Shown: positions 1 through 28,245 of the stretch, in pieces | How positions within the stretch are numbered: position 1 is the stretch's first letter | Layout: the number at the start of each line of letters is the position of its first letter | Assembly: GCA_015520865.1 (NCBI GenBank) | Contig: WAPE01000045.1 | Location: 1-28,245 of the forward strand | Direction of reading: 5' to 3' | Source: Candidatus Iainarchaeum sp. | GTDB taxonomy: Archaea > Iainarchaeota > Iainarchaeia > JAADDC01 | DNA: 28,245 nt | Translations under genes and position numbers: made by a program | The notes under the pieces: model-generated | What the model was told of the DNA's origin: nothing | Database searches by the model: none | Seen by the model: the letters and a program-made list of their open reading frames with translations, nothing else

Positions 1-284
1 CCGCAGATCCGTAAACAGCGGGTGGCATTGGTTGTTTGATCAATCGTTAGGTTGTATTCCGTTGCAGAGCCACAGCGGAAATCGTATCGGAAGGCAAGCT
101 TCGTTGGTGCAGACCCCTGTATGACGGTGGCGAGGGAGGACGCAAAGGCCCTGAGCTCGTTCTGCCATTTTGCACCACAATCCTCCTTCATGGCGTTGGA
201 AAGAACCATATAAGCGAGGGCAAGGACCATAAGAAGGGCTATCACCGATACCATGAGCTGGAAGGGCGCCTCTACCCCCTTCAT
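1..284 (-). CDS. Pilin-like protein with class III signal peptide (3' end beyond the window)
   Basis: Not in ORF track. Manual translation from ATG at 284: MKGVEAPFQLMVSVIALLMVLALAYMVLSNAMKEDCGAKWQNELRAFASSLATVIQGSAPTKLAFRYDFRCGSATEYNLTIDQTTNATRCLRIC..., open to the window edge. KG cleavage motif then a hydrophobic helix. ATGA overlap with the upstream gene. Confidence 0.85.
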   Translation of the reverse strand, partial: MKGVEAPFQLMVSVIALLMVLALAYMVLSNAMKEDCGAKWQNELRAFASSLATVIQGSAPTKLAFRYDFRCGSATEYNLTIDQTTNATRCLRIC

Positions 285-400
285 CTAACCACCTGGTAGC
301 CCTTCATCATAGAGGGCTTGACGACGCCGAAGATGAGGAGCGCCGCCACGATCGCCACCACGAGAAGGTATATGATGCTCCAATCAGCTCCAGCCCTCAT
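281..400 (-). CDS. 39-aa micro-pilin / class III signal peptide protein
   Basis: Not in ORF track. Manual translation MRAGADWSIIYLLVVAIVAALLIFGVVKPSMMKGYQVVR*. Its TGA (281-283) overlaps the next ATG (282-284). TTTATA box ends 24 nt upstream of the ATG. Confidence 0.75.
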   Translation of the reverse strand: MRAGADWSIIYLLVVAIVAALLIFGVVKPSMMKGYQVVR

Positions 401-403
401 GGT

Positions 404-430
404 AAAAAGAAAAGAGATCAGAGGTATAAA
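404..430 (-). promoter_or_regulatory. T-tract (terminator-like) and TATA box between pilin genes
   Basis: Minus strand reads TTTATA (425-430) then TTTTCTTTTT (404-413) downstream of the 442..885 stop. TATA-to-ATG(400) spacing of 24 nt fits a leaderless transcript. Confidence 0.4.
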
Positions 431-441
431 TCCTTATCCTT

Positions 442-885
442 TCAGCGGGTTATTGTTATCTGGCACTTCATTGAGTCCTCGGGGCATGAATTTCCAGCAC
501 TATTTTCAACCTGTACATTGGTACCACAATTAACCTTTATTCTGGCCTTCGTACCAACGGGTTTCGTATATTCACAGACTCCCTGTGTAGAAGAGCAGTC
601 AAAGCCGTCTATATCGGCTTTTACCCCCACACAACCAAGATCTAGATAGGCCTCCCTTGCAATAGCTCTAGCATCGATTGCCATCCCCTTTCTGAAGTCT
701 ATGAGATCAGTTGAGCCTACTCCGCCATACGTTGAATACTTCTTCACCAACTGGGCCGCCGCCGTTTGGGGATCGGTGGTTGGGGTGATGAGCCCCTGAA
801 GGAGCCCCAGAAGTACCATCAGAATGGCACCGGCGACGACGGCAGCGATCAGAAGCCTGAACACCTCGAAGGCCTGACCCTTCAT
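442..885 (-). CDS. Pilin-like protein (candidate major pilin), class III signal peptide, 6 Cys
   Basis: MKG/QAFEVFRLLIAAVVAGAILMVLLGLL N-terminus. Start moved from 909 to ATG 885 because it has a GGTGA SD-like element upstream and gives the same MKG leader as its neighbours. Confidence 0.85.
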   Translation of the reverse strand: MKGQAFEVFRLLIAAVVAGAILMVLLGLLQGLITPTTDPQTAAAQLVKKYSTYGGVGSTDLIDFRKGMAIDARAIAREAYLDLGCVGVKADIDGFDCSSTQGVCEYTKPVGTKARIKVNCGTNVQVENSAGNSCPEDSMKCQITITR

Positions 886-924
886 CCTCTCACCATCCCC
901 AATAGGCATCCGAACTTAAAAAAT

Positions 925-1314
925 CTAACGCCACACAACGGTAAGCGTCCCACCATCTAACTTCGCGCAGAGTCTCCCGCTCCTTCCCTCCAACGTCATG
1001 GAGTTCTGGGTTGAAGTGCAACCACCCCCTTTACATACAAACTCGACACTTCCCGTAAAACCGAGCTGGCGCTCGATCATATCCCTCGTTATAGTAATGG
1101 ATCCCTGGGGTGCTATGTTAACGCAGACCTCGCCGGTTATTCCTGTTTCTCCAGCGTTTATGGCAGATCTAATGGTGTCTAGGATAAGGGGAAGCGGGCT
1201 CGGCGTAGATGTAACGATAGTTGTGTGGAAGATCTCCTGAACGAGGAAGAAGGCAGCTAGGAAGAAGACTGCCCAAACGAGGTACATCATAACGGTGTGC
1301 TCCTGTCCTTTCAT
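925..1314 (-). CDS. Pilin-like protein, class III signal peptide, 4 Cys
   Basis: MKG/QEHTVMMYLVWAVFFLAAFFLV followed by a small globular domain. ATGA overlap with the upstream TadC-like gene. Confidence 0.8.
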   Translation of the reverse strand: MKGQEHTVMMYLVWAVFFLAAFFLVQEIFHTTIVTSTPSPLPLILDTIRSAINAGETGITGEVCVNIAPQGSITITRDMIERQLGFTGSVEFVCKGGGCTSTQNSMTLEGRSGRLCAKLDGGTLTVVWR

Positions 1315-3467
1315 CCGAGCATCCCCCTAACGAGTGTTACGGAGAGCCACGTTGTTATAACGAAGAGTATCGACGAGATGATGAGGTTTTTAGCTAAGGA
1401 TAGCAGTAACTTTGGTTGGTTCTTTCCTTCGTAAACGCTGACAGCGTAGTAGGTTAGTAAAGCAGTGAGGAGCAGGTTGTAGATGAATACAACGACGAGG
1501 AACTCCAAAGGAGATGCAACGTTCCCCTGGATGCCCTTCATTTGGGGAACGGATATCCCCATCTGGAGGCTCAGTTCTTCTGGGATCTGGGGCGGCTGGT
1601 AGGTCATTAGGGAGTGGATGATTACCTGTTGAAGGGCTATCGTAATGCCTAAGACGATGGGGCCCACGAGGACCGCCATGGACATCATCATCGTCCGAAT
1701 CTCCGACATCTTTTCCTTTAACGCCCTGATGATCTCCTCCTCGTATCGAAGCTGCTCGGAATAGGCGAGGAGCGCCTTAGAAGCGAGCTCCGTCCCTAGC
1801 TCGACGGCCTTTACGACGATATTTAGTGCTTTCTTGAGGAATTTGCTGGGAATGTCCTTTAGGGCTCCGAAGACAGGATCAAAAACGGCGTCATGGAGTG
1901 ATAATCCTAGAACCTTTACATTGTAGCTGATTTTGGAAAAAACTTCCTGGACGATCGTTGCATCGGGCATAAATTCCATAAGGGAGTCTAGGGCCCCTTC
2001 GAGGGGCTTGCCTTCGCCCATGCGGGAAGCCAAGAGATAAACGGTGTCTCGGAACTCCTCTTCCATTTCTTCAAATCTTCTTTCGAGTTCGACGCGGGGC
2101 TTCTCTGTTATGTATAGGTATGCCCCTAGGGCTGAAACGATGCCTAGGAAGATCCCGAAAACGATCCAATAGGGTGTCGTGTCGAAGGAAGAAAGAATGT
2201 ACTGAATGTTAGGATCTTTTACGGCCTCATCCCAGCTCGTATAGCCATACTTACTTAACAGACAACCTGGAGCTCCGCAGTAAATCGTCTCTATCTTTTC
2301 ATACGTATAATCGAGGCTGGTGTGGAGGTAGTATCCGAGAAAAACGAAGGCGAGGAAAAGGGAAATCGCTACGATGATGGCCCTCCTCTGAAGCTTCCTT
2401 CTCTCCTTTATGAGGTCCTTAGGAGGAACGGGCGGCTCATATATGGACGGCCTCCTCGAAAGGATGGATTTGGCAAAGGCGTAGGTAACGAGGGGCAAGA
2501 AGAAAACGTATACGAAGACCAGGACGGGAAGGGATGCGATAGGAATATCTGTGAAGGCCGCTGCAACCGGGAAGATGATGAACAGTAGTAGCGGTAGGAA
2601 CACCCCAAGGTAGAATAGCTGAACTGAAGGCATATACATCTTTGAAGCGAGTTCCGAGATCCGTTCCTTTACACTGGTCATTACCTCCTTCAGGGCTTCG
2701 TCCAGTCGGATGTTTCTCCTTGCGTCGTCGGGTTCGAGTACGGCTCCTCTTATCCTCATCAATGCGTGTTTGATCTCCCTCAAGAACTTCCCCCACCGGT
2801 AGGCTAGCTTGTCTATCGCTTCCTCCGTGGAGGTATGTAAGCCCATCCTGATCTCCCAAACAAGCTTTTTGAACTCTTCTGCCAGCCTCCCCGTTCCGTT
2901 TTCCCCGGCAAATTCTAGGGCCTTCTCGAGGTTCGGTGTGAGCTTCATGGAAAGAACGAGGTAGCCGATCGTCTCGGGGAGGGTAGGTAGCATGTCCTTT
3001 AGGAGCTGATCCCTCTTCCAGACGGGATAGTAGTAGAAGTATAGCCAAACGGAGAACGCTACAATGAACGGCATGATCAAGAAACTCCAGAGCATGAAAT
3101 CTCCGCTCGTTAGACCGTAAACGATGTAGGCAAAAAGCTGGTCTATTGGAAGCCCCTGAAAGAGAACCTGGTAGGCTAGATAAAATGGAAAGAGAACGAT
3201 CATTCCAAGGAAGGCCACCTCTGCCATGAAAACAGCCACGGTTGGTACACACCGCGGATCTACGTCCCAGCCGAGAACAGCGATTGCTTCTTTTATCTCC
3301 TTGCTTGCCTTTCCCTTCTTTGTGCAGTACTTCTTGTACAGCTCAATCATCGGGTCCTTCTTCTGTTTCTTTTCCTTTTCCTCCTTCTCTTCTCTACCCT
3401 TTCTCCGCCGAAAAATCTCGTAGAGGAGGTGTCCTACCCCGCTAAAGGTTTCTTCCTTTCTCGGCAA
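1311..3467 (-). CDS. Type IV pilus membrane platform protein with two tandem T2SSF/TadC-like domains
   Basis: 718 aa with multiple TM segments and two T2SSF-like helical blocks (LPETIGYLVLSMKLTPNLEKAL...; FRDTVYLLASRMGEGKPLEGAL...). Directly downstream of a secretion ATPase. TTG start is uncertain. Confidence 0.85.
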   Translation of the reverse strand: MPRKEETFSGVGHLLYEIFRRRKGREEKEEKEKKQKKDPMIELYKKYCTKKGKASKEIKEAIAVLGWDVDPRCVPTVAVFMAEVAFLGMIVLFPFYLAYQVLFQGLPIDQLFAYIVYGLTSGDFMLWSFLIMPFIVAFSVWLYFYYYPVWKRDQLLKDMLPTLPETIGYLVLSMKLTPNLEKALEFAGENGTGRLAEEFKKLVWEIRMGLHTSTEEAIDKLAYRWGKFLREIKHALMRIRGAVLEPDDARRNIRLDEALKEVMTSVKERISELASKMYMPSVQLFYLGVFLPLLLFIIFPVAAAFTDIPIASLPVLVFVYVFFLPLVTYAFAKSILSRRPSIYEPPVPPKDLIKERRKLQRRAIIVAISLFLAFVFLGYYLHTSLDYTYEKIETIYCGAPGCLLSKYGYTSWDEAVKDPNIQYILSSFDTTPYWIVFGIFLGIVSALGAYLYITEKPRVELERRFEEMEEEFRDTVYLLASRMGEGKPLEGALDSLMEFMPDATIVQEVFSKISYNVKVLGLSLHDAVFDPVFGALKDIPSKFLKKALNIVVKAVELGTELASKALLAYSEQLRYEEEIIRALKEKMSEIRTMMMSMAVLVGPIVLGITIALQQVIIHSLMTYQPPQIPEELSLQMGISVPQMKGIQGNVASPLEFLVVVFIYNLLLTALLTYYAVSVYEGKNQPKLLLSLAKNLIISSILFVITTWLSVTLVRGMLG

Positions 3468-5706
3468 GGAGACCCCTCGCTATCGTTTCTCTACTCCAGG
3501 TCTCGAGCTCCTTCAGGAGCTTGTCCCAGTCGATCTCACCAAACTCCTCTAGGTGCTTTTCCTTTAGCAGTAAAAACCTGTTGTGGATGGGCACGTAGCT
3601 CTTTGCTTCTAGGAGCTCCGGAAGGTTCAGTTCATCGGCGAGCTTAACCACCATTTCCTTCTCTTTCGCCCTTGCGGCAATTTCCTTCCAGATCTCTTCG
3701 TATCCTATACCCCTTAGTCTCGAGATCTTTACCAATAGCTCGGAATTTCTTACGTTATCCTCGATGAGCTTTAGTTCATCCTCCTTTGCTGTATAAAGCA
3801 TGAGGTCTAGGAATCCTCCCTCCTGGTAGGGATCGCTCTTCCAGTGCTTCAGAACTTCCGTTATGGAAACCGTTCGCCGATGGCGCTTCAAAGAACCTGC
3901 AAAACGGATGGGAGCATTAACTACGATGATGTCCGTAGCCTTAAAGGACGTCGTCGGAACACCGAGGTCGTTTACTACCCTGTCCCAGACGGAGTAAGCT
4001 GAATCCCCGTGTATCGTACCCATAACGACGTTTCCAGCGGCTCCTACTCTCATAGCTTCATAAAGCACTAGGGCTTCCTTCGAACGCACTTCTCCTATCA
4101 CGATTGCCGAATCTCCGAGGCGAAGCGCCGTTCTTAGGGCATCCTCTGGAGGTAGCTCACCTGCAGAACCCCCTCCAATGGGGCTCTTCGTCTTCAGCCG
4201 TTGAATGTGGAACCCCACCTTTCGCATTTCTTCGACGGGGATTTCGAGGGTATCTTCCTGAACGATGATGCGCTGGTTCTGGGGGATTTCCAGCATTAAA
4301 GCCGTCATAAGGGATGTTTTTCCGGCTCCACGGCTTCCAGAGATGAGCATCGTTGCTTGCGAGTCTATGAAGAAGGAAAGGAGTCCAGCTGCCAACGGGT
4401 TAAGCATCTTTACCTTTACGAACTGCGGTAACGTCCAGGGGGTCGGTTTGTGAAGCCTGAAGGCAAATGCGATGCCGTCAGGAGAGAGGGGCGGTCCAAT
4501 GACAGCAACCCTCACGTGGAGGTCTGGAAGGTCGTAATCCAGAACGGGATGGGCCTCATCGAAGGGCCTCCCGCTCATGGAACGGAGTTTCGAAATAAAG
4601 GTCTTTGCCTCGTCCTCCGAGTAAACCACATTCGTCCTGCACTGACCGTACTGGGAATGTACAAGGTAAATAGGCTTCATTCCAAGGGGTGCATCGAGAT
4701 AAACGTCCGTTATCTTTCTGTCGAGGAAGAAGAGCTCCAGAACGCCGTATCCTACCGTGTACCTAGCTAAAATCTTTGATAGAAGCTCAATGTCTTCCTT
4801 CTCTAAACTCACCTTGAACCGTCGGGCCAAATCCATCACGGTGCTCTTGTACATTTCCTCAAACTGCTTCCTTGCGTAGGATTTTGAAGCTAGCAGGCTC
4901 CTGGCGGGGGTATATTTAGCAACGAGCTCCTTGGCCTTTTCCAAGATGAAGTACTGCTCCGGAGGGAGTGAAAACTCTGGAGCTTGAAGGTAGTAGAGCA
5001 TCTCAACGCTGGAGGGATCCTCATAGATGAGGACCTCCACATCTCCTTCGAGGGTATAGGAATCGACGAGCTCGAGCTCCTCCGGAAGCCCCGTAATAAT
5101 TCCCGATCCCAAAAAGGCGGGTTTCAGCTGGACAGGCAGTAAAATCCTGTAGATTCCCCTTCCTTCAGGGAGCTCCCTCGTTTGAAGAAGGTACTCCCTC
5201 GTCTTTGCTATGATCGTCGTGGCGTCCATAATCGTCTTGATCTTTTCCAGGATCTTCCTATACTTTTCGAAGCAGGGCTTAAATGCCTCCGGAGCGGCCT
5301 TCTCTCTTTCTTTTACGATCCTTAACTTCTTCAGAACCTCTAGATAGGCCTTGACAGGGTCGCTCATCCAGAGGTCGTGGGTCGTCTTTACTACCCATAC
5401 GTTTTCGTTCTTCAGAACCCTCTGGCAGGACTTTCCCAGCTTCTCCACGATGGAGAAGCTCCAGAATCCCTCATCCCTAAATACCTTAGCCGCCTTGGCG
5501 ATCTCCCTCAAGATACTCGTTGCTTTCTCGTCGTAGACGTGATCGTAAACGTCCGTTACGACAACGATGTCTGCATCGTTTTTCAATAGCTCCGAAACAA
5601 CCTTGAACATCGTTTCTGGATAATCTGCTACGGAGGCTCCCGTCGGCCAGTCCCGTGCATCTATGTAGAGAACCCTCTTACCACCAACAACCCTTACCTC
5701 TCCCAC
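3442..5706 (-). CDS. Type II/IV secretion (VirB11/PilB/TadA family) ATPase with long N-terminal extension
   Basis: Walker A SGSRGAGKTS, Asp box QEDTLE, Walker B IVIGEVR, His box MGTIHG. GTG start, TATA-like TTAAATA ending 21 nt upstream. Confidence 0.93.
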   Translation of the reverse strand: MGEVRVVGGKRVLYIDARDWPTGASVADYPETMFKVVSELLKNDADIVVVTDVYDHVYDEKATSILREIAKAAKVFRDEGFWSFSIVEKLGKSCQRVLKNENVWVVKTTHDLWMSDPVKAYLEVLKKLRIVKEREKAAPEAFKPCFEKYRKILEKIKTIMDATTIIAKTREYLLQTRELPEGRGIYRILLPVQLKPAFLGSGIITGLPEELELVDSYTLEGDVEVLIYEDPSSVEMLYYLQAPEFSLPPEQYFILEKAKELVAKYTPARSLLASKSYARKQFEEMYKSTVMDLARRFKVSLEKEDIELLSKILARYTVGYGVLELFFLDRKITDVYLDAPLGMKPIYLVHSQYGQCRTNVVYSEDEAKTFISKLRSMSGRPFDEAHPVLDYDLPDLHVRVAVIGPPLSPDGIAFAFRLHKPTPWTLPQFVKVKMLNPLAAGLLSFFIDSQATMLISGSRGAGKTSLMTALMLEIPQNQRIIVQEDTLEIPVEEMRKVGFHIQRLKTKSPIGGGSAGELPPEDALRTALRLGDSAIVIGEVRSKEALVLYEAMRVGAAGNVVMGTIHGDSAYSVWDRVVNDLGVPTTSFKATDIIVVNAPIRFAGSLKRHRRTVSITEVLKHWKSDPYQEGGFLDLMLYTAKEDELKLIEDNVRNSELLVKISRLRGIGYEEIWKEIAARAKEKEMVVKLADELNLPELLEAKSYVPIHNRFLLLKEKHLEEFGEIDWDKLLKELETWSRETIARGLLAEKGRNL

Positions 5707-5738
5707 GCCTTAATAAGGGAGGCCTCCTATTTAAGGAG
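5707..5738. promoter_or_regulatory. 32-bp bidirectional promoter with crossed TATA boxes and central palindrome
   Basis: TTAATAA (5710-5716) is 22 nt before ATG 5739. TTAAATA on the minus strand (5728-5734) is 21 nt before GTG 5706. Perfect palindrome GGAGGCCTCC (5718-5727) lies between them. Confidence 0.6.
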
Positions 5739-6134
5739 ATGAGGCGGGATGTTACCACCTTCCTCCTGCGAGGAATCCTCCTCTTCCTCCTCCTAGAGCT
5801 TTTCACCCTCCCGCTACGGGAAACCCTCACAGGAGCCTTCAGGAAGCTTATTCCGTCTCCTTATCTCGCCGTTTGGGAGTGCACGGGTTTTGACGAAGTA
5901 TTTCTTCTTGTCTCCTTTCTCTTGGCACTTCCCGGCGATCTTAAGAAAAAAGCAAAGGTTTCCATCGTCGGAACCGTTCTTCTAGAAGCCTTCAACCTCC
6001 TCAGAATCTACCTCGTTGTTCTGACGGGAAGCAAGCTCCTCCACGACATCCTCTTTCGTATTGGAGGCTTCCTTCTTGTTCTACTTCTCTTCTACTTCCT
6101 TGGACCCCGTTACGTTACCTCTTCCCGGCGGTAA
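5739..6134 (+). CDS. Minimal exosortase/archaeosortase family protein (131 aa)
   Basis: Hydrophobic protein with VWECTG (catalytic Cys motif), FNLLRI (Arg motif) and LHDIL (His) in the family order. Start moved from 5655 to ATG 5739 to avoid overlap with the ATPase and to match TATA spacing. Confidence 0.75.
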   Translation: MRRDVTTFLLRGILLFLLLELFTLPLRETLTGAFRKLIPSPYLAVWECTGFDEVFLLVSFLLALPGDLKKKAKVSIVGTVLLEAFNLLRIYLVVLTGSKLLHDILFRIGGFLLVLLLFYFLGPRYVTSSRR

Positions 6135-6984
6135 CCCTGACCCCATCTTTTTCCACTAGAACGGTGGCCTCTGCCTGGGCAACAACCCCCTTGGGATCAA
6201 TGAGCGTGGGATAGGGATGAATGCTACCGTCCAGAATCATGAGCTTCAACCAAGAGGTTACATTCTGGCCAAAACGCTCCACGAGCCACCTCCTTGCAAA
6301 GGGGAGGCTATCAAACTCCTTCTCTATCTGCTGTCTAAACTTTTCCGCCCTAGAGCTCCTGCTCCTTCTTCCCGTCAGCGAGAAGATCTCCACAGGCTCC
6401 GAATCGATCACCTTTCCCATTCCCGTTGAGACGAAAGGCTCTATGGCTACGAGCATCCCCTCTTCGAACCTTCCTCCACCCCTTGGAACGTTGGGAACGA
6501 ACAGCCCGGCGTGGAGCTTGTACCTCTCCAGCGAATGTCCTCCAAGGTTCTCCACGGGCTTCAGTCCGTACCTCTTTGCCACCTCTTCGACGACTCTTCC
6601 AACCTCCTTTACTTCTACGCCGTCCCTTATCACTGAAAGAGCCGCTTCGAGGGCCTCCTCTGCCGCCTCTACAAGAAAGCCATACTCCCCCGTTAAATCG
6701 ACTGTTACGGCAGCGTCGGCTATCCATCCATCGACGTGGACACCGCAGTCTATCTTCACTAACCCTTCGAGTCTTCTCTCGTCTCCGAAGAAGGGTGTGT
6801 AGTGGGCAGCCTGTTCGTTCGTGGAAAGGTTGCAGGGGAAGGCCGGTTTTCCGCCGAGTTCAACGATCCTTTCTTCCACGTACTCGGCGAGGTCTATGTA
6901 TGTCGATCTGGCGGCCCTCTCGACGGCTTCTTTTAGTACCTGATCGAGGATTCTTCCTGCTTCCTCAACCTTCTTAAGGTCCAC
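6115..6984 (-). CDS. map: Methionine aminopeptidase, type II
   Basis: AFPCNLSTNEQAAHYTP, KIDCGVHVDGWIAD, NLGGHS, AIEPF and AQAEAT metal-binding motifs plus the type II helical insert. Confidence 0.97.
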   Translation of the reverse strand: MDLKKVEEAGRILDQVLKEAVERAARSTYIDLAEYVEERIVELGGKPAFPCNLSTNEQAAHYTPFFGDERRLEGLVKIDCGVHVDGWIADAAVTVDLTGEYGFLVEAAEEALEAALSVIRDGVEVKEVGRVVEEVAKRYGLKPVENLGGHSLERYKLHAGLFVPNVPRGGGRFEEGMLVAIEPFVSTGMGKVIDSEPVEIFSLTGRRSRSSRAEKFRQQIEKEFDSLPFARRWLVERFGQNVTSWLKLMILDGSIHPYPTLIDPKGVVAQAEATVLVEKDGVRVTAGKR

Positions 6985-7020
6985 GGAGGAAAGATATAGC
7001 GAGGTGAATAAAAATGGGTG

Positions 7021-8280
7021 ATGGACTTCACGAAGGTTAGGGGAACCCGAGATTTTCTTCCCGAGGATGAGATACCTCGCCAGAGGATTATTGATATAAT
7101 CCGTGAAACTTACGAGGAATTTGGGTTTTCACCCCTCGAAACACCGGCCTTGGAGACAGCAGAAGTACTTCTAGCGAAGTCCGAATCCATCCGTGACGAG
7201 ATCTACCTCTTCAAGGACAAGGCCGGGAGGGAGATCGGTCTTCGCTTTGACCACACAGTTCCGCTGGCTAGGGTGGTTGCGGAAAATCCTCAGCTACCGC
7301 TTCCCTTCAGAAGGTATGCCATAGGAAAGGTCTGGAGGTACGATCGACCCCAGTCAGGAAGGTATAGGGAGTTTACCCAGGCGGACATCGACATCGTTGG
7401 ATCTAAGGATGTTCTGGCGGACTTCGAGGTTGTGTGGGCTGGAACCACCGCCTTAAAGCGGATCGGTGTTCCGCCCTTTGAAGTTCTTTACAACAGTCGC
7501 CGGCTCATTGACGCCTGGGGAGAAGGGGTTGGTCTAACAGGAAGGTCTCTCGTGGAATTCGTTAGAACGGTGGACAAGTGGTTTAAGATCGAAGAAGAAG
7601 GTGTTAGGGAGGAACTAAAAAGCAAGGGGCTCGAGGGATACCTCGAAGGCTTCAAAGAGCTTTTCGTAGATGTATCGGAACTTCCAGAGGATACCGAACC
7701 CCTAAGAAGGGCCAAGGAGGAACTAATTAGATTTACCGAGTACCTCGAAGAGGCGAAGATCCCTGCCCGATTCGATCCTCGAATGGTCCGCGGCCTCGAC
7801 TACTACACGGGGATCGTCTTCGAGACCTATGTAAGAGAAAGGCTCAATTGGGGATCGATAGGCTCTGGCGGACGCTACGACGAACTCATAAGGCTACTAT
7901 CTGGCAGGGAGGTTCCAGCGACAGGTTATTCGATCGGAGTGGATCGGCTGTTCTCTCTACTGAAGGAAGAAGGGATAATCGAGTCTAGAAAAACGGTAAC
8001 GAAGATTTACGTGGCTCCCGTGGGAGATGTTTCTACGAGGTATCTCTTAGAGGTTGTAGAACTCCTGCGAAGCTCTAAAATCCCCAGCGAGTACGATGTG
8101 ATGGGAAGAAAACTACGGAAGCAGCTCGAGTACGCCGACTCGCTAGGAATCCCCGTCGTTCTCGTCGTTGGTTCTAAGGAAGAAGCAGAGAAGACCGTTA
8201 GGCTAAAGGACATGAGAAGTGGTGAGGAGAAGGAAGTGAAGCTTTCCGAGCTCGTCGAGGAGCTAGAACGGCTCCTCTAA
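7021..8280 (+). CDS. hisS: Histidine--tRNA ligase
   Basis: RGTRDF, LRFDHTVPLAR, WRYDRPQSGRYREFTQADIDI, RGLDYYTG, GGRYD, and C-terminal anticodon-binding domain. Start is ATG 7021 or GTG 7018. Confidence 0.98.
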   Translation: MDFTKVRGTRDFLPEDEIPRQRIIDIIRETYEEFGFSPLETPALETAEVLLAKSESIRDEIYLFKDKAGREIGLRFDHTVPLARVVAENPQLPLPFRRYAIGKVWRYDRPQSGRYREFTQADIDIVGSKDVLADFEVVWAGTTALKRIGVPPFEVLYNSRRLIDAWGEGVGLTGRSLVEFVRTVDKWFKIEEEGVREELKSKGLEGYLEGFKELFVDVSELPEDTEPLRRAKEELIRFTEYLEEAKIPARFDPRMVRGLDYYTGIVFETYVRERLNWGSIGSGGRYDELIRLLSGREVPATGYSIGVDRLFSLLKEEGIIESRKTVTKIYVAPVGDVSTRYLLEVVELLRSSKIPSEYDVMGRKLRKQLEYADSLGIPVVLVVGSKEEAEKTVRLKDMRSGEEKEVKLSELVEELERLL

Positions 8281-8325
8281 CCTTTACCTTTCTTTTACCT
8301 ATAGGTCCTCCACCACCCTGGCTCC

Positions 8326-8331
8326 TTTAAA
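8326..8331 (+). promoter_or_regulatory. TATA box of the tRNA-Trp gene
   Basis: TTTAAA ending 25 nt before the mature tRNA 5' end. A T-rich tract after the hisS stop (8281-8300) may be a terminator. Confidence 0.6.
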
Positions 8332-8356
8332 CCCTTCCCCCTTATCTAACCAACGC

Positions 8357-8490
8357 GGGGCCGTGGCGCAGTCTGGCAGCGCGTCGGGCTCCAGAGTGTT
8401 CCTCTGGAGCGCAGAGGGCTTCCGATGAAGAACTTCGGGTCTGAACACGGAGAGACCCGAAGGTCCGGGGTTCGAATCCCCGCGGCCCCA
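8357..8490 (+). tRNA. trnW: tRNA-Trp(CCA) with 60-nt intron at 37/38; CCA end not encoded
   Basis: Acceptor stem GGGGCCG/CGGCCCC, D stem GCGC/GCGC, anticodon stem TCGGG/CCCGA, anticodon CCA at 8391-8393, T arm CGGGG-TTCGAAT-CCCCG. Intron 8395-8454 forms a canonical bulge-helix-bulge (CTCC/GGAG central helix, GTGTTC/GAACAC outer helix). Confidence 0.97.
8395..8454 (+). ncRNA. tRNA-Trp intron-encoded box C/D-like guide RNA
   Basis: CTCTGGAGC (8402-8410) complements the anticodon loop region and is followed by D'-like CAGA (8412-8415). C'-like ATGAAGA at 8425-8431. CTTCGGGT (8433-8440) complements positions 38-45 and is followed by CTGA (8441-8444). Guide introns in tRNA-Trp are established in euryarchaea. 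Confidence 0.75.
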
Positions 8491-8510
8491 CTTAGGATAA
8501 TCTTCGTATA

Positions 8511-11500
8511 TTAAGAACAGCCTAGACTACTCCAGTTAATTGCCCAGATAAGGGTATTATTGTTGTTAAGAGTCGGCTGATTAGACAAGTTTTGAATAAC
8601 CTGACTGGTACAGTTACTGTTGTTCGTCGGAGAAACGCAATGATTATTCTTACAGACACAGTCATTGCTGCTGCAGTTGCTACCACTGTTGTTACAACAA
8701 GCGTACCAGCCTAGGATCTCGTAATCATTCTTGTAATTTCCGTTGAGGAAAACACCGTAGATTTCGTTATCGTTGCTGTTATCCAGCAGGTTCTTTGTAA
8801 CGTCCTTTGGTTTCAACGCGGCTATAATAAGGTCGTCGTAGAGGTTGTTTTCCACAGCTTTCTTTACGAGTGTTAGGTATCGAGGTGATTGGTTACTATT
8901 ATTCAAATTAGAACACTTCCCGACAAGGTGGAGCACAACCTCGAGGATTCTTCCATTTTCTGTGGCCACGGATTCGGGTACGACGTTAGCTTCATAAAAA
9001 ACGCCAGGATATTTACAACCCTGATTATCAATATCGAAGACTATGTTGATGTCGAACCCGCCGTTTCCGGCGTTCTTGAAGTAGACGTAGTTATCTCCGA
9101 AGGTAACAAGGTTATCTTCCCTGTCTGGTAGCGTTGAAAGGTACGGCACAACAACCCAATTTAGCTTTAATCCGTATACAGTACCATCCGCCGGGTGGTT
9201 TTTTAGGAACTCATAATCAATAGATTTCTTTCCTGCATTACCCGTTGGCGACAGAAGGTTATTGGATGTAAGACTATTTATGTTGCAAGTCTGAACGTTC
9301 CCCGTAGTGGTTGAACACGCTTTGTCGGTAGCAACCTCCGCTATCAGGTAAGAAAGCTGATATAGGTCGCCGAGTTCTTTGTCAAAGGTATCATTCTTGA
9401 CGAAGAAACTCCCGACCCCTATGATCCTGCCGAGGGGAACCGGCTGGAAGTTTGATTCATTACCCTTACTCTCGTAGGAATAAAAACGGTTTAGATCGAG
9501 CGCTCTTACTAAGGGATCACTGGTTGATGAGTTGCTGCTCGCACAGGGATTGGGTATACCATTGCTCTGCGGGGGGCAGGAGGAAGAATTTTTGTAGCAG
9601 ATTGCAATATTACAGTTTTCAGATAGGTATATTCCGTTCTTTCTCAATACCTTTAGAAGGGCGAGGTAGAGTGGTTCCCAATCTTTATCGTTGCATTTTT
9701 TGTAGAGGTGCGCGACAAGATAATCATAGCAACTATTACTATTGCAGGAACTATCAATTTTAATCGGGCAGTTATTTGATAAATCGGCTGTGTTTGCGAG
9801 CATTATCCTCTTACTTGTAGAGGCAACTTCGATAGGACCGTCATAGACAATGAAATAAAAGGTAGGCTTGATGTTGTCGATAGGTCGCGTTATAGTTATT
9901 GTATCCCACGTCACCTTTGTCTCGCTCGCCTTGTTTGATCTTTTTTCAGCGACCCATTTATAACCTAATTCAACCAGGATTCGGAACGTGCTATCTTCCC
10001 TGAACTGGCAGAAAGTTTCTTCCTCTTTGTTTATAGACATTGTAGGATCTGCTTTGAGAAGGTAATCCTGAATTCCGAGCTTGGGTTTTAAGGTTATATA
10101 CGGGCCACAGAGGTTGTATGCGGAAAGATTATGGGAAAAGATCTGACGGAATACCTCTTTTCCGAAAACACCTACGGGAAAAGAAACCTTTATACCGTAG
10201 GAATAATCCTCCGGAATGATAACGGGGGTTTGTATACTAGCTGTAACACTGAAATTTACTTCGTCTCCAGGTTCTAGGTTTATATCCTCAAGATCTTCTG
10301 GGAAAAGAAAAGAGATCTTATTCTCCTCTTCGGGGGAATTATACAATGGTTGTAGCTTTAGCTCTGAAAGATAGAGGGGTACAACGAGGTCGCTGCAATT
10401 ATTTTTTATGTCAAATATGTCTGTTATGACGAACTTTCCGTTCCCAGCAGAGGGACCTTCTACCTTTCTTTTTATATAAAGGCACTTAGCAAATAGGCCG
10501 TATTGAATATAGAAAGGTACATAGGTTTTGCCCAATGGGATACCGTCAAGCAATACTAATGCGTCTATCTCTTCTCTCCTACCCATACCTAGGCAGGCGT
10601 CGGAGTTCCAGTTAAAAACTGCTGTCTTCCCATTTATTTCGACCCTTAGACCACACCCATTTTGATACCGGGCTGACAAACTTATATGGCCCGGTAGCGG
10701 ACCTTTTATGACCAAAGTCCGCTTTACTTTTTTACCCTTTTCAAGGATCACATAGGGATCTACCGGATACACATTAATGTCTTCTGCTGTGATCGCCTTT
10801 CTACCATCAAAGGCATCCTCATATCCAACGGCAGAAGCAACAATGTTTAACTCCATACAATCTTCGTAGAAGGATAGTATTCCCTTCGTTTGACCCGACG
10901 TCGACGCCAAGAGCTTCCCGTCACAGTAGACCGTTAAGGAAACGGGAGTTTCAGGATCGTTTAGATCCATATCGTAAACCCTGTACTCCACCTTCAGCTT
11001 TCTCTTCCTTACGAACCAGCCTGGTGGATAAACGATATTTGTTTCTGCGTCTATGACGTTGAGGTCCATAAAGAGCGGACCGAAGTGGGGCGTGTAAACG
11101 GACCAGGTACCAAGATAGTCCTTCTCTATCACCCTTTTTCCAGCCTTTGCAATAAGGTAGAAGTCCAAGGATTCTTCGTCCAGCGGATAGAAGTTTGCCT
11201 CAATCTTGTAAACCTTCCCTTTCTCTACCTTTCCTGAATAGGTTCCGAGGATCTCCTCCCTACCATTTGAGTGTTGCATAACGAGCATAACGTTGACCTC
11301 GTCTTCCAAGCTTCCCCTGAAGGCGACCTTCGCGGTATAACTATTCAACGCGTTGAGGGTTTCGCCAGGGCCGACTTCTACCCCATTTTCATCGAAGATG
11401 GAGAAGATATAACAGAGGTAATCTCCGCAGGTGAACTCCTTTCCGACGGGGAGGACGACGCTGTAGCTGTTTCCCTCCATTGCGTAGGTAAACGTCGCAA

Positions 11501-13544
11501 TGTTGTCCGGATATCCTAGATCAACGTGAATCTTTATCCTTACGTTCTTCACAGAGAAGGCTCGTGAGGAGAGCGTGATAGTCGCCCCGTGCTCCCCTAT
11601 TTCGCCCTCTGGATCTGTCCAGACAACAGACATTCCATCCGGAATGAAGAGGTTGAAATCAACCATTCCCCTAAAGCCTACCTCGAAGTTTAGAATGTAA
11701 TCCTTCCCTGGCTGGAGGGATCCGACCTTCTTTCCGTCGGTGGATTTCACTCCGATGAACTTCACGTAGTCCTTCGTCTTTTCTGGGAAGTTTACCTCTA
11801 GGGTATAGCTATCAACGGAAGGAACGGCGTAGGGGCCTGCTTCGATTATTACGCCTCCGTAGTTGACGTCAACAACGACTCCGATAAGGGGAGGAACATC
11901 GATCTGAAACGTTCCATCGAGGCCCGTCATCCCGTTCCCAAGCTTGTACCCCCTCTCGTCATAAACGGTAACGATGGCCCCTGGCAGGGGCTTTCCACCT
12001 CGCTCAACGAGGATCGTGAGCGATACCTTCTGCTGGGCGAAATAGATAGGTACAACAACGGTGTTGTTTTCCGTGACGTTGAACTCGTCTGAAGAGGCAA
12101 CGGTTGAGAGGAACTCCGCTACAGCGGTGTAGCTTCCCACCGGAACTCCCTTGAAGGTTACTTCGCCCTTGACGTCGGTTGTTCCCTTGAAGCCCGTGTC
12201 GTTTCCAGAATCATCGACGAGATAAACCGTCGCGTTGGGTAGTGGATCATTTGTTGGACTGTAAACAACGACCTTCACGTTACCCCTCTTTATAACCCTC
12301 ACGAGACTTACCGTCTTTGATTCTCCGGTGCAGATCTTCCCCGAGTTGGACTCGTAGTTCTTAGCTGTCACGGTATAGGTTCCACAACCCTCCCCAGAGA
12401 GCTCTATGGTTGCCTTTCCGTTCTTCGCAGTTCGCTCTATCTTCTGTCCATTGAACGATAGAACGATCCTCGCCCCGTCGATGAGCTCCCCGGTATTAGC
12501 ATCCCTAACGGTGAACGAAACGCTGAATAGCTCCTTGGGTGTCTTGAGAACGAGATCAACGATCTGTGTATCCTGCAGAACCGTGAAGGGGGAGCCATCG
12601 ACGACTTCAGTAGCCACGTAGTGGTTGTTTAGCAGGACCTGAGCCGAGACGACCCGATAGGTTCCAATAGCCAGCCTTAAGGGAGTAGAAGCCCCTGCCC
12701 TGATCCTCACAGGTGTTCCGGTTCCAGGAGAGTTTACCGGGGCAATGTAGATCATTCCGTCGACGGGCTTGTCTATCTCGTCATAGGAGGCTTTTATGGT
12801 AACCGTCGCGAACCTCTGAGCCTCTACGACCTCTTCCTTCTTGGAAGAAGCCTTCACAAGGGTCAGTGTAATAAGGCTGGGTAGATCGGTGAGGGAGTAG
12901 CTCACGGTTTTCGTGCCATAGCCCTCCTTCGACGCTTCAAAAGTTATCTTAGAACCTGGTGACGCGAGGATGCAGCCCTTTGCCTTGACCTCGGTGAAGC
13001 ACACTTCAAAGTTACTTCCGCTGTCCGAAAATACCTCGGTACCATCTACAGAGATCGTCAGATGAGCATCCAAGGGAGCTCCATCTTGATCGACAATCTT
13101 CACCTTCGTGAAGTAGCGCTTGGGTTCGAGGATGATGTACGTCGCCTCTTCCTCCTTTCTCACGTTGCTAAACTGGTAACCCTCGTAGATGGCCCCCCTG
13201 AAGAGAACCTCTCTCCCTTCTATGACGATCTTTCCCTCGCTGTCGGTCGTAAAGACCTTCTTCACACCATCGACGACAAAGGTAGCCTTTACGCCTACCA
13301 GCGGGTTTCCGAGGGCGTCGGTGAAGTAGAAGATGTGGGTAGGAACCATAAACGCCGAATACAGCCACCATCCAAGGGCCAAAAGGACGGCAATTGTTAT
13401 CCCGGAGAAGAGGTAGAAGGTGTTGATTCCGTGGGATTCCAAGGGTCCTACGATCTTGTCTACCGGAATCCCTCGAGCCATGAGGCTGTCTAGGAAGGAG
13501 TAGTACGCATCCTCCAGCCGCTCGAGCAGCCCTTTAAGGTCCAT
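8511..13544 (-). CDS. Large (1677 aa) membrane-anchored surface protein with carboxypeptidase-regulatory-like/Ig-like repeats and an Asn/Cys-rich C-terminus
   Basis: Short N-terminal helical region, one TM (FYLFSGITIAVLLALGWWLYSAFMV), about six repeats starting with a D-x-x-G-x-P-L/V-like motif, and many N-x-S/T sequons. TTTATA 24 nt upstream of the ATG. Confidence 0.85.
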   Translation of the reverse strand: MDLKGLLERLEDAYYSFLDSLMARGIPVDKIVGPLESHGINTFYLFSGITIAVLLALGWWLYSAFMVPTHIFYFTDALGNPLVGVKATFVVDGVKKVFTTDSEGKIVIEGREVLFRGAIYEGYQFSNVRKEEEATYIILEPKRYFTKVKIVDQDGAPLDAHLTISVDGTEVFSDSGSNFEVCFTEVKAKGCILASPGSKITFEASKEGYGTKTVSYSLTDLPSLITLTLVKASSKKEEVVEAQRFATVTIKASYDEIDKPVDGMIYIAPVNSPGTGTPVRIRAGASTPLRLAIGTYRVVSAQVLLNNHYVATEVVDGSPFTVLQDTQIVDLVLKTPKELFSVSFTVRDANTGELIDGARIVLSFNGQKIERTAKNGKATIELSGEGCGTYTVTAKNYESNSGKICTGESKTVSLVRVIKRGNVKVVVYSPTNDPLPNATVYLVDDSGNDTGFKGTTDVKGEVTFKGVPVGSYTAVAEFLSTVASSDEFNVTENNTVVVPIYFAQQKVSLTILVERGGKPLPGAIVTVYDERGYKLGNGMTGLDGTFQIDVPPLIGVVVDVNYGGVIIEAGPYAVPSVDSYTLEVNFPEKTKDYVKFIGVKSTDGKKVGSLQPGKDYILNFEVGFRGMVDFNLFIPDGMSVVWTDPEGEIGEHGATITLSSRAFSVKNVRIKIHVDLGYPDNIATFTYAMEGNSYSVVLPVGKEFTCGDYLCYIFSIFDENGVEVGPGETLNALNSYTAKVAFRGSLEDEVNVMLVMQHSNGREEILGTYSGKVEKGKVYKIEANFYPLDEESLDFYLIAKAGKRVIEKDYLGTWSVYTPHFGPLFMDLNVIDAETNIVYPPGWFVRKRKLKVEYRVYDMDLNDPETPVSLTVYCDGKLLASTSGQTKGILSFYEDCMELNIVASAVGYEDAFDGRKAITAEDINVYPVDPYVILEKGKKVKRTLVIKGPLPGHISLSARYQNGCGLRVEINGKTAVFNWNSDACLGMGRREEIDALVLLDGIPLGKTYVPFYIQYGLFAKCLYIKRKVEGPSAGNGKFVITDIFDIKNNCSDLVVPLYLSELKLQPLYNSPEEENKISFLFPEDLEDINLEPGDEVNFSVTASIQTPVIIPEDYSYGIKVSFPVGVFGKEVFRQIFSHNLSAYNLCGPYITLKPKLGIQDYLLKADPTMSINKEEETFCQFREDSTFRILVELGYKWVAEKRSNKASETKVTWDTITITRPIDNIKPTFYFIVYDGPIEVASTSKRIMLANTADLSNNCPIKIDSSCNSNSCYDYLVAHLYKKCNDKDWEPLYLALLKVLRKNGIYLSENCNIAICYKNSSSCPPQSNGIPNPCASSNSSTSDPLVRALDLNRFYSYESKGNESNFQPVPLGRIIGVGSFFVKNDTFDKELGDLYQLSYLIAEVATDKACSTTTGNVQTCNINSLTSNNLLSPTGNAGKKSIDYEFLKNHPADGTVYGLKLNWVVVPYLSTLPDREDNLVTFGDNYVYFKNAGNGGFDINIVFDIDNQGCKYPGVFYEANVVPESVATENGRILEVVLHLVGKCSNLNNSNQSPRYLTLVKKAVENNLYDDLIIAALKPKDVTKNLLDNSNDNEIYGVFLNGNYKNDYEILGWYACCNNSGSNCSSNDCVCKNNHCVSPTNNSNCTSQVIQNLSNQPTLNNNNTLIWAINWSSLGCS

Positions 13545-13579
13545 TCGCTTAATATAACCTTTCTTCCCTATAAAAAGTT

Positions 13580-13635
13580 AGCGATGATGAGTGAATGGGC
13601 AGACCGACCGGTGAGGAGAAGGAGGTGAGCTGAGC
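13580..13635 (+). ncRNA. Box C/D small RNA (2'-O-methylation guide)
   Basis: Box C ATGATGA 13584-13590; 13-nt guide; D' CCGA 13604-13607; 3-nt spacer; C' GTGAGGA 13611-13617; 12-nt guide; box D CTGA 13630-13633. Canonical order and spacing, 50 nt from C to D. TATA-like TTAATATA at 13549-13556. Exact ends are uncertain. Confidence 0.8.
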
Positions 13636-14706
13636 ATATTCGCTGTTACCGTCGTCGGGGGAGGTATCGGCTCCTTTATCGCTAAAAGGCTTTCCGAGAT
13701 GGGATGGAAGGTAGAGCTCTACGAGAAAAACCCAAATAGACATGTAACCTGCGGAGGTCTTGTTAGTAACGACACACTCCTAGATTTCCCGTTCCTCGAA
13801 GAGTATGTCATCAACCGTATCGACGGCGCGATTATATCGGCGGGAGAAGAATCTATAACCGTCGAGCGGCGTGGGGTGGCCTGGGTTCTCAACAGGGATG
13901 AAATGTTTAGAGGTATGATCGAATCGGCGGTTTCCAGTGGCGTGGAGGTAAAGGAAGAGGTGTGGACGCCAGAAAAAGGTTCTGGAAGGGTTTTGGTGGG
14001 AGCCGATGGAGCGCTTTCTTCCGTAAGGAGCTTGGTAACGTCGGAAAACCCCACCTACATCCTTGGTTATCAGGGAATTGCCCGCTGGAAGGAGGACGAT
14101 CACCTTGTTAGGGTAGATTTTGGCGAATGGGGCCCAAACTTCTTTGGATGGGTTATTCCATTGGGAGACGGAGCCGCCCACGTCGGAGTCGGAGTTCCCC
14201 TTGAAAGATCCGGGCTAGCCCATCAACTCCTTCTTAAGTATGCCAACTACCTCGGTGTTGAGGTCAAAAAAGAAGAAGGGCGACTTATTCCGGTATCCAG
14301 GCCGTTGAAGATGGTCGCCCGAGGCAACACTCTTTTAATAGGCGATGCAGCGGTCCACGTGAAAGCATCAACCGGTGGAGGATTGGCATACGGGCTTAAA
14401 GGAGCAGCAACTGCCGCAGAGGTTATAAACCGTTTTCTCGGGGACGAAGGAAAGCTAGAAGAGTATAATACCGTCCACAGAAAGCACTTTCTACCGAAAC
14501 TAAAGCTCCACTGGTTCATTCACAGGTTCTACAACGAGGCAGACCTTCCTAATTTACTTAAACAGCTTCAGGAGGGTGGTTTGGTCGAGGAGTTATCGAA
14601 AAAGGGCTCTATGGACGATCCTTCCTTCTTCCTCTCACTGCGCTTCCTTCCTCTTATCTTCCGAACCTTCGGTCCCTTCGTGAGAACTCTTCCAGAACTG
14701 CTCTAA
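13636..14706 (+). CDS. Geranylgeranyl reductase family flavoprotein (DGGGPL reductase-like), probable non-canonical start
   Basis: TCGGLVS, GADGALS, FFGWVIP and IGDAAVHVKASTGGGLAYG motifs. The frame extends upstream of ATG 13699 to include the FAD-binding strand FAVTVVGGGIGS, but an in-frame TGA at 13612 leaves only CTG 13630 or ATA 13636 as candidate starts. Confidence 0.8.
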   Translation: MFAVTVVGGGIGSFIAKRLSEMGWKVELYEKNPNRHVTCGGLVSNDTLLDFPFLEEYVINRIDGAIISAGEESITVERRGVAWVLNRDEMFRGMIESAVSSGVEVKEEVWTPEKGSGRVLVGADGALSSVRSLVTSENPTYILGYQGIARWKEDDHLVRVDFGEWGPNFFGWVIPLGDGAAHVGVGVPLERSGLAHQLLLKYANYLGVEVKKEEGRLIPVSRPLKMVARGNTLLIGDAAVHVKASTGGGLAYGLKGAATAAEVINRFLGDEGKLEEYNTVHRKHFLPKLKLHWFIHRFYNEADLPNLLKQLQEGGLVEELSKKGSMDDPSFFLSLRFLPLIFRTFGPFVRTLPELL

Positions 14707-15316
14707 AATCACTTATCTCCATCTCCGGCCAGAGCTTTGGGTAAAAGATGAACTCCGCATAGGCGGACTGAAGCGGTAAAAACCCGCTCAGCCGTTCTTC
14801 CCCAGAGGTCCTTACAACGAGGTCCACGTCGGGGAAGTCCGGCAGGTAGAAGTATTTCCTGAGATCTTCGTAGCTGTTGGGGTTTTTTGCTAATCTCGCT
14901 GCTCTAACAACTTCGTAAACACCTGAATAGCCAACTAAAAGCCCAACTTTCGGCCAATTCCCTTCGCTCTCCCTTTCTACCCTTTTCATGAGATCCACGA
15001 GCTCTCTGGGAAGGAGGTTTAATTCTCCTCCAAAGCGGAACTCCGCCTCGGGCCTTTTCTCGAGGAATTCGAGGAGCTTCTTTTTGAGGAGCTTGAATAG
15101 GAGTGATAATTCTGCTTTCGATCTCCTTTGAAGGTTTTCCAGCGAGAGGGTGTAGAAGTACACGTATTTTATCTTTGTTTCCTCTTTTAGAAACCGAAGG
15201 GCCATCTCTGCCTTCTGAATGCCTCTTTTGTAGGCCTCGAAAAGGGAAATACCGTGTTTCTTGGCGTAGCGCCGATTTCCGTCGGGAATAATACCAACGG
15301 CCTTTGGATCCCCCAT
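14654..15316 (-). CDS. uppS: cis-prenyltransferase (undecaprenyl/polyprenyl diphosphate synthase family)
   Basis: AVGIIPDGNRRYA, FYTLSLENLQR, DLVVRTSGEERLSGFLPLQSAYAE and WPE motifs. Confidence 0.95.
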   Translation of the reverse strand: MGDPKAVGIIPDGNRRYAKKHGISLFEAYKRGIQKAEMALRFLKEETKIKYVYFYTLSLENLQRRSKAELSLLFKLLKKKLLEFLEKRPEAEFRFGGELNLLPRELVDLMKRVERESEGNWPKVGLLVGYSGVYEVVRAARLAKNPNSYEDLRKYFYLPDFPDVDLVVRTSGEERLSGFLPLQSAYAEFIFYPKLWPEMEISDFRAVLEEFSRRDRRFGR

Positions 15317-15363
15317 CGGTGGAAAAGATGGGGGATTATCCCTAAAAAGAAGCTACACCATAT

Positions 15364-17160
15364 TTGGTCGTGGGTCATAGAAAACTAAAACGCATTCTCA
15401 AGCGAGCAGGTGAGCTGCTCCTAAAGGAAGGTCTGGAGGTTCCAGAGGTATCGGAAGAGCCAGAACTGGAAGAAGAGGAAGTTCCGGTGCTTGGGGAAGA
15501 AGAAATCAGCTCGTCCACTGTAGAGAAACCGATGCAGCCGGTGGAGGCCTCTCCAGATATCGTCGAGGAGATCCTCCCTGATATGGGGGGTGGTGAGGTC
15601 AAAGACGTTCTTTCAGAGCTCGTTTATACTCTTCCGGAGGACATCGCCGGAGAAATCCCGGCCGAATGGCGACCACCTTCCTTTTCCGACGTGGATGAGC
15701 GCTATCCCCTCATTCCTCCTCACGCATATGCTCATATCTTCTGGAGCGACGAGGAGAAGAAACTGCTTTACCACGTTGAGGAGCCCATCCTCACCCTTCA
15801 GGAAAAGGAAGATCTGGAGCGGATCAAAGCGTTGCTAACAGAGCTCATAGATATTGGAGCCTTTGAGCTCAAAGAGGGGGAGAAAATTCAGGAATATATT
15901 GCCCGCAAGTTTGACGAGATCGTAAGGGACTACGGGTTCTCCTTTACTCCCCACCAGTACGAAAAGATAAAGTACTATGTGTTAAGGGATTTCGCTGGCC
16001 TTGAACGAATCGAACCGCTTATGAGGGACCCCCATCTGGAGGACATCTCCTGCATAGGGCCTGGTGTTCCGATCTACGTTTATCACAGAACTTACGGCTC
16101 AATGCAAACGAACGTGATGTTCAAGGACAACGAAGAGCTCAATAGGTTCATCGTGAAGCTTGCCCAGCTCGTAGGAAAGCACGTTTCTGTTAGTAACCCC
16201 CTCCTTGAGGGAGCGCTTCCCGATGGAAGCAGAGTTCAAGCTACCTACGTCGTCACGAAGGACATCTCGACAAAGGGCTCCAACTTCACGATCCGCAAGT
16301 TCACGAAGGACCCCCTCACCGTTACTGACCTCGTGAAGTTCGGGACGCTAACTCCCGTTATCGCTGCCTACCTCTGGCTCGCCGTGGAGTACCGAAACTC
16401 CATCCTCGTCGCCGGTGGAACGGCTACCGGTAAGACAACGATGCTCAACGTTATCTCTATGTTCATCCCCCCAGAGGCTAAGGTGGTTTCCATAGAAGAC
16501 ACCCCGGAGCTTAGGCTACCCCACGAGAACTGGATACAGAAGATCGCCAGGGAAGGGGGCGAAGGAGCATCCATTGATCTCTTTGAGCTCCTAAAGGCCG
16601 CACTGCGTGAACGGCCAGATTACATCATCGTGGGAGAGGTCCGTGGCAGGGAAACCTACGTTCTCTTTCAGGGTATGGCGACGGGTCACCCTGGTTTGGC
16701 TACGATCCACGCCGAAAACATCGAAACCCTTGTGGACAGGCTCATTTCACCTCCCATCTCCCTTCCTCCAGCCCTCCTCCACTCCCTCGATCTCATCCTC
16801 TTCATGAGGAGGGGAAACGTTCGAGGCTACGAGGTTCGAAGGGTGGGAGAGATTGATGAGGTTCTGGGGGTCGACCTAGAAAAGAAGAAACCAATAACGA
16901 ACCTCTTCGTTGAGTGGATTCCGGCAGAGGATAAGTTCAAGATCTACAAGAAGAGTAAGGTGGTGGATAAGATCGTTCGTGAGCGTGGAGTGAGCGTTGA
17001 TAGCGTTTGGGAAGAACTAAGACGTCGTTCCTTCGTAATAGACTACCTCGTTAAGAACAACATTCGGTATTATCGTGAGGTCCAGAAGTACATCGCAAGG
17101 TACTACAAGGAGCCCGAGAAGCTCCTGGAGGAGATAGGCTATGCTCGAGAGGTTGGCTAA
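15364..17160 (+). CDS. Type II/IV secretion ATPase, FlaI/PilB-like, with acidic N-terminal extension
   Basis: IEPLMRDPHLEDISC, LPDGSRV, Walker A AGGTATGKTT, SIEDTPEL, Walker B IIVGEVRG, His box GHPGLATIHA. Start is TTG 15364 or GTG 15370. Confidence 0.93.
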   Translation: MVVGHRKLKRILKRAGELLLKEGLEVPEVSEEPELEEEEVPVLGEEEISSSTVEKPMQPVEASPDIVEEILPDMGGGEVKDVLSELVYTLPEDIAGEIPAEWRPPSFSDVDERYPLIPPHAYAHIFWSDEEKKLLYHVEEPILTLQEKEDLERIKALLTELIDIGAFELKEGEKIQEYIARKFDEIVRDYGFSFTPHQYEKIKYYVLRDFAGLERIEPLMRDPHLEDISCIGPGVPIYVYHRTYGSMQTNVMFKDNEELNRFIVKLAQLVGKHVSVSNPLLEGALPDGSRVQATYVVTKDISTKGSNFTIRKFTKDPLTVTDLVKFGTLTPVIAAYLWLAVEYRNSILVAGGTATGKTTMLNVISMFIPPEAKVVSIEDTPELRLPHENWIQKIAREGGEGASIDLFELLKAALRERPDYIIVGEVRGRETYVLFQGMATGHPGLATIHAENIETLVDRLISPPISLPPALLHSLDLILFMRRGNVRGYEVRRVGEIDEVLGVDLEKKKPITNLFVEWIPAEDKFKIYKKSKVVDKIVRERGVSVDSVWEELRRRSFVIDYLVKNNIRYYREVQKYIARYYKEPEKLLEEIGYAREVG

Positions 17161-18019
17161 GTTTGCCTATCGGTTATTTGGCAGGACGGTATTCCGATAT
17201 AGAGACCGGTATGCATGGATAACAGAAGAACTAAAAAAGGCACGACTTCCTTACACACCAGATGAGTATGTTTCGCTTTTAATCCTTCTCGGCATCCTCC
17301 TCTTTGTCCTTCTGCTCCCCGTTGGCTACCTCCTCATTCCCTTCGGAAACCCCTTCATGAGGTTCCTCCTATCCTTCCTCATCGACATCGTTACGACTGC
17401 AATCGTTCTCTTCAACGCCCTGAACTACCCGCGCTTCAAGGCCATAAGTAGAGCTTCCTCCATCGACGCGGTCCTCCCCTTCGCCCTCATGCATATGGCT
17501 ACGCTGGCAGGATCAGGCATTCCACCCCACCACATCTTTCGTATCATGGGAAAGATCGAGAAGTACGGTGAGGTGGCCCGGGAATGTCGTATCATTTACC
17601 GAGATGTCGCCGTCCTTGGTAAAGATCTCTTTTCCGCCCTTTCCGATGCCGCCAAAAGCTCCCCTTCGAGACTCTGGACCGAGATCCTCTGGGGTATTTC
17701 TTCTACCCTCCGAACGGGTGGATCCCTCCGGGACTATCTGTACTCAAAGTCCAGGGAGCTTCAAGCCCTCATAGAGCGAAAGGAGCGCGAGACCGTCGAA
17801 ACGATGAACTTGCTAACCGAGATCTATCTCATCGTCTTCGTTCTGACACCTATACTCGGAGCCATTATGCTCATCCTTATGAGCATGCTCGCTGGCGGAA
17901 CGCTCCTCGGTCTAAACCCCTTAACCCTTTTCGCTCTGCTCGTTTACCTCATAACGCCTGTCACGGGAATAATCTTCCTCATCTTTGCCGATAATGCTCG
18001 TCCGAGGGAGATCGTATGA
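17141..18019 (+). CDS. T2SSF/TadB-TadC family pilus membrane protein
   Basis: LKKARLPYTPDEY, then IDAVLPFALMHMATLAGSG T2SSF block and TM helices. Follows the ATPase. Confidence 0.88.
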   Translation: MLERLAKFAYRLFGRTVFRYRDRYAWITEELKKARLPYTPDEYVSLLILLGILLFVLLLPVGYLLIPFGNPFMRFLLSFLIDIVTTAIVLFNALNYPRFKAISRASSIDAVLPFALMHMATLAGSGIPPHHIFRIMGKIEKYGEVARECRIIYRDVAVLGKDLFSALSDAAKSSPSRLWTEILWGISSTLRTGGSLRDYLYSKSRELQALIERKERETVETMNLLTEIYLIVFVLTPILGAIMLILMSMLAGGTLLGLNPLTLFALLVYLITPVTGIIFLIFADNARPREIV

Positions 18020-19197
18020 GGATCCGCGGAAGGAAGATACCTTCCTTCCTTTGGGTAGGTTTGGCTGACGTCCTTCTCTTCTTAGTACTCTTCTTTCTGG
18101 CCAACACCTTCTACGCCGGGACACCGTACTACTCTACCATTATCGCCCTTGTTATCCTCGTCGCCCTCCTCGTCCCATTTTTCTACATCTACCAGAACTA
18201 CAGAAGGATCAAGGAGAAGGAACGGTTCTTTCCTCAGTTTCTCAAGGACCTCGCAGATATCTATAGAAGCGGTATAAGCCTCGTCCAGGCAACCTACCAG
18301 ACCTCACAGCAGAACTACGGTCCACTTACTCCCCATATACGAAAGCTCGCCGTTCGTCTCTCTTGGGGGATTCCCTTTGAGGAGGCCTTTAAGCTCTTTG
18401 CTAAGGAAACTGGCAGCCCCCTCATCGAGGGGGCGACCCTCATTATTTTAGAGGCCTTTGCGTCAGGCGGAGATATTCCTTCCGTTCTAGAGACGGTTGC
18501 TGAGGATATAAGGAAGCTCAAGGATCTCGAGGAAGAGAGAAAGAGCCATTTTGCCCCCTTCGTCGGTACGATGTACGTGGTATTTCTCATATCCATTGGG
18601 CTCTCCTACATCCTTCTCCAAGTTCTTCTCCCGGAGATTCCAGTTTTACCGTCATTTTCCATGAACTTTACGCCTCAGGGAGGCCAGAACTTCGGCGGAA
18701 CAGCTACCATACCGGAGTATCCTATGAAGATCCTCTTTCTTCACCTTCTCCTCATTCAAGCCATCATCAGTGGCTTGATAGCAGGTATCATAGGGGAAGG
18801 AAGCTGGTCCGCTGGATTAAAACACGTCCTCATCATGGGCTTCATCGCTCTCCTTTCCTTCCAGCTATTTATCTTACCCACCGATCCCGCCGATAGGATC
18901 GCAAGGACCCTCACGAAGATGCCCTTGACGATGAATTTCAGCGTGGACCTGGGCCAGTTCTACGTAGAGCATAACATCACAGCCGCTGAAGTAAACCACT
19001 ACATCGCCGGTAGAAGAAGTCTTTTTGGAGGAAGAAACACGAAGATCCGTTTCAACTTCGCTCAAGATCCTCAGTGTAAGCTCTGCGGGACCCTCGTGGA
19101 GGTGAACTCCGAAGGCGTTTACATTAAGAAGCCCGTTTACCTTTCCTTTAAGGTGGTAAGCAATGGCGACGGAACAGCCACGATCTACGTCCGGTGA
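18016..19197 (+). CDS. T2SSF/TadC family pilus membrane protein with about 104-aa C-terminal extension
   Basis: FPQFLKDLADIYRSG, YGPLTPHIRKL, SWGIPFEEAF and SGLIAGIIGEGS...GLKH motifs. ATGA overlap with the previous gene. Confidence 0.88.
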   Translation: MRIRGRKIPSFLWVGLADVLLFLVLFFLANTFYAGTPYYSTIIALVILVALLVPFFYIYQNYRRIKEKERFFPQFLKDLADIYRSGISLVQATYQTSQQNYGPLTPHIRKLAVRLSWGIPFEEAFKLFAKETGSPLIEGATLIILEAFASGGDIPSVLETVAEDIRKLKDLEEERKSHFAPFVGTMYVVFLISIGLSYILLQVLLPEIPVLPSFSMNFTPQGGQNFGGTATIPEYPMKILFLHLLLIQAIISGLIAGIIGEGSWSAGLKHVLIMGFIALLSFQLFILPTDPADRIARTLTKMPLTMNFSVDLGQFYVEHNITAAEVNHYIAGRRSLFGGRNTKIRFNFAQDPQCKLCGTLVEVNSEGVYIKKPVYLSFKVVSNGDGTATIYVR

Positions 19198-19651
19198 GTG
19201 GAAGCTTCCTCCTGAAATCAAGGTACTAGAGGCCCTCGGTGCCATCGGAGATAAACGAATAGAGCTAACTCCCGATGGAGCCAAAGTAACGTCCTCCGAG
19301 GGAGATAGGGTTTATACGGTACGTTTCGATGAGAAACGATGGGTTATTGGATCAACAGACAACGGGAGTGTTTTCCGGGGCTACTACGGCTACCCAATTA
19401 TTGCGTTCCTCATGCTGAAGGGTTACTTACCACTCCGAAGAGACTTGGCCGAAGCGCTAAAGGGCATTCCTTGGAAGCGTCTCAACGAGAAGTACAAGAG
19501 GTACTGGATCGTCGAAAAGATGATCCTCGATGAACTCGAGGAGAAGGGATTTAGCAAGGAGGACGTTAAGAAATACGTAAAAGAGGTTCTATCCAGACTA
19601 AAGGAGCTAAAACTGGGGAGGTTAGAGCTTGGACAGCAAACACTCTTCTAG
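19163..19651 (+). CDS. Conserved hypothetical protein (WKLPP-x-IKVLEALGA family)
   Basis: WKLPPEIKVLEALGAIGD...SSEGDRVY.V...DNGSVFRGYYGYPIIAFLM resembles a widespread uncharacterised family as I recall it. Overlaps both neighbours on the same strand. Start is uncertain. Confidence 0.7.
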   Translation: MATEQPRSTSGEWKLPPEIKVLEALGAIGDKRIELTPDGAKVTSSEGDRVYTVRFDEKRWVIGSTDNGSVFRGYYGYPIIAFLMLKGYLPLRRDLAEALKGIPWKRLNEKYKRYWIVEKMILDELEEKGFSKEDVKKYVKEVLSRLKELKLGRLELGQQTLF

Positions 19652-20258
19652 ATTTGCTATTGTGGACTTCGACGAAACCCTCATCGACGGCGTTTTAGCA
19701 ACGAAGCTAGCCAAAGCCATACTGAACCCCAGGAAGAACCGCGGGATCATCCCAAGGATTTACTACCTCAAGTTCGTCCGATACACCCACCTACCCTTCT
19801 TAACCCGCCTCAAGCGTTTCTACCGCATCTACCGTTACCTCCTTCGGAGGACCTTCGACCTCTACCTTTCCCTCTTGACAGATCCCCGTGTGGATAAAGA
19901 GGCCCTCTTTTTCCTCATAAAGGGCGTTATTGAAGAGATAGAGATCCCAGAGGTAAGTTTGGAGTTCCTTCGAAGGCTCAAGGAACGGGGATATGAGGTC
20001 GTTCTTCTTACTGCTATACCTCAAGAGATTGCGGAGCTTCTGAGAGACCGAATCCCCGTGGATATGGTTGTAGGATCAAAGCCCGGTCGAATTCTAGATA
20101 GGGAGGGCAAAGAAGCCGTTCTACGGAGACTCTCGAGGCAGGGAACGATCGAGATCATCGTCGGGAATCCGGGACATGAACCCTTCTGGCTTGCGGAGCG
20201 TTTGGCAATAATGGTTCGCTCACCGAGGGATTTAAGTAGATGGCTCGACAGAATATGA
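19629..20258 (+). CDS. HAD superfamily hydrolase-like protein
   Basis: Motif I AIVDFDETL, motif II VVLLTA, motif III Lys (EGKEAV). Motif IV is degenerate (IIVGNPGHE). TTG start. Confidence 0.7.
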   Translation: MDSKHSSRFAIVDFDETLIDGVLATKLAKAILNPRKNRGIIPRIYYLKFVRYTHLPFLTRLKRFYRIYRYLLRRTFDLYLSLLTDPRVDKEALFFLIKGVIEEIEIPEVSLEFLRRLKERGYEVVLLTAIPQEIAELLRDRIPVDMVVGSKPGRILDREGKEAVLRRLSRQGTIEIIVGNPGHEPFWLAERLAIMVRSPRDLSRWLDRI

Positions 20259-21322
20259 ATGTGAAGGAAGCCCTCTTCTACGAGAGGCTCGAAAACGGTA
20301 AGGTACGCTGTAATACCTGTGAGCGAAGATGCATCATACTTCCAGGAAGAAGAGGGGCCTGCAGAATAAGGGAGAATCGCGATGGAAAACTGTACCTCTT
20401 AACCTATGGCCACCCGGTTGCCATACACATCGATCCGATAGAGAAGAAGCCCCTCTTCCACTTCTATCCCGGAACGGAGATTCTCTCCTACTCAACGGTT
20501 GGTTGCAACTTCTTCTGTAAGTACTGCCAGAACTGGGATATCTCCCAGGCATCACCAGAAGATTACGATACACCCTACGTTTCTCCGGAAGAAATGGTCG
20601 AATCTGCGATCCGATACGGCACGATCGGGGTGGCCCATACCTATACCGAGCCAACGGTCTACTACGAGTACGCGAGAGATATCGGGCTCTTAGGAAAGAA
20701 GAGGGGCCTCGTGAATGTCTTCGTCTCCAACGGCTACTTTACCCTGGAGGTCTTGGAAGACATGGTGAAGTTTGTAGACGCCATAAACATCGATCTCAAG
20801 GGAGACGAGAAGTTCTACCGGGAGGTTGTGATCGGGGCCCACGTCGACTATGTGAAGCGTAACATAAAGGAGGTCTTCAAGAGGGGGATTCATCTCGAGG
20901 TGACGATGCTCATTATTCCGGGCTATAACGACGATGAGGAGCTCTTCCGCCAGAACGTGAGCTTTTTAGCGGAAGTCTCCCGTGATATCCCCCTTCACAT
21001 CTCGCGGTTCTTCCCCCACTACAAGATGAGCCACGTTCCTCCAACCCCCGTGGAAACGCTCACGAAGTTCTATAACATCGCCCGGGAGGAGCTCAACTAC
21101 GTCTACGTTGGAAACCTCCCCTCTCCTCGCTACGAAACGACCTACTGCCCCAACTGTGGGAACCCTGTCATTATCCGCTACGGTTATAACGTCGAGAACC
21201 TCCTTGAGGGAGACCGTTGTCCATACTGCGGCTACAGGATCCATGGTGTTTTTGAAAAGAAAGGTAAAAAAGGAAGTTCAGGGGAAAACAAGGAAGCTCC
21301 ACCAGGGCCTTCTAATGCCTAG
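20255..21322 (+). CDS. amrS: AmmeMemoRadiSam system radical SAM enzyme
   Basis: N-terminal CNTCERRC, PIEKKPLFHFYPG, radical SAM GCNFFCKYCQNWDISQ, C-terminal CPNCG/CPYCG. Start set at ATG 20255 because it gives an ATGA overlap with the HAD stop; 20240 is the alternative. Confidence 0.9.
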   Translation: MNVKEALFYERLENGKVRCNTCERRCIILPGRRGACRIRENRDGKLYLLTYGHPVAIHIDPIEKKPLFHFYPGTEILSYSTVGCNFFCKYCQNWDISQASPEDYDTPYVSPEEMVESAIRYGTIGVAHTYTEPTVYYEYARDIGLLGKKRGLVNVFVSNGYFTLEVLEDMVKFVDAINIDLKGDEKFYREVVIGAHVDYVKRNIKEVFKRGIHLEVTMLIIPGYNDDEELFRQNVSFLAEVSRDIPLHISRFFPHYKMSHVPPTPVETLTKFYNIAREELNYVYVGNLPSPRYETTYCPNCGNPVIIRYGYNVENLLEGDRCPYCGYRIHGVFEKKGKKGSSGENKEAPPGPSNA

Positions 21323-23005
21323 CTCCTTTCCGGTTTCTGCATCGACCACTGCCTTTACTGGTACTTCCACCGGTATGAAGAACAGCAATCTTCCCTTTAC
21401 TGCTCCTTCTACCTCGTACACTGGCTTGTTCTTTTCTGGAACGAGCTCCACCTTCTTTATCACGAGGTTTCTGGCTACCTTCTTGATCTTCTGGACGACT
21501 TCGTCTGGCAGAACCCTTAGTTCCTTTCCTGCCACCTTTATGATGTTCTTATCTACTTCCACGTCGCCGACGACCTGAACCTTTACGCGGACCGGTCCGT
21601 TGACCTCGATAACAACCTTGTTGTTTTCCTTTGCAATGATCACTGGCTTCTTTTTTACTACTGTCTCGATGACGGCCTTAGGCAGCCTTATCACTTCCTT
21701 GGAGATAGGATCGATGAGGCCAGCCTTGGATACTATGAGGGGCTTCCCTATCTCCTTTGGCTTGATCACCACTGCTGCCAATTCTTTCTTATGCTTTTCA
21801 ATGAGCTTGTTTAATTCTCTGAAAACCTCTTTTACCTTGCTGGAAGTTTTGTTTCCTTCCTGAAGAACCTTCTTCACCTTTTGCTGGATCATCTTCACCG
21901 GCGGTATCGGAGGTCCGATGGGCTCGATGTGGTACACCCCTCCTGGGAAGTTTCCTTCACAGAGCTTTCCGTAGAGGGGTGAATTGATCTCCTTCAGGAT
22001 CGGACATACTTTTTCGAGGAACTTCGGGTAGTTACCTTCTAGACAGATCCTGTGGATCTCCTCCGCTAGGCCTATACCGCTCTCATTGATCTCTTTGATG
22101 ACTTCCGTTAGGACGGGACCGCACTTTCTGCCGTTTGATTCGATACCAATTCTTGAGGTACTCTCTGGCAGGATCTCTATACTTGCCGGAAAACCTGGGG
22201 TGTAATGGAGCCTTATCGTTGTGTTTTCTTCGCTACAGAGCTTGTTTTTGAGCTTTATAATGTAGCAGTTCAGACAGCGAAGCGGTTCGACCTCATACTT
22301 GTAGCATCCTTTAATGTTTACTATGATTTCGTTGCCCTCGATCTTGGCCGTATAGTTTACGTTTCCCTTGGCTTTTACCGAAAGGTTTCCCTCCCTTATA
22401 CTTTTCCCTGGGGTCGGTGGTAGCTCGGGTGGTTTGATAAGGGGAAGGTTTCTTTCCATAGCATTTATTTCACTTGGAGAGATTTGACTTGGTTTTGATC
22501 CCCCGGAATTCCCTATCAGCCTTTCTAGGTAAACAACTACCTCGTTGGCATCCTGCGGCAGCTCTAACGAGATGCTTGTCGGTTGCGGAATGACCACCAA
22601 GGCACATACTGTGTTTGCCTCGGTAGGTTTATTTACCTCGAACTGCACGTCGTAGCGATACGTACCATTTTTGTCCACCGATTCCTTGATGTTTTTGCCT
22701 GTAAGATGGTAGCACGGGCTTGGTAGCTCTACAACAGCTGCTATGTAAAGGTTTCCGTCCTTTATCTCTGTACCTGACACGGATACGCCGCTCCGTGGGA
22801 TTACCTTTACGTTTGGTTGTATTGATGGTACTTTGTTGCTATCGAGGGGTTCCTTTGGAAGCGGTTGCATCGGTAAGGTTACGTTGGTTTCTCCTCCGCC
22901 AACGATAGAAACGCTTGCACTTCCATTTACACCAACCTCTGCAGCGTAGGCCGTGGTTAGTAGCACCAATATCAGGAACGCCACAACGATACCGAGCCTC
23001 TCCAT
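21278..23005 (-). CDS. Secreted multi-domain hypothetical protein with C-terminal VDAETG...RPWWSFL module
   Basis: Signal peptide (LGIVVAFLILVLLTTAYAA), Pro-rich linkers, paired Cys, basic beta-rich C-terminal domain. TTAATA 24 nt upstream of the ATG. Confidence 0.8.
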   Translation of the reverse strand: MERLGIVVAFLILVLLTTAYAAEVGVNGSASVSIVGGGETNVTLPMQPLPKEPLDSNKVPSIQPNVKVIPRSGVSVSGTEIKDGNLYIAAVVELPSPCYHLTGKNIKESVDKNGTYRYDVQFEVNKPTEANTVCALVVIPQPTSISLELPQDANEVVVYLERLIGNSGGSKPSQISPSEINAMERNLPLIKPPELPPTPGKSIREGNLSVKAKGNVNYTAKIEGNEIIVNIKGCYKYEVEPLRCLNCYIIKLKNKLCSEENTTIRLHYTPGFPASIEILPESTSRIGIESNGRKCGPVLTEVIKEINESGIGLAEEIHRICLEGNYPKFLEKVCPILKEINSPLYGKLCEGNFPGGVYHIEPIGPPIPPVKMIQQKVKKVLQEGNKTSSKVKEVFRELNKLIEKHKKELAAVVIKPKEIGKPLIVSKAGLIDPISKEVIRLPKAVIETVVKKKPVIIAKENNKVVIEVNGPVRVKVQVVGDVEVDKNIIKVAGKELRVLPDEVVQKIKKVARNLVIKKVELVPEKNKPVYEVEGAVKGRLLFFIPVEVPVKAVVDAETGKELGIRRPWWSFLVFP

Positions 23006-23043
23006 ACTAATAACTTTGTTCTATTCCTCTATTAACGCTTTTG

Positions 23044-25401
23044 CTAGACGAAGTCAAAGATGGATCGTTGTGTGGAGGGTTTTAGAAGGTCCTTCTCGGT
23101 GTAACCGAGGGTTTCGAAGATGGGTAGGACCGCCGGTAGAATCTGACGCTCAATGTAGTAATCTGGATCGTAGTCTTTGCCCTTTAATAGTTCTACGGGC
23201 TCGGCCCTCTCCGAAACACTGCCAGATCCCTTCGTTATAATGTACCCGATGATAGAACCGGGCTTTACCTTATAGCCCATTCTCTGGAGCTTCTTGGCGG
23301 CAACAACGTGGGGACCGGTTTGTTCGTATTCGTGGAGCTCCTTCTGGATCTCCGTATAGATGACGAGGTCATCGATGTCAACTCTACCGTTCCGAACATC
23401 GTCTATTACCCTTCTCACGTAGTTTAAAGCGCCCTCAACGTCTCCTTTGCCTAATATAAGTTCAAGGACTGCTTTCTGGGTCTTTCTCGCTATCTCGCTC
23501 CAATCCCTTCGCACGTACTCCATCCCCGTGATCTTTAGGTTCCCTTTCTCGTCGATGAGGGCGTACTTCTTCTTTGCAGCCCGCTCTCCCTTCCTCTTTT
23601 TGATGAAGATCCCCCTCACGTAAAAGCCCTCGAGGTCAAGCTCCATCATCCCCGGAAGCTGGTTGTTGATGTATTCCAGGAACTTCAGTACCTCCTCCCT
23701 GTCTTTGTACTGGAGGAACACCGAATCCGTATCGCCGTAGATGACCTTTAAGCCCCACTTCTCAGCCTCTTCCATCACCTTTTTGATGTAACTCCTGGCC
23801 CAGGATGTTATCGCCTCGGCACATTCCTTGCAGTACCATCTCGCTCTCGGAAAGGCGAGATAACCGTATGAAGCGTTCGCTATGATCTTCAGGGCCTGCT
23901 GTCTTGCATAAACGAGCTTGTATTCAGGCGTTCCTTTCTCCATGGACTTCAACTGTTTCTTCAGCTGGAATCGTTCCGTGAGGACGTCTTCTAGCATCGA
24001 AGGAAGGAGCCCCTTGGGCTCTTTACAGAAGAAGTGACCCACCGGAGAAACGAATCGCTCGTTCTCCGGGCAGATCTCTTTGTTCACAAGTTCTGGATCC
24101 ACGTTGTGCGTGATGATGATCGACGGGTAGAGGGAACGGAAGTCTAGGACGGCGATGTTTTCGTAGAGCCCTGGAACCGGTTCGTGGACGTACCCGCCGA
24201 TATATGTCTCTCTCAGTCTTCTTAAAACCTCCTTTTCCTTTGGACGCTTCGGCGCTACCTTGTTTCTCTTTTTGGCCTCCTTTATGAGTTTCTTTTCAAC
24301 GATTTGGGATGCACTGAGCCGAACGGCTTCGTAGAGCTCCGAGAGCGTATACCTTCCGATCTCCATATAGAGATCGAGAAACTCCTCTCCTATCTCGAAA
24401 CAGGCGATCGAATCTTCTAAATTATATTCGGCCAATTTTGAAAGGTCTCCGTTCTCCCAAACGCTCGCTATCTTTAGGTGGTCGATCTTTACCTTTTCTT
24501 CGCCCTTGAGGGCCTTGTAAACACTCTCCAAATCGAGCTTATAGGTGTTTATGGCTCCTATCGTTGCCATGTATTCGACGATCCTAAATACGTCAACATG
24601 GGCCCTTCCCCTGATCGAAACAGCCCCTCCTATGGCTGTTCTTCTTACCTGGATCTCGCTCCCGTCTCTTCCCCAAGGAAGCTTCAGTCCAAGGACCTCT
24701 GCACGCTTCTTCAAGTAGGGGAGATCGAAGTCATCGCCGTTATAGGTGTAGATAATGTCTGGATCCCTTTCCTTTATGATCTTCGTCAGTTCCTGGATCA
24801 TCTTGGCCTCCGACTCGAGCACCTTCACCTTTGGATGATCTATTGGCTTCGTGGAGAGGACAACCTGATAACCCTCCGAATCCACGTAGGATATGAGTAT
24901 GATCGGGTCCTTTTCGGGTTCCGGACTTCTCCCCGGTGCATAGACCTCGATATCGAGGGCCGCCCTCTTGAGGGGAACGTTTTCGCTTACCTCGTGGATC
25001 TCCTTCAGAAATCCTGCTTCATCGACAACGAACCGATATGTAGCCGTCGGAACAATACCTTTTTCTAAGAAGTACTGGAACTCTGCTCCGAGATCGTGCT
25101 CAAAGGAAAGGAATCCTTTTTTCTCGAGGTTTTCCTTGACCTTCTGGAGGTACTTTGGGTGCCTCAGCCTCAGGAACCAGAACTCCTTCTCCTCGATGCC
25201 TAGGTAGGCCTTCCTTCTCTCCTTGGAAACGATCCCCTCTCCGCTGGGTTCCCCCTCTCCCAGGAGCCACATATAGGGCTGGTAGACGTCTTTTATGAGC
25301 TTCCAGCCCTTCCCCGTCTGAACAAAGAGCCTTACAACCATCCGCTCCTTCTCTTCCGGGTCGTGATCCACGTAGACGATCCTTCCAACTACCTCTTCCA
25401 C
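23044..25401 (-). CDS. polB: Family B DNA polymerase
   Basis: ExoI ALDIEV, ExoII YNGDDFDLPYL, ExoIII YNLED, DFRSLYPSII, KIIANASYGY, YGDTDS, and C-terminal PIP box QRSIFDF. No intein. Confidence 0.98.
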   Translation of the reverse strand: MEEVVGRIVYVDHDPEEKERMVVRLFVQTGKGWKLIKDVYQPYMWLLGEGEPSGEGIVSKERRKAYLGIEEKEFWFLRLRHPKYLQKVKENLEKKGFLSFEHDLGAEFQYFLEKGIVPTATYRFVVDEAGFLKEIHEVSENVPLKRAALDIEVYAPGRSPEPEKDPIILISYVDSEGYQVVLSTKPIDHPKVKVLESEAKMIQELTKIIKERDPDIIYTYNGDDFDLPYLKKRAEVLGLKLPWGRDGSEIQVRRTAIGGAVSIRGRAHVDVFRIVEYMATIGAINTYKLDLESVYKALKGEEKVKIDHLKIASVWENGDLSKLAEYNLEDSIACFEIGEEFLDLYMEIGRYTLSELYEAVRLSASQIVEKKLIKEAKKRNKVAPKRPKEKEVLRRLRETYIGGYVHEPVPGLYENIAVLDFRSLYPSIIITHNVDPELVNKEICPENERFVSPVGHFFCKEPKGLLPSMLEDVLTERFQLKKQLKSMEKGTPEYKLVYARQQALKIIANASYGYLAFPRARWYCKECAEAITSWARSYIKKVMEEAEKWGLKVIYGDTDSVFLQYKDREEVLKFLEYINNQLPGMMELDLEGFYVRGIFIKKRKGERAAKKKYALIDEKGNLKITGMEYVRRDWSEIARKTQKAVLELILGKGDVEGALNYVRRVIDDVRNGRVDIDDLVIYTEIQKELHEYEQTGPHVVAAKKLQRMGYKVKPGSIIGYIITKGSGSVSERAEPVELLKGKDYDPDYYIERQILPAVLPIFETLGYTEKDLLKPSTQRSIFDFV

Positions 25402-25456
25402 GTAGTAAATTTTCCTCTACCGGGTTAAAAGGAATGCCCCACAAATTTACCACGTG
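25399..25456. repeat. 14-bp inverted repeat (13/14 match) flanking a central TATA-like box; symmetric bidirectional promoter
   Basis: CACGTAGTAAATTT (25399-25412) and AAATTTACCACGTG (25443-25456). TTAAAA (25425-25430) lies exactly at the centre, 23 nt from each GTG start. Confidence 0.7.
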
Positions 25457-25876
25457 GCAGACAAGAATGCCCTTCTCCTGAGGCGGCTCGTCGAAACGGT
25501 AAAGGCTCTCGACGACCACGTTAAGCTTATCAACCAGCAGATCAAGGTGATAAAGCGCAACGAGAAGATCCTCGCGAGGAACATCATCAACCTTCACAGG
25601 AAACTCAACGAGATTACCTCCAAGGGAACGGGCTCCGTCGATGAAGAACGGCTCACGAAGATCGAGGAACGCCTCGGAAAGATAGAAAAGGCCGTGGATC
25701 AGCTCATGGAGGACGTGAACTATTTAAAATCACAGCTTAGTCAAACCCTTACCTCCGAAGATGTCTCCCAGCTGAAGTACCTCATCGATACGATAAACCC
25801 CCTCGAATTCGTCACATACGACCAGGTTGGGGAGCTCGTTGAGAAGAAGCTAAGGGAACTTCGGATAATCCGGTAA
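25454..25876 (+). CDS. Coiled-coil hypothetical protein (140 aa)
   Basis: Heptad-like L/I/V periodicity throughout, no TM. GTG start with TATA 23 nt upstream. Confidence 0.75.
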   Translation: MADKNALLLRRLVETVKALDDHVKLINQQIKVIKRNEKILARNIINLHRKLNEITSKGTGSVDEERLTKIEERLGKIEKAVDQLMEDVNYLKSQLSQTLTSEDVSQLKYLIDTINPLEFVTYDQVGELVEKKLRELRIIR

Positions 25877-27299
25877 GAAACGGCCTCGGCTCCAGGCGAT
25901 ACGGCCTCCTAACAAGGGTTCTCACACCGATGTCGTTCTCTCCTATAGCCCCCATCTTCGTCTCGGTCAATGCCAAAACGAGATCGTTGAGATTCACGTC
26001 CTTCTCCGTTTCCAAAACCCATCCCAACCCGAAATCCTTGTACCTCTCCAGGGAAGCGATAACAGCCTTAGTTATGGGGTTCTCCGTCCTCGTGAACAAC
26101 TTGTCTGCATTTTCCACGAAGAGCATTACTCTAACTCCTTCCGACTTCCCTGTTCTCTCCAGGTTCCTCCCGATACCTTCTATCAGCGAAGCAACGGCAA
26201 GATAATCCCAGGGGTTCTTTGCATTTACCACATAAGCTGCCCCCAAACCTGTGGAGGAAATCGAAATGAACCTGTTGTAGTTCTCCCTTCCAAAGAGTTC
26301 CCCCTTCGAGAGATCAACAGCCTTCAATATCCTCCCCACCCTCAGGGATATGAGATCCGTTTCCTGGATCTTTCCCACGATATCAGACGGCCGCTCTGCA
26401 TCCACTCCAAAGGTATTCAACACCTCCACAAGCTTCGCGGCCGTCTGGGTACCCTCCTTTACTCCAATTACATCTACGAGGGCATTCCGCGGGACAACAG
26501 CCAGGTCAATGAGCGGTTTTGTTTCTTCCTCCGAAAAACCCATGGGCTGAAGGCCGAGCTTCGCATGAAGATCTGTTTTTTCTCCAGCTCTCTGGAGGGC
26601 TTCGTAAACCTCCGGATGATCTGTAACGACGATGGCATTGATCCCGTTCCTTAAAAACTCCTCTAAAAGAACGAGAAACATCCGTTTCCTGCCGAGCGGA
26701 TCTCCATAAACGACCGTTCGCCTTAGGTTCTCGGGAGACTCCCTAACGACCTCTCCTGTCTTCGTCAACCCCAGTATCATGACGCCGCCTTCGGAGGTCT
26801 TTGGAGCAGTTATGGGAGCAAGCCCAGCGATAACGGAGGGTTCTACAAATAGAATGGCTGCGAGGTTCTTTGGGACCATCGATATGGGCCTTAGGGACAT
26901 ACCCAGGGTTTTTCCGAGGAGTATAACGTTCTTCTCCATCCTATCGAGCGTCACAACCATTGTGTCAACCGTTTCCTTCAGCTCCTCCGGGTCCAAACCG
27001 ATGTACTTTATTCCTGCCGGTATGAGGAGGAACTGGAAGAGTTCCCCCTTCCACTTCTTGGAAACTCCAACAGGGTTTCCGCTGAGGTTTGAAAGGAGGG
27101 TTTTGACCTCTCCTCTTTCGACGTAGAAGCCACGGTAAACGGATATGACGAGCCCCTTGGGCTTTCCGTTCTCGTCCTTGTCTACCACGACGTAGAGGAG
27201 GTCCCTCTGGGGATTTTGATATATGCTGATCTCTCGATCCTCGTATTTACCGGCTAGTAGTGACTTCCATGGACCGTGGGGCAGCCTTACGTATCCCAT
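25812..27299 (-). CDS. Degenerate HerA/FtsK/VirB4-like P-loop ATPase fold protein
   Basis: RRTVVYGDPLGRKRMFLVLLEEFLRNGINAIVVTD aligns by eye to the HerA Walker A region. MLFVENADKL sits at the Walker B position and YKDFGLGWVLETE at the RKxGxG...TQ motif. Catalytic residues are substituted. Confidence 0.6.
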   Translation of the reverse strand: MGYVRLPHGPWKSLLAGKYEDREISIYQNPQRDLLYVVVDKDENGKPKGLVISVYRGFYVERGEVKTLLSNLSGNPVGVSKKWKGELFQFLLIPAGIKYIGLDPEELKETVDTMVVTLDRMEKNVILLGKTLGMSLRPISMVPKNLAAILFVEPSVIAGLAPITAPKTSEGGVMILGLTKTGEVVRESPENLRRTVVYGDPLGRKRMFLVLLEEFLRNGINAIVVTDHPEVYEALQRAGEKTDLHAKLGLQPMGFSEEETKPLIDLAVVPRNALVDVIGVKEGTQTAAKLVEVLNTFGVDAERPSDIVGKIQETDLISLRVGRILKAVDLSKGELFGRENYNRFISISSTGLGAAYVVNAKNPWDYLAVASLIEGIGRNLERTGKSEGVRVMLFVENADKLFTRTENPITKAVIASLERYKDFGLGWVLETEKDVNLNDLVLALTETKMGAIGENDIGVRTLVRRPYRLEPRPFLTGLSEVPLASSQRAPQPGRM

Positions 27300-27332
27300 C
27301 CCCTTAAAATAGGCCCCACGGTAATTTAATAC
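27300..27332. promoter_or_regulatory. 33-bp bidirectional promoter with crossed TATA boxes
   Basis: TTAAAATA (27304-27311) is 21 nt before GTG 27333. TATTAAAT on the minus strand (27324-27331) is 24 nt before ATG 27299. Confidence 0.55.
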
Positions 27333-27836
27333 GTGCCCAGCATCGAGGAGCTGAAGGCGCTCGTGAAGGAGTTCAAGGAGGAGGGTGTTAGCGAAGAGGA
27401 AATAAGGAAGACCCTCCAGGAAATGAATGTCGACACATCTACGATAAGTGCTCTCCTTGGTGAGTCTGAGAGCCCGCCTTCCTCTTCTGAGGAAAAAGAA
27501 GAAGAGGTCAAGCTTCCTGAGCCCGAAGAGATCCCCGTTCCTCCATTACCTCAAGAACCTCCCGAGGAAGAGACCGATAAAACGATCGAGCAGCTACCTC
27601 ACCTAGAAACCGCCGAACACGTCAAGGAGATACATAAAAAGGTCGAAGAGCTCCACACGACAGTTGCCAAGACCGATGACATCGTGGAGGTGAAGGAGCG
27701 CCTCGCTACCATCGAGGAAGATGTAAAGGAACTAAAAGGTATGCTTAAGGCGATCCAAAAGCTCCTCCAGGAGATTCTAAACACCAATCGAAGCATACTC
27801 GTTGATCTCTACGAGGAGGCCAAGAAGAAGTCCTAA
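27333..27836 (+). CDS. Acidic hypothetical protein: small helical N-domain, Glu/Pro linker, C-terminal coiled coil
   Basis: 167-aa ORF with EEEVKLPEPEEIPVPPLPQEPPEEE linker and heptad C-terminus. Confidence 0.75.
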   Translation: MPSIEELKALVKEFKEEGVSEEEIRKTLQEMNVDTSTISALLGESESPPSSSEEKEEEVKLPEPEEIPVPPLPQEPPEEETDKTIEQLPHLETAEHVKEIHKKVEELHTTVAKTDDIVEVKERLATIEEDVKELKGMLKAIQKLLQEILNTNRSILVDLYEEAKKKS

Positions 27837-28245
27837 TCCTCCTTCTTCAGGAGGTTTTCGAGTTTCTCCTTGTACTTCTCCTCTATCTTCTCGACCAGTT
27901 CCAGCTCCTTCTTTATGGCCTCCTTCAGATCCGCCGGCGTGCTTGGATCGGAGAGCTTTGCAATGAGGGCGCCCTTATAGGCGGCTATCTTGTCGAGCTG
28001 CTGTAGCAGTGCCGTTGCTCCACCGATCTTAATATAGTCCTCGGGGAGGTTCGTGGCGTAGGGCCCAAACATCCAGATACTTCCAGAGCTCTTTGCCCCG
28101 TAAATCTTCTTCTTCATCCAACTACTCCACTGATCGACGAGTTGCTCCGTTCTGAGGAACGTCTTCGACTGCTTACCTAAGAACTCCCCGCTCTTCTCCA
28201 ATACCTCCTTCCAGAAGTCCCACTTTGGATAATCCCCAGCCTCCG
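27833..28245 (-). CDS. Hypothetical protein, 5' end beyond the window
   Basis: The frame stays open upstream of the track's TTG 28201 to the window edge (...EAGDYPKWDFWKEVLEKSG...). C-terminus is coiled-coil-like. Confidence 0.7.
   Translation of the reverse strand, partial: EAGDYPKWDFWKEVLEKSGEFLGKQSKTFLRTEQLVDQWSSWMKKKIYGAKSSGSIWMFGPYATNLPEDYIKIGGATALLQQLDKIAAYKGALIAKLSDPSTPADLKEAIKKELELVEKIEEKYKEKLENLLKKED

Follow-up and report, generated by a model that had tools for sequence, protein, structure and literature searches.

The DNA analysed here (the window, 28,245 nt) is contig C45 of a Candidatus Iainarchaeum genome, G000, whose assembly comprises 600 kb in 115 contigs, is ~79% complete and has a G+C content of 49.7%. 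On its plus strand lies a 56-nt element with the layout of a box C/D sRNA (13580–13635), immediately followed on the same strand by an ORF for a flavoprotein of the geranylgeranyl reductase (GGR) family (13636–14706), and the minus strand upstream carries a divergent gene for a surface protein of 1677 aa (8511–13544; Pfam Big_1 and CarboxypepD_reg), which bounds the promoter region. The locus was compared across the six genomes of the genus, the sister genus and the 14 genomes of the family, and the search was widened to one genome of a sister family (G014) and 105 other genomes of the class. A search for related loci returned a single relative, of the same genus, labelled as a Candidatus Micrarchaeota MAG. 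Among public data, the DNA is represented only by a hydrothermal vent metagenome, from which the contig probably derives.

The sRNA begins with AGCG, of which the GC pairs with the 3' GC in a terminal stem of 2 bp, and continues with box C (AUGAUGA, ATGATGA in the DNA; 13584–13590), which is invariant in all 13 aligned copies. Next come a 13-nt D' guide (GTGAATGGGCAGA; 13591–13603), with C1402 of 16S rRNA as its predicted target, a variant box D' (CCGA; 13604–13607), a 3-nt linker, CCG, read from the sequence between 13607 and 13611, and a variant box C' (GUGAGGA; 13611–13617), whose UGA at 13612 is the in-frame stop closing the reductase frame upstream. The 12-nt D guide (GAAGGAGGTGAG; 13618–13629) pairs with the 16S 3' end and is at the same time the only Shine-Dalgarno (SD)-like sequence before the ORF; it leads into an invariant box D (CUGA; 13630–13633), whose CUG is in frame with the reductase, and then GC. 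In the window, D' and C' are each one base off consensus (U to C and U to G, respectively), and the guide spacers of 13 nt (D') and 12 nt (D) are close to the ~12 nt typical of archaeal box C/D guides.

A covariance model (R1) built from the six genus copies scores 84.7 bits at this site and found one strong orthologue (64–85 bits) per genome in 12 of the 14 family genomes, with no copy in the 105 other genomes of the class. The terminal GC/GC stem, box C and box D are invariant in the 12 strong copies. Within the genus, the sRNA columns are 88% identical, whereas identity falls to 46–69% in the adjoining protein and the promoter flank defies alignment. The internal boxes are canonical in the sister genus (CUGA and GUGAUGA) and eroded in one genome of the set, G004 (CCGC and AUGGGGA), and the facing K-loop positions, position 2 of D' and position 5 of C', change together, being U.U in 8 genomes and C-G in 5 across the 13 copies. 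Conservation together with this co-variation marks the sRNA as a real RNA under selection. The initial annotation had proposed a box C/D sRNA with all four boxes at this site and had pointed to the conservation of the boxes in relatives as a check; the boxes, read directly, and the orthologues bear the proposal out, the boxes keeping their register in 13 copies. We are thus highly confident that 13580–13635 is a genuine box C/D sRNA. G000 also encodes fibrillarin, Nop5 and L7Ae (matches of 274, 241 and 82.5 bits across the three proteins).

Taken alone, the window sRNA is an unremarkable addition to a known class. With E up to 10, the stretch had 12 listed Rfam matches, all to box C/D families and all below the gathering score, so that the sRNA belongs to no curated Rfam family. 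The best of them was a full-length match to sR1 (RF01152; 34 bits, E 3e-7 for 301 nt, gathering score 45), of which the window RNA is a non-member, the likeness residing chiefly in the boxes and their spacing. At gathering thresholds, Rfam returned tRNA alone and no C/D family across the window; the tRNA match, at 8357–8490 (134 nt, 55.9 bits), has a length that could accommodate an intron. The leader folded no better than shuffled sequence (z −0.7 to +0.5), and a significant fold is not expected of a C/D RNA.

A strict box C/D pattern search of G000 gave eight more candidates. A box C/D-like pattern with the D' spacer AGGAGGUGAACG was also noticed on the minus strand of G000:C12, near 5571–5623 of the reverse complement and within a 168-codon open frame, where it may be due to chance. 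A second sRNA candidate, on the minus strand of the same genome (G000:C92:2839-2893; L050:1501-1555), has the same internal CCGA and GUGAGGA variant, and the ATG of an unrelated 145-aa ORF with multiple TM segments lies 10 nt after its box D, so that this candidate, too, would occupy a 5' leader.

Targets of the two guides were assigned by the N+5 rule and are given in E. coli 16S numbering. The 16S rRNA ends in GGAUCACCUCCU followed by UUGG, and the D guide (GAAGGAGGUGAG) matches residues 1532–1542, the anti-Shine-Dalgarno sequence, with 10 Watson-Crick pairs and one G.U pair, which places C1535 at N+5. This pairing was equalled by 25 of 5000 shuffled guides. The D guide is to be regarded primarily as an rRNA guide against the anti-SD. 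Methylation of C1535 is not documented in the literature; Cm1533 is known from I. hospitalis and Am1534 from N. equitans.

For the D' guide, the initial annotation had reported no identifiable target. This no longer holds, as a search of the rRNAs and tRNAs of the kind it had proposed located 16S 1399–1406 and yielded no tRNA match of at least 7 bp. The core of the guide, GGGCAG, is invariant in the 12 strong copies, and its complement CUGCCC is present once in 16S rRNA, at 1399–1404, with C1402 at N+5. In G000 the duplex with 1399–1406 amounts to 8 bp (7 Watson-Crick and one G.U), a pairing reached by 1859 of 5000 shuffled guides (37%) and thus not significant alone; it extends to 9 Watson-Crick bp in G001, G011 and G012 and is 7 bp in G003. 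Position 8 of the guide is C or U, either of which pairs with G1405, and the six family 16S sequences do not differ at the target site (ACACACUGCCCGUCAAG). Support for C1402 therefore comes from the conservation of the D' guide and the better matches in relatives, not from the G000 match alone, and we consider it a plausible target. The two targets are 133 nt apart in the 16S 3' minor domain.

Two other candidate targets of the D' guide were rejected. One, in 23S rRNA (CCGACCCGUUCAG near the 3' end, with 8–9 bp in the sister genus), would place the target base at the end of the duplex, and the site reads CCGACCGCCUCAG in G003; the other, an 11-bp match in contig C8 of G000, lies inside a 401-aa ORF and has no Rfam match. 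The 23S rRNA match of G003 (L073, G003:C11:18340-22052) is itself 3713 nt long vs. ~2992 nt in three sister-genus genomes, which suggests an insertion or intron of ~720 nt.

Judged by its published targets, the closest known RNA is sR13 of Nanoarchaeum equitans, a DPANN archaeon with a small genome; this sRNA, too, has two guides, and Am1408 and Am1534 have been measured for it (Seistrup et al. 2017, PMC5389701). Helix 44 is the partner of its D' guide, in the decoding region (1405–1415, A1408), and the anti-SD at 1531–1540 that of its D guide (PMC5389701). The D guides of both RNAs would thus address the anti-SD tail (1531–1540 in sR13 and 1532–1541 here), whereas the D' guide of the window sRNA pairs with 1399–1406 and would act on C1402, in the neighbouring segment and not at the A1408 site. 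Cm1402 has been detected in N. equitans and no guide for it was found (PMC5389701); the window sRNA offers a candidate guide for this modification. For such double guides, Dennis et al. (2015) relax the 9-bp rule (PMC4644070), and the authors of the sR13 work propose a role in timing the folding of the 16S 3' end (PMC5389701; PMC4644070). For Neq sR13, a position in the leader of a protein gene is not described, whereas the window sRNA abuts the reductase ORF.

PF00398 (RsmA/Dim1, KsgA) gave weak matches only in the 14 family genomes, the best at 42 bits. In G000:C13 (L075:372-1067) and family-wide, an ORF of 231–250 aa matches the C-terminal half of TIGR00755 (36 bits, cut-off 171), and in the sister genus a TIGR00755-like ORF is found ~3 kb upstream of the sRNA. 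These weak matches recall N. equitans, which has sR13 and is without RsmA, the proposed rationale for sR13.

The protein encoded downstream of the sRNA matches TIGR02032 with 134 bits (E 8e-39), under the cut-off of 158.8, and the profile aligns from residue 4; judged by this match, it is a divergent paralogue of the GGR family, and each relative carries a second GGR-like ORF of ~400 aa. Its dinucleotide-binding motif (13651–13668; glycine motif VVGGGIGS) conforms to GGxhG[S/A] in all six genus members and lacks one residue relative to the sister-genus motif GxGxxG (GAGPAG). The frame is open for 346–364 codons in relatives, at 46–59% identity. Between the TGA at 13612 and this glycine motif there is no ATG, GTG or TTG, and the first ATG, at 13699, lies past the motif. 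From 13636 to 13699, residues are kept across six genomes with many changes confined to synonymous third positions, and since the motif is conserved and TIGR02032 aligns from residue 4, the stretch before ATG 13699 is coding.

Consequently, the two candidates for the start are the non-canonical codons ATA 13636 and CTG 13630. The order in the genus is CUGA, GC and then directly ATA, ATT or ATC; one of these three occupies the position of 13636 in five of the six genomes, with TTT in G004, where the open reductase frame reaches back to a GTG within the D' guide. A CTG is in frame in all six and coincides with the CUG of box D in five. With the SD base opposite C1535 as the anchor, the distance to the start codon peaks sharply at 7 nt genome-wide, with a range of 7–10 nt. 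ATA 13636 lies 10 nt after this anchor, within the range, and CTG lies outside it at 4 nt, so that spacing favours ATA; the variation among ATA, ATT and ATC could equally well be that of a drifting internal Ile codon. The SD 5-mer precedes ~21% of first starts in G000 against a background of 9.6%, from which it follows that SD-led initiation is used in this organism, although it is not the rule. The putative SD sequence of the reductase leader is AAGGAGGTGA. A uORF or frameshift starting from the ATGs of box C was rejected: that frame ends at TGA 13626 in G000, and a 1-nt insertion in G001 changes it relative to the reductase, so that neither a conserved uORF peptide nor a conserved shift is present.

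Upstream of the sRNA, two TATA-like boxes occupy the space left by the divergent gene. The distal box (TTAATATAA; 13549–13557, plus strand) ends 23 nt before 13580, which agrees with the initial annotation in placing the sRNA behind a TATA-like box, and is the likely promoter of the sRNA/reductase transcript. An AT-rich box is found at −32 to −22 from the sRNA in all six genus genomes and at approximately −30 to −20 in most sister-genus copies. The proximal box (TATAAAAA; 13569–13576, minus strand) is most plausibly the promoter of the giant divergent gene, in leaderless geometry: it lies 26–29 nt from the divergent start codon, and most sister-genus copies, whose upstream gene runs in the same direction, lack it. 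In six of six genus genomes, the start of the minus-strand ORF falls at −32 to −37 from the sRNA 5' end, for which reason our first reading of the two boxes, as nested plus-strand promoters, was demoted. The gap (13545–13579 in the window, and its counterpart at L035-L038 and L044) measures 31–36 nt in these genomes and holds just two TATA-like boxes, one placed for each direction; it is most simply read as two divergent promoters that cross, each box lying at promoter distance from the gene beyond the other one.

In the genus, sRNA and ORF have no T-tract between them, and the five other genus genomes likewise carry the sRNA ahead of their reductase orthologue. One transcript comprising both sRNA and mRNA is the simplest reading of this arrangement. 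With no promoter at its disposal other than that of the sRNA, the reductase gene very likely has the sRNA as its obligatory 5' leader in this genus, an inference drawn from gene order and TATA boxes. The initial annotation had placed the sRNA in the reductase leader, ending 2 nt before the likely start, and had suggested that one transcript could act as guide RNA or as mRNA. The distance is correct, box D ending 2 nt before ATA 13636, and a shared transcript is made likely by the adjacency, the promoter layout and the missing T-tract.

The sister genus presents the same RNA in another setting. There, an sRNA with the same two guides forms a stand-alone gene with a TATA box at approximately −28 to −21, followed in most copies by a short T-rich run; in four of six copies, a separate TATA box, an GAGGUGAU SD and the ATG of pilin-like genes come next, and the reductase, with a GTG start, is located 0.5–1.5 kb farther on. 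In G009 (L042:1603-3020), three tandem paralogues with class III signal peptides (pilin or archaellin-like) stand between sRNA and reductase, each with its own GAGGUGAU SD. As the D guide can still pair with the 16S tail in the stand-alone copies, its complementarity is independent of the following ORF, and the guide is older than any role as a ribosome-binding site. The initial annotation has to be corrected in this respect: the D guide, which in the genus of the window occupies the position of an SD, serves primarily rRNA and is unchanged in the stand-alone copies.

C/D sRNPs assemble on the C/D and C'/D' k-turns via L7Ae, Nop5 and fibrillarin, and both guides are used. We propose that the window sRNA, together with these three proteins, would direct 2'-O-methylation of 16S rRNA at C1402 (D') and C1535 (D), and that it may also hold the two nearby segments of the 16S 3' domain during subunit assembly. 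Guiding rRNA modification would be the ancestral job, with the sister genus keeping the RNA as a stand-alone gene. In the genus of the window, where the sRNA abuts the GGR-family gene, the D guide would sit where the SD of this gene belongs, and the reductase would be translated from a non-canonical codon. Box C and box D bracket the SD and the candidate start codons, and the k-turn strands adjoin the SD in the presumed leader; on one transcript, assembly of the sRNP, in which boxes C and D would be engaged along with the two guides, and binding of the 30S subunit to the SD would then exclude each other. The sequences directly show how the RNA is built and conserved, what it is complementary to, how the genes are ordered and that a canonical start is missing; from these we infer the layout of the transcript, the service of the guide as an SD, the choice of start codon and the mutual exclusion. 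Guide and SD demand the same sequence, whereby any conflict between guide function and coding or expression vanishes. Taken together, we think it probable, with ample room for doubt, that an sR13-like double guide also serves as the obligatory leader and SD of the reductase gene. Stronger forms of this reading, in which the anti-SD guide was co-opted as the SD of the next gene, so that the mRNA is born as a guide precursor and assembly of the sRNP gates its translation, seem to us unlikely, and it is to the same low degree that we credit the gene with having given up its own promoter and canonical start codon in the course of such co-option.

Sense overlap of this kind has been described before. 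In Pyrobaculum, C/D sRNA genes overlap the 5' ends of ORFs in sense, and Lui et al. (2018) raise both excision of the sRNA and assembly of L7Ae, Nop5 and fibrillarin blocking initiation as outcomes (PMC6009581); the idea of a blocked leader is therefore not new, having already been speculated upon for that genus. The two cases share a same-strand sRNA at the start of a protein gene. They differ in that 88% of the Pyrobaculum guides overlapping a 5' ORF end are without an rRNA or tRNA target (PMC6009581), whereas the abutting guide of the window keeps its target, because the functions of guide and SD both need the complement of the 16S 3' end. A k-turn beside the SD is likewise found in the 5' UTR of l7ae in Sulfolobus, where the SD is covered and translation drops once L7Ae is bound (Daume et al. 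2017, PMC5539422; Huang et al. 2019, PMC6298567). The l7ae element is a plain k-turn hairpin whose regulation was demonstrated by experiment, whereas the leader considered here would itself be a complete, functional guide sRNA.

Several other explanations of the locus have to be weighed against a double guide that also serves as leader and SD. If there were no sRNA at all, an SD-containing leader would resemble a box C/D RNA by chance, which would agree with a score under the gathering threshold of every Rfam family and with a D guide indistinguishable from a strong SD. This is extremely unlikely given that both guides are kept in a genus where no ORF follows, that the boxes are in register in 13 copies with co-variation at the K-loop, that the 5' end follows a TATA box at a distance of 23 nt, and that the RNA has no significant fold, as is the case for C/D RNA. 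Only slightly more credible, and still very improbable, is that the reductase is losing its N-terminus in this genus, being started at ATG 13699 or silent, in which case its adjacency to the sRNA would be functionless. While the lack of a canonical start codon, a GGxxG[S/A] motif with one residue fewer than the sister-genus GxGxxG and a family score below cut-off would be expected of such decay, it is contradicted by the conservation of 13636–13699 with synonymous third-position changes in six genomes, by GGxhG[S/A] in six of six with a frame open for 346–364 codons, and by the alignment of the TIGR02032 profile from residue 4.

Two further readings accept both the sRNA and the coding capacity of the ORF, and we judge each of them quite unlikely. 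The proximal box may also fire in the plus direction, producing an mRNA from ~13599 and leaving the distal promoter to the sRNA only; without box C, this mRNA would have no terminal k-turn and would be freely translated from its SD. Archaeal TATA boxes are nearly symmetric, the proximal AT-rich box is present in six of six genus genomes, and a start near 13599 would leave a leader of 30–37 nt with the SD exposed, but the conservation of this box is already accounted for by its leaderless-promoter distance to the divergent ORF, again in all six. The model of the initial annotation, in turn, was that of a tuned riboregulator, in which the supply of L7Ae, Nop5 and fibrillarin decides between RNP and mRNA and thereby couples lipid saturation to ribosome biogenesis. 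The shared-transcript geometry, the position of the SD and a candidate start between box C and box D, the retention of the arrangement in six of six genus genomes and the experimentally shown repression by L7Ae via leader k-turns in Sulfolobus (PMC5539422) all fit this model. Yet the rRNA target alone explains the guide sequence, which the stand-alone copies keep, and nothing ties the need for reductase to the supply of RNP. A role in lipid saturation is, moreover, not established for a protein below the family cut-off and with a shortened glycine motif, each relative has a second GGR-like ORF of ~400 aa, and the second sRNA located 10 nt before an unrelated membrane-protein ORF suggests that genome compaction is a sufficient cause of the arrangement.

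If the dual role of the sRNA as guide and gating leader is true, the locus would represent a natural L7Ae/k-turn switch made from a complete and still functional sRNA. It would then provide a test case for the fate of mRNAs with a 5' sense C/D sRNA, be it excision, repression or both, and for effects of anti-SD guides beyond rRNA methylation. It would also add an archaeal example of conserved translation initiation at a non-canonical codon.

A weak orthologue of the sRNA (27 bits) was also seen in the sister-family genome G014 (L046:1501-1560, G014:C33). It was left out of the inference of the ancestral state because the adjoining 273-aa protein is not recognisably a reductase, having no NCBIfam family and a reductase match at E 0.003 over 60 residues only. 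Its box D overlaps the ATG of this GxGxxG protein (CUGAUG), and the D guide, UUAGGAGGUAUU, stands at the modal SD spacing of 7 nt.

Follow-up and report, generated by a model that had tools for sequence, protein, structure and literature searches.

A box C/D sRNA of a DPANN archaeal family that probably guides methylation of the 16S anti-Shine-Dalgarno tail

In the 28,245-nucleotide stretch of Candidatus Iainarchaeum sp. DNA that we analysed (hereafter the window), we examined a short element with the layout of an archaeal box C/D sRNA, whose D guide is complementary to the 3ʹ end of 16S rRNA. We consider it likely that the element is a working guide sRNA directed at C1535 (E. coli numbering), that its Dʹ guide is probably addressed to helix 44, and that in the genus of the host the D guide serves in addition as the Shine-Dalgarno (SD) sequence of a reductase reading frame. 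This reading is built on the architecture of the element, on its complementarity to the anti-SD, on its conservation irrespective of the genes that surround it, and on the protein machinery encoded in the same genome; the methylation, the identity of the Dʹ target, the co-transcription with the reductase and the use of a non-canonical start codon are the parts that we infer from these observations.

Architecture and conservation of the sRNA

The coordinates of the element and of its neighbourhood are collected in Table 1. The two internal boxes, Dʹ and Cʹ, each depart from the consensus by one mismatch (CCGA and GUGAGGA) and are separated by a spacer of 3 nt. The generic C/D models of Rfam, applied at permissive thresholds, aligned end to end with positions 13580-13635 for a dozen archaeal families. 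The best of them, sR1 (RF01152), reached 34 bits (E 3e-7) against a gathering threshold of 45 bits, and its match rests on the boxes, with the guides in a different register; we therefore rejected the element as a member of sR1, and the sub-threshold match is a generic C/D likeness. At gathering thresholds, Rfam reported no C/D family in the whole window and a tRNA only. This tRNA, located at 8357-8490 on the plus strand, scored 55.9 bits and is spread over 134 nt, presumably owing to a long intron; ARAGORN reported no tRNA in the window.

Table 1. Coordinates (window numbering) of the sRNA, its boxes and guides, and the adjoining features
Feature	Position	Strand	Remark
Box C/D sRNA, whole unit with GC/GC ends	13581..13635	+	reads as a textbook archaeal C/D sRNA
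TATA-like box TTAATATAA	13549..13557	+	about 27 nt 5ʹ of the sRNA start
C box AUGAUGA	13584..13590	+	unchanged across 11 homologues
Dʹ guide GTGAATGGGCAGA, 13 nt	13591..13603	+	candidate target 16S 1399-1408
Dʹ box CCGA	13604..13607	+	CUGA in the sister genus
Cʹ box GUGAGGA	13611..13617	+	canonical GUGAUGA in the sister genus
D guide GAAGGAGGTGAG, 12 nt	13618..13629	+	complements 16S 1532-1541; probably also the SD of the reductase
D box CUGA	13630..13633	+	invariant in homologues
FAD-dependent reductase-like ORF	13636..14706	+	abuts the sRNA; weak Pfam hits

The host genome (G000; 115 contigs, approximately 600 kb, 79% complete) encodes the proteins of a C/D particle, namely fibrillarin (E 1e-82), a Nop-domain protein (Nop5, E 3e-72) and a member of the L7Ae family (E 1e-23). 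A strict C/D pattern found 10 elements in this 600-kb genome and none in 5 shuffles of it.

Upstream of the sRNA, a TATA-like element is located 24-33 nt from its 5ʹ end in 10 of the 11 aligned homologues, and approximately 31-40 nt from it in the remaining one (G006). Since this box is kept in front of the aligned homologues, the sRNA appears to have its own promoter, and TTAATATAA is most probably the promoter of the sRNA and, in the host genus, also of the reductase transcript. The gap of 36 nt (13545-13580) between the sRNA and the divergent gene, which encodes a 1677-residue surface protein on the minus strand (ATG at 13544), contains two TATA-like boxes; TATAAAAA (13569-13576) is positioned for a leaderless transcript of the surface-protein gene, and the two boxes look like crossed divergent promoters.

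Homologues of the sRNA were found in 12 of the 14 genomes of one DPANN family (Ca. Iainarchaeum / Micrarchaeota), distributed over two genera; no homologue was found in the other two genomes of the family, G008 (87% complete) and G013 (68% complete). A BLAST search of the region against 60 relatives gave matches in nine genomes, all of the same family, and in seven of these the match comprised essentially the 55-nt sRNA alone, extending into the reductase gene in the two closest relatives. Between the two genera, the 40 nt on each side of the sRNA are 23-30% identical.

In the alignment, which included 11 of the 12 homologues, the boxes and both guide cores were invariant, except that G001 has an additional A in its Dʹ core. 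The Dʹ core reads TGAA(C/T)GGGCAG. All but one of the 12 homologues share the 10-nt core AAGGAGGTGA of the D guide without change, and in the D guide of the aligned sequences only the first and the last base vary. The variable sites are the guide base beside each box, the 5ʹ-most guide base, the spacer and one position each of the Dʹ and Cʹ boxes; the variation thus sits at positions that an sRNP tolerates. Two homologues deviate further: in G003 the D guide is shortened to 10 nt, which moves the predicted target to C1536, and G004 has degenerate Dʹ and Cʹ boxes and lacks an AUH codon after the sRNA.

A loose pattern for an anti-SD guide (a Cʹ box, GGAGGTGA in the guide, and a D box) was matched by this family alone among 215 genomes of the class, and the reversed control pattern gave no match in the same 215 genomes. 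Fibrillarin is present throughout the class; therefore, the absence of the pattern outside the family is not due to missing machinery. When one genome each of approximately 186,000 species was searched, the exact design was found on nine contigs only, all of them from metagenome-assembled DPANN genomes of this group. A version of the pattern shifted toward G1530 (AGGTGATC) had two sporadic matches in the 215 genomes versus one in the control, and a scan of metagenomes returned nothing beyond contigs identical to the known sister-genus loci and one chance-like match devoid of a Dʹ box.

Predicted pairing of the two guides with 16S rRNA

The original prediction, made from the window alone, was that the D guide at 13618-13629 contains a complement of the conserved 16S 3ʹ end, that the base next to box D is left unpaired, and that the rule of the fifth nucleotide upstream of box D selects the first C after UCA. 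The complement, AGGAGGTGA (13620-13628), is present as described. The 16S gene of the host was found outside the window, on contig C115 (L001), and its 3ʹ end reads ...GGAUCACCUCCUUUGG (also given as ...CCUGCGGACGGAUCACCUCCUUUGG), so that the pairing could be drawn with the host's own rRNA. The D guide forms 10 Watson-Crick pairs and one G-U pair with AUCACCUCCUUU of the host pre-16S, and 9 bp with 16S of mature length in the relatives. G13629, beside box D, is located opposite A1531 and is unpaired, and the fifth guide base from the box, G13625, forms a Watson-Crick pair with C1535. All three elements of the prediction were thus borne out by the host sequence, and the pairing suggests that the D guide directs 2ʹ-O-methylation of C1535.

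The original prediction had also named a better-matching target elsewhere as the finding that would speak against it. In the host 16S, and in the SSU and LSU of two relatives, the anti-SD gave the best duplex with the D guide: in the host SSU the energy was -18.5 kcal/mol, versus -11.2 kcal/mol at the next best site, and in the SSU and LSU of the two relatives the anti-SD gave -16.3 to -18.5 kcal/mol, versus -13.8 to -14.4 kcal/mol. Other guides in the host genome also pair with rRNA over 9-11 bp, and the duplex of the D guide is therefore typical of a real guide. A random single 12-mer finds an equally long match somewhere in SSU and LSU in approximately 3% of cases, and thus one genome taken alone is weak evidence. 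The match to the anti-SD was, however, present in every genome for which 16S was available.

The same observation bears on the possibility that the real target of the D guide is another RNA (the host 23S, a tRNA or an mRNA) and that the anti-SD match is incidental, which we consider very unlikely. The 23S gene is missing from the host assembly, and tRNA-Val(GAC) gives a run of nine positions (eight pairs and one G-U); in the two 23S sequences of the family, however, no match exceeds nine positions even when G-U pairs are included, and the energies are weaker by 2.5-4 kcal/mol. AGGAGGTGA occurs only 12 times in the genome when both strands are counted, two of these in C/D guides. We discarded the genome-wide matches of the D guide, which are mostly antisense strands of the SD sequences of other genes and are uninformative.

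The target of the Dʹ guide could be assigned less firmly. Its core complements CUGCCCGU, that is 16S 1399-1406, by eight contiguous pairs, which is approximately the median for random 12-mers. The pairing can be extended to 10 bp over 1399-1408, reaching C1407-A1408, only if one guide base is bulged; the proposed bulge is also where the only changes of length or sequence in this part of the guide are found, namely the extra A in G001 and an A-to-T change in G003. The site belongs to the top of helix 44, and C1402 would be the nucleotide selected by the fifth-nucleotide rule. Within the SSU, the 1399-1408 site ranked first among the Dʹ duplexes in G000 and G006 and second in G003, and sites in the LSU of G006 equal it. 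A search of the host 16S for a contiguous Dʹ target found no site with at least 7 Watson-Crick pairs and at most 3 mismatches, and no target was found among the tRNAs (best score 5.5). We also noticed that 16S of the family has U at E. coli position 1400 (CACACUGCCCGUCA; L001, L031-L034), where C is nearly universal, and that the neighbouring family (G015) has A there; the Dʹ guide carries an A that matches the family-specific U1400. We regard C1402 as a candidate only.

A site in a protein-coding gene was considered as well. Positions 689-701 of contig C8 of the host genome (plus strand), which correspond to the HLPVQSG codons of an MtaB-like radical-SAM gene, are complementary to the sister-genus Dʹ guide at 13 of 13 positions, and to the host Dʹ guide at 11 of 13 (10 Watson-Crick pairs and one G-U). 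We dismissed this site as a chance match within these conserved codons; the 11-mer with one mismatch occurs at the control frequency in the sister-genus genomes.

Guide and Shine-Dalgarno sequence in different gene contexts

Any SD sequence complements the anti-SD, and therefore the host genus alone cannot separate a guide from an SD. The ORF that abuts the sRNA belongs, by its weak Pfam hits, to the geranylgeranyl-reductase/lycopene-cyclase superfamily. Its frame is closed upstream by the TGA at 13612-13614, inside the Cʹ box, and the stretch that leads from this TGA to the Rossmann motif (VVGGGIGS) is free of ATG, GTG and TTG; the first ATG of the ORF, at 13699, falls after the dinucleotide-binding motif. 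The ATA at 13636 is therefore the candidate start codon. GGTGA of the D guide ends 7 nt before this ATA, which is the only codon at a proper spacing; across the genome the distance from GGTGA to the start codon peaks at 4-7 nt. AUA, AUU and AUC are poor start codons. At the loci compared for this codon (L003, L004, L005, L011 and L067), the triplet directly after the sRNA, ATA in the host, is ATA, ATT, ATC and ATA in four relatives and TTT in G004. The pattern suggests that initiation is assisted by the SD and takes place at AUH, or else at an in-frame CUG one or two codons before the ATA, which is a less well spaced alternative.

In the host genus, neither a T-run nor a promoter was found between the sRNA and the reductase ORF, and from this we would expect the two to be co-transcribed. 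The guide is located at SD distance from the ORF in five of the six genomes of this genus. As the reductase is devoid of an ATG, GTG or TTG start, the D guide probably doubles as its SD. At its other end, the reductase ORF overlaps by 53 nt (14654-14706) with a convergent gene on the minus strand (14654-15316) that encodes a cis-prenyltransferase of the UPP-synthase family (E 4e-49); the two form a small lipid-related gene pair.

The sister genus presents a different arrangement. In four genomes, a T-run and a TATA box come after the sRNA, and then a pilin-like gene whose ATG, approximately 55 nt downstream of the sRNA, is provided with a separate GAGGTGA; in two further genomes unrelated sequence follows. 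The orthologue of the reductase is located approximately 1.5 kb away in this genus, where it starts at GTG or ATG and has a TATA-like box to itself. Despite the absence of a directly following gene, AAGGAGGTGA is unchanged in all six sister-genus genomes. The question raised with the original prediction, whether the guide persists in homologous sRNAs that have no gene directly behind them, is thus answered in the affirmative, and a guide that is unchanged in all contexts must be kept for something besides the translation of the next gene. The two arrangements are most simply read as the result of a deletion that joined the sRNA and the reductase; the latter would now be expressed by read-through, with the guide as its SD and a near-cognate AUH codon as its start.

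These observations bear directly on the possibility that the element is the SD of the reductase and nothing else, the D guide being an orphan that has no rRNA function. Its location at SD distance in most of the host genus would agree with this, as would the situation in Pyrobaculum, where most guides whose sequence runs into the beginning of an ORF no longer have a target, 12% of them keeping one (PMC6009581). It is, however, hard to reconcile with the invariance of the same 10 nt in the six sister-genus genomes, where the next start is far off and has an SD of its own or no gene follows, and with the anti-SD guide of a second sRNA, described below, whose distance of 14 nt to the nearest ATG is too large for an SD. 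We consider this explanation highly unlikely. The original prediction had left undecided whether the element is only an SD, only a guide, or both: both is the best reading for the host genus, and the first option is largely refuted by the sister-genus context.

The second sRNA with an anti-SD guide was found on contig C12 of the host genome (approximately 3800-3860, minus strand; L061), and is kept in G005 and G002. It is a canonical C/D sRNA with the order GTGATGA, a 12-nt Dʹ guide AGGAGGTGAACG, CTGA, a 7-nt spacer, ATGATGA, a 12-nt D guide AGCCCTCTAGCA and CTGA. Here it is the Dʹ guide, (A/G)GGAGGTGAA.., that pairs with 16S 1532-1540, in a register that predicts C1533 as the target; the D guide AGCCCTCTAGCA had no match in rRNA. 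This sRNA is in frame with an ORF encoding an ASCH domain, and its Cʹ box supplies the ATG ATG of that ORF.

Ribosome maturation and comparison with known systems

The family that carries the sRNA differs from most of its class in its RsmA/Dim1. A canonical RsmA/Dim1 (PF00398, E below 1e-20) was found in 175 of the 215 genomes of the class and in none of the 14 genomes of this family; in three neighbouring families the counts were 0 of 2, 0 of 7 and 0 of 3. Weak matches of one type (type A) to PF00398 in the family are not Dim1 and were set aside as protein-isoaspartate methyltransferases. A homologue of RsmA/Dim1 adjoins the DUF655 gene (G000, C13:2171-2863, plus strand, L073; orthologues L074-L086); it has 220-250 residues, and its profile matches RsmA/Dim1 structures only (E 9e-11). 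In all 13 sequences, AFPGFIF stands in place of the EIGxGxG SAM loop and is followed by a deletion of seven residues, and EPDY, EAPP or ETPP occupies the place of the NxPY-type catalytic motif. Judged by these motifs, the protein looks catalytically dead, a parallel to Nanoarchaeum, where Dim1 is absent; this can only be inferred, because the Sulfolobales have a Dim1 that is short and divergent and yet active.

The 16S 3ʹ tail of the host can form a hairpin with the trailer of the precursor, GGAUC-A-CCUCC UUU GGAGG-AA-GAUCC (-14.1 kcal/mol; L001, G000:C115, 295-270, minus strand), in which GGAUCACC(UCC), the anti-SD, is buried. Similar hairpins were found in three sister-genus genomes, and nothing comparable in four other families of the class. 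A competing binder of the anti-SD could therefore matter. This, together with the apparently inactive Dim1 homologue, would be compatible with a particle that binds the anti-SD tail, and perhaps helix 44, in the absence of productive methylation, and whose role would be to chaperone or time the assembly, or to mask the anti-SD reversibly on pre-30S or 30S particles. Efficient C/D methylation usually needs a spacing of 12 nt, and the 10-nt guide of G003 falls under it. On the other hand, catalysis needs a Watson-Crick pair at the fifth position, where this sRNA has a G-C, and a canonical spacing of the boxes, which 11 of the 12 homologues show; the equivalent guide of Nanoarchaeum equitans does yield a methylated nucleotide. 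Binding and methylation are, moreover, not mutually exclusive. The paper on the N. equitans guide, sR13, stresses a role as an assembly checkpoint (PMC5389701), which would suit binding on its own; weighing these points, we think it unlikely that the particle only binds.

Thus, a guide sRNA that methylates C1535 remains our preferred reading, and its action could be pictured as follows. The sRNA would be transcribed from its own TATA promoter and would assemble with L7Ae, Nop5 and fibrillarin; its D guide would pair with 16S 1532-1540/41, which would place the 2ʹ-OH of C1535 in the active site of fibrillarin, and its Dʹ guide would probably pair with the top of helix 44 (1399-1408, target C1402). 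Late in the maturation of the 30S subunit, one particle could in this way hold the 3ʹ tail together with the strand of the decoding centre, a role that has been proposed for sR13 of N. equitans. In the host genus, a rearrangement would have set the sRNA in front of a lipid-reductase ORF that has neither its own promoter nor a canonical start, and in read-through transcripts the same 10 nt would serve as the SD of the reductase, 7 nt before AUA, AUU or AUC.

A more far-reaching picture can be drawn from the same material, which we offer as speculation and consider doubtful as a whole. A second, independent DPANN lineage may have exchanged the Dim1/RsmA checkpoint for an RNA-guided one, in which Dim1 would persist as a non-catalytic binder, one or two sRNPs would clamp and methylate the anti-SD (C1535, C1533) and the decoding strand in competition with the trailer hairpin, and the guide would have been co-opted as the SD of the reductase at AUH. 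If this were true, each transcript would either become an sRNP or be translated, and ribosome maturation would be coupled to lipid synthesis.

Guide-RNA methylation of the anti-SD tail is so far on record for a single pair of organisms, Nanoarchaeum and Ignicoccus, where it was proposed as a stand-in for the otherwise universal Dim1/RsmA checkpoint (PMC5389701). The same design in another DPANN family, whose Dim1 homologue is devoid of the cofactor and catalytic motifs, would be a second natural replicate for that hypothesis. The fusion of the sRNA with the reductase would furthermore be a clean natural case of one 10-nt string used both as an rRNA guide and as the ribosome-binding site of an mRNA, and it suggests SD-assisted initiation at AUA, AUU or AUC in an archaeon.

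Among known guides, the eukaryotic snR70 and SNORD43 direct the formation of Cm1639 (yeast) and Cm1703 (human), at positions that correspond to E. coli C1402. They resemble the Dʹ half of our sRNA in being guides for the universally modified decoding-centre cytidine that is the candidate Dʹ target here; they differ in that our assignment consists of eight contiguous pairs and a bulge, and is a candidate.

The overlap of a guide with the beginning of a gene has a parallel in Pyrobaculum, where the 'category 1' C/D sRNAs overlap the 5ʹ ends of protein genes in sense (Lui et al. 2018, PMC6009581). As would probably hold in our case too, the sRNA is co-transcribed with the downstream mRNA, the start codon is located in or just after the Cʹ box or the D guide, and the question of excision versus translation arises. 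The difference is in the fate of the rRNA target, which is usually lost there by the overlapping guide, whereas in the host the guide and the mRNA signal are compatible, because the target is the anti-SD itself.

In Ignicoccus hospitalis, which has an active RsmA, Cm1533 was found in the anti-SD, with no known guide (PMC5389701); the second sRNA of our host, on contig C12, predicts exactly C1533. The closest counterpart of the sRNA described here is sR13 of N. equitans, which addresses 16S at 1405-1415 with its Dʹ guide (Am1408) and at 1531-1540 with its D guide (Seistrup et al. 2017, NAR 45:2007, PMC5389701); Am1534, inside the N. equitans anti-SD, was demonstrated by MALDI-MS and RiboMeth-seq (PMC5389701). 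The D guide of sR13 is GAGGAGGTGATA before CUGA (Dennis et al. 2015, PMC4644070, supplement). Both are double-guide C/D sRNAs with a D guide containing AGGAGGUGA that pairs with the 16S anti-SD, the Dʹ guide of sR13 pairs with the top of helix 44, at the decoding site, where the candidate site of ours is also located, and both hosts are tiny-genome DPANN archaea, N. equitans without a working RsmA/Dim1 and ours with a homologue that may be inactive. The differences are that AGGAGGTGA of sR13 is one base further from the box, which selects A1534 instead of C1535 (C1536 in G003); that its Dʹ guide is directed at 1405-1415, whereas here it is of another sequence, with 1399-1408 as the candidate site; that N. 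equitans has no Dim1 gene at all, whereas the family described here keeps a degenerate homologue; and that sR13 has not been reported to serve as an SD. Homology of the two sRNAs cannot be established, because the bases that they share are imposed by the target. The original prediction had suggested that a guide aimed at the anti-SD could tune SD-led versus leaderless translation; by analogy, the precedent of sR13 argues for a role in late 30S maturation instead. The sRNA of the host is thus of the same design as sR13 with the register shifted by one base, and the idea already has an experimental precedent, to which our analysis of the sequences would add a guide that probably doubles as an SD in front of a non-canonical start codon, a second anti-SD guide, and a Dim1 that appears degenerate.
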